From the IMG/VR virus record IMGVR_UViG_3300046468_001139: DNA of 64,000 nt. One strand, written 5' to 3'. Source of the DNA: a virus. This document shows, piece by piece, positions 1-64,000 of the stretch. The notes below the pieces were generated by a model, which worked only from the letters and a program-made list of their open reading frames with translations, was not told the origin of the DNA and made no database searches. How positions within the stretch are numbered: position 1 is the first letter of the stretch; every line of letters starts with the position of its first letter. A program made the position numbers and the translations under genes.

Positions 1-1
1 C

Positions 2-523
2 TGGTGTAAATTCATTGTTCGAAAATACTCCTATTAGTGTTCCTGCTATTGAAAACTTTATAATAGTTTTACTATTGTTTTGATTATCTAATACTGTTAC
101 AGTTTCAAACCCTGACTTGCCTTGGTCATTTGTATAAATTGGACCTGCTAAATTAAACTGTGTACCATCATAAAAATGTAATTGTCTTGTATCGTTGTTA
201 ATCCAAAGATCACCTGCAACTACACCAACACCTGGTTGTGAATTTTGTACAATAGGGCCACCACTGGTTCTAAAATTTGTTCCGTCATAAACTTTAAGTC
301 TTGCTTCTGTACTATCAAACCATAGCTGACCTTTTAGTGGTAAGCTAGGAGCCGATGTGTTAGCAAAATTTTCTAGTATCTTAATAAAGTTTTCGTTAAT
401 ACTTTCACCAAACCCTGAATAGTTTTTACCTATTAAGGAAATATCAGTACTTGTAGTATCTAAACTACCGTCGACTAAGTCTACTAGTAATGAGCCGTCC
501 GTTTTATTTAATTTATAACTCAT
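2..523 (-). CDS. Tail fibre protein, partial (runs off the window start); paralogue of 523..2553
   Basis: Not in the ORF track. ATG at 523 overlaps the upstream stop (TAATG). Translates MSYKLNKTDGSLLVDLVDGSLDTTSTDISLIGKNYSGFGESINENFIKILENFANTSAPSLPLKGQLWFD..., matching the N-terminus of the neighbouring fibre (ENFLHLLENFA...P.EGQLWYD). Confidence 0.8.
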   Translation of the reverse strand, partial: MSYKLNKTDGSLLVDLVDGSLDTTSTDISLIGKNYSGFGESINENFIKILENFANTSAPSLPLKGQLWFDSTEARLKVYDGTNFRTSGGPIVQNSQPGVGVVAGDLWINNDTRQLHFYDGTQFNLAGPIYTNDQGKSGFETVTVLDNQNNSKTIIKFSIAGTLIGVFSNNEFTP

Positions 524-2553
524 TATACTGCTCCCGTGTTTTGCCCAGCGTATATGATCATGTTTATTGCCATATATGGATTCATAACATCAATTGGTTG
601 TCCAATTGTGCTATTTGTTAGTACACCACCTGATGATGGATAAGCCTGTCCTGCTTGTGTTCCTGTTGGAGCATCGTATTGTATACCTTGTGGATCGTTT
701 GGTACTCCGCTAATATCTCTAGTAGTATAGTACTGGTCTCCACTTGGTCCACGTAAATCATGTTCGTGTTCTGGTAAGTTAGTAAGTCCAATTGATTGTG
801 TTTGTTGTCCTTCAACATTACCTAATGTATCTGCCGCCGCACTAGTTACACGGTTAGCACTTTCGCCGCCCATGTTATCTAAGCCTAGCATAAATCTACC
901 ACGTAAGTCTGGTAACGCAAATTTACCTGCTGTTACAAGTGCTTGTGCTTTAAAGTTATATTCAATAACGTTAAACAAGTTTTGATATTCAGCAATGCTA
1001 ACTTCTCTACCATCACATATTAACCAATCTGCTGGTAGTACGCCTGCCGCAAATGCAGTAATCATACCAACTGGTAATTGCGGAATAGCTTTAAACAAGT
1101 TAGTTCTTGATATTTTAAATACACCAGTGTCACCTTGGACTCTGTTAAACATGTATTCATCTGTTGGTTCACTTAATGCTTGTTCTGTTTTAGCCGCAAT
1201 AAATGTGTTGTCAATTGTTGTAGTAAAAGTTTTTACACTAGCATCTTGTCCATCAAAGCTAAACTCAGGAGCACTTACATCGCCAACCATTCTAAATGTT
1301 GTTGCACTTGCTAGTTTATCAGTTGATCCTGATCTACCACTAATTGATCCTGTTACGTTACCTGTTAAGTTACCAACAAAGTTTTGTGAAAATACATTTA
1401 AGAACTGTTCGTTTGCAGTACCAATATTTCTTGTTGTTGTAATGTTTGGAACAATATTACCTGTAGTTAATAATCCTGCAATGTTTGTATCGCTACCTAC
1501 ATACAATCTTTTAGCAATACCAACACCACCTCTAGCAATAATACTACCTGTGTTTATAGTTGAACTGTCTGTTGTTCCGTTAACTAATACGCTACTGTCT
1601 GTTTGTATATTTCCAACTACGTCTAATGACTCAACTGGTGCTAAATTATTAATACCAATTTTGCTTGTTGAATCAACACGTAAAACTGTAGTAGTTGTAC
1701 CTTCGTTGTTAACTCTAATATCAATGTTTGATCCACTTGTTTGGTGACCAATAATACCTGCTTGTCCTTCAATACCAATGTTCAATGCACTATCTGCACC
1801 TACTGTGATACCTGAATTATTTTTAACATTAACAGCAACTAGGCTGTTAGTTTCTTTGTCAGCTCTAAGGAAGTTTGCCGCTGGAACATTTTCTGCTCCT
1901 ATAACTAATGATTCTGCTTTTTCTGCTGTACCTAAATATTTTGCAGTACCTGAACCTGTAATATCAAACGTACTTAAATTATAACCTGGCTTAATACTTG
2001 TAAAGCCTTGTATTGTTGTTTTAGGTGTAAATGCATCTGTTGAAATAATTGCAAGTGTTTTTGCTTTTACTTCAATAATTAAAACTGTGTAAGTAATATT
2101 GTCTGTGCCAATAATAGTTGTAGGCTTAACACCTGTTGAAAGACCATCACTAAATGTTGGTCCAACTAATATCCATCCAGAACCTGTATACAAATATAAT
2201 TGTTGGTTGTCTGTATCAACCCAAAGGTCACCTGTAACTGATTGGTTTGCTTCTGGTGCTGTAGTAGCTTTCTTTAAACCTGATGCACTAACCCAGTTAG
2301 TACCATCATATAATTTTAACTGATCAACACCTGGAGTTGTATCATACCACAACTGTCCTTCTACAGGATTTGTTGGTGCTGTGTTAAAAGCAAAGTTTTC
2401 TAATAAGTGTAAAAAGTTTTCGGCAATAGCTGTACCATACGCAGTTGTATTTCTGCCTGGCAAGTCCAAGGACGTTTGTTGGTTAATAGTGTTGTCTTCA
2501 ACAACAATAGTACCTTTTTGGGATAAGTCAGTATATTGTACAGTATATGCCAT
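523..2553 (-). CDS. Short tail fibre-like protein with C-terminal phage tail-collar domain
   Basis: Collar motif PVGMITAFA...WLICDG...LFNVI...FALPDLRGRF...LPEHEH...MNPYMAINMII; lies in the baseplate module. Confidence 0.8.
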   Translation of the reverse strand: MAYTVQYTDLSQKGTIVVEDNTINQQTSLDLPGRNTTAYGTAIAENFLHLLENFAFNTAPTNPVEGQLWYDTTPGVDQLKLYDGTNWVSASGLKKATTAPEANQSVTGDLWVDTDNQQLYLYTGSGWILVGPTFSDGLSTGVKPTTIIGTDNITYTVLIIEVKAKTLAIISTDAFTPKTTIQGFTSIKPGYNLSTFDITGSGTAKYLGTAEKAESLVIGAENVPAANFLRADKETNSLVAVNVKNNSGITVGADSALNIGIEGQAGIIGHQTSGSNIDIRVNNEGTTTTVLRVDSTSKIGINNLAPVESLDVVGNIQTDSSVLVNGTTDSSTINTGSIIARGGVGIAKRLYVGSDTNIAGLLTTGNIVPNITTTRNIGTANEQFLNVFSQNFVGNLTGNVTGSISGRSGSTDKLASATTFRMVGDVSAPEFSFDGQDASVKTFTTTIDNTFIAAKTEQALSEPTDEYMFNRVQGDTGVFKISRTNLFKAIPQLPVGMITAFAAGVLPADWLICDGREVSIAEYQNLFNVIEYNFKAQALVTAGKFALPDLRGRFMLGLDNMGGESANRVTSAAADTLGNVEGQQTQSIGLTNLPEHEHDLRGPSGDQYYTTRDISGVPNDPQGIQYDAPTGTQAGQAYPSSGGVLTNSTIGQPIDVMNPYMAINMIIYAGQNTGAV

Positions 2554-2556
2554 TTA

Positions 2557-3174
2557 TTAAACCTCGTTAAAACCTGTTAAACTCTGTACTCTAACAGTAT
2601 AATCAATTTGGATTAGTCTGTTTAGTGACTTCTGTACAGGGTGGAAAATTACGTGTGTTAGCAATCTGCCTGTTCCGCTAGTTGCATAACTTACAAGTCC
2701 TAACTCGTCAAACACATACAAACTGTCGTTTGCTGTTGCGTTATCAAGAGCATCTTGCCCACTAGGCTCACCGTAGTCTAATAAACAAGTTGCTACAATA
2801 TCTGTGTAGTTAGTTCCGCTTACGTGTCTAGTTTCTAATTTGTTTCTAGTAGGATCAACGTTATTAACATTGTTGTTGTCAATAACTTTAGCATATGTTT
2901 GATTATACAAACTAGCATTAGTTCCTGTTGAGTTTGGTGACAAGTACGTAATAATACCCGTTGGGTCTACGTTAGTACCGCCATTACCAAATGCCATTTG
3001 GTAGACCATACCCTGTCCTTGATTAGATAAACTTTCCGCTAATGAAATACTCATGTTTTCGTAGTGAATAGCATTACGCTTGTCCACCAAGATTTCACCA
3101 GTCTCTGGATTGTGTATCTTGATGTGCCCTTGCAAAAGAACACCTTGTTTATCATTAAATTTGTCTGTCATCAT
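2557..3174 (-). CDS. Conserved baseplate/tail-associated structural protein
   Basis: 205 aa, beta-rich (FDELGL...LLTHVIFHPVQKS...IDYTVR), between the giant wedge gene and the fibres; TAAATA and an SD-like sequence upstream. Confidence 0.55.
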   Translation of the reverse strand: MMTDKFNDKQGVLLQGHIKIHNPETGEILVDKRNAIHYENMSISLAESLSNQGQGMVYQMAFGNGGTNVDPTGIITYLSPNSTGTNASLYNQTYAKVIDNNNVNNVDPTRNKLETRHVSGTNYTDIVATCLLDYGEPSGQDALDNATANDSLYVFDELGLVSYATSGTGRLLTHVIFHPVQKSLNRLIQIDYTVRVQSLTGFNEV

Positions 3175-3192
3175 TATTTCCTACAAGTGTAT

Positions 3193-6100
3193 TTATTTAG
3201 GTAACGCCACCTCTGTTGTTCTTAAGAACCTTGCAATGTCATTTTCTTGCCTATGTAGAGGAATTCCACTGTCAGTCCAAGGTTTACCAATGCGTCTAAC
3301 CACCACTATCTTGGTATTAATAGGTGGTGTTTCAGCTAATACAACAGTTGAAGTTGTTCCATCGACACTAAACTCCGCGGGCGACACAATATCTGCCTCT
3401 GGGCTGTCTAAATCAACAGTTGGATCATATGTATTTATTGCATTTTTACGCAGGCGCTTACCAGCGACAAATATTTCAAATTCATGTACTGAATTTGGAA
3501 TAAAGTCTACTACAATGCTACTAGTTGAGCCATCTGCTGTAAATGTTTGCTGAAGTGTTCTATCTTGATATGGAACAGTTTGCTTGTTACTCTGATCTAT
3601 TAGTTCAGTTCCTTTAGCATGTACTGTTGCAATACCAGTTCCTAGTGTACCTCTACGTAATTGTCTAAGTACTCCGCCTTCTTTTAAGTAATATTCAATA
3701 CGCTCTCCGTCAATAAACACAATACCTGGAATACTACGGTCTTTGTTTGGTTGAGGTAGTGTATCAGAGTTAGTAACTTTGATACTAGTATCGTAATAGT
3801 TTAAATCTTCAGCTAAGAAGTAACGTGATTCATCACCTAAACGTTTAAAGTGTGTTCTATTAAGCATATCTTTGAATTGACTAAACCCAAACTTAGGAAT
3901 AATAGTACTATTACTAAAGTGTATTACTTCCATTTCGTCATTTGCATCAATATCAACTGCTACTCTAATAGTTACTTTGTCTTCTAGTAATGCATATTCA
4001 ACATTTGGACTTAATAGTTCGCCATTTTTAGTTAACCATACATAACTTGTATCAATTGCAGGAGTTCTTAGTTTAATAAATCCGTTTGCTAATTGATGAT
4101 ATTCGTTATATTCTTTTGTATCTGTTGTAAGTGTAGCTCTTGCAACAACATCTAAATTAATTCTTTCAATTTTTGCAACATCATGATTACTAAATTGATA
4201 AACAGTTACCTTTTCACCATTTTGTGGAGCAGTTGTTAACTGTACTTGATTAGGTGTTTCATTCCAATAACCATTAGCATCAAACACACCAAAGTCATAC
4301 TCTCCATCACCTAGTAAGTAAACATCTAAAATGTCTCCGTTGTTACCAACACCAGCAAATAATTCAACACTTGAATTAAATCTATTCCAAATATAACTTG
4401 TTGATAATATTTGCTCTACGCCGTTTAAGAATACTTTAATTTTTTCTGCTGGTATCTGTGCAAGTCCAACTTGCCAATCACGCAGTTTGTATTCTCTAGT
4501 TGATGAAACTGTATACTGTTGATTGTATCCAGGTGTAAGTATTTTATTACCTACTTTAACAACTACGCTGTTTGCTAATGGGCGTTGTGTAAACGGTGCA
4601 TTAGCTAAATTAAATGTTTGTAATGATCCTGAACCTGTAAACTCATCAATTGATATCTGTGAGAACGACTTAGCCGCACTATCATAAATTACATACTGTA
4701 TAAGCTCTCCTGGAAGAGGAGCAATCGGTAGTCTAAGTAATACTTGACCTGCTGTTTCGTATGTTGAATCTGTTTCTGCAAGTACAGCATCAATTGGAGC
4801 ACCGTCTTTTGTAATAAACAAACTTAGTCCTTGTTTAAACTTAACTGATGTAACAAATACTGATGTTGATCCGTCACCTGTAAATGTGTCTGCATCAAGA
4901 ATGTTTTCACCGTTAGCTGACATTGTAATAATGTTAACACTTTGACCGTTTGCTATTGCAACGCTGTTATCTAATGTTAATGTTTTATCCTGATAATTTA
5001 CAGTAAACAAACTGTTATTACCTGAATCTAAAATTGTTCCGTTAGCTTTAACAAACACATCTTTGCTACTTGCTGGTACTCTATCAAGTTTAAATGTACG
5101 GCTTCCTGTGTAAATGTAGTTGTAATTATTAATTATACTTGAACCATCATTAATTCTATCGTATACTTTAATGTTTACACTATCAAGTAATTGTCCTGGA
5201 ACAAGTTCTTCAGGTCCTTTAGATGTTAACGGAGTTACAAACCCATCACCATCAACTACAATTTCTTCTGCACTAATACCTTTTGCAGTTGAGTACGCTA
5301 TGTCACCACCTTGTAACATTGTGTCATATGCGTCTGCATCTGGTAAGAAGCTACCATCACTTGTTGATTTTCTAATAACAATTACATCGTTACCTGCTGT
5401 TGGAATCTTATCATTGTCAATAACAAATGTATCTGTTGTACCATCACCTACTAGTGAATTCATTACTGCATTTGGATTACCTGGAACTGTTGATCCATCA
5501 TATTCAGGATCGTCAATTCTAATACCATTTTTATATACGTTATATGTTACGCCATTAACTAATGGAGCAGACAATGTTAATACTTGTGTACTTCCGTCTA
5601 GTTGGAAAATTTCATCTTCGTATGTTGCATCATATGAATCCCAAGTAGTTGTGTAATAAGGTTCGTTACCATATCCTGTACCTGTATTAAATGCAAAACT
5701 CTTAACTTGTACTCCACCGTAATCAACACCGTCCATTAACTGTGAAATATCGTTACCTAACTGTCCTGTTGAAGGATTGTAGAACAAGTTAATTCTATCT
5801 TGTGCTTGTAGCATTGATACATCTTTTTTGTATGTAACAACAATAACTGCATTGTTTGCCGGAGGATTATCAAATGTAATACGTCCTTTGTATCTTGTGT
5901 AAGACTTATCAGTATATTCTTCATTGCTAACTGAATAGTTACCTTGTAATTCTTCAATGCCGTTAACTGTAATAGTAACTTGGTTACGTCTTACGTCCAT
6001 TGGCCATTTAACATCAAAAAATGTTTTACTGTTATTACCTGCAAACGTTTGTGTTTCTGCTAATGAAGTAATTAAAAATGTTCCTGTTACACGGTCAAAC

Positions 6101-9100
6101 TTACTACGCAAGTGCATAGCTCTAATTTTACTATTACCTAGTTGTGCTGATGCTTTAGCAATTCTACTTTCGTTAACAGTTGACAAACTACCTTCAATTT
6201 CAATAGTTGGTGCTGACAAGTAACCTGAACCTGGATTTGTAACTTCAATGCTTACAACACTTCCGCCTGATCCTAATTTAGCAAGTCCTTTAGCACCTGT
6301 TCCGCCTCCGCCTACAAATTTAATAACAGGTATTTCAGTATAGCCTAAACCTTTATCACTAATATTACAACTAGCAACTTCAAAGCCTACATTGTCTAAC
6401 CAATGCTTGTTTGGATAAGTGTTTAATGTTGCATCTTGTCCGTAGATTAAATTGTCTTTAACTTTAAGTGATGCTGGTTCAATACGCTGTGTATCTTCGT
6501 TGTATTGTGGAGCAAAGTCAAAGTCGCTAATACTACTTGAAGTTAAATCTGTCTTAGTATAGTTACTTAGGTATTCTCTAATTTTTGTTTTGAAAGGTTT
6601 AGTTTCTTTAACAAATTCTTCGTAACTTGGTAAGCTATCATTTTGGAATGTAACTTTTTGCTGTAAATCACCAGCATTGTGTTTTGCTTTAATGAAACTA
6701 GTTTTAAATGCCCAATCAACAAACGGTTGCTCTGCAAACGCATATCTAATACTTGCTAGGAATAACTGATTGTATTCTACTTCTAAGCCATCAACAAATA
6801 TATCATCTCTAAGTGATTTTAAAATAATACGCAATTCGTTAGTTGGTTGATTATCGTAGAATGCTGTATCATAACTTAATCCGTCAAAGCCTACAAAGCT
6901 CTTAGTAAAGTTATACAGTTCTTCTTTAAATTCTATAGTTCCGTCTTGTCTACCAATAGTTCTATAGTTACTTGTGTAATCACTTGCTTCTTCATTACTA
7001 ATTTTTTCTAGTAACAACCAACCACCAGTACCGATGTTTTTAATTTTAATAATATCACCAATGGTGTCATTCAACGATGTTAGTAAGTAACTTTCATCAA
7101 TAGTAAAATCAATATCAGTAAATTTACTGTAACCAGCATCGTACCAATCAATGTAGTTCCACCAGTTGCTTACATCATATGCTTGAGTTGCTGTTCTTTG
7201 GTACTCAGCTAATACTGTGTTATATGAAAATATTGACCATTTACTGTTTACAGTTTCATCACTCTTAACAAGTACACTAAACAATCTTACTGATAAGTTT
7301 GTGTTTGGTGAATAGTTTTTACCTGGATTTCTAACTGTTACGCTACCAATACCACCTGCGGTATTAAGTGTTAATGTAACTTGTGCTTTTTCACCATCAC
7401 CAACTTGTTCAAACTCGTATGTTGGTACTGTGATATAGCCCGAACCTGGATTTGTAATATCAACTCTAACTAATTTTCCTTCTTCAAATACAGGAGTTAG
7501 TGTTGCTGGCTTAACCTTTGAAATATTAACAAAACTAAGTTCAGAATATGTATCAATTGCTACATCATATTTAGAACTAATAATATCTGGTTGTGGATCT
7601 GATGATAACAAATTAGTAAAGCTGTATTCATCTACAATTAATTCTTTAGCCAACACTCTATTAGTACGTTCAATTACTTGTTTAAGTGCTTCAGTACTAT
7701 TTTTAAACATTGACTGTCTAGGTCTATTAAGTACACCGTATTTCTGCTTAGGCGATAACGCTGGATCAGGAACTGGTCTATTATAAATGTCTACACCAAC
7801 TAAACTATCAATCCATTTAGCTTCTAAGTCTTTGTTAGGTTTACTCGTTGCTAATCCATCAGTAATAAGTTGATATTGATTATGTTGATTAATTTCTTGA
7901 TTAGGGATTGTCCAGTATCTAAAGTTAATTGCTTTTTTATCTTCTTCAACTAAACTACCACAGTTGTATAATCCAAATCTATCATTAGAGTAAACTGCAA
8001 CAAATTTATAACCTTGTCCTGCAGGATCATTAATTAATTGTGCAACATCGTATGCACTTGATCTTCTGTTTTCAAGTGTTGGAATAATTTTAGTATTTTT
8101 AACCCAATAGTAATATTTGTTATAGAAACTTGAACTTACACTATTATATAATCTTTTAGTTACAAATGTAGTAGTTCCGTATTTAGGTGTTCCACTAATA
8201 CCTCTTGCTAATCCATCTTCTGTATCAGCTAGTTCTAACCACTGTGTTGGTGTTAATGATGTTTCAACCCATTCATATACATCTATACTAGATCCAACCA
8301 TTTGTTGATTAAAGTTAGCTGTGTTATAAATGATATTGTTTTGATATGGTTCAATCCATTGTACTGTACTAATATCCCACCATAGTTTACCTACATGCTC
8401 GTTAGCCCAATAATTTTCTGTATCTACATTTACATTAGATTGATCAGTTTGTGTATAAGTTGCAGGATCAAACGGAGTTGTAAATGCTAATTCTTCTTCA
8501 GCCGGTCCAGCAATTTTTCCTTGAATAGGATCAATATAATCTAATTGTGTTGCTGTTCCGCTTCCGTCTTTACTGTAAACAAATACTCCTTTGAACTTAT
8601 CTAAGTCAACTTGTCTAGTTGGACTTCTATATGTTTTCCATGGAAGTTCGTTACGTTGACGTTTGTAATCTACAACTGTACCAATAAAATTATTACCTGT
8701 ATTAGATGCACTAAGCTCTGGCATTGAAACATATATGTGGTTGTTTGACGCATGGATAAATTCTCCAAAGCGTTCAACGTTGCTGTTATTAAATGCTAAT
8801 TTCTCTGCATATAATAAGTATCCACCAACATACTGGTAAATGAATACTTCACCACTGTCTAAGTTTTCTTTACTAAACTGTGTTAAGTTATTATCATATG
8901 TAGTTTCAACTGCTAAATCAGATTCTTTACTGTTAACGTATTGTGCCGTAACAAGTGTACTATCATCTAAGTACGTCTGTGGTTGCGGATCCATTGCGGC
9001 TGTATATCTATCAAAGGAAGTATTATCAACCAAGTTACCACCTTGTGATGATATCATTAGTTCGTTACCTGAGAAGTCAACTGTTTGACCAAAGCGTTCT

Positions 9101-12100
9101 GCTACAGAACTATCTGGACTATAAAGCTCTTGGAATAAGTTAAATGTACCTTCTGTATTTTTGTATACATAAACTTTACCGTTGTCATTTGCTATTGAGT
9201 CATCTAACGGAGCACCAACTGCAATTAATTCACCATCGTCACTTATTGCTATTGCTGATGCATATTTTGTAGACGCAACAGGAGTATCAATAACTTGTGA
9301 ATATTCATAATGGTTATTGTTAAATCTATAAATTGCAATCTTAGGAGTTGCATTTTCAAAGTCAGCTACAGTTGCTAATACGTTTCCGTTTTTATTTACA
9401 GTAAACGGATGTGCAAAATTATATAAAGTGTTGCTTTCGTTATCAAATGTGCTATCGCCATCTGGCTGATAACCTGTATCATTTGGAACATAACCTATGA
9501 AATCAATATTCTGTGCTAACAATATCCAACTTGAACTAAACGCACTTGCTACTTGGTTAGTTAAACTTTTGTAAAACTGATTATTATAAAGTACAATGTC
9601 ATCTGTGTAATATGGTACTGCATCACTAAACACACCCTTGTATGAAGGATTATTAGTAAATGCCCAATTAAATTCACTACCGTCACTATCAACACCGTGT
9701 TTAATAAAATGTATTCTACCCGGATTAGTTCCGTTGCCAGCGCCTGGCGCACTTACAAACAATCTGTATAGATTGTCTTGTTTAGTCATTTCAATCTGTG
9801 TACCTAGGTTTTTATTATTACCTCTTTCAAGATTTGTATAACCGTGTTGTAAACTGTATTCACCACTGCCTGTTTTATTATAGATAAAGTATGCACCTTC
9901 ATTACTGTATGAACTTGCAACACCGTCTTTAGGGTCAATTGGCAAATTAAATATTTGTGTATATTCTTTGTTTAACGGACTTGGAATATTTGCTGTACGT
10001 GCCGCACCTGTTACAGAGCGGTTTGTATAAAACTGGAATTCAATTTCATTTTTAAATGATGGTGTTACAACTTGCAACAACGTACTATCGTTATTTCTAA
10101 CAACAATATACTTACCTGAGAAATCAGTTGTTAAGTCTGTAGATTCAATACGTCCTGTTAATCTATTAAATCCTTGGCCTTGCCAGTTACTAATATGTAA
10201 GTCGCCAGTTGCACCATGTGTGTTACCATATGCAAATACTCCTGCACTTGTGTTTAAGTTTTTAACAAATACTCTTGCACCAAGTAATCCTTCTTGTACA
10301 TACGCTACTTCTGCATAAGCACCTGTAAATAATTGTGTTACAATATCTCCTTCAACAGGAACATATGGTACTTGGTTTGGTGGTGGTGTAAAGTTAGTAA
10401 ATGTAATATCAATATAACCGTCCCACAAGTCATGTACTGTGTGAGGTGAATTTATATAGTTAAAAGACAATCCTAATGCTGACGGATCATAAAGTGTATT
10501 CAAGCTATCTCTAACTTGGTTCATTGACATTGTAAAATTATCTGTAGGACTTAATGTATCCGTAATTGCTTTTGGTGCTCTAACAAACCAATACGGCTCT
10601 GTTACTGGAAGTCCTTGTTTATCGTAATAACTTAGTATTCCAATCTTACCGCCCTTAGTTGGGTTACCAATGTCGTTGTTAAACGCATTTACATCGTCCA
10701 TTGTATTTGCCGCAACTTCTGGTGTTCTACTTTCTGTTTCAAGTATAAAGTCACCTATTACAAGGTTTGGAACTGTAATTGTTTTTTCTGTAGTTGTAAA
10801 GCTATTAATACCATCAATTCTCCACCAACCGCCATACGTTGTATTTGGATTAGCAAATTCAACAGCTTCATATGTACCCATATCAACGCCGTTAGTTATT
10901 AATGAACCTGTAGACTCAAACTCACCATTAACATCTGTCATGTACAACATTGCTGAGTTAACATTATCAATAATGATATCTTGTACTGTACCAATTGCTG
11001 TTGGTGTAGATACAATGTCGCCTACTGCTGGTGTTCTTAAAATATTATCAACATATAAGATAGCATCAATCTTTCCAGCAATAACTTTAGTGCCTTCAAA
11101 TGACGCAGTACCTGGACCATTAACACCAAACGGTAAAATACCATTTGGATAGTTTTGTGAATATTGATTCCATTGTAAACTAATTTTATCGTTAACGCTT
11201 GAACCTTCGTAAGGATCTTTTGGAGCTCTAACTAATATATGATCTGTTGCTCCATCAAAACTGTAACGTCCTCTAATTGCATATACTGTTTCTGGATATG
11301 CTCCGTCGGCATAACTTGCAACTGCAACATCATGTGATGCTTGGTAGCTGTTAAATGTAAACGACCCTGATGCCGCTGTAATACCATAATTTGCTTTCCA
11401 TAGATTCTGTTTATATGATACAATATCGTTTGTTGCATAGTTTGAAGAATCTGAAAACTCACCTTTGTATAATGTTTTAACATTACTTGCTTGTGGTGCA
11501 CCTATTGCTAAAAATTCTCCATCTTCTGCAATAGCAACTGACTTACCAAAGTTTCCGTTACCGGAGTAATAAGTTGAACCTGGATCTTCAATTGTTTGAA
11601 GGTGTGTAAAATCTGTTGTGTCTGTAGTTCTGCCAAACAAGTATACTTCACTGTTGCCTGGCGCACTAATTGCAAGTGTTGTGTTTCTTTGGTCTGCCGC
11701 AATTACTTTACCAAACTCTACACTTGAATCACTAGTTTTAATATTTGATAAAACCTGTTGCTCAGAGTGTACAGGCTCATTTTTTAATACTAGCCAGTTG
11801 TCTGTAATATCTTTATCAATCCAAATAGTTTCTCCAACTTTTAGATCGTTGTTATAATCTGATAGCAATAAGTTTGCACTATCAAAACTAGTTGTTCTAT
11901 TAGAATTAAACTTAGTAACAAAACCATTAACAAGTTCAGCATCTTCAACTGTACCGTTAGGATAACAAATTAATGTATCAAGTTCGTTACGTTTAACTTT
12001 GAAAAACTTCTCAGCACCTTCAACGTCAACTATACCAATAATTTCATCAACTTCGTATTTTGATTGTTTACCAAGTGTAATTACAAATTCTTCTACACCA

Positions 12101-15100
12101 GTAATTGATGTTGTTTGAATAGCAAGTACTCTATCATTAGATCTAATATACTTTAGAACGTCCCATTCAATACCCTTTTTACCAATCCAAACATAATCAC
12201 CAACGTTAAGTGCTGACGGTGATTCTGCTAATAAATCCTCATAGGTTGGTACTGATAATTTTACATCTTGCGGATTTACATATCCTGCTGTCGGTAAAAC
12301 ATTTTTTTGAACATCGTTAGTTGGAAACGGTTTATGATTATATCCTTGAGGTTTTAGATATGTTTCAAAAGGACGTATTCTATAAATTAAATCTGTTTCT
12401 TCACCTGTAACTGTGTCAACTAATTCAACAGGCTGTGGACTTAGTCTAAAGTTTGCTTCGTCAAGTGTATATTCAACTTCATCAAACGCTGTTGATGATC
12501 CATATTGACCTAATCTAAATCCCCATTCTTCATAAAAGTCTAAACTGTCTGCATCTGTGTTAGACAATGCATCAAACAATTTAGTTAAACTGTTTTTTGT
12601 ACCTTTATCTTGAATAAATCCTTGATAGAATTTATACTGACTTACATCATCATTAATAATGTTTTCTAAGTACTTACGCTTTTGATATCCAATTAAATGC
12701 TGTGCTAGTCTTTGCTGATCATTATCAAAGTTGTCTGTATCAAGATCATAAAAATCTCCAAACTGTTTTGCTTTATAATCTAAGTTTGCTTTCAATCCTG
12801 CTTCAGGACGAACTTCTAACTTTTCCCAGTCTGCATTATTAAATATATTTGTTCCAGGTATCTTTACCTTTGCAACATAATAAAATTCTTTATATTTAAC
12901 TGTGTCGCCAACTGCATAATCTTTCCATTGCTCCCAAACAGTAGTAGTAGCACTATCGTAAATAAATCCTGGAATATTAAATCCACCTGTCCAAGCATCA
13001 GTTCTATATCCCATGACTTTAAGTCTTGCTTGACGATAGCCTGGAGCTTGGTCGTAAATTACATCTTTGAATACTGTTGTATTATCAAGTATTACTACAT
13101 GTTCTTTTTGTACTAAAGGAATATTAACATTGTAAATACCATCAGCAGTATTTCTAGTTGATACTGTAAATTCATTATCATTATCTCTACCAACTCTTAC
13201 ATATTCTGGTATTAATTTCTTACCGTCTGCTTTTAATAAACTGTAGTCGTAAAATGTATCAAAAATATTGTCTGCTACATTTTTCTCTTTGTAAAACTTT
13301 AATTGGTTTGCACCCGGACTTAGTGTAATAACACTATTTTCTGCCCAACCTTGTGTTGTCCAGAATAAAAATTCTTTAGCACTTACTCTCCAGTTTTCTA
13401 CATCTAAAATCTTATCACTAAAGTTATTAAATGAAAATCCTTCACTTTCTAAATACTTGCTATAACCTAATAAAAAGTCAACCACTTGCTGTACTGTTCT
13501 AAACATTGTACCATATGCAAGTTCTGCTGGCTCTTTAATTAGTTCAGTATTAAACTCACGTCTAAAGAATGCACTACGGCCGCCTTTCATAGGAAGTTCA
13601 GGTAACTTTTGATATAATGACTGGTCAAAGTCTGATCCAGCTACGTGTTGAGCTTTAGCAACATAATATTCATTGCCAAATTGAATAATAGAACCTTCAG
13701 CGTATGTTTTATTCTCAGTCCATTTTACAAAATCTTCACTAATACCGCCTACTGTAACAATTGGATCATCTGCTTTTGGTGTTGGTGTAAAATACTTAAA
13801 GTACGGATTAACTTTATCGTATCCTCTAATAATAAATCCTTCAGCTTTCTTTTCAATAATTACACCACTGTACGAAACTAGTTCTGTAACAGAACTTGTG
13901 TTTAAGAAAATTTGATAATTTTCTTCTGGTACAAAAACATTGCCTTCATTGTAAGGAGTTCTTGAATCAAGTATTAATTTAAATTTACTCTTTTCAGTAA
14001 ATCCACCAAGTTTAATTCCTAACTTGTTGTCAACAGCTTTTATATTTGTTCTGTACTTTGTATAAACATCAGTATCTTTACTGTTTAAATAGTTTGCAAT
14101 TACGTTTATTAATCCACAAGTGTTTACTCTTGTTTCATCTGTTGAAGTATTTGGAAATACTAAATCTTCTAATCTTAAACGCTTGCCTGTTGGACTATAA
14201 ACAATAGTGCCTGCACTATCTCTAACAATTCTACTTCTATCCCAACCAAGACCACATACTCTACTTGGCTGATTTAACATTAAGGAAATTAATAATGCAA
14301 ATGGATATTCGCTACTTCTTCTCCAAGCAGTTTCTGTTGGTCCTTCGTCACCAAAGTTAAATGGATTTTTAGTACTACCTAATACAAATTCTTTTGCATA
14401 GTTAGCATCAACAGGACTTAATAAATTACCTGCATCATCAACCGGTATCCAATTAGTAAGACCTGGACGTTTGTAATGTTCTAAGTATTCTGCCGGAGCA
14501 CCTGGCTTTCTGCATATACCATCTTCAAGGTCTTGCCATAGCAACATGTTTTCACTTGTGTATGGTGCTTTACCATATTCTGTTTCCCACCATGTAGGCT
14601 TAACACTTAGTCCTAACATTTCCCATGGATGTGTATGTGGACGATCAGTATCAAATGCTTGTTTGTAAACTGCTCTCCAGTATCCTGGATTAGTAGTATT
14701 GTTTGCTCCTAGTGTTGAAGAATAGTTATACGTAAATGTATCTGATGCTTCATAGAAATCATAGTTTGTATAATCTGGATTTCCTACAATTGATAGCCAA
14801 TCAATAAATTCTGTAATCATTCCTTTATCAATAGCCCATTTAGGAATGCCTGTTTCTCTATTTGAGCCGCCAACAAAATCGTGTATATCAAATAGTGATG
14901 TGTTGTATGGAACTTTTAAGTTGTTATAAATTCTTTTTTCTAATTCAAGTAATAACTCATCTCTAAAGTCATTGTATGCTACAAAGGTAGATCCGTCATG
15001 TCCTCTAATAACAGTTTGGTCAACTCCGTAAGTGTTGTCAATAAACTTTTCAGGAACATATGCAGGATATAAACCTAACTTGGTAGGTGTTTCTGGAATA

Positions 15101-18027
15101 TACGATCCGTCTGTGTTTTCGTATTCATATATTGTAATAACATCGTTAATAGCATTTGGAGTTAAAAACTTTACAAAGCCTTCAAACCCTACTTCAAATT
15201 CATAATCTTGTCCGTGGCAAAGTAACTCTCCGTTACGGTAAACACTTATTGCTTGGTTTGATAATGAACGCAAACTAAACTCTGCTGTTAAGCTATAGTA
15301 TTCTTGCGATGCACTAAAAACTGTATGAACAATTTCATTACTAATACCATGACCGATCATATCACTAAAGTAAAACGGCATGTCATTTGTTTTGTTTAAA
15401 TTTAGTTCAGTTATTACTTTATCAAAATGGATTCTTGATGATCCATCATAACCTAAGTTTTCAGCTATTTGTAAAAACTTTCTTCTAAACTTACCATACT
15501 CTGCTCTTGAAAATTTTAATGCGTTAACAATGTTTGCAGTTTTATCTGTTATATGATATACTGCAAGGTTAGCTAATCCACTATGCTGTGTAAATCTACT
15601 TCCGTATGGTGATAAGTTTCCTAAATCTCTTAGGTTACTTGTTCCAGGAAAAGATCCTGTCCAATCATTTCTAAATTCAGTAATACTTTCAACATGGTCA
15701 TTAACTTCGCCTAGTGTAAACGATTCAATATTTTCGTTCTTAGGATTACGCTCATAGTTAATTGGAAATTCGTAAACACCGTTAGCATTTTTCTTTGTAG
15801 CACTATCAGTTTTAATTACTAAAATATCGTCTTTTACAAGATCTTTTGTAAACGTAACATATGCTACACCATTGATTCTGTTTATAGCATAGTCTGTATT
15901 TTCTAATTTACGTTTATCGTTAACATAAACTCTAACCCAAAGGTCGTTTAAGTCTCCACTGCGATCATATACGTCAATAGCAAAATCATTAAACTGTGTT
16001 GCTACAACATATTGCCTGTTGACTAATTGTTTACTTTCTGTATTACCTTTTATCCAACCACTTACATATGTAAATGTTTCTCTGTCGCTATACTGTCTTA
16101 GTACACCGTTATCAGACTTTGCAGTAATAACTGCATTATTTTGTTGGTATGTATGTGTTGTGTTTAACAAGTTAAAGTCAAACTCAATATCACCTGTATT
16201 TTCTAATGCTCTATAACTTAAAGGAAATCCTAATTCAACATCATTAGTTCCTGTACCTTGCTTGTAACTAAACAGTTTATTACCAATGAACGTTGTGCTA
16301 GGATATGTTGTTGTATTAGAAAAACTAACACCATTAGTATCAAACAAGTCAAACATTGGTGTTTGATTAGTTGCTGTTTTTTCTTGTGCTACACACCATT
16401 TAGTTCCGTTGTAATACCACATTTTACCTTTGTTAGTATTACCAGCTTCAACTAGTACTACTTCATTTAACAATGGTGCTGTATCAGTTTCTTCAATTAA
16501 ACTAATTTGTCTAATATTGTTATGAGTAATAAAGTTTACTTTGTAAATTTTACCGTTAACTCTTGTATCAGGATCACCTGTAAACAAGATACGCATACCG
16601 TCTGCAATATCAACTCCGTCAATATTATAACCTAATGAACCTTCAATAGTACTAAACACATCAGATGTAAATGTATCAATTAAGTCTACATTATCTTTTG
16701 CTGAAGTTCCAAACTCATGTAATTTAATATTTTCGTTAAATTCAACGATTGGACGTTTGGCTCTGTTTGCTTGATCTATTTCTGGAACAATTCCATTAAT
16801 AGTTGCTGTAGTTTCGATAACAGATTTGTGTGTCCATCTGTTATATCTTGACCATGGATTTAAATCATTACTTGATCTGTTCATACAAACATAATCTTTT
16901 GTACCTGCAAAACTATTTGCATTACTAAACGGTACTCTGTCAAATGCTTCTGAATCAAACGGTACTGGTTTGTCTGTAGAATATGTTCCAGGTATTTGTA
17001 CGTTTGCTTCGGATACTAATTTAATTTTATCTCCTACACCTTCAACATACCATTCGCCTTCGGCATATTTTGCAGGAGTTACATCACCTTGGAAATATAC
17101 TTTCATTCCATTTGATAACGCATACCCGTTTGACATTGTATAACTTTGTTTGCCAAGTATTTCTGCTTCAACATCAATTTTACTGTTTTCTACAATATCA
17201 TAAATTTTAATTAATCCACTTGTATTAATATCATTACCATTAATATAATATAATGTATCTGGTGCATTAATATCAACTTCAAATGTAATTGTACCAACAT
17301 CAGTTGTTTGTGTACTATCGTCAACGCCAGTTGTATATAATACTTCAGCATCTAAACTTCTAGCAGTTCTAAATGTTAAAGGCATACCTGGAGTATTAAG
17401 AACAAACGTATATGTTTGTCCTCTATATAATTTTAATGATGGGTTTTGTGTTTTGCCATCTGGGGAAAATACATATGCAGTATTATCAAGATTGTCTTGA
17501 CTAGTAACAGTAAATGTACTGTCAATATCTTTGGCTTGTCCTGCAACACCAATACCTATTGGACCGTTTGGTAACCAATAATATTCTCTGTAGTTAGTAA
17601 ACTTATCCCAATTAATATGTGGGTTCCAAGAATAGTATTCTTGTTTGTTTAGTACGCTATCGTTATTAACTGTACCATTGAATGCTTTAATTTGATTTTT
17701 AAAATCGTTATAATCTTTGTAGAATGTAACGTTGTTTAATTCATCTTGAACTATTGTAGCAGGTTCAAACTGATAGTTTTCTCTATCAGCATTAGTATCT
17801 GAAATATAATTATCAGATGCAACTCTAGCTTTTGCAATACGTCTTCCGTAGTATGCTGATATCTTTTCAGCAACTCCTGGATTTAAAAGTTGATCGAGTG
17901 TAGCACTAAGAAACTTTTTATTCGACTCCGTTCTAAAATACTTAGGTAGGTGATCTGCACTAGTTCTTTTAGATTGATTTGCTCCAACTGGAAGAGCAGT
18001 ATCGGATTGATTATCGTTAAAAGCCAT
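3193..18027 (-). CDS. Giant (4944 aa) baseplate wedge / fibre-attachment protein (gp7-like position)
   Basis: Uninterrupted 14.8-kb ORF directly after gp6. Contains FG-GAP-like propeller motifs (FGKSVAI...LAIGAP), GSGY hinge motifs and repeated F.G.GS...F.L beta modules. Confidence 0.65.
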   Translation of the reverse strand: MAFNDNQSDTALPVGANQSKRTSADHLPKYFRTESNKKFLSATLDQLLNPGVAEKISAYYGRRIAKARVASDNYISDTNADRENYQFEPATIVQDELNNVTFYKDYNDFKNQIKAFNGTVNNDSVLNKQEYYSWNPHINWDKFTNYREYYWLPNGPIGIGVAGQAKDIDSTFTVTSQDNLDNTAYVFSPDGKTQNPSLKLYRGQTYTFVLNTPGMPLTFRTARSLDAEVLYTTGVDDSTQTTDVGTITFEVDINAPDTLYYINGNDINTSGLIKIYDIVENSKIDVEAEILGKQSYTMSNGYALSNGMKVYFQGDVTPAKYAEGEWYVEGVGDKIKLVSEANVQIPGTYSTDKPVPFDSEAFDRVPFSNANSFAGTKDYVCMNRSSNDLNPWSRYNRWTHKSVIETTATINGIVPEIDQANRAKRPIVEFNENIKLHEFGTSAKDNVDLIDTFTSDVFSTIEGSLGYNIDGVDIADGMRILFTGDPDTRVNGKIYKVNFITHNNIRQISLIEETDTAPLLNEVVLVEAGNTNKGKMWYYNGTKWCVAQEKTATNQTPMFDLFDTNGVSFSNTTTYPSTTFIGNKLFSYKQGTGTNDVELGFPLSYRALENTGDIEFDFNLLNTTHTYQQNNAVITAKSDNGVLRQYSDRETFTYVSGWIKGNTESKQLVNRQYVVATQFNDFAIDVYDRSGDLNDLWVRVYVNDKRKLENTDYAINRINGVAYVTFTKDLVKDDILVIKTDSATKKNANGVYEFPINYERNPKNENIESFTLGEVNDHVESITEFRNDWTGSFPGTSNLRDLGNLSPYGSRFTQHSGLANLAVYHITDKTANIVNALKFSRAEYGKFRRKFLQIAENLGYDGSSRIHFDKVITELNLNKTNDMPFYFSDMIGHGISNEIVHTVFSASQEYYSLTAEFSLRSLSNQAISVYRNGELLCHGQDYEFEVGFEGFVKFLTPNAINDVITIYEYENTDGSYIPETPTKLGLYPAYVPEKFIDNTYGVDQTVIRGHDGSTFVAYNDFRDELLLELEKRIYNNLKVPYNTSLFDIHDFVGGSNRETGIPKWAIDKGMITEFIDWLSIVGNPDYTNYDFYEASDTFTYNYSSTLGANNTTNPGYWRAVYKQAFDTDRPHTHPWEMLGLSVKPTWWETEYGKAPYTSENMLLWQDLEDGICRKPGAPAEYLEHYKRPGLTNWIPVDDAGNLLSPVDANYAKEFVLGSTKNPFNFGDEGPTETAWRRSSEYPFALLISLMLNQPSRVCGLGWDRSRIVRDSAGTIVYSPTGKRLRLEDLVFPNTSTDETRVNTCGLINVIANYLNSKDTDVYTKYRTNIKAVDNKLGIKLGGFTEKSKFKLILDSRTPYNEGNVFVPEENYQIFLNTSSVTELVSYSGVIIEKKAEGFIIRGYDKVNPYFKYFTPTPKADDPIVTVGGISEDFVKWTENKTYAEGSIIQFGNEYYVAKAQHVAGSDFDQSLYQKLPELPMKGGRSAFFRREFNTELIKEPAELAYGTMFRTVQQVVDFLLGYSKYLESEGFSFNNFSDKILDVENWRVSAKEFLFWTTQGWAENSVITLSPGANQLKFYKEKNVADNIFDTFYDYSLLKADGKKLIPEYVRVGRDNDNEFTVSTRNTADGIYNVNIPLVQKEHVVILDNTTVFKDVIYDQAPGYRQARLKVMGYRTDAWTGGFNIPGFIYDSATTTVWEQWKDYAVGDTVKYKEFYYVAKVKIPGTNIFNNADWEKLEVRPEAGLKANLDYKAKQFGDFYDLDTDNFDNDQQRLAQHLIGYQKRKYLENIINDDVSQYKFYQGFIQDKGTKNSLTKLFDALSNTDADSLDFYEEWGFRLGQYGSSTAFDEVEYTLDEANFRLSPQPVELVDTVTGEETDLIYRIRPFETYLKPQGYNHKPFPTNDVQKNVLPTAGYVNPQDVKLSVPTYEDLLAESPSALNVGDYVWIGKKGIEWDVLKYIRSNDRVLAIQTTSITGVEEFVITLGKQSKYEVDEIIGIVDVEGAEKFFKVKRNELDTLICYPNGTVEDAELVNGFVTKFNSNRTTSFDSANLLLSDYNNDLKVGETIWIDKDITDNWLVLKNEPVHSEQQVLSNIKTSDSSVEFGKVIAADQRNTTLAISAPGNSEVYLFGRTTDTTDFTHLQTIEDPGSTYYSGNGNFGKSVAIAEDGEFLAIGAPQASNVKTLYKGEFSDSSNYATNDIVSYKQNLWKANYGITAASGSFTFNSYQASHDVAVASYADGAYPETVYAIRGRYSFDGATDHILVRAPKDPYEGSSVNDKISLQWNQYSQNYPNGILPFGVNGPGTASFEGTKVIAGKIDAILYVDNILRTPAVGDIVSTPTAIGTVQDIIIDNVNSAMLYMTDVNGEFESTGSLITNGVDMGTYEAVEFANPNTTYGGWWRIDGINSFTTTEKTITVPNLVIGDFILETESRTPEVAANTMDDVNAFNNDIGNPTKGGKIGILSYYDKQGLPVTEPYWFVRAPKAITDTLSPTDNFTMSMNQVRDSLNTLYDPSALGLSFNYINSPHTVHDLWDGYIDITFTNFTPPPNQVPYVPVEGDIVTQLFTGAYAEVAYVQEGLLGARVFVKNLNTSAGVFAYGNTHGATGDLHISNWQGQGFNRLTGRIESTDLTTDFSGKYIVVRNNDSTLLQVVTPSFKNEIEFQFYTNRSVTGAARTANIPSPLNKEYTQIFNLPIDPKDGVASSYSNEGAYFIYNKTGSGEYSLQHGYTNLERGNNKNLGTQIEMTKQDNLYRLFVSAPGAGNGTNPGRIHFIKHGVDSDGSEFNWAFTNNPSYKGVFSDAVPYYTDDIVLYNNQFYKSLTNQVASAFSSSWILLAQNIDFIGYVPNDTGYQPDGDSTFDNESNTLYNFAHPFTVNKNGNVLATVADFENATPKIAIYRFNNNHYEYSQVIDTPVASTKYASAIAISDDGELIAVGAPLDDSIANDNGKVYVYKNTEGTFNLFQELYSPDSSVAERFGQTVDFSGNELMISSQGGNLVDNTSFDRYTAAMDPQPQTYLDDSTLVTAQYVNSKESDLAVETTYDNNLTQFSKENLDSGEVFIYQYVGGYLLYAEKLAFNNSNVERFGEFIHASNNHIYVSMPELSASNTGNNFIGTVVDYKRQRNELPWKTYRSPTRQVDLDKFKGVFVYSKDGSGTATQLDYIDPIQGKIAGPAEEELAFTTPFDPATYTQTDQSNVNVDTENYWANEHVGKLWWDISTVQWIEPYQNNIIYNTANFNQQMVGSSIDVYEWVETSLTPTQWLELADTEDGLARGISGTPKYGTTTFVTKRLYNSVSSSFYNKYYYWVKNTKIIPTLENRRSSAYDVAQLINDPAGQGYKFVAVYSNDRFGLYNCGSLVEEDKKAINFRYWTIPNQEINQHNQYQLITDGLATSKPNKDLEAKWIDSLVGVDIYNRPVPDPALSPKQKYGVLNRPRQSMFKNSTEALKQVIERTNRVLAKELIVDEYSFTNLLSSDPQPDIISSKYDVAIDTYSELSFVNISKVKPATLTPVFEEGKLVRVDITNPGSGYITVPTYEFEQVGDGEKAQVTLTLNTAGGIGSVTVRNPGKNYSPNTNLSVRLFSVLVKSDETVNSKWSIFSYNTVLAEYQRTATQAYDVSNWWNYIDWYDAGYSKFTDIDFTIDESYLLTSLNDTIGDIIKIKNIGTGGWLLLEKISNEEASDYTSNYRTIGRQDGTIEFKEELYNFTKSFVGFDGLSYDTAFYDNQPTNELRIILKSLRDDIFVDGLEVEYNQLFLASIRYAFAEQPFVDWAFKTSFIKAKHNAGDLQQKVTFQNDSLPSYEEFVKETKPFKTKIREYLSNYTKTDLTSSSISDFDFAPQYNEDTQRIEPASLKVKDNLIYGQDATLNTYPNKHWLDNVGFEVASCNISDKGLGYTEIPVIKFVGGGGTGAKGLAKLGSGGSVVSIEVTNPGSGYLSAPTIEIEGSLSTVNESRIAKASAQLGNSKIRAMHLRSKFDRVTGTFLITSLAETQTFAGNNSKTFFDVKWPMDVRRNQVTITVNGIEELQGNYSVSNEEYTDKSYTRYKGRITFDNPPANNAVIVVTYKKDVSMLQAQDRINLFYNPSTGQLGNDISQLMDGVDYGGVQVKSFAFNTGTGYGNEPYYTTTWDSYDATYEDEIFQLDGSTQVLTLSAPLVNGVTYNVYKNGIRIDDPEYDGSTVPGNPNAVMNSLVGDGTTDTFVIDNDKIPTAGNDVIVIRKSTSDGSFLPDADAYDTMLQGGDIAYSTAKGISAEEIVVDGDGFVTPLTSKGPEELVPGQLLDSVNIKVYDRINDGSSIINNYNYIYTGSRTFKLDRVPASSKDVFVKANGTILDSGNNSLFTVNYQDKTLTLDNSVAIANGQSVNIITMSANGENILDADTFTGDGSTSVFVTSVKFKQGLSLFITKDGAPIDAVLAETDSTYETAGQVLLRLPIAPLPGELIQYVIYDSAAKSFSQISIDEFTGSGSLQTFNLANAPFTQRPLANSVVVKVGNKILTPGYNQQYTVSSTREYKLRDWQVGLAQIPAEKIKVFLNGVEQILSTSYIWNRFNSSVELFAGVGNNGDILDVYLLGDGEYDFGVFDANGYWNETPNQVQLTTAPQNGEKVTVYQFSNHDVAKIERINLDVVARATLTTDTKEYNEYHQLANGFIKLRTPAIDTSYVWLTKNGELLSPNVEYALLEDKVTIRVAVDIDANDEMEVIHFSNSTIIPKFGFSQFKDMLNRTHFKRLGDESRYFLAEDLNYYDTSIKVTNSDTLPQPNKDRSIPGIVFIDGERIEYYLKEGGVLRQLRRGTLGTGIATVHAKGTELIDQSNKQTVPYQDRTLQQTFTADGSTSSIVVDFIPNSVHEFEIFVAGKRLRKNAINTYDPTVDLDSPEADIVSPAEFSVDGTTSTVVLAETPPINTKIVVVRRIGKPWTDSGIPLHRQENDIARFLRTTEVALPK

Positions 18028-18040
18028 TTAGCTTATCCCC

Positions 18041-21000
18041 TTAATAAGATGAACTACTGTAAGTAGTGCCACTTGTAATTCCGCTGTTTGTTGACGTACT
18101 TGACGCTGTTACAACATTTCCTGTTGCTTGTATTCTACTTGCCGTAATTGCATCAATAACTTGAACATCATCAACTGTCGCACCACTGATAAAAATTTCA
18201 TCTGATTCGCTACGTATTTCAAACAAACTACCAAATGCTTGTCCTGTTTGTTTTGGAACAATAATCAAACTTACTAAGTCCGGGTTAACTGCGTTCATTA
18301 CGTATGTGCTTAATTCTGTAAAGTAAAAAGTATCACCAAAGTCCCAGTTCTCTAATGCAAAGAATTGGTTGATTGCATTAATAACTTTTGATTTAATATC
18401 ATTATCATTAACAACTTGTTCTGGGTTTTTTACAATTTTAAATGTTGCCTGCATATTAGTTTCTGCTTTATCTCCGAACAGTACTTTATACTTAACTGGA
18501 TGATAAATTAGCTCATCACTAATTGACTTAATTTTATTAATTTCAGCACCATAACTATTAAACAAGTTATCACTACTTGGAGGCAATGGTAAACTTGATG
18601 TTACACCACTTAAATATTGTCTAAAGTTTGTATCGTATGTTTTTGTTAACAAGTAACAATCATTAATATTAGAACTACTTGGATCAATACGAGCATCATC
18701 ATCTGCTGTATGCACATAATGGAATTTTAATTTATCTCTACCTGTGAATGCTTTGTAGTCTGTTGTTTGTGTTAGTAACAATGTAGTTGCATCATACTTT
18801 TTAAATACATCTGTTTTTACAACATAAAATACTTTTCCTGTTGGCATGCCTGAAGTTTGAATAAAACTATCATTAGTAACAACTGTAATTTTTTCAATAT
18901 CATTGTCAACATATTTAAAATCTTCAATATTATCTGATGTTATGTATTTCTTTAAGAAAACAAATTTATCATTAACATTAGTTTCAGGTGCAATTAATAC
19001 GTTAAATGTATCTGGATCATCAACAACTGAATCATCGTCTGTATCAAAGAACCCAACTTCAACTTTTTTGCTATCAATATATCCTTCAGGATCTCTATAC
19101 TCTTTTGTAATTTGCCAAGGATAATCAATAGTAAATGGTGTAATAGCATCTGGAACTGTATTAATAGATAGTACTTCAATTTTATCTTTAACAATTTGTC
19201 CTGTTTTATTATCGTAAATTTTTTGTTCGCTATCGTAAAAGAATTTAATTTCTTGATTACTTTCAAACACATATCGTAACCCTCTGTAACTTACAGTATA
19301 CTGAGCTCCGTCTGTTTCAAATAGTAACAACCAACTTGCATCTAATTGCTGGTTAGTAATATCACCTGTTTTACCTGTACTAAAGTTACTTGTGATATCT
19401 AAATTGTTTTCTGTAATTAAACGCCATTGTCTTAAATTCGTATCGTATCTTAATCCAAATGTTTTGTATGCAAAAATTTGATCAATAATTTGTGTTTTAA
19501 CATCAGTAACAAGTGCTTTACTAAACTTTGGTCTAATCTCTGAAAGTACTGCACCTGTTGGTATTACATCGTTAAATGCAATTGGTCCACTACCGTCAGT
19601 ATTATCAGTTCTGCCATCGCCTACTACAGAAATAACTTTAGTCCAAGAATATGTTTTTGTTCCTGCTGGTAAAATATTTCCAGTTGCAAGTGTACCATCT
19701 TTAGCAAAATACTGTCCTGCTGGTGCAACAAATTTAATTAAACTTCCTGGTTCAATAAAACGTAATCCACTACCTGTAAATGTTCCAACTTGGTATGTAG
19801 AACTAACTGAATCTAAAAACTTACCTGTACTGTAATTTGTACTTGTTGACGACTGTGACCAACTTGCTTGTAAATCAGAAACTAAAACTTTTGGAAACTT
19901 ATCTAAGTAATAATTAATAACTGATGTTTTTGACAGTATTGGAGTAATTGTATTTTCAATAGTACCTTCAACATCTGTTCTAGTACTAAAAGTAAACGAC
20001 TCTTTACTGTCTGTTAATTCTTTGTATAGCAAACCGTCTGTACCAAACAAACTAGTATTTGAATACTTTCCTGTTGCATCAAGTAAATCGTAATATCTAC
20101 TAATACCACTTGCTGTTCTATTAACAGTTTTTACTTTAATAATTTCTTGGCTAACTCCTAATGGTGCAACTTGGTAATCTTCACCAGTTACCATTCTATT
20201 TTGTGTGTAGTACGTTGCAGGAGCATTTGCTTTAATACTTGCGTTTGATTCACTTAAACTTGCATTGTCAACTGTATACTTTAAAGAAAATACTAAGTTT
20301 AATACTTCAGCGTTTCCTGCTTTAGATGTATAAGGAACTGTTACAGAAATATTTGTTAAGTCTTTAGGAACAACATTAAATGTATCATTTGCACTAGTTC
20401 TAAAAAATGCTTTAAATTGTCCTTTAGGAAGATTACCAAATGTTCCATCACTAAAGATCATATCAATTGAATCTTGTGCTTTTGTTAATACAGCATAAAT
20501 GTTTCTTTGATTTTTTCTTGTACTATTATAAACAATGTTGTTTCCTTCAACTGCATCAACCTTTGTCCATAACTGATCCTCAGCGCCAACTGAGTTTAGT
20601 TTGTAAAGCCAAACATCGTCATTGTTAACGTTAGTTGCATCAATGCTTACTGTTTGGTTAGTGCTTGGTGTATCAACATTAAATACTCCGCTGTCAAGAG
20701 TACCTTGACGGAAGTGTGCAAAAAATCCTGAGTTTGACGAACCTGGTCCTCTGCCATCATCTCTATAAAGAAATCCTAAACTGTTTCCTGGAAGTGGTGC
20801 TTCTTCTGATATAACACCATCAACGACATCAGTACTAACAAGTTGAAACTGTAAACTTCTACCGTCAACATTTTTACTAAAAGTGTAAACTGGAACATCG
20901 GTGTTTGATCCGTTAAATCTATACTGGTCTGTTGGAACACCTTCTACTTTATCTTTTTTAATTGGTTTTCCGTATTGCGAATTAAGTGGCAATGCGGCAT

Positions 21001-21481
21001 TAAGTACTCTTTCAAATTGCTCTCTCCAATTAGAATTACTAGGATCGTTCCAAATAACTCCTTGGTTAGCAAGATTTGTACCATTACTATCTAATATATC
21101 TTCTGACGTTGAAGCACTTTCCATTTTAAGCAATCCGTTAGCTGGTTTATTACGCTTTGGATTGTAAGAAAGCAAACGTGCTAAACGTAGAACACTTTCT
21201 CTACGTGATGCAAGTTCTAAAAAGTTTTCTCTAGCATTTAAATCAACACGGAAAGCAACGTTTTGTCCTAGGAAAGCAATAAGGTCAATTAGTGCCAAGT
21301 ATTCACTTGATTCAATGTAATCGTTAAAATCTTCTGGATAGTTTTGACGCAGATAGTTAATCATTGTTCTACGTAAGTTGTCAAAATCGTAAGATTTAAA
21401 TTCAGCATTACGGAAAGATTGGTATACTTTAGCCCAATCTTCTGCTATTAATAATCTATTCTGTCTATCTGTTGCCGCCAT
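18041..21481 (-). CDS. gp6: Baseplate wedge subunit gp6-like
   Basis: YDFDNLRRTMINYLR...FNDYIESS, ARENFLELA.RRESVLRLA..L.Y.P, FSDGTFG, QNRMVTGEDY; adjacent to gp25. Confidence 0.85.
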   Translation of the reverse strand: MAATDRQNRLLIAEDWAKVYQSFRNAEFKSYDFDNLRRTMINYLRQNYPEDFNDYIESSEYLALIDLIAFLGQNVAFRVDLNARENFLELASRRESVLRLARLLSYNPKRNKPANGLLKMESASTSEDILDSNGTNLANQGVIWNDPSNSNWREQFERVLNAALPLNSQYGKPIKKDKVEGVPTDQYRFNGSNTDVPVYTFSKNVDGRSLQFQLVSTDVVDGVISEEAPLPGNSLGFLYRDDGRGPGSSNSGFFAHFRQGTLDSGVFNVDTPSTNQTVSIDATNVNNDDVWLYKLNSVGAEDQLWTKVDAVEGNNIVYNSTRKNQRNIYAVLTKAQDSIDMIFSDGTFGNLPKGQFKAFFRTSANDTFNVVPKDLTNISVTVPYTSKAGNAEVLNLVFSLKYTVDNASLSESNASIKANAPATYYTQNRMVTGEDYQVAPLGVSQEIIKVKTVNRTASGISRYYDLLDATGKYSNTSLFGTDGLLYKELTDSKESFTFSTRTDVEGTIENTITPILSKTSVINYYLDKFPKVLVSDLQASWSQSSTSTNYSTGKFLDSVSSTYQVGTFTGSGLRFIEPGSLIKFVAPAGQYFAKDGTLATGNILPAGTKTYSWTKVISVVGDGRTDNTDGSGPIAFNDVIPTGAVLSEIRPKFSKALVTDVKTQIIDQIFAYKTFGLRYDTNLRQWRLITENNLDITSNFSTGKTGDITNQQLDASWLLLFETDGAQYTVSYRGLRYVFESNQEIKFFYDSEQKIYDNKTGQIVKDKIEVLSINTVPDAITPFTIDYPWQITKEYRDPEGYIDSKKVEVGFFDTDDDSVVDDPDTFNVLIAPETNVNDKFVFLKKYITSDNIEDFKYVDNDIEKITVVTNDSFIQTSGMPTGKVFYVVKTDVFKKYDATTLLLTQTTDYKAFTGRDKLKFHYVHTADDDARIDPSSSNINDCYLLTKTYDTNFRQYLSGVTSSLPLPPSSDNLFNSYGAEINKIKSISDELIYHPVKYKVLFGDKAETNMQATFKIVKNPEQVVNDNDIKSKVINAINQFFALENWDFGDTFYFTELSTYVMNAVNPDLVSLIIVPKQTGQAFGSLFEIRSESDEIFISGATVDDVQVIDAITASRIQATGNVVTASSTSTNSGITSGTTYSSSSY

Positions 21482-21534
21482 TTGTTTGCTTTCCTTAGTA
21501 TAATACTATTTAGTGTAATCTGTTAAGTGTGTAG

Positions 21535-21972
21535 TTAATTCATTCCCGAGTTTTCATCAAACGTTAAACGCATTTTTTCGCTGATATTATACGGCAAATA
21601 TGTTAAATCACAATCTATAATGATACCACTTTCGTATGTGTCAATAATAACTGAATTTGCAGTAACTCTTGGGTCTGAATTTACAATTCTTTTAACATTT
21701 TCTGCTATTGCTTCTTCCATTGACGGCGTCATTGGCTCAAATATTGCGTCCCAAATAATTGTTCCAAACTCAGGATTCATTAATTTTTCACCTTGTCTAA
21801 TATGAAAGTGATTAAGCAAGTCTTGTTTAATTAACCCAATGTCGTACAATGTTTTACTAACATTTTCCGGATTAACTGTACTAAGACCTTTGTAAGCACG
21901 ATTAGTTGTCGTTGGATTAGGTGGTGCTAAATCGCTGTTAACTTTAATGTTTTTGTATAGTTCGCTTGCCAT
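21535..21972 (-). CDS. gp25: Baseplate wedge subunit gp25-like
   Basis: IKQDLLNHFHIRQGEKLMNPEFGTIIWDAIFEP...DPRV motif. Confidence 0.85.
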   Translation of the reverse strand: MASELYKNIKVNSDLAPPNPTTTNRAYKGLSTVNPENVSKTLYDIGLIKQDLLNHFHIRQGEKLMNPEFGTIIWDAIFEPMTPSMEEAIAENVKRIVNSDPRVTANSVIIDTYESGIIIDCDLTYLPYNISEKMRLTFDENSGMN

Positions 21973-21992
21973 ATCAATATTTACCTTACTGG

Positions 21993-23570
21993 TTATTCAT
22001 TAGCTTTACTAGTTTTCTTAAATGTATCAGGAATACTAGGTGTTGGTTCATCGTTTTTAGTTGTAAAATTATTATCCCTATCAGTAGCAACTGGTTTAAA
22101 TGCTTGAGGATTTAAATTTTCATGCCATGGCCACGGTTCATGCTGTGGCATACGCTGAGTTAACCATCCTAATGCTGATGGTCCTGGGTTAATATGTGTG
22201 TTCAACGGACTAACTTGTTCAGCTGTTGCGGCTGTTGGGCCGTTCATATCAATCTTAGGTGCTGTTTCTGTATGGTTTCCTCCGCTGAGTATATCAGTAG
22301 TTGTACCTGCTGTAAACTTGTTTGCAGAACCTGTGTTTAGATCAAAGTTAGTTGATGTTGTAATCTTACCGTTAGCACCAATTAAAATATTTGTATCAGC
22401 GGCAGATTCTATTTGTATTTTACCGCCTTTCTTTGAACTAGCATTGTGATTGTCACTTGCTTTTAAGTATAAATTTGCACCAGCTTCAATAGTAACATTA
22501 CGATTTGCTGTAAAATTAAAATCATTACCACTATACATACTAATACTATCTTCTGCATAAATGTCAATTTTACCATCACTTGTCATTTCAAGCCAAGCAG
22601 TTCCTCTAGCATTAGCTATGTAGATTAGATCTTCTGTATTATGTAAAAGTATTTGGTGTCCTGTTCTAGTACGCACACGGAATAATTCGTTGTGTGGTAA
22701 TTCCCTTTTACCATCTGTTTCATTTTGCATTACATCAGCATACTCTGGTGGACCTTTGTCTGCTGTTGTTTTTCTTAAAAATTTATCATCTCCGTCATCT
22801 GCTACAAGAGAAGTTCCGCCAAGTCTTGATTTATAAACGTCAACAAATTCTTCGTTAGTACCTATTCTTGATTTAGGAGCACCAGGACGTTTATCAATAG
22901 GTCCAGGAGTATTAAATCCAAAGACTGCACTTGGTACTTCACGTCTTGCACTTGAAGTTGTAATTCCTCTTGTTTCGTCAAATATTAATCCTGAGTCAAC
23001 TAAGCCATTTACAAATTCTTTTTGGTGTGGCTTTTCAAACTTTGTAGGATCTTGTGCAAGTCCTGTTTCAGTTACTTTGTTGTATTCACTAACCGGCAAT
23101 TTAGCAGGTTTCATTTTTTCGTCAATTAGATCATTCCCATCAGCATCAACTTTTTTAGTAAATGACGTTGCGGCATTTCCCGGTACAGAAAAATTCATAT
23201 ACCTATCTTGAACACAGCCTAACCAGTAACACATATTTGGGTTACCTTCTGCAAAAATTATAAGAACCTGTGTTCCAATGTCAGGTGGAATCATCCACAT
23301 ACCATATGCTTGTTGACTATCTCTATAACCGTCGTTTGCTGTTACTCCGTTTCTTGGAGTTTGTCCTGTAAACGGTGACAAGTATTTTGCTTGGTACATT
23401 GATCCGCCAGCAAAGTTTGGGTTACCTGTTGTGGTAGTTTTTAATAACTGTACTTGTAAAGTACCCATGTACTCAGAATCAATAAAGCTCACTACCTTAG
23501 CAAGGTATGGCCCTGGCATCATTATTGGAGTTTTATCTTTTGAAACTTTATCTAGTAATGGATTCATCAT
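21993..23570 (-). CDS. gp5: Baseplate central spike gp5-like (OB-fold plus beta-helix, no lysozyme domain seen)
   Basis: Gp5/VgrG OB-fold motifs (D...G.LQV, YGMWMIPPDIGTQVLIIFAEG...YWLG), RTRTGHQILL, C-terminal beta-strand repeats. Confidence 0.75.
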   Translation of the reverse strand: MMNPLLDKVSKDKTPIMMPGPYLAKVVSFIDSEYMGTLQVQLLKTTTTGNPNFAGGSMYQAKYLSPFTGQTPRNGVTANDGYRDSQQAYGMWMIPPDIGTQVLIIFAEGNPNMCYWLGCVQDRYMNFSVPGNAATSFTKKVDADGNDLIDEKMKPAKLPVSEYNKVTETGLAQDPTKFEKPHQKEFVNGLVDSGLIFDETRGITTSSARREVPSAVFGFNTPGPIDKRPGAPKSRIGTNEEFVDVYKSRLGGTSLVADDGDDKFLRKTTADKGPPEYADVMQNETDGKRELPHNELFRVRTRTGHQILLHNTEDLIYIANARGTAWLEMTSDGKIDIYAEDSISMYSGNDFNFTANRNVTIEAGANLYLKASDNHNASSKKGGKIQIESAADTNILIGANGKITTSTNFDLNTGSANKFTAGTTTDILSGGNHTETAPKIDMNGPTAATAEQVSPLNTHINPGPSALGWLTQRMPQHEPWPWHENLNPQAFKPVATDRDNNFTTKNDEPTPSIPDTFKKTSKANE

Positions 23571-25921
23571 GCGTGGTGTCCTCCGCCATAGCCATAACCA
23601 GGTTGATGATTTTTTGCTATAGTGCCTTCTTCGGCTGGTCCTTGATCTTCTTCAGGTCCTTTTTGTTTTTTGTAATCTAATTCTGTTTGTGTATTCATTC
23701 TTAACAATGATAGTGTTTGTATAAACTTACCTTGATTAAATTCAGACTTAACATAAGTTACTTTATATAATCCACTAAATTGTCTAACTTTAACCCCACC
23801 GGCTTCATCGTTAGTTACAGGAAATTCTACTGTACTTGATGATGCACTATAATCATAAGGTGTTTTAAAATTTAATTCAATAAACTGTTGACTACGTACA
23901 TGATCAATATGTCCGTTTTCGTCTGCAAACCAAGTTGATCCTTGTGCTGACATATAATTTCCTGTACCACTATCACTAATGTAATAAGGATCTCCCATTA
24001 TTTGCAATTCAACTCTTACTAAATCTACCATACTATAGACCAATGCTTTATGGAAAGTACGTGCAATTACTTCTTTAGCATCTGATGGTACAGCTCTCAT
24101 ACCTGATGTAATAATTTCAATATCAGATTCAATAATTGATTTTAAAGGATCTAATGACGGTGTAGGGTCGCCTTCTTTTTGTGCTATTATATTTGATTTG
24201 TCTTCACTATTAGCTGTAGCACTTGCTCCATCATTCTGTGCAGTTTCTGTATCTGCACTACCATCTCTTGGAACAGGTGTTAGATATCTGTTATTAAATG
24301 TTAGATCAAATTCTAATACATTTTTGTTTTTACCTGTGTACAAATAATTGTATTCTTTTGCAATATGATCTATTGGTGTTGCCGGTGCAACATCTCCAGG
24401 ACCCATCCAAGTACTAGCATGTACTTCATACGGTATTACTTTAAAAATATAGATAAACGGTGGACGGCCTTTACTTGCTTCTATATCCTTTACCGGAACT
24501 TGAAACACCATTGGCAATATACTAAACCAAGGACGGAAGCCGTCAACTAATTTTTGATCTAATAAACTTTTACCATATTCACTTGATAAAACCATTTCCT
24601 CAATAATGCTGTTAATCTTTGTACCCTTTTCAAACTTAAAAGCACGTTTGCCTTCTGGTATATAATTTGCTTTTTGTTCATAAACATCTTTTTGTTCATC
24701 ATAAACTTTATCGGCTCCAGCACTTTGAATACTACCATTTTGCAATTTATCAGTAACTAGTTTTGATGTTCCGATAGGATTTATATTTCCGGTTGCTAAA
24801 CTTTGTGATACAATAGCTTCGCCAAGGTCTGACCTTTTTACTGAAACACCTGCAATTTTTTCTAAAAATGCTTCGTAGTCAATTATTTGTGTACTTTGAG
24901 ATTTACCTGTTAATGACTCAACTTTTTCTTGAGCAGTTATATCGTTAACTGTAGCATCATCTTCTTTCTTAGTAGCTAGTTTTCTACTTTCTAAAGCATC
25001 ACCAGGTGGAAATAATATAATGAATTGATCAGCAAATTTCTTTTTATTACCTTCTTCACGTTTTAACAAATTAGTATTAAGCACAGTAGTTAAACTTTGT
25101 ATTCCACTTTGTAATGCTTCTTGGAGATCGCCTCCAACAATTTGAATGTCTGATGGAATTTTTTGTACTGAATCACTGTTAGCACTAGAATTTGCAGAAA
25201 TAAATGTTGTTTCGTAAACTGTACCAGAAGAACTAACAGACATTGTTGAATCTGTTATCTTAATTGGTATTTGTCGTTTTGCAATACGCTTCATTTGATT
25301 GTCATCTGTATATCCTACAAATTCAATTGTTAATAAAAATGTTGCAAACGTATAAGTTAAGTGTCCAGCCATAACAGCCGCAACTTGTAAAGTTTCAAGA
25401 AACTGTCCCATGCTGTAAGGTTCTGTTACTGAAAATCCACCCTTGTGCATTTGCATTGCACGAGTTTCACTATTATATCCTATTACAGATTCAATAGTAA
25501 CATCATCCATAAAGTATTCAACTCTACCTCCGGCTTTTTCTAACATAGTTTGAGCTTTACGTTCGCCCATAGCTCTAGTTCCGCCGCCACTTTTAATAAT
25601 AACTACTTCTGGTTCGCCTTGGGCACCCATATATGTATTGTCAGGGTCTAATATTTCGTCTGTGGATAAACAGTATAATCCAAACATATGATTTACTGAG
25701 GTAAATTGTTCTAGTTCATTATCTATTGTGTTTCTTTGAATCTTATTAACACGCTGACTTCTTGCTAAATCTTGCTTAACTTTAGATAAAGATTGTTTTG
25801 CCGCTTTAATATCTTCTTCAGACATAAAGCTATGAGGATTTCCGCCAAGCTCGTTTTTGACTAAGTTTTCAAGTCTTATTTTTTCGTTTTTAAGTTTGTT
25901 TATTTCACCTAGGAGAGACAT
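23567..25921 (-). CDS. Baseplate hub protein (gp27/gp44-like)
   Basis: Between gp53 and gp5; C-terminal L.IMGDPYY...FSGLYKVTYV.SEF..GKF.QTLSL typical of hub proteins. Confidence 0.6.
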   Translation of the reverse strand: MSLLGEINKLKNEKIRLENLVKNELGGNPHSFMSEEDIKAAKQSLSKVKQDLARSQRVNKIQRNTIDNELEQFTSVNHMFGLYCLSTDEILDPDNTYMGAQGEPEVVIIKSGGGTRAMGERKAQTMLEKAGGRVEYFMDDVTIESVIGYNSETRAMQMHKGGFSVTEPYSMGQFLETLQVAAVMAGHLTYTFATFLLTIEFVGYTDDNQMKRIAKRQIPIKITDSTMSVSSSGTVYETTFISANSSANSDSVQKIPSDIQIVGGDLQEALQSGIQSLTTVLNTNLLKREEGNKKKFADQFIILFPPGDALESRKLATKKEDDATVNDITAQEKVESLTGKSQSTQIIDYEAFLEKIAGVSVKRSDLGEAIVSQSLATGNINPIGTSKLVTDKLQNGSIQSAGADKVYDEQKDVYEQKANYIPEGKRAFKFEKGTKINSIIEEMVLSSEYGKSLLDQKLVDGFRPWFSILPMVFQVPVKDIEASKGRPPFIYIFKVIPYEVHASTWMGPGDVAPATPIDHIAKEYNYLYTGKNKNVLEFDLTFNNRYLTPVPRDGSADTETAQNDGASATANSEDKSNIIAQKEGDPTPSLDPLKSIIESDIEIITSGMRAVPSDAKEVIARTFHKALVYSMVDLVRVELQIMGDPYYISDSGTGNYMSAQGSTWFADENGHIDHVRSQQFIELNFKTPYDYSASSSTVEFPVTNDEAGGVKVRQFSGLYKVTYVKSEFNQGKFIQTLSLLRMNTQTELDYKKQKGPEEDQGPAEEGTIAKNHQPGYGYGGGHHA

Positions 25922-25923
25922 AT

Positions 25924-26229
25924 TTAAACTCCCAGTCTAGACTTGATATCCGATGCCTTTGGAAGATAAATTTTAGTTCCCACTTTTAAATCATAAATAG
26001 GATCTTTAATAGTATCCATATTGCGTTGTGCAAATACCCACCACAGTTTTGGTGAACCGTAAAGGTCATATGCTAATAAATCTGGACGATGATTGTATTG
26101 AGGTTCAACTTCATATAACGCATCGTCTGACGAAGCCGGTACTGTTCGAATCCTCAATAGATCCATATGTTCGCCACTTTCGTTTTCAGGCGTATTGTGC
26201 CACGGGCTTGATTGGCTGTAAACTGCCAT
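25924..26229 (-). CDS. gp53: Baseplate wedge gp53-like (LysM-like)
   Basis: RPDLLAYDLYGSPKLWWVFAQRN...DP..DL..G..IYLP. Confidence 0.8.
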   Translation of the reverse strand: MAVYSQSSPWHNTPENESGEHMDLLRIRTVPASSDDALYEVEPQYNHRPDLLAYDLYGSPKLWWVFAQRNMDTIKDPIYDLKVGTKIYLPKASDIKSRLGV

Positions 26230-27113
26230 TAAATAAATCCTCCGCCATTTTTAATATATTCACCGTTAACATAATTCTGTAAACTAAATTTTTCAATTTC
26301 ACGTCTACTGTAAAGCGGTTGTACTGTAACTGTTATTAAACTTTGTGTTGGTGCCCAACTTACGCTATCTCGTTTTTCTTTTATCGTTTGCCCAGCGGCT
26401 CCTGATACACTTTTTTCTGTTGACATCGCTTTACCAAGTCCTGTTGCAATATAGTCAACATCTTGTGGTAAGTCAACTGTAAAGTTTGTTACTACAACTG
26501 GCACATTATTAAAAATAAAATCTCCGTATCCATTAAGTTTAACAACTGGTGGCGGTGCACCTAATGTTTCAGCTTCTCCACCATAAAACATTTTAGTTGC
26601 TGAACGTAGATAATGCAAAGCCGCTACCCAATACTCTGCTTCAACGCCATTTTGTACAAAAAAGTCACCTGTAATAACAAGTTGATCCACTTGTGAGTTC
26701 TGGTAAGCAAAATACGGATAATTAGTATGTGTAGGGGTAATTGCTTGATAGTTTGCTGAGTGTGCTACAATAATTGTAGGGGTAAACGGAAAAACTAATC
26801 CATTGGTTTGTTTTAATGGACTTAATAACGGAGATGCTTTGAAACTTGCCACATTAGGAATACTTAATCTAACACGCCAGTCTCGGTTAACTGGCTTCTT
26901 AAACCCAACCGTTTCAGTTGCAGTACCACCAAGTTTCGCTAGAGAACCGTCTGGCAAATTTTTAGATCGAATATCTTTAGCAAACCCATCTACATTTACA
27001 AAATCAGACACAGCATTGGCCGCATCTTCTACTGCACCTGTCAGGTTGCTTGTAAAATCACTCACCCCGTTTTTAATACTGTTTCCTAGTTTTGCAAAAT
27101 CAAATGATGACAT
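26229..27113 (-). CDS. Baseplate-tail tube initiator (gp48/gp54-like)
   Basis: GLVFPFTPTI...GAPPPVVKLNGYG..IFNNVPVVVTNF tube-fold signature; first gene of the baseplate operon. Confidence 0.6.
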   Translation of the reverse strand: MSSFDFAKLGNSIKNGVSDFTSNLTGAVEDAANAVSDFVNVDGFAKDIRSKNLPDGSLAKLGGTATETVGFKKPVNRDWRVRLSIPNVASFKASPLLSPLKQTNGLVFPFTPTIIVAHSANYQAITPTHTNYPYFAYQNSQVDQLVITGDFFVQNGVEAEYWVAALHYLRSATKMFYGGEAETLGAPPPVVKLNGYGDFIFNNVPVVVTNFTVDLPQDVDYIATGLGKAMSTEKSVSGAAGQTIKEKRDSVSWAPTQSLITVTVQPLYSRREIEKFSLQNYVNGEYIKNGGGFI

Positions 27114-27132
27114 TTGGCGATCTCCTTTACAT

Positions 27133-27138
27133 TATTTA
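27133..27138 (-). promoter_or_regulatory. Late promoter TAAATA for the baseplate operon
   Basis: TAAATA then AAAGGAG SD before the ATG at 27113; the same hexamer precedes most structural genes. Confidence 0.65.
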
Positions 27139-27139
27139 G

Positions 27140-27168
27140 TTGACTTTATTATCTACGTAGTTTATAAT
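27140..27168 (+). promoter_or_regulatory. Host sigma70-type promoter for gp55
   Basis: TTGACT (27140-45), 17-nt spacer, TATAAT (27163-68). Confidence 0.75.
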
Positions 27169-27194
27169 AGAACTTTAATATGGAGAATTCTTAC

Positions 27195-28046
27195 ATGAGA
27201 AAAGTAAATTACTTAAACAACAGAGATCTGCTTTCTGAAATACATAAGTCAAAGAGTACATACAGTAGTTTTACAGACGACAGTTATGCCCAATATGATA
27301 TTATTTTACCTGATGTGTCAAAAATTAACATCAGAACTATAGCAGAAGCAAAAAGAAACCAGGCGAAACGCATTGGTTACGCTGAATATGAGCGAAGGAA
27401 GAAGGCTGGAGAGAAGGTAAAGCAGGCAGATACAGAAATAGACTACCGAAAAATAGCTAAAACAGACTTAATTTTCCGTGTTATGACGTATGATCACATT
27501 CCAGAAGAAAAAGGTAGGAAGAAAAATCCTAAAACGATAGCAGATACCAAGGTAAAATTAAACTTTCCCCCATTTGTACACTACAGGTTCAATGACAATG
27601 ATGAATTAGAGCTTGTAGGTAAAAGTCATTGGGAAGGCGGAATGGAGAATGGACACTTTAGTTTAAGAGGCGGACAAGCAACTAATAAACTTGCTTTGAT
27701 GTGGATGAAATTGTGTGAACGATATGCTACACGTGGTAACGTAAGAGGTTATACTTATAATGACGAAATGCGTGGCCAAGCAATTTTACAGTTAACACAA
27801 ATAGGATTACAATTTGACGAGTCAAAATCAAATAATCCATTTGCATATTATACTGCCGCTGTTACAAATAGTTTTGTTAGAATTATTAACATTGAAAAGC
27901 GTAATCAAAACATTCGTGATGATATCTTAGAAATGAATAATATGAATCCTTCCTTTACTAGACAGAATCAAGGACAATGGGAAGCTCAACTAGAAGAACA
28001 CAATCGAAAGAATGCAGTAGCTAAAACCGCTCCTGTTAAAAAATAG
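27195..28046 (+). CDS. gp55: Late-transcription sigma factor gp55-like
   Basis: NYLNNRDLL.EI..SK; RGYTYNDEM...QFDESKSNNPFAYYT....NSFVRII..EK. Start placed at 27195 because GGAG at 27182-85 precedes it. Upstream of gp47/gp46 as in T4-likes. Confidence 0.85.
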   Translation: MRKVNYLNNRDLLSEIHKSKSTYSSFTDDSYAQYDIILPDVSKINIRTIAEAKRNQAKRIGYAEYERRKKAGEKVKQADTEIDYRKIAKTDLIFRVMTYDHIPEEKGRKKNPKTIADTKVKLNFPPFVHYRFNDNDELELVGKSHWEGGMENGHFSLRGGQATNKLALMWMKLCERYATRGNVRGYTYNDEMRGQAILQLTQIGLQFDESKSNNPFAYYTAAVTNSFVRIINIEKRNQNIRDDILEMNNMNPSFTRQNQGQWEAQLEEHNRKNAVAKTAPVKK

Positions 28047-28047
28047 G

Positions 28048-28076
28048 TTGACAGTAAAATCTATATGTTGTACAAT
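28048..28076 (+). promoter_or_regulatory. Host sigma70-type promoter for gp47/gp46
   Basis: TTGACA (28048-53), 17-nt spacer, TACAAT (28071-76). Confidence 0.75.
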
Positions 28077-28101
28077 AAAGTATAAATCGTGAGGTATAAT
28101 T

Positions 28102-29118
28102 TTGTTTAAAAAGGCGGCTGTCTTTACAGACATACACTTTGGACTCAAGTCCAATTCTAAAACACACAATGACGACTGCGAAGAATTCGTAGATTGGTAT
28201 ATTGAACAAGCTCAAGCTAACGGCTGTGAGACTGGTATCTTTATGGGCGACTGGCATCATAATAGAAACAGTTTGAACATCACTACACTTGATGCTACGC
28301 TTCGAGCATTGGAAAAACTTGGTAAGGCATTTGAAAAGTTTTATTTCTTTCCTGGCAACCATGATTTATATTATAAAGATAAAAGAGATTTGAATTCAGT
28401 TGCTTTTGGTAAGCACATTGAAGGCATTACAATGGTTAATGAAATAATGACCATTGGTGATAGTACACTAGTCCCATGGCTAGTTGGTGATGAATGGAAA
28501 AAGATTAGTAAATTAAAAAGCAAATACGTGTTTGGACACTTTGAACTACCTAGCTTCTATATGAATGCTATGGTGCAGATGCCAGATCACGGAGAACTAA
28601 AAGCAGAACATTTTAAAAATCAAGAATATGTGTTTAGTGGACACTTTCACAAAAGACAAGTAAAAGGTCCTGTACATTATATTGGTAATGCACTACCACA
28701 CAACTATGCAGATGCATGGGATGACGAACGTGGTATGATGATTTTAGAACACGGTGGGGAACCACAGTACATTAACTGGTGGAACTGTCCTAAGTATCGC
28801 ACAGTTAAACTTAGTCAACTACTAGATGAGAAAGATACACTTATTAAACCTAAGATGTATTTGAGAGTTACACTAGACTTACCTATTAGTTACGAAGAAG
28901 CAAGTTTTATTAAAGAAACATTTATTAAAGAATATGAATGTAGAGAAATTACATTAATTCCTAGTACCAAAGATGACGAGATTAATAGTGAGATTGATAT
29001 TGCACAGTTTGAAAGTGTTGATGAAATTGTAGCTAAAGAGATTGAAGCAATCGATTCAGACAACTTTGATAGGAAAAAACTGTTAGACATATATAGGGAT
29101 CTAGGTAGAGATGATTAA
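28102..29118 (+). CDS. gp47: Recombination endonuclease subunit (Mre11/SbcD-like)
   Basis: Metallophosphoesterase motifs DIHFG, GDWHH, GNHD, GHFE, SGHFH; TTG start with GAGG SD. Confidence 0.9.
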   Translation: MFKKAAVFTDIHFGLKSNSKTHNDDCEEFVDWYIEQAQANGCETGIFMGDWHHNRNSLNITTLDATLRALEKLGKAFEKFYFFPGNHDLYYKDKRDLNSVAFGKHIEGITMVNEIMTIGDSTLVPWLVGDEWKKISKLKSKYVFGHFELPSFYMNAMVQMPDHGELKAEHFKNQEYVFSGHFHKRQVKGPVHYIGNALPHNYADAWDDERGMMILEHGGEPQYINWWNCPKYRTVKLSQLLDEKDTLIKPKMYLRVTLDLPISYEEASFIKETFIKEYECREITLIPSTKDDEINSEIDIAQFESVDEIVAKEIEAIDSDNFDRKKLLDIYRDLGRDD

Positions 29119-30880
29119 AATTAAAGAATTAACAGTTAAGAATTTTATGAGTGTAGGTAATGCTACACAAGGAGTTGATTTCGATAGAGAACAACTAACG
29201 TTAGTGCTTGGTGAAAACTTAGATCAAGGAGGTGACGATTCAGGTTCCCGTAACGGTACAGGTAAAACTACGATAATTAACGCATTATCCTACGCCCTGT
29301 ACGGCCAAGCACTAACTAACATTCGCAAAGACAATTTAGTTAACAAAACTAATAACAAAGCAATGTTAGTAACCCTCACGTTTGAAAAAGATGGTAGAAA
29401 TTATCATATTGAGCGTGGACGTAAACCTAATTTGTTAAAATTTAGCATTGATGGTACTGATCAAGAGATTACAGACGAAAGTCAAGGCGATAGTCGTAAG
29501 ACACAAGAGGATATCAACACGCTTCTTGGTATGAGTCATGATATGTTTAAGCATATTCTTGCACTTAACACATATACAGAGCCGTTTTTGTCATTAAAGA
29601 GCAACGATCAACGTGCAATCATTGAGCAACTGTTAGGTATTACTATATTAAGTGAGAAAGCTGACAAACTTAGAGAACAAACTAAGATTGTTAAAGACCA
29701 ACTCACAGATGAAACTGCTAGACTTACGGCAGTAACAGCAAGTAATGAAAAAATTACAGAAAATATTGATAGGTTACATACAAGACGTAAAGCATGGATC
29801 TCTCAAAACAAACAAGACTGTGATAAACTTGACAAAGCAATTAAAGACTTAGAAAAACTAGACATTGACGCTGAACTAGAAGCACACGAGTTACTAAGTT
29901 CGTGGGCAGACAAAACAAATAAGCATAATAACTTGATCAAAGAAAGATCAACAGTTGAACGTGCATTAGAACAAGCTGACAAGAACATGAAAAAGTCTGG
30001 TAAAGAATTAGATGACTTAGAACATGCAAAGTGTTATGCTTGTGGACAAGACTTACACGATGAGAAGTTAGAAGAACTTAAAGAAAAACTACAAACTGAT
30101 TACGGTGATGCACACACATACCTAATTGAAATTGCTAGTAAGTTTGATAAGGTAATTAAAAAGATTGAAGACTTAGGCGACATTGAAAGTAAGCCTAACA
30201 CATTTTATGAAAATGCTAAAGAAGCATATGAGCATCAACACAATGTTGAGAACTTAAAGATTGCTTTACAGGCAAAGAAGGATGAAGTTGATCCTTACCA
30301 AGAACAAATTGACGATTTAAAAGAAACTGCTATTCAAGAACTTAACTGGGAAACAGTAAATGAACTGACTAGTACTAAAGAACATCAAGACTTTTTGTAT
30401 AAGTTGCTAACAAACAAAGATAGTTTTATTCGTAAGAAGATTATTGAACAAAACTTAGCATACTTAAACAACAGACTTACATATTACTTAGACAAAATAG
30501 GTTTACCACATACTGTAGTGTTTAAAAATGACCTAACAGTTGAAATACAACAACTAGGACAGGACTTAGACTTTGATAACTTGAGTAGAGGTGAACGTAA
30601 TAGACTTATACTTGGTATGAGTTGGAGTTTCCGTGATGTATGGGAAAGTTTATATCAAAATATTAACTTACTATTCATTGATGAGCTTATTGATAGTGGT
30701 ATGGACACAGCAGGTGTTGAAAGTTCTATTAGTATTCTTAAGAAAATGGCTAGAGAACGTGGTAAGAACGTATATCTAATTTCACACAAAGACGAACTAA
30801 TGGGTAGAGTTACAAATGTACTTAAAGTTATAAAAGAAAACGGCTTTACTAGTTATGATAACGATATAGAAATACAATAA
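29111..30880 (+). CDS. gp46: Recombination ATPase subunit (Rad50/SbcC-like)
   Basis: Walker A NGTGKTT, coiled coil with zinc hook CYAC, signature LSRGE, Walker B LLFIDE, H-loop ISH. Confidence 0.92.
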   Translation: MIKIKELTVKNFMSVGNATQGVDFDREQLTLVLGENLDQGGDDSGSRNGTGKTTIINALSYALYGQALTNIRKDNLVNKTNNKAMLVTLTFEKDGRNYHIERGRKPNLLKFSIDGTDQEITDESQGDSRKTQEDINTLLGMSHDMFKHILALNTYTEPFLSLKSNDQRAIIEQLLGITILSEKADKLREQTKIVKDQLTDETARLTAVTASNEKITENIDRLHTRRKAWISQNKQDCDKLDKAIKDLEKLDIDAELEAHELLSSWADKTNKHNNLIKERSTVERALEQADKNMKKSGKELDDLEHAKCYACGQDLHDEKLEELKEKLQTDYGDAHTYLIEIASKFDKVIKKIEDLGDIESKPNTFYENAKEAYEHQHNVENLKIALQAKKDEVDPYQEQIDDLKETAIQELNWETVNELTSTKEHQDFLYKLLTNKDSFIRKKIIEQNLAYLNNRLTYYLDKIGLPHTVVFKNDLTVEIQQLGQDLDFDNLSRGERNRLILGMSWSFRDVWESLYQNINLLFIDELIDSGMDTAGVESSISILKKMARERGKNVYLISHKDELMGRVTNVLKVIKENGFTSYDNDIEIQ

Positions 30881-31092
30881 TGACAGACGATACGCATGAT
30901 CTACTTACAAAGGCTTATATGCAATACTATAAAGCCAATGAAGCGTTTGAAATTCGCAAAAGCGAACGTACTAAACGTGAAGCACGTAGGTGGTTAAGCG
31001 AAATTCGTCGTTTGTGTTCTACACGCAGAGTAGAAATCATGGACGACTTCACATCTAACAAGAAGAACCAGAATCAAGAGCAAGACACATAG
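30880..31092 (+). CDS. Small helical protein, possibly Hc1/histone-H1-like DNA-binding family
   Basis: 70 aa; R.EARRWLSEIRRLC..RR.EI resembles the RARK.L.E..KL.K..R motif of Hc1-like proteins. Confidence 0.45.
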   Translation: MTDDTHDLLTKAYMQYYKANEAFEIRKSERTKREARRWLSEIRRLCSTRRVEIMDDFTSNKKNQNQEQDT

Positions 31093-31111
31093 GCTTAATG
31101 TAAGTAAGTTC

Positions 31112-31534
31112 ATGCAGTGGACTTATAAAGGTAAGAAAATAGACGAACTTCCGGAAGATTGCGAAGCATTTGTTTATCTAATCACTAACATCACTGATAA
31201 TCGCAAGTACGTAGGCAAAAAACTAGCTAAATTTAAGACAACTAAGCCACCACTCAAAGGCAGAAAAAACAAAAGACGCGGAACTAAAGAATCAGATTGG
31301 AGAGACTATTGGGGCTCCAGTGATAACTTATTAAGAGACGTTGAAGAATTAGGCACTGATAAATTCACCAGAGAAATATTACATTACTGTAAAAGCAGAG
31401 GCTTAGCAAGTTACTTAGAGGCTAAAGAACAGTTTGACCGTAGAGTACTAGAAACAGACGAGTATTATAACGGAATTATTAATGTACGGGTCGGCGGTTC
31501 TAAAATTCTAAAAGAAGAATTACGTAAATTATAG
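31112..31534 (+). CDS. GIY-YIG endonuclease (T4 endonuclease II/DenA-like, single domain)
   Basis: FVYLITN...RKYVGKK, YWGSS, E, YYNG.I motifs; 140 aa with no separate DNA-binding domain. Confidence 0.8.
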   Translation: MQWTYKGKKIDELPEDCEAFVYLITNITDNRKYVGKKLAKFKTTKPPLKGRKNKRRGTKESDWRDYWGSSDNLLRDVEELGTDKFTREILHYCKSRGLASYLEAKEQFDRRVLETDEYYNGIINVRVGGSKILKEELRKL

Positions 31535-31535
31535 G

Positions 31536-40681: not shown

Positions 40682-40927
40682 ATGATACTACGTGAACTAT
40701 TTTATTTTGATAAAGAAACTTTGGAGCCAGTTGAAAACAACGCTTACGATCCCAAGTCTGATGATTCAATTATGAAAAAAGACGACACACGTAAGACACG
40801 TTTAACATTACGTCAGATAAACAAAATGCGTAAAGCATCTGATTTGCACAAAGAGGAGCAGGACAAGGAATTACATTTCGTAAGACAAATGTATGGACTT
40901 GCCGCGAATGCAGAACAGGCTGTTTAA
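40682..40927 (+). CDS. Small head-cluster protein
   Basis: 81 aa, DTRKTRLTLRQINKMRK...QMYG; follows the portal; TAAATA 5 nt upstream. Confidence 0.6.
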   Translation: MILRELFYFDKETLEPVENNAYDPKSDDSIMKKDDTRKTRLTLRQINKMRKASDLHKEEQDKELHFVRQMYGLAANAEQAV

Positions 40928-40929
40928 AA

Positions 40930-41532
40930 ATGTCAATAGCATTTGTTATTGGTAACGGCACGTCAAGAAAACCTATACCCTTAGAACCACTTAAAGCACA
41001 CGGAACATTATATGCCTGTAACGCTGTTTACAGATCAGGATTAAGACCTGACTATCTTGTTGCTGTAGATACTAAGATGGTTACTGAAATTAACAATTCA
41101 AAGTATCAACACGAAAACAAAGTTTGGACTAATCCAAACAAACTATACGAAAAATTTCATTGCTTTAACTACTTTGCTGATCCTTTAGGTTGGTCAAGTG
41201 GACCTACAGCATTATGGTTAGCATCTTATGGTGCAGATCATCAACACAGCGAAATATACATACTAGGCTTTGACTACGAAGGAATAGAAGGCAAAATTAA
41301 TAATTTGTATGCAAATACAAAAAACTACAAAAGAAGCGAAGAAGTAGCAACATATCATGGCAATTGGAGCAGGCAAACAGGAATAGTAATTCAAAAAAAT
41401 GTTGGAAAGAGATATATACGTGTAGTAGAGAATAAGGATGATTACTGCCCAGACAATTTAAGACCCTTAGGTAACCTATCCCATATTACAGTAGCTGAAT
41501 TCACTGAAAAATTCGTGAATTTACAATCTTAA
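40930..41532 (+). CDS. Maf/DUF115/GT42-like Rossmann-fold enzyme (putative glycosyltransferase)
   Basis: FVIGNGTSR, ACNA, PDYLVAVD, SSGPTA, EIYILGFD motifs. Confidence 0.55.
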   Translation: MSIAFVIGNGTSRKPIPLEPLKAHGTLYACNAVYRSGLRPDYLVAVDTKMVTEINNSKYQHENKVWTNPNKLYEKFHCFNYFADPLGWSSGPTALWLASYGADHQHSEIYILGFDYEGIEGKINNLYANTKNYKRSEEVATYHGNWSRQTGIVIQKNVGKRYIRVVENKDDYCPDNLRPLGNLSHITVAEFTEKFVNLQS

Positions 41533-41634
41533 TGTAAAATCGGCTCGTTTTGACCGGTTTAACCACCCTTTTAATCATTTTCCATAAATACAACTGACAG
41601 CTTATCGTATCTAAACAACAGGAGGAGATAAAAA

Positions 41635-42609
41635 ATGGCTAATCAAAATAAATTTGAAGCAATGCTTGAAAAGCTAATTGCTGAAGACAAAGCGGGAGCA
41701 GAAGAATTGTTCCACGAAATCGTAGTTGAGAAATCACGCGATATCTATGAAAACTTATTAAAAGATGACGTAGAAGAAGTTGAAGTAGACGAAGCAACTG
41801 ATGAAGAAGTAGATGAAACTACTGACGAAGAAGTTGATGAGTCAAGCAACGACGAAGAAACTAACGAAGCAACTGACGAAGAAGTTGACGAAGCTACTGA
41901 CGAAGAAGTAGACGAAGCAACTGATGAAGAAGTAGACGAAGCTTCAGACGAAGAAGTTGACGAAAACTTTGTAGACGAAATTACACCAGAAGCTGAAGAT
42001 GACATGGGTGGCGATGCCGCTGATGACATGATGGCAGATATTGCCGCAGACAGCGAAGAAGGTGACAAAGAAGATGACGAAGACATTGAAGACAGAGTCA
42101 CTGATTTGGAAGATACATTCGATGACCTAAAAGCTGAATTTGACGCTATGATGGCTGATAAAGACGGTGACGAAGACGAAGGCGATGCAGAACCAGAAAT
42201 GGATATGGACGCTGGAGACGACGAAGGTGATGACGATGAGGCAGAAGAAGCTATTGCTCCTGAAGCCGATCTTGAAGTAGCACCAGCATTTGAAGGCAAA
42301 AAAGATGCCAACACTGAAATGCGTGAGTATGTTGAAAAAGTAACAGCTAATATGGGCGACAACGGTGATAACACTAAGTCTCCAGTAGCTGGCGCTAACG
42401 ACATGGGTGGAACTGCTGGAAACATTGCACAAGGTGGCGATGAAAAAGGTGGGAAAGCTGACTCGGCTAAAGAAGATAACGCAGGGAACGTTAACGTACC
42501 AGGCGGAAAAGCTTCAAAGTCAATGAGTGCTAACTCAAAAGGCCACGGCGCTGAGAAAAAAGGCGCAGGCGAAAGTGGAACTGATAGTAAAAGTACTATC
42601 GGATCTTAA
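41635..42609 (+). CDS. Highly acidic prohead core/scaffold protein
   Basis: D/E-rich with (DEATDEEV)n repeats; between portal and protease; TAAATA at 41585-90 and a GGAGG SD. Confidence 0.65.
   Translation: MANQNKFEAMLEKLIAEDKAGAEELFHEIVVEKSRDIYENLLKDDVEEVEVDEATDEEVDETTDEEVDESSNDEETNEATDEEVDEATDEEVDEATDEEVDEASDEEVDENFVDEITPEAEDDMGGDAADDMMADIAADSEEGDKEDDEDIEDRVTDLEDTFDDLKAEFDAMMADKDGDEDEGDAEPEMDMDAGDDEGDDDEAEEAIAPEADLEVAPAFEGKKDANTEMREYVEKVTANMGDNGDNTKSPVAGANDMGGTAGNIAQGGDEKGGKADSAKEDNAGNVNVPGGKASKSMSANSKGHGAEKKGAGESGTDSKSTIGS
41788..41964 (+). repeat. Degenerate 24-nt tandem repeat encoding DEATDEEV
   Basis: About 7 copies of GACGAAGCAACTGATGAAGAAGTA-like units. Confidence 0.8.
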
Positions 42610-42627
42610 TAGTTAAGGAACTTATAG

Positions 42628-43260
42628 GTGTTTAATTTAACTGAGACATTGACATTCGACCAAGCAGGTATGGTTGTCGAGACTACTGAAAACAAGAATG
42701 GAGGCAAAGATCTTTATCTTAAAGGTATTTGTATCCAGGGCGGTGTAAAAAACGCAAACCAGCGAGTTTACCCTGTTACTGAGATAGGTAGAGCTGTCAA
42801 AACTCTCAACGATCAAATCACAGGAGGATATAGTGTTCTTGGAGAAGTTGATCACCCAGAAGGACTTAACATTAACTTAGACCGTGTAAGCCATATGATC
42901 ACAGATATGTGGATGGATGGACCAAACGGTTATGGCAAGTTAAAAGTATTACCGACGCCAATGGGACAACTAGTTCAAACAATGCTGGAAAGCGGAGTTA
43001 AACTAGGTGTTTCATCGCGTGGGTCAGGCAACGTAAGTGAAGACGGTGCCGGCGAAGTAAGTGACTACGAGATTATTACAGTTGATGTTGTAGCACAGCC
43101 AAGTGCTCCGGGTGCATACCCAACCCCAATATATGAGCATTTAATAAACGCCCGTGGGGGGTACAAGGCATTAGAATTAGCAAGAGAAGTCCAAGGCGAC
43201 GCGAAGGCACAAAAATATTTAAAAGAATCTTTGGTGAATATCATCAAGGGTCTAAGGTAA
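42628..43260 (+). CDS. gp21: Prohead protease
   Basis: GICIQG...NANQRVYP, GEVDHP, L.RVSH, GVSSRGSG, DVVAQPSAP.AYP; GTG start. Confidence 0.92.
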   Translation: MFNLTETLTFDQAGMVVETTENKNGGKDLYLKGICIQGGVKNANQRVYPVTEIGRAVKTLNDQITGGYSVLGEVDHPEGLNINLDRVSHMITDMWMDGPNGYGKLKVLPTPMGQLVQTMLESGVKLGVSSRGSGNVSEDGAGEVSDYEIITVDVVAQPSAPGAYPTPIYEHLINARGGYKALELAREVQGDAKAQKYLKESLVNIIKGLR

Positions 43261-43272
43261 TAGGAGACCATA

Positions 43273-44376
43273 ATGTTGGAAGCACTAAAATCACTTTTTG
43301 AAAACAATGTTCTTTCTGAAGAGATTAAAGCTGACATCCAAGAAGCGTGGGACAAACAAGTTAATGAAAATAAACTTGCTGTCACAGCTGAACTTCGCGA
43401 AGAGTTTGCTTCAAAGTATGAGCATGATAAGGCTCAAATGGTAGAAGCAGTTGATGCATTAGTCAACGATAAACTAAGTGAAGAAATTTCCGAATTTGCT
43501 GAAGATAGAAAAGCATTAGCAGAAGCAAGAGCAAAATACGCTGTTGCAATGCGTGAAAACGCAGGTATGCTAAAAGGCTTTGTATTTGATCAGCTTAAGA
43601 AGGAAGTTGGAGAACTACATGAAGATCAGAAAGTTGTATCAGAGAAATTTGGTGCTCTTGAAGAATTTGTAGTAGAAGCTTTGTCAAAAGAAATTGCAGA
43701 GTTCCATCAAGATAAGAAAGACTTAGCAGAAACGAAAGTACGTTTAGTACGTGAAGCTAAAGATCACTTAGCAAAAGTTAAAGCTAACTTTGTTAAGAGA
43801 AGTGCAGAACTAGTAACTGAAACAGTAAGTAAAGGCCTTAAAAAGGAAATTACTGCACTGAAAGAAGATATTGATTCAGCACGTAAAAACGATTTTGGTC
43901 GCAAGATTTTCGAAACATTTGCGGGTGAGTATACTAACTCATACTTAAATGAAAAATCAGAAACATCTAAGCTAATGAAAGTTGTTGAGTTGAAAGACAA
44001 AACAGTTGAAGAAGCTAAAGCAGATGTTGCTGAGAAGTCGAAGATTATTGAATCTAAAGAAGCAGAGATTGCTAAATTAGTTGAAGCGACTAAGAGAAAA
44101 GAAGTAATGCACGAATTAACTGGTCCTTTGAGCAAGGATCAACGTGAGATTATGAATGACTTACTGGAAAGTGTACAAACGGACAAACTGAAAGGTGCGT
44201 TTGACAAGTACATTACTGCCGTTATTGACGGGAAGACTCCGGAAAAGAAGAAGGCGAAATTGACAGAGTCAGAGGCAAAAGAAATCACAGGCAATAGAAA
44301 AACTAACGTTAGTAGTGTAAGCGTCGAATCAACAAATAATATTGTTGACATTAGACGACTTGCAGGATTGAAATAA
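43273..44376 (+). CDS. gp22: Prohead scaffolding protein
   Basis: Coiled-coil, E/K-rich; between protease and capsid gene. Confidence 0.75.
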   Translation: MLEALKSLFENNVLSEEIKADIQEAWDKQVNENKLAVTAELREEFASKYEHDKAQMVEAVDALVNDKLSEEISEFAEDRKALAEARAKYAVAMRENAGMLKGFVFDQLKKEVGELHEDQKVVSEKFGALEEFVVEALSKEIAEFHQDKKDLAETKVRLVREAKDHLAKVKANFVKRSAELVTETVSKGLKKEITALKEDIDSARKNDFGRKIFETFAGEYTNSYLNEKSETSKLMKVVELKDKTVEEAKADVAEKSKIIESKEAEIAKLVEATKRKEVMHELTGPLSKDQREIMNDLLESVQTDKLKGAFDKYITAVIDGKTPEKKKAKLTESEAKEITGNRKTNVSSVSVESTNNIVDIRRLAGLK

Positions 44377-44386
44377 GGAGAAAATA

Positions 44387-45553
44387 ATGTCAGAACTACT
44401 AGAAAGTCGCTGGCAGGATACCAAAGTTGCACTTTTAGAAGGCCTTCAAGGCAATAAGAAAGCAACAATGGCAAGCACTCTTGAAAACACACGCAAGTGG
44501 TTGAATGAGACTGCTACAGCTGGTTCTACAAGCGCCGGTAATGTTGCAACTCTAAATAGAGTTATCCTACCAGTAATCAGACGTGTCATGCCAACTGTAA
44601 TCGCCAACGAATTAGTCGGTGTACAGCCTATGACAGGTCCAGTGGGTCAAATCCACACATTAAGAGTACGTTACTCAGATTCATCTGATGGTAACGAAGT
44701 AGGTGAAGAAGCACTTTCACCATTTAAGATCGCATCAGCTTACTCAGGTAACGCTACAGATGCAACACCAAAAGGATCTGCAACAGCGGCTCTTGAAGGT
44801 GCGGCTGGTAAGAGATTATCAATCCAGATCTTAAAGCAAACTGTCGAAGCAAAAACCAGAAAGCTATCAGCTAGATGGACTTTTGAAGCGGCTCAAGATG
44901 CTCAAGCACAGCAAGGTATCGATATTGAAGCAGAAATTATGGCGGCATTAGCCCAAGAAATTACTGCTGAGATTGATCAAGAAGTATTAGCTTCTTTACG
45001 TGCTTTAGCAGGATCTACAAACCAACAAGCATACGACCAGACTGCTGTAAGTGGTACTGCAACATTCGTAGGTGACGAACATGCGGCATTAGCTGTAATG
45101 ATCAACCGTGTTGCAAACACTATCGCTCAGCGTACTAGACGTGGTGCTGGTAACTACGCAGTGGTATCGCCACATGCATTAACTGTACTTCAGTCAGCAA
45201 CAACTTCAGCGTTCGCAAGAACAACTGAAGGTTCTTTCGAAGCTCCAACTAACACTAAAATGGTTGGTACTTTGAATAGTGCTATGAAAGTATATGTTGA
45301 TTCATATGCGGCTGATAACACAGCAGTACTAGTTGGTTACAAAGGATCTTCAGAGTCAGACGCACCAGCGTTTTACTGCCCATACATTCCATTAATGAGC
45401 AGTGGCGTAGTGTTAGACCCTGATAGCTTTGAGCCAGTAGTAAGCTTCATGACTAGATACGGATATGTTGAGTTATCAAACACAGCATCGTCTCTAGGTA
45501 ACGCGGCGGACTACTTAGGTACAGTTACTATCGCAGGTGTAACATTCTCTTAA
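44387..45553 (+). CDS. gp23: Major capsid protein
   Basis: LPVIRRVMP..IA.ELVGVQPMTGPVGQI, VEAKTRKLSARWT.EAAQD, EI.AEIDQE, FYCPYIPL, FMTRYG. Confidence 0.95.
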   Translation: MSELLESRWQDTKVALLEGLQGNKKATMASTLENTRKWLNETATAGSTSAGNVATLNRVILPVIRRVMPTVIANELVGVQPMTGPVGQIHTLRVRYSDSSDGNEVGEEALSPFKIASAYSGNATDATPKGSATAALEGAAGKRLSIQILKQTVEAKTRKLSARWTFEAAQDAQAQQGIDIEAEIMAALAQEITAEIDQEVLASLRALAGSTNQQAYDQTAVSGTATFVGDEHAALAVMINRVANTIAQRTRRGAGNYAVVSPHALTVLQSATTSAFARTTEGSFEAPTNTKMVGTLNSAMKVYVDSYAADNTAVLVGYKGSSESDAPAFYCPYIPLMSSGVVLDPDSFEPVVSFMTRYGYVELSNTASSLGNAADYLGTVTIAGVTFS

Positions 45554-45579
45554 GACATAGTCTTAAATAGAAGTACTAG

Positions 45580-45612
45580 AAAGGGCGGACTTAATTGTTC
45601 GCCCTTTTTTTA
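45580..45612 (+). terminator. Rho-independent terminator after the capsid gene
   Basis: AAAGGGCGGAC-TTAATT-GTTCGCCCTTT followed by a T-run. Confidence 0.85.
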
Positions 45613-45653
45613 TGACTAAAATTCCATTTTATATATTTTGGTAAACAAAGTGA

Positions 45654-45682
45654 TTGCTCTTTGTTAATAACAATGTTATATT
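45654..45682 (+). promoter_or_regulatory. Sigma70-type promoter with extended -10, driving a non-coding element
   Basis: TTGCTC (45654-59), 17 nt, TATATT (45677-82) preceded by TG. Confidence 0.55.
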
Positions 45683-45688
45683 ATTAAT

Positions 45689-45902
45689 ATAGCAACAAAA
45701 GAGTAATTAGCTTTTGTTTATAGTGCAAGGAAGAGGCCTTTACCAGAAGGGTCGAACTTGACTAGCCAGGGGTGGTACCCAGGTGCTGTAGTAGAAATAC
45801 GCAGTATCACATCGCAGTCACTAGCGGGGTTAGGTTGTACGTATTAGAATGGTATTCGGGTACGTGCTTGTAGGTGTAACCAAGTCCTACCTATTTTGCT
45901 AT
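45689..45902 (+). ncRNA. Putative ~214-nt structured RNA of unknown family
   Basis: Terminal helix ATAGCAA/TTGCTAT starting at the predicted +1; internal helices with G-U pairs and a GAAA tetraloop; GC-richer than flanks; no ORF. Confidence 0.65.
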
Positions 45903-45990
45903 ACTTAAATTTAGACTCGCAAAAAGACCTATTATAAGCACCTTTTTCGCCGACCGGCTAAATACATATAACAACTTCTAAACAATGACA

Positions 45991-46013
45991 AACTGCTTTA
46001 TGCAGTTTTTTTT
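45991..46013 (+). terminator. Terminator-like hairpin
   Basis: AACTGC-TTTAT-GCAGTT followed by a T-run. Confidence 0.5.
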
Positions 46014-46041
46014 GTGACTAAACGTTCTGCTAAATATTAGT

Positions 46042-46449
46042 ATGAAGGACGAGTACACAACAGTCTTTTACGACCTTGTCCAAGAGACACAGTCCACTAC
46101 AGGATACGAACTTCCAGTAGAAGTTGAAGCATATGTAGTAATGCTTCTTGCATCCAAAATAGATAAACCAAATATTATTCCCGTTGAAAGTTTTGCACAA
46201 TCTTACCTTGCACTAAAACAACCTTATAGATTAACAGCTAAAGAATTAGGTGACACATGCCTGTTTGTAACAAGCGTATTCCCCTCTTACGGACGTCGAT
46301 ACGGTTTAGACAAGCATTACTATAGCAACATAGGAAAGAACAGCTACAGCCTAGTTAAAACAAGTTTAAACGGCCAACTGTTCGAAGTACTAGAAACACA
46401 ATTTGATTTTGTAAGAGATTTCATTTCATTAACAGTACGAATTGATTAA
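46042..46449 (+). CDS. Hypothetical protein
   Basis: 135 aa, YVVMLLA...KELGDTCLFVTSVFP; TAAATA 5 nt upstream. Confidence 0.6.
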   Translation: MKDEYTTVFYDLVQETQSTTGYELPVEVEAYVVMLLASKIDKPNIIPVESFAQSYLALKQPYRLTAKELGDTCLFVTSVFPSYGRRYGLDKHYYSNIGKNSYSLVKTSLNGQLFEVLETQFDFVRDFISLTVRID

Positions 46450-46558
46450 ACAGATAAATACTTGTGTCAAATAGTGTGCCGCAAGGCGGACTTATGCAGA
46501 ATACCAACTGCGTAGCTCATAGAACGGGCATTGGACTACTTTTTATAGGAGAAAACAA

Positions 46559-47020
46559 ATGGGAAGACCAATTAATAAAAGATATTTCGGAGTAGAGGGT
46601 GTAGGCCCAACTGCTGGCGGAACAGAGATCAAAGTAAACTTTCATAATGGCACAGCCGTTAAAGAAGGTTATATTGTTAAACAACTAGGTTCAAAAAAAT
46701 TCCGTGTTGAAGAAATTGAAACAGCAGGAACTTTTGATTGTACACTAACAACTGGCGTATTACCAGCGGCTTTAACAGCTGGCCAAATGTCAATTTCAGT
46801 ACAAGGTGCAGACTCAGAAACTTATGGCGTAAGTAAAATTACAAACCGTATGGTTAAAGTAGCTCAGCCAAGTGCAACTGGATCTAACGCACTAGACGGC
46901 GAAAGCCTTAAGTGGGCGTTAACTGGTGCCGCGGCATCTGGTACAGTTAGAATGGAAGAAGCTGGTGATGATAACACATTAACTGGTACAGACGACGACG
47001 ATCTAACAGAAGACGCATAA
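46559..47020 (+). CDS. Virion structural protein (possible capsid decoration)
   Basis: Own late promoter (46455-60), strong AGGAG SD and terminator; MGRPINKRYFG start; close to the capsid gene. Confidence 0.5.
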   Translation: MGRPINKRYFGVEGVGPTAGGTEIKVNFHNGTAVKEGYIVKQLGSKKFRVEEIETAGTFDCTLTTGVLPAALTAGQMSISVQGADSETYGVSKITNRMVKVAQPSATGSNALDGESLKWALTGAAASGTVRMEEAGDDNTLTGTDDDDLTEDA

Positions 47021-47029
47021 TATATTAAT

Positions 47030-47060
47030 AGTGTAGGGGAGCAATCCCCTACATTGTTTG
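47030..47060 (+). terminator. Terminator-like hairpin
   Basis: TGTAGGGGA-GCAA-TCCCCTACA followed by TTGTTT. Confidence 0.7.
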
Positions 47061-47075
47061 CTTAGGAATTTATAA

Positions 47076-48044
47076 ATGAGACAATTAGTAACAGATGGTG
47101 ATTATACGTTAAAGGTAGCAAGTGGTGGAACGCTTACTATTGATACCGGTAACCAAATTGGACAACTATACCTAACAGGTAATTTAGTTGTTAATGGTAC
47201 ACAAACAAATGTTACCAGTGCTGATTTAAATATTGACGATAATATTATTGTTCTCAATGCTGGCGAAACAGGAGCAGGTGTTACACTTAATCAATCTGGT
47301 TTTAGAGTTGAAAGAGGTAGCTTACCTGACACACAGTTTTTATTCGACGAAAGTATTTCGTGGAATGATCCAGTAACACAAACAATTAAGACAGGTGCAT
47401 TTACACTAATAGATGAGTCCGGTGGAAACGTTGGACTAAACGTTAGAAGTATTGCAACAGGTGGCGGAGATTTATTTTTAATCAATGCAGGTACAGGTGT
47501 TGTTAGTGTTAGTGGTACAAATAATTACGAAGACCAAGTTACAGACGACGATGACATTCCAAACAAAGCGTATGTTGACGGCGCTGTTGCAACACAGGTT
47601 GCCGCGGCAAACTTTAAAAGACTAAGAACAGGTAGTGCTAGTCTTACAGAGATTGTTGTTTCAGACTTTGAAGACAATGGTTTAGCAAGTAACTTTAGTA
47701 TTACAGTTGACGGTGTTAACAATGTTACATACTTCAACAATAGAACAGAATTACACGATTTAAGAATTACCGGTTCAATGATTGAAACTACAGTAAGTAG
47801 TGCAGATCTTGTTTTATCAGCACCTGGCACAGGTTCAGTTGTTGTAGACGACCAACTACAGATACTATCAACACCTAGTTCAGATGATGCAAGTGTTGAT
47901 CCTTCAGCACCAACAGATGGAGCAAAACTTTATGTTAAGGCTCCAGGAGTAGGCAAAACAGGAATATATTATGTAAATAGTAGTAATGTAAATGATGAAT
48001 TAGTAAGTAAAAATAGATCATTACTTTTGAGTATGATTTTTTAA
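47076..48044 (+). CDS. Virion fibre/appendage protein
   Basis: GNLVVNGTQT.V....L.I.DNII.LN fibre-type motif; beta-rich. Confidence 0.55.
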   Translation: MRQLVTDGDYTLKVASGGTLTIDTGNQIGQLYLTGNLVVNGTQTNVTSADLNIDDNIIVLNAGETGAGVTLNQSGFRVERGSLPDTQFLFDESISWNDPVTQTIKTGAFTLIDESGGNVGLNVRSIATGGGDLFLINAGTGVVSVSGTNNYEDQVTDDDDIPNKAYVDGAVATQVAAANFKRLRTGSASLTEIVVSDFEDNGLASNFSITVDGVNNVTYFNNRTELHDLRITGSMIETTVSSADLVLSAPGTGSVVVDDQLQILSTPSSDDASVDPSAPTDGAKLYVKAPGVGKTGIYYVNSSNVNDELVSKNRSLLLSMIF

Positions 48045-48053
48045 GGAAGCAAA

Positions 48054-48386
48054 ATGGCAATAGCACAAGCAACAATAGGCGCAACAGATACAGTAGTACT
48101 AACAGTACCAGCAAACAAATCATATGCTATTACAACTATTATGGTATGTAATACAGCGGCATACGATGCGGCAGGTACTAATGATACTTCTTTTGATTTG
48201 CACTTTGTACAGCAATCACAACCTAAGAGTAATACTAATATGGTTGTTAAAGAGATGCCTGTACCAGGTGGAGAAACTTTTACATTTGATAGTGAAAAAG
48301 TTATCTTATCAGCAGGAGATTCAGTTACACTACTAAGTCAAGCACCGTTGAATTTAAGTGTAACAGTTAGTTATTTGGAAGTTTAA
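48054..48386 (+). CDS. Small virion protein, paralogue of 52008..52337
   Basis: LTVPA...ITTI.VCN...EK..L..GD...V..SY.E pattern shared with 52008. Confidence 0.55.
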   Translation: MAIAQATIGATDTVVLTVPANKSYAITTIMVCNTAAYDAAGTNDTSFDLHFVQQSQPKSNTNMVVKEMPVPGGETFTFDSEKVILSAGDSVTLLSQAPLNLSVTVSYLEV

Positions 48387-48387
48387 T

Positions 48388-48891
48388 ATGCGTTTTTTAA
48401 AAGCACAAAGTACAAATGCTAGAGGCATCTACGGTAACAAAGATATTCGTAGAGATATTAATGGCCTAGTTACATTAGACAGTACTAACGCTGTAATGGT
48501 ACCAATTGGTACAACTGCACAGCAACCAGGCAATCCGACCAACGGAATGATGCGTTACAATACTACAACTAACGTATTTGAAAATTATGAAAACAGTTCA
48601 TGGGCACCTGTAAGAAGATTTGCTCCAGCAAACATTGTTGTACAAGCCGCAGGTAACGGCGATGATGTAGAAACAAAGTTTGGTCCATTAAATAACGGTG
48701 ACAGTTATAACCCGGCACCAGCGGCCGCACAAAACATACTTGTAATGGTAGAAAACGTTTTACAAATACCTACAACTAACTATGTACTAGAACAAAATCC
48801 AAGTGGCTATGCCGCAGGATGGTATGTAGTATTTGGAACCGCAGTACCAACAGGAAAACCTGTAACAATCTTCCACAACTTCGACAAGTAA
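48388..48891 (+). CDS. Virion fibre/adaptor protein
   Basis: VPIGTTAQQP...GMMRYNTTT..FENY motif shared with 48921 and 50521. Confidence 0.55.
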   Translation: MRFLKAQSTNARGIYGNKDIRRDINGLVTLDSTNAVMVPIGTTAQQPGNPTNGMMRYNTTTNVFENYENSSWAPVRRFAPANIVVQAAGNGDDVETKFGPLNNGDSYNPAPAAAQNILVMVENVLQIPTTNYVLEQNPSGYAAGWYVVFGTAVPTGKPVTIFHNFDK

Positions 48892-48920
48892 ATCCTATAA
48901 ATATAGTATAGGAGGGCATA

Positions 48921-50378
48921 ATGGCCATAGCAAGAATATCCGGTCCGTTACTAGCATCAAACTTAGTACGTACACAATCCGATCTTAAATTTGAAACTGA
49001 TCTTCTTCACATTGGTTCTAGTAACACTCGTATTGGTGTTAGAACAGATGCCCCTACAGACTTATTACAAATTAACGGTCAAGTTAAAATTATTGACCCA
49101 TATGCAACACGCTTAACTGGCGGCAATATCGAAATTAATACAAATGGTGCTAGAGCAGTTGTAGGCGATATTAATTTAGACTCACAAGCAAACATTCGTG
49201 CTGAAGAAATTAATACTGAAAAGTTATCTTTCAATTCACGCACAATTAGTAGTTTTACAAACAGCGATATTGTATTTGATCCTAACGGTTCGGGTACTAC
49301 ACAGTTCTTAAAAAGTGTTGTACAAATAGGTGATATGCACGCCGACGGAAATATTACTATTGCAGGTAATGTTAGTACAGGCGGAACATTTAACTTTGGT
49401 GACGATGCAAGTGATCAACTTTCATTTGGTAGTGTAGACTTTAGTCAAGATATAAATCCTAGAAGAACTGAGGACTTATTAAACTTAGGTAGTGCTACTA
49501 AGATGTGGAACAATTTTACTGTTGGTAAAGCAGTATTAGGTGACATTGAAATTGACACAGGTGTAATTACAACTAGAAGTTCAGGTAACAATTTAATAAT
49601 ACGTGCTAGTGGAACAGGAGCAGTTGTTATTGACAATATGCGTTTCTCTAGTAGTACACTTACAACTACATCGGGTGATTTAGTAATAGAACCAGGTGAT
49701 GAAGACGTAGGCATTAGTGCCGCAGGTGCATTAAATGTTCCTCATGGTACAGAAGCACAAAGACCTAGTACTTACAGAGATGTTAGATATAATACAACAA
49801 CTAACTTCTTTGAATTATTTTCAAACGCATATACCCCATTAAAAGGTATATGGAGTGAGGATAGACAAACTTATGTGTTAGCAGACAACAGCAACAGATT
49901 TGATTTTTATACTAATGGTGTAACAAATGTTAATATGGGTGTTGACGGATTGACTGCACATAGACTAGTATCACAAGACAGTATTACAATTGACAACGGA
50001 ACTATTAGTTCAGCTGGTACTAACGATGCTATTAATTTAACAGCAAATGGTACGGGTAGTGTTATTACAGCAAACTTTAAGTTCAAAGGTAATACTATTA
50101 CTAACACACATGCAACTAATAATCTAGTATTATCTAAAACAGGAATATACGGATATATTCAATTTGACGGCACATATGGAATAAAAATACCATATGGATC
50201 AACAGCCGCAAGACCACTAGGATATATTGGAGCAACACGCTTTAATACTACACTAAACTACCTTGAAACGTATGATGGTGCCAGTCAAACCTGGGCAAAC
50301 GTATCAGGTGCAGGTGATTCTATTAACACCGAGTATATGGAAGAACTAGGCTTTATCTATACGTTAGCACTCGGTTAA
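48921..50378 (+). CDS. Virion fibre protein
   Basis: TATAAATA at 48896-903; repeated P.G..A.RP...R.NTT...E and I..NGTG.V modules; paralogue of 50521. Confidence 0.6.
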   Translation: MAIARISGPLLASNLVRTQSDLKFETDLLHIGSSNTRIGVRTDAPTDLLQINGQVKIIDPYATRLTGGNIEINTNGARAVVGDINLDSQANIRAEEINTEKLSFNSRTISSFTNSDIVFDPNGSGTTQFLKSVVQIGDMHADGNITIAGNVSTGGTFNFGDDASDQLSFGSVDFSQDINPRRTEDLLNLGSATKMWNNFTVGKAVLGDIEIDTGVITTRSSGNNLIIRASGTGAVVIDNMRFSSSTLTTTSGDLVIEPGDEDVGISAAGALNVPHGTEAQRPSTYRDVRYNTTTNFFELFSNAYTPLKGIWSEDRQTYVLADNSNRFDFYTNGVTNVNMGVDGLTAHRLVSQDSITIDNGTISSAGTNDAINLTANGTGSVITANFKFKGNTITNTHATNNLVLSKTGIYGYIQFDGTYGIKIPYGSTAARPLGYIGATRFNTTLNYLETYDGASQTWANVSGAGDSINTEYMEELGFIYTLALG

Positions 50379-50520
50379 TTCCAAAATCGATAAATACATA
50401 TAACATAGTACAAGACCAGTGAAGGGAGAGATACCGTTCACCGTGCTGTGGGACATTACTGTGGTCAACCCGCAATGTAAGGTGGTTGGAGGGACAGGAT
50501 CCCCGTATTAGGAGAAAAAG

Positions 50521-51996
50521 GTGGCTGTAGGTCGTATTACTGGTCCGCTTTTAAAGCAGAATCTTCTTCGTAATGGAGTAGACTTAGCTTTTGAGACGGA
50601 TTTACTTTATCTGGATGTTAATAACACCCGCGTTGGTATCAATACCGCAACTCCTCAATACGATTTAGATATTAACGGAACAGCAAGATCAATAGATTTA
50701 ATTTCATCAGGTACAGCATATGTAGGTGATGTTAGAATTAATGGCAATACAATTAGTACTATTGCAAATACACTTAATCTTACTACAGTTGGTTCCGACA
50801 AAGTAACAGCATTAAAAACATTAGATGTTGACGATTTACGTCTTGACACTAATGTAATCAGTACAACAGTTTCAAACGCAGATATAGATATTATTCCAGA
50901 CGGTACAGGTAAAGTAAACGTTACAGGTAACGCACAAGTTACAGGGAATTTAAATGTAACAGGGAATGTTTCAGCAACAGGTGATATTACTATTGGTGGT
51001 AACGTTACTATTGGTGATGACGAGAACGATACTATCAACATTGTTGCAGGTATTACAAGTGATTTATTACCGTCAGAGACAGCAAAATACAACTTAGGAA
51101 CTACAGCTGAAACGTGGAACAGTATACACGCTACAAGTGCATACATTGATGACATACAAATTGATACAGGTGTTATACAAAACACAGTTTCAAACGCTGA
51201 TTTAGAATTAAGATATGCAGGTAACGGTAGTGTTATCATTGACGATTTTGTACTTAAAGGTAGCAGAATTAGTTCAGCAAATGATATTGTTTTTGCACCG
51301 TCAACAGGTGTTGTTGATATTGATGGTACAGGATCTATTAGAATACCAGCAGGTACAACTGCACAAAGACCAAGTGTACCAGCAGTAGGTATGATACGTT
51401 ACAACACAACTACTTCAAAGTTTGAAGGTTACGATGGTAACTGGGTAGTATTAACAGGTGTGTATGATTTAGATGCAGACACATATATTACAGCTGAATT
51501 AACACCAGGTGCAAATGACGATACTATACGTTTTTATGCTGGTGGAACTGAAATTGCTAGTGTTACACAAACAGAATTTAACGTTGCTAAACTACAAATT
51601 GACAGTATTAGCATCGACGGTCAAACAATTAGTACAACAACAGCTGATACCGACCTTATTTTAGCACCAAACGGCACTGGTGGTGTACAAATAGACAACA
51701 TTAATATTAGTCAAAGTACAATAAATAACACTAGTACAGATGCAGTAACAACGTTTAGTAGCACAGGAACAGGCTTCTTTGAAATTGCAGGCACAGACGG
51801 ATTTGTTGTACCAGTTGGAACAGGATCAGAAAGACACCCTAGTCCAGTAATTGGTATGATGAGATGGAATACAACTGATGGACGTTTAGAGATATATGAC
51901 GGCACTCAGTGGGATTCAGTAGCAGGTAGTTCAGGATCAGTTTCGCAAACAGACGCACAAAATATTGCATTAGAATTAGTTTTGAGCATGGGATAA
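50521..51996 (+). CDS. Virion fibre protein
   Basis: GTG start with AGGAG SD; MAVGRITGPLL..NL.R...DL.FETDLL matches 48921; same repeat modules. Confidence 0.6.
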   Translation: MAVGRITGPLLKQNLLRNGVDLAFETDLLYLDVNNTRVGINTATPQYDLDINGTARSIDLISSGTAYVGDVRINGNTISTIANTLNLTTVGSDKVTALKTLDVDDLRLDTNVISTTVSNADIDIIPDGTGKVNVTGNAQVTGNLNVTGNVSATGDITIGGNVTIGDDENDTINIVAGITSDLLPSETAKYNLGTTAETWNSIHATSAYIDDIQIDTGVIQNTVSNADLELRYAGNGSVIIDDFVLKGSRISSANDIVFAPSTGVVDIDGTGSIRIPAGTTAQRPSVPAVGMIRYNTTTSKFEGYDGNWVVLTGVYDLDADTYITAELTPGANDDTIRFYAGGTEIASVTQTEFNVAKLQIDSISIDGQTISTTTADTDLILAPNGTGGVQIDNINISQSTINNTSTDAVTTFSSTGTGFFEIAGTDGFVVPVGTGSERHPSPVIGMMRWNTTDGRLEIYDGTQWDSVAGSSGSVSQTDAQNIALELVLSMG

Positions 51997-52007
51997 AGAT
52001 ATAAGAT

Positions 52008-52337
52008 ATGGCAACGTTTTTTAAAAATAAAGTAGAAAAAAGTGTAGGAACAGTACCTATCACAATACTAACAGTTCCACCGGCAAGTAAAGTTACTGCT
52101 ATTGGAATGAGTATTGCAAACTTGCTAGACGGTAACACTAGAATTAGTATTCAAGTAAAAGATGATACTAGTGTACTAGGATATTATATTAAAGATGTAA
52201 TGATTGCACCAAACGCATCATTACGTGCAATTAATGGTGGTGAGAAATTAGTTCTCCCAGGAAATAACGAAGTAGTAGTAACAGCAGATCAAGATGATGC
52301 TGTTGATGTAATTTTAAGTTACGTGGAGATTGTATAA
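52008..52337 (+). CDS. Small virion protein, paralogue of 48054..48386
   Basis: Shared motif, GEKLVL...DVILSYVEI. Confidence 0.55.
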   Translation: MATFFKNKVEKSVGTVPITILTVPPASKVTAIGMSIANLLDGNTRISIQVKDDTSVLGYYIKDVMIAPNASLRAINGGEKLVLPGNNEVVVTADQDDAVDVILSYVEIV

Positions 52338-52735
52338 TGGTACAGTATGTAGGACAAGCACCTTTAGCAGGGCAAACAGGAGATAGATATTTTTACGCAC
52401 TTCGCAGAGACGATGATGGTGCATTGTTTGTTGCTAAGGTAGACGTTGCTAGTCCGTCAGATGCAATCCAAATGAACAGACCAGGTGGACCAGACGGCAA
52501 CTTTGCTGACTTCCAAACTGGCGAAGATTTCTTTGAAGGAAGAAATCCTAACCATGTACTAGTTTTTGATAACTTAGTATATGAACAAATGAGATGGGAC
52601 GAAAAAAACATTTATTATTATGTTAATGAAGAAGGTGAGTTAGTCCTAAGAATTAATACAAAATATACATACGATGACAATGCATCAGCTGATCATTTAC
52701 CGTTTGGAACTAACCCGACAGGATACACAGGATAA
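52337..52735 (+). CDS. Hypothetical virion-associated protein
   Basis: Translationally coupled (TAATG) on both sides; YFYALRRDDDG.L...YEQ.RWD...YYVNEEGELV. Confidence 0.55.
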   Translation: MVQYVGQAPLAGQTGDRYFYALRRDDDGALFVAKVDVASPSDAIQMNRPGGPDGNFADFQTGEDFFEGRNPNHVLVFDNLVYEQMRWDEKNIYYYVNEEGELVLRINTKYTYDDNASADHLPFGTNPTGYTG

Positions 52736-55700
52736 TGGCCGAATTTAATCTAGCACGAATAAGATATACTTGGAAAAATGTCTGGCTTGCAGGTGCAACA
52801 TACATCAAAGACGATATCATTAGACATGGTGGTAACACTTATGTTTGTATGGAAGGACACTTATCAGACCAAACTAGTTTTAACACAGATTTAACTGCGG
52901 CAACTCCAAAATGGTTATTAATGTCAGACGGTTACCAATGGAAAGGTAACTGGGCAGTTGAAACAAGATATAAAGTTAACGACTTAGTAAAATACAACGG
53001 TATAGTTTATCGTGTAATTGAAGAACATTTATCAGCGACAACACAAGCTGAAGGTATTACTGACGATACTGATAAGTTTTTATCATTTGCTTCAACTGAA
53101 GATTGGAACGGAGTATGGGCACCTCTAACAAGATATAGAATAGGTGACATTATACGTTACGGTTCTATTGTTTATAAATGTATTGAAGAACATACATCAA
53201 GTTCTATTACAGCAGGACTTGAACAAGACCAATCAAAATGGCAACTTACGTTTAAAGGTAATGACTTTAAATTTGAATGGGCTCCTAACTCAAGATATAA
53301 AATAGATGACGTTGTAAAATACGGTGGTATTATCTATAGATGTGTACAAGGTCATACTTCTGCGGCATCAGCTCTATTAGGCTTAGAAGATGATTTAAGC
53401 AAATGGACTGTTGTACTAAGTGGTATTGAATATAAAGGCTTTTGGCAAGATAACGGAGACTCATCAGGAACAAGATATAAAGTTGGTGATCTAGTAAGAT
53501 ACGGACCAACTGTTTGGAGATGTAAAGAATATCATGCATCATTAACAGACTTTGATGAAAGTAAATTTGATATTTGGATGCCAGGACTAGGCTTTGAAGC
53601 TGAATGGTCAGCATCAACAAGTTACCAACCAGGTGATATTGTACGTTACGGTGGATATACATATACATCAATGACAAACAACTTAGGTAGTGCTCCTAGT
53701 GTAACAGGTGTTTTCTACGAAGGTGAAAGTTTACAAGGTTTATATGATTGGGAATTATTAATTACTGGTTATAAAGTAACAGGTGAATGGACATCATCAA
53801 CTGCATATAGAACAGGTGACGTAGTTAGAAATAACGGATTTGTTTATATTGCTGTACAAGATAATACTAATCAGCAACCAGATGCATTAGATCCTGAAAT
53901 ATCAGGTTACTACGATCCAGGTGAAACTAGAAGTGCAAACGGTGGATACTCAATGTATTGGCAGTTAGTAATTACTGGTGTTTCATATCAAGGTGAATGG
54001 ATTGATACTAAAGATTATGTACTAGGCGACATAGTTGTTCAAGCAGGACAAACATGGAAATGTATACAAGCACACGAAGGTGATGATTCATCATTAGTTG
54101 AACCAGCACTAGATGCAACAAACAGTTACTGGACGAAACACATTGTAGGTGCTACTGGTAACGTGATGCAATACAGAGGTGATATTAGAACACATGATGG
54201 AAGTAATCATGTAAGACGTGCTATTGGTAATCCAGGTGATGCAATGAAAGTTGTGTCAAGTGACGATCAATGGGAAGCATTAGGTACAATTCCTAAAGTG
54301 TATTATGTTGCAACATCAGGACAAGATATTTCAGGTGCAGGATTAACAGCAACTAACCCATTTAAAACAATTAAGTATGCTACACAATATATTTTAGGTG
54401 ACGAAGCTAACAGAGCTCCAGCAACAATTTTTGTTAGCACAGGAATTTTTGAAGAAATTCTTCCTATCAAAGTACCAGCAGGTGTTGCTATTGTTGGAGA
54501 CGAATTAAGAAGTACTACAGTTAAACCAAGAGAAGGTTCAGAAGACCAAGACATGTTCCAAGTTAGAAACGGCTGTGGAATTAGAAATATGACTCTTGAA
54601 GGATTACAAGGTACACTAGGTACACCAGATACTTACGGAGCATCAGTTCCAAGTGCAGGTGCATTTGTTGCACTTGACCCAGGTACAGGACCGTCAGACT
54701 CAAGCGTATGGATTACAACAAAATCAACATATGTACAAAACGTAACAACTATAGGTACTGCTTGTGTTGGATTAAAAATTGACGGTGCATTACACAATAG
54801 CGGAAATAAATCAATCGTTGCTAACGACTTTACACAAGTTATTAGTGATGGTATTGGTGTGTGGGCTAACAAAGACGGTAGAGCAGAGCTTGTATCTGTG
54901 TTTACATATTATTGTCATATTGGTTACTATGCTACAGCAGGTGGTAAACTACGTGCTACAAACGGTAACAACTCATACGGAAAATACGGATCGTTTGCTG
55001 AAGGAGAACTAGTTAGTGAAACTCCAATTACAGCAACAGTTAATAACAGATATTACAATGCAATAGCACCAACTGTTTACAGTAACGCTAACCAAATTTT
55101 TGCACTAGGATACACACACGCAGGTGAAGAATATACTAATGCTACATATAATATTACAGGTTCAGGTAGCGGTGTTGGAGTTGATAACGCTTCGACTGAT
55201 ACTAGAAACGGTGGAATTAGTGAACTTAGATTACTTGATCCAGGTGACTCGAGTACACCAGGTGGTAGAGGACATATTACAGGTGTAAGAAACTCTGCAC
55301 AAGGTGGAGATAGTATTTCAATTACTATTGCACAATCAGATGCAAACGGACCAGAATACTATGTTGGTAGAGCTATTACCGCAGTTAATGGAATAGGTGC
55401 CGCAGATGCAAACAGAGTTGGTAACGTAGACGATGCTCCTTATACATATACAGGAGTTACAGCAACTTCAAATAACCCACTTGCAAAATCTACTGTAGGA
55501 ACATTTACAGTTAGTGTTGACGCAACTGGAGCCGCAACTGTTACAGTTACAAATGGCGGACACAGTCATAGACTTGGAGATACTATTACAATTTTAGATA
55601 GTGACATTGGTAACTTTGGTGCACCAAACTTAACGTTTAATGTATCAGGTATTAGTGAGTCAATGAAAATTATCATTGAAGAAGGTGAAGGTGTTGGACA

Positions 55701-58074
55701 GTTTGGAATAATTGACGAATACTTTACTACAACTAAAAAGATTAATGTACTACGTGAGTCAGATGGCAAACGTGGTTGGGACCATTTAGTTCCAGGTTGG
55801 CCAATTGCAACAACACTAGACGGATCAACAACTTATAGAATTGAATCAAGGATTGAAGTAGAAGCACCACCATATGCAGAAGAAGGCTTTGCTACAGGAT
55901 ATAATGCAACAGCTTGGCAAGATTGTTTCTCTGCAACAGGTGCAACAATGGTTGCATTTCCTTCAACAGGAACAGATAAAGCAATTTACAGTAATGAAGC
56001 AGGAGACCAATGGACACCTGCAATTATTGATGCAGACTTTGTAAGACCAAATTGTATTGTTAAGTGTAAAGGTAAATTAAAATACTTTATTGCACTAGGT
56101 GACGGAACTAAAGCTAACTTGTCAACAGCAGGTACAGCATGGGGGTCAACAGCATACAGTATTAATCAACACAACTGGATTGAAATTGTTGAAGGTCCAT
56201 ATAATACAACTTCACACACAGTTATTGCAATGGCAGACGACAGTGATGAAATTGCAATTAGTACAACAGACGGTACAAGTTGGACTTATGTTAACACAGG
56301 ATTTGGAACAGGACAAAAATTCTTAGCTTACGGTAATGGTAAGTGGATGATTGTTAAAGAAGATGGTACTGCTATAGAAAGTATTAACGATGGCCAAACA
56401 TGGCAGTCAGCAAATAATGTTGCTCCAGGTACATACAACGTTACAGGATTTGCATTTGGTAATGGAAGATTTGTAGCATCAGTACAGCCAAATGGAACAG
56501 CTACATTTGTATTTGATCCATCAACTACAATGATTAATTCATCGACAGGTACAACTAGTGCTACGTTTGGACTAAACAGTACATTCTATATTAGCTTTAC
56601 AGATAAAGACACAGGACCAACAAACTCAAGTTGGTTACAAGTATCAGACGGAAACTACATTGGTACAAGAGTATTTGGACTTGCTTATCAAGACGGATTG
56701 TTTATGGCAATTAGTGTACAAGGTGATATTTTATATGGTGATGGTGGACATGTTTGGAACAACAAACCAGCTATACCTTTATTAAACTCACAGAATTACA
56801 GACAAAAAATTCACCCAATGACTATGACACCAACAACTGGTGCCGCTGGTCCAAGATTTATGATTACTCCGTCAAGTGCAACAGTAAATTTAGCGGCAAT
56901 TAAATTTGGTGCTAAAGCTAAAATGAGAGCGTTCCCTGTAACAACAGGACGTATTGATTCGTTTACAATGTCAGATACAGGTAGTGGTTATGACGCAGGT
57001 GTTCCACCACAAATACATGTACATGATACACAGAAAACAACAGAAGTAACATATCAAGTTAGAGTTAAAAATAGAGTATTAGGTCAACCTAACTTTACTA
57101 ACAGAGGTGCGGCTTATACTAAATTTAACCAAGTAGAAATTACTGGTGACGGTTACGCAGACTTATTCCAAATTGGTGGAGAGATAATTGTTAGCAATCT
57201 AACATTACTTCCAAGTCCAGGTGATAACTTTAGAGTTGACGGTATTAATGATGTAATTTATAAAGTTGGTACAGCTACAATATTAGAAGGTGCTACACCA
57301 AACGCTACAGCAAAACTTACAATTAGTCCTAACATGGGCGTACAAGAATCGCCAGTACATGCTACACCGGCAAATATTAGACAAAACTACAGTCAGGTAA
57401 GATTAACATTCCATGACTTCCTAGATATTGGTACTGGTAATTTTGGCGATACTGCTTATCCATTGTTATACACAGATGGGTATGGTAATATTAATCCACC
57501 AGAGCAATCATACGAAGCTCAAGAGTACAATGGAGGTAGAGTATTCTACGCTTCTACAGACCAAGATGGTAACTTTAGAGTTGGTGAATTGTTTAAAGTT
57601 GAACAAAGTACAGGTATTGTTACTATTAATGCTTCACAGTTTGACTTAAAAGGTCTTGACGAACTTAGACTTGGAGCGTTTATACTTGGTGGAACAAACG
57701 CTGTAATTAGAGAATTCTCAAAAGAACAAACATTTGTTGCTAACAGTAACAATATTGTACCAACACAAAAAGCTATTGCGGCGTATTTACAAGGTAGAAT
57801 TAGTGGTGGTGGATCAAATGTAGCGGCGAACGCAGTTACAGCAGGTACTTGTAAATTTAGTGACTTGAATCACATATCAAATACAGGTGGAATAGCTATT
57901 AATATTCCAGTACCGATGCACATGACTAAAATACCAAGTGGTATGATGATGGCACAAGCGTTCTTTAACGGTAATATGGATACTATGATGCTTACAGAGA
58001 GTCAAGATGACTTTGAAGGAAGCGATGGATTCTATGACGGTGGCGAAAATGGCTACGGTCCAGGGGGAATATAA
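52735..58074 (+). CDS. Giant tail fibre/appendage protein with CBM5/12-like W/Y repeats, a pectin-lyase-like region and BNR-like repeats
   Basis: Multiple W...T.Y..GD.V.YGG..Y.C...H repeats; YVQNVTT/SIVANDFTQV region; S.DG.TW repeats. Confidence 0.65.
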   Translation: MAEFNLARIRYTWKNVWLAGATYIKDDIIRHGGNTYVCMEGHLSDQTSFNTDLTAATPKWLLMSDGYQWKGNWAVETRYKVNDLVKYNGIVYRVIEEHLSATTQAEGITDDTDKFLSFASTEDWNGVWAPLTRYRIGDIIRYGSIVYKCIEEHTSSSITAGLEQDQSKWQLTFKGNDFKFEWAPNSRYKIDDVVKYGGIIYRCVQGHTSAASALLGLEDDLSKWTVVLSGIEYKGFWQDNGDSSGTRYKVGDLVRYGPTVWRCKEYHASLTDFDESKFDIWMPGLGFEAEWSASTSYQPGDIVRYGGYTYTSMTNNLGSAPSVTGVFYEGESLQGLYDWELLITGYKVTGEWTSSTAYRTGDVVRNNGFVYIAVQDNTNQQPDALDPEISGYYDPGETRSANGGYSMYWQLVITGVSYQGEWIDTKDYVLGDIVVQAGQTWKCIQAHEGDDSSLVEPALDATNSYWTKHIVGATGNVMQYRGDIRTHDGSNHVRRAIGNPGDAMKVVSSDDQWEALGTIPKVYYVATSGQDISGAGLTATNPFKTIKYATQYILGDEANRAPATIFVSTGIFEEILPIKVPAGVAIVGDELRSTTVKPREGSEDQDMFQVRNGCGIRNMTLEGLQGTLGTPDTYGASVPSAGAFVALDPGTGPSDSSVWITTKSTYVQNVTTIGTACVGLKIDGALHNSGNKSIVANDFTQVISDGIGVWANKDGRAELVSVFTYYCHIGYYATAGGKLRATNGNNSYGKYGSFAEGELVSETPITATVNNRYYNAIAPTVYSNANQIFALGYTHAGEEYTNATYNITGSGSGVGVDNASTDTRNGGISELRLLDPGDSSTPGGRGHITGVRNSAQGGDSISITIAQSDANGPEYYVGRAITAVNGIGAADANRVGNVDDAPYTYTGVTATSNNPLAKSTVGTFTVSVDATGAATVTVTNGGHSHRLGDTITILDSDIGNFGAPNLTFNVSGISESMKIIIEEGEGVGQFGIIDEYFTTTKKINVLRESDGKRGWDHLVPGWPIATTLDGSTTYRIESRIEVEAPPYAEEGFATGYNATAWQDCFSATGATMVAFPSTGTDKAIYSNEAGDQWTPAIIDADFVRPNCIVKCKGKLKYFIALGDGTKANLSTAGTAWGSTAYSINQHNWIEIVEGPYNTTSHTVIAMADDSDEIAISTTDGTSWTYVNTGFGTGQKFLAYGNGKWMIVKEDGTAIESINDGQTWQSANNVAPGTYNVTGFAFGNGRFVASVQPNGTATFVFDPSTTMINSSTGTTSATFGLNSTFYISFTDKDTGPTNSSWLQVSDGNYIGTRVFGLAYQDGLFMAISVQGDILYGDGGHVWNNKPAIPLLNSQNYRQKIHPMTMTPTTGAAGPRFMITPSSATVNLAAIKFGAKAKMRAFPVTTGRIDSFTMSDTGSGYDAGVPPQIHVHDTQKTTEVTYQVRVKNRVLGQPNFTNRGAAYTKFNQVEITGDGYADLFQIGGEIIVSNLTLLPSPGDNFRVDGINDVIYKVGTATILEGATPNATAKLTISPNMGVQESPVHATPANIRQNYSQVRLTFHDFLDIGTGNFGDTAYPLLYTDGYGNINPPEQSYEAQEYNGGRVFYASTDQDGNFRVGELFKVEQSTGIVTINASQFDLKGLDELRLGAFILGGTNAVIREFSKEQTFVANSNNIVPTQKAIAAYLQGRISGGGSNVAANAVTAGTCKFSDLNHISNTGGIAINIPVPMHMTKIPSGMMMAQAFFNGNMDTMMLTESQDDFEGSDGFYDGGENGYGPGGI

Positions 58075-58116
58075 ACCAAATGATAAATACATATAACACG
58101 CATGTAGGAAGAAACA

Positions 58117-61100
58117 ATGGCAGAATTTAAACTAGGTAGAATTAGATTTGTATGGAAAGGTTCTTGGACAACCGGAACTGTATACTATAAAGACGACATC
58201 GTAAGACAAGGCGGAAGAACTTACTTCTGTAACGTAGGTCACACAGCGTCTGCAGATTTTGCCACAGATGAATCAGCTAAATGGCAACTATTTACAGATG
58301 GTGTTTCTTGGAACGGTACTTGGACTTCTAACTACTATTACAAACAAAACGACCTTATTAAATATGGTGGTTACCTTTACGTTTGTAACACAGCTCACAC
58401 TTCTGAAGTAGACGGTGCAACAGCAGGAAAATTAGAAACTGATCAAGCTAAATGGGATTTATTTGCAGAAGGCTTTGATTGGAAAAGCGACTGGACTATT
58501 ACTACAGTTTATAAAGTAAATGACATTGTTAAGTACGGTGGTAATTTATATCTTTGTAACACAGCACATACAGGTTCAAGTTCACAAGGTAGTGACACTG
58601 ATGGATTAGAAGCAGATCTTTCTAAATGGGATATTTTCTCAAAAGGAATGGACTGGAAAAGCGACTGGGCAATTAGTACAAGATACAGAGCCGGCGATAC
58701 TGTTAAGTATGGCGGCAGAATGTACATTTGTAATGAAGGTCACCTTAGTGCGGCAACAACTGGCGATGGTCTAGAATCAGATCAAACTAAGTGGGACGTT
58801 GTACACAACGGTATTGAATACAAAACAGTACATGCAATTAATACACGATACAAAATTAATGATGTTGTTAAGTATGGTGGCGGTCTTTGGATCAACACAC
58901 ACGAACATACATCAAGTGCAACAAGTTTAACTGACGATGTTACAAGTGCAGGACACATTGTAACGATTGATCAAATTAGTGCCGCTGACACAGACAGAAC
59001 AGCAGGTACATACAACGACATTACAGGAACATCAAACGGTTCAGGTACTGGACACAGATTTAATATTACAATAGACAATCTTGGTGCGGCAACTGTAACA
59101 GTAGTTAAAGGTGGACAAGGACATGCGATTGGTAACACAATTTCAATTAGTCCAACAGACTTTGGCGGAACAGGAACTACACTTACGTTTAACGTTCTTA
59201 CTATTGAAACAAGTACACAATGGCAACAGTTTATTCCAGGTTTAGAATTTGAAGACAGTTGGTCAGGATCAACTGCATACCAAATAGGTGACTTTGTTAC
59301 TTATGGTGGTTACTCTTATATTGCTACGCAAAACAACACTAACGTTGTTCCATTTGGTAACGCATCAACATGGGATTTATTTACAACAGGATTTAGTTTA
59401 AAAGGTGACTACAATAATGCAACTGCTTATAAAGTTGGTGATGTAGTTAGAGTTGGTGGATACACATATATTAGTATCCAAGACACAACAGGAAACAGAC
59501 CACCTAACGTAACTTATTGGGACAGACTTAACGAAGGTATGTCTTGGAAAGATGCGTGGGCTAACGCAACATACTACGACTTAGGTGATGTTGTTAGAGG
59601 AATTAACAATGTTAACTCTTATATTTGTGTACAAGCACACACATCAGATCAAGTAAGTAATCAAGATAGACCAGATCAAGATGTAGCAGGTGCATATTGG
59701 AAACTTATGTCAGGCGGTGTTGAGTCAGGTAACTTAACAACTGCTGGTGACTTAGTTTACTACGGTGGATCAGGACCAACAAGATTACCAATTGGTAAAG
59801 ACGGTCAAGTATTAAAAGTTAATGAGGCAGGTAATGCTCCGGAATGGGCATACTTTGGTCAGTTAGATCAAGTTTACTATGTTGGTAAAAGTGGTGTTGA
59901 CGGATTTGCACCAGCATATGGTGTTACAATCGATAAGCCATTCTTTTCAACAAGATGGGCATGTGAGCAAATACGTAAAGGGCCACGTAACCCAGAAGCA
60001 ACAAATTTAATTGAGATGAACAAACAGTTTATCCAAGAACAAACAATGGAATTTATTACACACAGTATTGCAAATAATACTGCTCCATTTACAACTTCAT
60101 TTACATATGATGCAGTTAAATGTCGTAGAGACATTGGAATTATTTTAGATGCATTACTATGGGATCTAAGACACGGCGGTAATGTAAGAATGCGTGAATG
60201 TGCATTGTCTTATATTTCACCAGGTGGTGCAAACTATGTTGCAGGACAAACAGCAGAAACTAATGCGGCAATTAATTACGCAATGAGCTTACTGCCAAAC
60301 ATTATTACAAATTTACCACCAGCGGCAAACTACGCAACATTAAACAGCGTAGCAACACCAGTTGTACAATTTACTGATTCAACTAAAACTGCTGAGCCAA
60401 ACATTGCAACAACAGCTAATGCGTTGACATTATTAATTACAGATACAATTACAGCAGGTAATACTACTAATTTACAGAAAAAAATTAAACCAAACGTAAC
60501 AGTATTTGTTAAAACAGGACAGTATAACGAAATACTTCCAATTATTGTTCCAGCAGATGTAGCAGTTGTTGGTGATGAATTACGTAGTACAGAAATTAGT
60601 GCGGCAACAGCAGGACCAACTGATGTTAACGATGCTAACCTAAGTAAAACTGCTATACTAAGAATGAAAGCAATACTTAGCGATGTTGTATTAAACAACG
60701 CTGTTACTAAAACAGCGGCAGGTGGACACTTAACAATGGATACATTTAGTGCCGCAGACGCAAGTAGAGCAACAGGTACGTATACAGGCGTAACAGGTTC
60801 AAGTTCAGCGGCAGGTACAGTAGGAACATTTGATATTACAGTAGATGCTAACGGTGCAGTAACAAGCGTATTAGTAGTTACAGCAGGATCAGGACATGCA
60901 ATTAACGACACAATTACTATTGCAGATAGTGTATTAGGTAACGGCGGTGGAGCGGCATTTACAATGGATGTTGCAACAATCAGTACAGGTAACACACGTA
61001 CACAAGATGTTAGATTACCAGCAGGTAATGCAACGGCTGTTACAACAGCTGAGTTACTATTCCAAGACATTCATAATTACATTGACTATGAAGTTAACGG

Positions 61101-64000
61101 AGCAGGAACTAAACCAACAGTTGTAGGACAAGTTGGTAGAAGAACTGATGCGGCTTACACAGATACAAGAGGTAGAATTTTAGCTAACTTAGAATTCTTA
61201 GTAGATGAAGCATATGAATATATTCAAGCTAACAATACTAAAGCATTCCAAGAAGCAAGTCCAGATGCGGCTCAACAAGCATCATGTAAAAGAGATGCAA
61301 GAGAATATGTAAAAGCAGTTCTTTGGGATTTAGAAAACTTTGGTAACTACTATTCAACACTTACAGGTAGATGGTTTAGTAACGCAGTAGGTGGATCACT
61401 TACAGAAGATATGTTCTACTTAGAAAACGGTACTGGTTTAAGAAACTGTACTGTTAAAGGACTAGCAGGAGCATTAGGTGCACCAAACGCATACGGAACT
61501 AAACGTCCAACAGCAGGAGCATTTTGTTCACTTAACCCAAGTTGGGGACCAGATGATGAAGATGCGTGGATTGCTACTAGATCACCATACGTACAAAACG
61601 TAACAACGTTTGGTACAAGATGTGTTGGACTTAAAGTAGACGGAGATATTCATAACGGTGGTAACGATTCAATTGTTGCTAACGACTTTACACAGGTACT
61701 TGATGAAGGTATTGGTGCATGGGTTACTAACTTAGGAAGAGCAGAACTTGTTTCCGTGTTCTCATACTACGGACACATTGGTTATCTTGCAGAAGCAGGT
61801 GGTAAAATACGTGCTACTAACGGTAACAGTTCATATGGTGACTTTGGTACTGTAGCAGAAGGTGTTGACTTAACTGAAACAGCTATTAAAGCAACAGTAG
61901 ATAACAGAAGTTTTGACGCAGTTATTGGTGCAGTTGTAACTAACAACGCAGGAATTATACACCACGAATATTTACATGCAGGTAGAGAATATGTACCAGC
62001 TAACACAACACTTAGTTACTCAGGAGATGGATTTGGTATTACTGGATTAACTCCAACAGTTGTTACAGGTGGTGTTATGCAGATTAGATTAACAGGTACA
62101 GCATCAACATTTGGTGGAGCAGATTATAAAACTGCAACTAATACTCCACAAACTGGTGATACTACAAGCATTACAATTTCAAACACAGATGCTTCGTTGA
62201 GTGCGGCATACGCAGGTATGGCAGTATTCTTAGTAGGTGGTAAAGGTGCAGGGCAGTATGGATATATTGATACATACAACGCAGGTACAAAAATTGCAAC
62301 TATTAAAAAATATTCAGATAACTTAGCAGGTTGGGACACTACAGTTAACGGACAAACAGTTGAAACTGAATTAGATAATACAACGCAATACAGCATTGAA
62401 CCAAGAGTTACTATTAGTGCTCCTGGTAATGATGGATCAACAGCAACGGCACAAGCTATTGCTAGAGCAAAAGTTGCAGATGGTAAAATTAGTGAAGTAA
62501 GAATTATCCACCCAGGTGCTTCTTATACATCACCTCCAACAGTAACATTTACAGATCCAAACAATACACTAGATGCTCCATTAGAAGTATTCTTAGGCGA
62601 TGGTGTACTTGCACAACCAACTTTTGCTTCAAGAGGAACAGGTTGGACAACAGCTACAGCTGAAGTTGTAGATGCAGGTTATGAAAAAGACATTACAGGA
62701 GTATCATTTACTGCTAATCCTTATGCTTATACATTGCTTACAGCTAACAAAGAATTTATTAAAGACGAAGTTATTGCTTATATTGACAATCAAATTGCAA
62801 ACGCGGCGGTTGGTAGTTCATTATGGGATGCCTTTACATATGATGCAACAACATGGGAAGCAGACGTTGGCGAATATGTTGACGCACTAGCACATGATAT
62901 TAAGTTTGGTGGAACTAAAGAAACAATTAGAGCCGCTAGAAGTTATTGGATTGGTGTAAACTCTACGCTACCAGGAAGACAAGGTCAAAAACTTGCGGCT
63001 TATGAGTTTATGAGAACGTTGCTAACAACTAATATTTTAGCTAACTCGGCTTACACAACTTTACAAAGTCCAGTAGTAACTACACAAACTACAAATGCTA
63101 ACAACGGTGAAGCAGGTGCTATTACTTTAATGGGCGGCTTAATTGACATTGTTAACGAAGGACTAATAAACGGACTTGACAGTTTACCACAAGACGGTGG
63201 AACAGGTATATTAAATATCACTGTTACATCACATGGATTAATTGACGGAGACAAAGTGTTAATTAATACAGTTGGTGGTACAACACAAATTAACGGTAAT
63301 AGATATTATGTAAAACGTATTGATGCAAATACTTTACAACTTTACTTAGATTATTTGTTACTATTTCCGGCAGTACTTACAAACGGTAGCCCATATGTTG
63401 CTAACGGTACTATATCATACGGAGCAGGTTATAGAGATGCTAAACAAGATGGCAAATACATGCAGGTTGAAGGAATGGAAAGTATTCCACAAGCTGGTGC
63501 AAACGTAGAATTTGCAAGTTTACCAAATCAATTCTTTAAACTTGTTAGTGTTACACAATTAACTGGTAGTTCACCATACTCAGCATTACTACAAATATCA
63601 CCAAACATGGAGTTAGACGATGCTCCAGCACATGGCGATAATGTTGAAATGAGAATTAGATACTCACAATGTAGACTAACAGGACATGACTATTTGGACA
63701 TTGGTACTGGTGGATTCACTACTACTAACTATCCAGGTACTCCAACTACACCAGCTGATCCTACAGATGAAGCTGTAGAAGGTGGTGGAGGAAGAGTGTT
63801 CTTCACAAGTACAGACCAAGACGGTAACTTTAGAGTTGGTGACTTGTTTAGTGTTGAACAGGCAACTGGTATTGCAACTCTAAATGCTGATGCATTTAGT
63901 ATATCAGGACTACAAGAACTACAACTTGGAGCAGTAGCACTTGGCGGTGCTGGTGCAACAGTTAACGAATTTAGTACAGATGGTACGTTTACCGCGAACA
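58117..64000 (+). CDS. Giant tail fibre/appendage protein, partial (>1960 aa); paralogue of 52735..58074
   Basis: Absent from the ORF track because no stop falls in the window. TAAATA at 58084-89; ATG at 58117 (MAEFKLGRIRFVWKGSW...); spot-checked frame still open at the window end (VNEFSTDGTFTAN). Confidence 0.8.
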   Translation, partial: MAEFKLGRIRFVWKGSWTTGTVYYKDDIVRQGGRTYFCNVGHTASADFATDESAKWQLFTDGVSWNGTWTSNYYYKQNDLIKYGGYLYVCNTAHTSEVDGATAGKLETDQAKWDLFAEGFDWKSDWTITTVYKVNDIVKYGGNLYLCNTAHTGSSSQGSDTDGLEADLSKWDIFSKGMDWKSDWAISTRYRAGDTVKYGGRMYICNEGHLSAATTGDGLESDQTKWDVVHNGIEYKTVHAINTRYKINDVVKYGGGLWINTHEHTSSATSLTDDVTSAGHIVTIDQISAADTDRTAGTYNDITGTSNGSGTGHRFNITIDNLGAATVTVVKGGQGHAIGNTISISPTDFGGTGTTLTFNVLTIETSTQWQQFIPGLEFEDSWSGSTAYQIGDFVTYGGYSYIATQNNTNVVPFGNASTWDLFTTGFSLKGDYNNATAYKVGDVVRVGGYTYISIQDTTGNRPPNVTYWDRLNEGMSWKDAWANATYYDLGDVVRGINNVNSYICVQAHTSDQVSNQDRPDQDVAGAYWKLMSGGVESGNLTTAGDLVYYGGSGPTRLPIGKDGQVLKVNEAGNAPEWAYFGQLDQVYYVGKSGVDGFAPAYGVTIDKPFFSTRWACEQIRKGPRNPEATNLIEMNKQFIQEQTMEFITHSIANNTAPFTTSFTYDAVKCRRDIGIILDALLWDLRHGGNVRMRECALSYISPGGANYVAGQTAETNAAINYAMSLLPNIITNLPPAANYATLNSVATPVVQFTDSTKTAEPNIATTANALTLLITDTITAGNTTNLQKKIKPNVTVFVKTGQYNEILPIIVPADVAVVGDELRSTEISAATAGPTDVNDANLSKTAILRMKAILSDVVLNNAVTKTAAGGHLTMDTFSAADASRATGTYTGVTGSSSAAGTVGTFDITVDANGAVTSVLVVTAGSGHAINDTITIADSVLGNGGGAAFTMDVATISTGNTRTQDVRLPAGNATAVTTAELLFQDIHNYIDYEVNGAGTKPTVVGQVGRRTDAAYTDTRGRILANLEFLVDEAYEYIQANNTKAFQEASPDAAQQASCKRDAREYVKAVLWDLENFGNYYSTLTGRWFSNAVGGSLTEDMFYLENGTGLRNCTVKGLAGALGAPNAYGTKRPTAGAFCSLNPSWGPDDEDAWIATRSPYVQNVTTFGTRCVGLKVDGDIHNGGNDSIVANDFTQVLDEGIGAWVTNLGRAELVSVFSYYGHIGYLAEAGGKIRATNGNSSYGDFGTVAEGVDLTETAIKATVDNRSFDAVIGAVVTNNAGIIHHEYLHAGREYVPANTTLSYSGDGFGITGLTPTVVTGGVMQIRLTGTASTFGGADYKTATNTPQTGDTTSITISNTDASLSAAYAGMAVFLVGGKGAGQYGYIDTYNAGTKIATIKKYSDNLAGWDTTVNGQTVETELDNTTQYSIEPRVTISAPGNDGSTATAQAIARAKVADGKISEVRIIHPGASYTSPPTVTFTDPNNTLDAPLEVFLGDGVLAQPTFASRGTGWTTATAEVVDAGYEKDITGVSFTANPYAYTLLTANKEFIKDEVIAYIDNQIANAAVGSSLWDAFTYDATTWEADVGEYVDALAHDIKFGGTKETIRAARSYWIGVNSTLPGRQGQKLAAYEFMRTLLTTNILANSAYTTLQSPVVTTQTTNANNGEAGAITLMGGLIDIVNEGLINGLDSLPQDGGTGILNITVTSHGLIDGDKVLINTVGGTTQINGNRYYVKRIDANTLQLYLDYLLLFPAVLTNGSPYVANGTISYGAGYRDAKQDGKYMQVEGMESIPQAGANVEFASLPNQFFKLVSVTQLTGSSPYSALLQISPNMELDDAPAHGDNVEMRIRYSQCRLTGHDYLDIGTGGFTTTNYPGTPTTPADPTDEAVEGGGGRVFFTSTDQDGNFRVGDLFSVEQATGIATLNADAFSISGLQELQLGAVALGGAGATVNEFSTDGTFTAN

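Follow-up and report, generated by a model that had tools for sequence, protein, structure and literature searches.

Does the interval behind the major capsid gene of this virus encode an RNA that is itself a product, and to which kind of RNA would it belong? The window (the whole stretch of 64,000 nt of viral DNA analysed here, from IMG/VR record IMGVR_UViG_3300046468_001139) had been described in an earlier note as carrying, behind the capsid terminator, a stand-alone structured RNA gene of no known kind. When the locus was re-read, promoter, terminal helix and internal helices were all found at the positions given for them, and the gp23 terminator proved to be real. The unit and its surroundings comprise:

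42628-43260, prohead protease, a T4-type head gene
44387-45553, gp23 major capsid protein (Pfam PF07068, 9.8e-99)
45578-45611, + strand, gp23 terminator, a 13-bp hairpin followed by T7 (-19.9 kcal/mol, z -6.13)
45654-45682, + strand, sigma-70-type promoter with -35 TTGCTC (45654-59), 17-nt spacer and extended -10 TGT-TATATT (45674-82)
45688-45903, + strand, structured core of a manA-family RNA, 216 nt, helices P0-P9
45904-45989, + strand, spacer of about 86 nt between RNA core and terminator, common only to the window, L030 and L057
45990-46016, + strand, intrinsic terminator, AAACTGC-TTTAT-GCAGTTT followed by T8 (-8.1 kcal/mol)
46042-46449, + strand, next gene, outside the RNA unit, 135 aa (MKDEYTT...), assigned to no Pfam or PHROG family

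A divergent manA RNA with an additional closing helix

Positions 45688-45903 of the + strand hold a folded, multi-helix non-coding RNA of about 216 nt. Between the arms of the terminal helix the + strand folds with -66.7 kcal/mol (z -2.37); the minus strand yields no conspicuous fold (z -0.63), and as to coding potential the RNA stretch contains only ORFs of 30-33 aa. The helices, whose numbering follows the order in the Rfam manA model and is our own assignment, are all on the + strand:

P0 (terminal helix), 45688-95/45896-903, TATAGCAA paired with TTGCTATA, all 8 pairs with compensatory changes
P1, 45696-701/45711-16
P2, 45720-23/45891-94
P3, 45726-29/45757-60, with inner stem 45735-41/45747-53
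P4, 45762-67/45828-33
P5, 45769-71/45778-80
P6, 45782-88/45802-08, with a GAAA loop of GNRA type at 45794-97
P7, 45812-15/45824-27
P8, 45837-43/45861-67
P9, 45870-74/45886-90

In a permissive Rfam scan manA (RF01745) aligned to 45696-45900 over model positions 1-192 of 192 with 45.0 bits (E 2.3e-10), below the curated gathering score of 55.2, and the scan of the window at gathering scores lists no Rfam family, manA included, for this stretch. The nearest IMG/VR record reached the same manA score as the window. Among 27 scanned homologue contigs three met the gathering cut-off (L047 with 57, L013 with 56.4 and L012 with 55.9 bits) and 24 stayed below it. BLASTN returned one homologue from an isolate, Pelagibacter phage Mosig EXVC030M (MT647606.1, 108164-108371; 72.8% identity, E 8e-24), whose element scores 64 bits for manA and sits directly before a rubrerythrin gene. 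The window RNA was filed as a divergent manA subtype because it is linked to the family through those homologues that reach the cut-off; judged by sequence and predicted fold it is a divergent manA-family member and not a new RNA. The earlier view of an RNA of no known kind thus gives way to a family that is already catalogued. A match to a characterised family, which the earlier note had named as the result that would speak against it, was obtained in part: the family is RF01745, the member is divergent and its score is sub-threshold.

No other Rfam family overlapped the core at 45688-45903 in the permissive scan, and ARAGORN found no tRNA or tmRNA in the window; the RNA was rightly said to have no tRNA, tmRNA or RNase P identity, as neither ARAGORN nor Rfam gave such a match. 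Rfam hits below threshold in the vicinity, MicC and csRNA among them, only picked up the gp23 terminator and were set aside.

Homologues were collected with an exact 21-base pattern taken from the two most conserved stretches, which matched contigs in IMG/VR (119 or more) and in metagenomes (120 or more). A covariance model, R1, was built from 80 distinct sequences and comprises 228 positions and 67 pairs, with the Rfam-type helices and the terminal helix. It found exactly one copy per contig in 121 related viral contigs and one copy in the window, where the RNA scored 239 bits. Over 79 distinct rows, which are related to one another and were fitted to the R1 model itself, standard pairs filled 93.6% of the cells, compared with 34.5-46.9% when the 3' partners were slid. 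Changes on both sides were present in 54 of the 67 pairs, a count that does not represent independent events since the set stems from an exact pattern and its members are kin; the 21 pattern bases are invariant by construction. None of 500 shuffles reached any of the five measures. Compensatory changes among homologues, which had been proposed as a check, are thus present and back the multi-junction structure of the RNA. Covariation occurred in every helix of the alignment except the outer stem of P3, which is invariant. For P0 the compensatory versions include AUAAGCAA/UUUGCUUAU and AUAUGCAA/UUCGCAUAU, and further AUAAGUAG/UUUACUUAU and UAAUAGCA/UUUCUAUUA.

A pseudoknot between GGTTA and TAACC, suggested previously, was not borne out: these segments pair in only 55.9% of the cells of the homologue alignment, and GGTTA lies in the 3' strand of P4, a competing helix with 98.9% of its cells paired. 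The alternative of GGUU in the P4-P8 junction with AACC in L9 pairs in 75.5% of the cells with hardly any covariation and was likewise rejected.

Comparison with catalogued manA places the differences outside the core. Both have the same helix order (P1, closing P2, P3, the P4 domain with P5, P6 and P7, then P8 and P9), the AGUG junction, a GGUGGU-type L5, an ACC-type L7, a GNRA L6 and UUG before P9, and both occur in a marine T4-like phage setting with a sigma-70 promoter directly upstream, as in Prochlorococcus phage P-SSM2. The manA RNA of P-SSM2 (142837-143034) scores 181.6 bits with Rfam and only 32.6 bits with R1. Unlike it, the subgroup adds P0, half of whose positions are unpaired in P-SSM2, and about half of the subgroup loci have an intrinsic terminator after the RNA, in contrast to the leader-type P-SSM2 element. 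The P2-P3 junction reads CAAGGAAGA in the subgroup and CUGAAUAAACUU in catalogued manA, and the P1 loop of the subgroup is larger and palindromic. The core is common to subgroup and catalogued manA, and the differences are peripheral. What is new is an architecture within a known family, free-standing, closed by P0 and with a palindromic P1 loop. The Rfam threshold misses most of the subgroup, so that these RNAs are unannotated in marine phage genomes, and no paper found in our search connects manA with pelagiphages or describes it as a stand-alone gene. The subtype is common in uncultured marine T4-like and giant phages.

At 4659-6333 and 12370-12595, contig L083 holds the most divergent copy found (81.6 bits with R1), with a P1 loop that is not palindromic, and an array of at least seven tRNA genes. 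In a collection of whole-genome contigs the pattern matched ten times and R1 fitted only two contigs, L134 and L136 (153 kb and 335 kb), which belong to one Neomarinimicrobiota MAG and carry identical copies of the manA-like RNA; these contigs may be misbinned giant-phage DNA. The other eight matches are near the chance level, which we estimate at about six for a 21-base pattern, and were discarded.

Promoter, terminator and the two layouts of the locus

In the window the 5' strand of P0 (TATAGCAA) begins five bases past the -10 element, and from this layout transcription is predicted to start near A45689. A corresponding near-consensus promoter (TTGNNN, 16-17 nt, TAnnnT, ending 4-8 nt before P0) was present in 72 of the 79 distinct loci. 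Its -35 element is TTGACA or TTGACT in 58 loci, its -10 element TATATT in 38 and TATAAT in 30, and the extended -10 TG occurs in 68. The -10 element ends 5-6 nt before P0 in 67 loci, so that transcription is predicted to begin at base one or two of P0. Among the loci the window shows the weakest -35 type, yet extended -10 and spacing are kept. A consensus promoter scanner misses this promoter because it demands 4/6 matches to the -35 element and the window has 3/6; the -35/17/extended -10 promoter reported earlier is confirmed through conservation and not through the scanner. The same conserved layout upholds the description of a stand-alone RNA with a host-type promoter, the start of which coincides with the terminal helix.

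At the 3' side the earlier note had let the RNA end at 45903. The first terminator lies at 45990-46016, and this is the probable 3' end of the primary transcript of the window, so that the transcript probably ends there and not at 45903. In the 86-nt spacer in between (45904-45989) no convincing fold and no clear ORF were found. The terminator of the window is weaker than those of its relatives, and with the poor -35 element TTGCTC and a weak terminator 86 nt away, transcription may run on into ORF 46042. Behind the RNA, 38 of the 79 loci have a terminator consisting of a GC-rich hairpin and a T-run, in 23 different hairpin sequences. It starts 1-9 nt after P0 in 35 of these 38, and the hairpins do not overlap the conserved RNA.

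The remaining 41 loci, mostly on pelagiphage-like contigs, have no terminator. In 30 of them a gp32 gene starts 59-98 nt downstream, and in P-SSM2, where the RNA starts 7 nt after TTGACA-16-TATAAT, purL follows 15 nt past the RNA. With gp32 or purL close behind, the same RNA evidently also occurs as a 5' leader. Taken together, the manA family looks like an early-promoter module with two layouts, a terminated free RNA or an RNA with a gene directly behind it, and the window is of the terminated kind. Among the gp32-linked loci (L025, L049, L012 and about 27 others), most have a late promoter word of T4 type, TATAAATA, overlapping P0 on its 3' strand; the RNA would then be the leader of early gp32 transcripts, while late ones would begin just past it and lack it. 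As a late-promoter word CTAAATA was not enriched in the window (10 found, 20 expected).

A termination riboswitch, too, has the succession of promoter, structured RNA, terminator and gene. On this reading the RNA would act in cis: by sensing a metabolite it would decide whether transcription passes the terminator at 45990-46016, or would set translation, and so govern ORF 46042-46449. manA (Rfam update: PMC7779021) was described in 2010 from marine and cyanophage sequences, was located in 5' UTRs and was rated a likely riboswitch (Weinberg et al. 2010, PMC2864571), a reading that later papers repeated without experimental test. The highly conserved junction nucleotides also suit a riboswitch, as do Mosig, group B and P-SSM2, in which a gene follows after 13-98 nt with no terminator in between. 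manA is not known to bind a ligand, and manA RNAs fold and assemble without added ligand (preprint 10.64898/2026.07.01.735769). In the window the RNA does not lie directly in the 5' UTR of a gene, as a terminator and 138 nt precede ORF 46042, and the label 'cis-regulatory' is therefore unfit for the subgroup RNA here. Across loci, the 23 terminator sequences begin after the closed P0, P0 closes the fold without any downstream sequence, and no conserved segment able to pair the RNA with the terminator, as anti-terminator or expression platform, is shared. The genes behind the RNA are functionally unrelated: at least nine unrelated ones were counted, including gp32, Csp (cold-shock) and a radical-SAM/SPASM protein, besides redoxin, rubrerythrin, a cytidylyltransferase/mannose-6-phosphate-isomerase protein and a freshwater-2 RNA with an MGRPLNKR protein. 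In several of these downstream units (freshwater-2/MGRPLNKR, gp32 and others) the gene is preceded, past the RNA, by its own late-promoter-like motif (T)ATAAATA. Neither a shared-sequence expression platform nor a coherent set of downstream genes, which are generic riboswitch criteria, was thus found across the 79 loci. Unrelated downstream genes and the lack of a conserved link between terminator and fold argue against a termination riboswitch, which we consider unlikely. P0, the promoter and a separate, variable terminator fit a self-contained early RNA gene better.

Could the fold instead be a protective or insulating 5' module, in which a stable structure with a paired 5' end shields or marks early RNAs and the terminated copies are by-products? 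The RNA does always begin at the predicted +1 of an early-type promoter, in leader and terminated layouts alike, and its 5' end is base-paired in P0. At 38 of the 79 loci, though, there is no downstream message in need of protection, and a simple hairpin would suffice for the purpose, whereas conservation extends to nine helices and to specific loops that covary. We give this explanation little credence. Own promoter, 5'-3' closing helix and a terminator in about half of the loci argue for the RNA as the actual product.

RNA libraries of three studies contained contigs that match the RNA without a difference (for example 45734-45897, 45736-45928 and 45812-45962), and some library contigs run on into the promoter or terminator flanks of relatives. 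As contigs, these data carry no starts, ends or strand and may include DNA carry-over; they hint that the RNA is expressed. That X9 and X10 among the RNA-library data do not cover 45915-46447 has, for contigs, no evidential weight. Joints indicating circular RNA forms were not seen among the library contigs.

Covarying loops and a proposed assembly of RNA copies

Four loop elements of the window RNA are candidates for loop-loop contacts:

45704-45709, + strand, P1-loop self-complementary hexamer UAAUUA, a candidate two-fold homotypic kissing contact
45741-45745, + strand, L3 loop UACCA, complementary to UGGUA at 45850-45854 in L8
45772-45777, + strand, L5 loop GUGGUA, complementary to L7
45816-45823, + strand, L7 loop AGUCACUA, GUGGU/GUCAC with L5, 5 pairs of which 2 are G-U

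Among homologues the best L5-L7 duplex had a mean of 4.25 bp against 3.68 +/- 0.15-0.16 in shuffled pairings (28 loop-pair classes; reached in 0/2000 and 0/500), and compensatory versions include UUGU/ACAG, UUGC/GCAG, UUAU/AUAG, UGGUA/UACCG and UAGU/ACUA. L3-L8 reached 4.0 against 3.8 in shuffles (2/500); UACCA/UGGUA is kept in most group-A sequences, and one compensatory variant, UACCU/AGGUA, was found. L8-L9 reached 4.56 against 4.05 (0/500), with up to 7 bp (AUGGAAU/AUUCCAU) in group B. Other combinations among L1, L3, L5, L6, L7 and L9 gave no excess complementarity, and L6-L8 was marginal (2/500). The P1 hairpin behaves differently in that it is complementary to itself: 22 of the 30 distinct P1 hairpins contain a palindrome of at least 6 nt, against a mean of 6 and a maximum of 16 in shuffles, and the hexamer occurs in five versions when metagenome loci are included (UAAUUA, UUAUAA, UAGCUA, UGAUCA and UUGCAA). 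Each switch between hexamers needs two symmetric changes, as would be expected if the loop pairs with the same loop of a second molecule. The covariation of L5-L7 and of L8-L3/L9, read from aligned sequences, is compatible with contacts within one molecule as well as between molecules.

For manA RNAs, kissing-loop homo-oligomers have been described by cryo-EM, comprising decamers and a 60-mer cage, in which L5-L7', L8-L9' and L3-L8' kissing loops and the L6 GNRA loop form the contacts between monomers (preprint 10.64898/2026.07.01.735769). Five other manA constructs gave pentamer-based homo-oligomers, in vitro only and at high RNA concentration (same preprint). If our loop numbers correspond to the labels used there, as we infer, the L5/L7 and L8/L3-L9 matches together with the palindromic P1 loop fit these kissing-loop homo-oligomers. 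The P1-loop palindrome itself finds no mention in the text of the preprint. In nature, the loops that join manA cages in the cryo-EM structures covary, and the P1 loop stays self-complementary in five versions.

In ROOL, GOLLD and OLE, kissing loops join ornate free-standing RNAs into symmetric assemblies. These RNAs resemble the window RNA in being free-standing and phage- or prophage-associated, and by analogy the window RNA probably works alike; they differ from it in that none has an Rfam match in the window and in size, several hundred nucleotides against 216 nt. The introduction of the preprint presents them as large bacterial or phage ncRNAs forming RNA-only multimers or cages (preprint 10.64898/2026.07.01.735769).

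We hold with moderate confidence that this divergent manA subtype is an early RNA gene of its own, most likely acting as an RNA-RNA assembly. According to this model, host sigma-70 polymerase would start at about A45689, in the first bases of the closing helix, and P0 would hold the two ends of the fold together. Termination would occur at 45990-46016, in most relatives 1-9 nt after P0, although the exact ends given here are those expected from promoter and terminator. What results would be a compact RNA of nine helices, free and produced early in infection, with L5/L7, L8/L3 (or L8/L9) and the P1 loop positioned to join copies into closed homo-oligomers. That the loop contacts are intermolecular is presumed by analogy with the manA structures, and in infection such an RNA might serve as scaffold, container or decoy. 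A more specific version, in which infected cells contain closed RNA-only rings or icosahedral-like cages built of pentamers through L5-L7' and L8-L3'/L9' contacts with two-fold joints at the P1 loops, is tentative and on the doubtful side. Should it hold, the loop covariation would be the first evolutionary evidence for the cage as a selected, functional state and not a test-tube effect, for instance as a container or decoy that is produced early.

That the RNA is a decoy or sponge capturing a protein of host or phage, with the loops as binding sites and the palindromic P1 loop as the site of a dimeric protein, appears improbable: a stand-alone, predicted early RNA with a closed 5'-3' helix does resemble many stable protein-binding RNAs, and palindromes also suit dimeric binders, but no partner gene co-occurs, the neighbours differ between loci, and loop changes preserve RNA-RNA complementarity, G-U pairs included, instead of a fixed sequence. 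None of the results supported the ribozyme, protein-sponge or anti-defence-decoy roles that had been put forward for this RNA. manA has counted as an orphan riboswitch candidate since 2010; in the large natural subgroup described here the RNA comes with an early promoter and a closing helix of its own. Existence and relevance of RNA cages in vivo are directly testable in the culturable Pelagibacter phage Mosig.

Neighbouring genes and RNAs

By its gp23, the window is nearest to giant phages (66-72% identity; Sinorhizobium phage Phosso 71.6%, Vibrio phage 2.275.O 68.7%, PA5oct 66.8%, and also GAP32), not to cyanophages or Mosig. A homologue of the gene at 46042-46449 stands behind the RNA in L031 as well, where the terminator starts 5 nt past the RNA. 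Among the scanned contigs without a terminator behind the RNA, four carry alphaproteobacterial (permuted) tmRNA genes, at L022 (7476-7740), L058 (525-802), L047 (6276-6575) and L067 (5983-6247); their presence in gp32-linked or Mosig-like contigs fits SAR11-type hosts for that subgroup.

Two further RNAs adjoin the manA-like RNA on the same contigs, freshwater-2 (RF02980) and glnA (RF01739, the glutamine riboswitch); their folds are unrelated to it, and both sit directly before genes in a leader-like manner. No glnA RNA reached threshold in the window. In several related contigs glnA lies about 130-300 nt upstream of the manA-like RNA (L045 9985-10032, L096 2909-2956, L097 2182-2230, L080 230-279, L046 8651-8698 and L041 2623-2669), so that glnA, manA-like RNA and freshwater-2 form a recurring three-RNA island in relatives. 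The freshwater-2 RNA of the window (46475-46561, + strand, 69.2 bits against a cut-off of 49.9) runs up to the beginning of ORF 46559-47020 (153 aa, MGRPINKR..., without a Pfam family). This pair of freshwater-2 and gene stands, in many relatives, directly behind the terminator of the manA-like RNA, preceded by GATAAATA.
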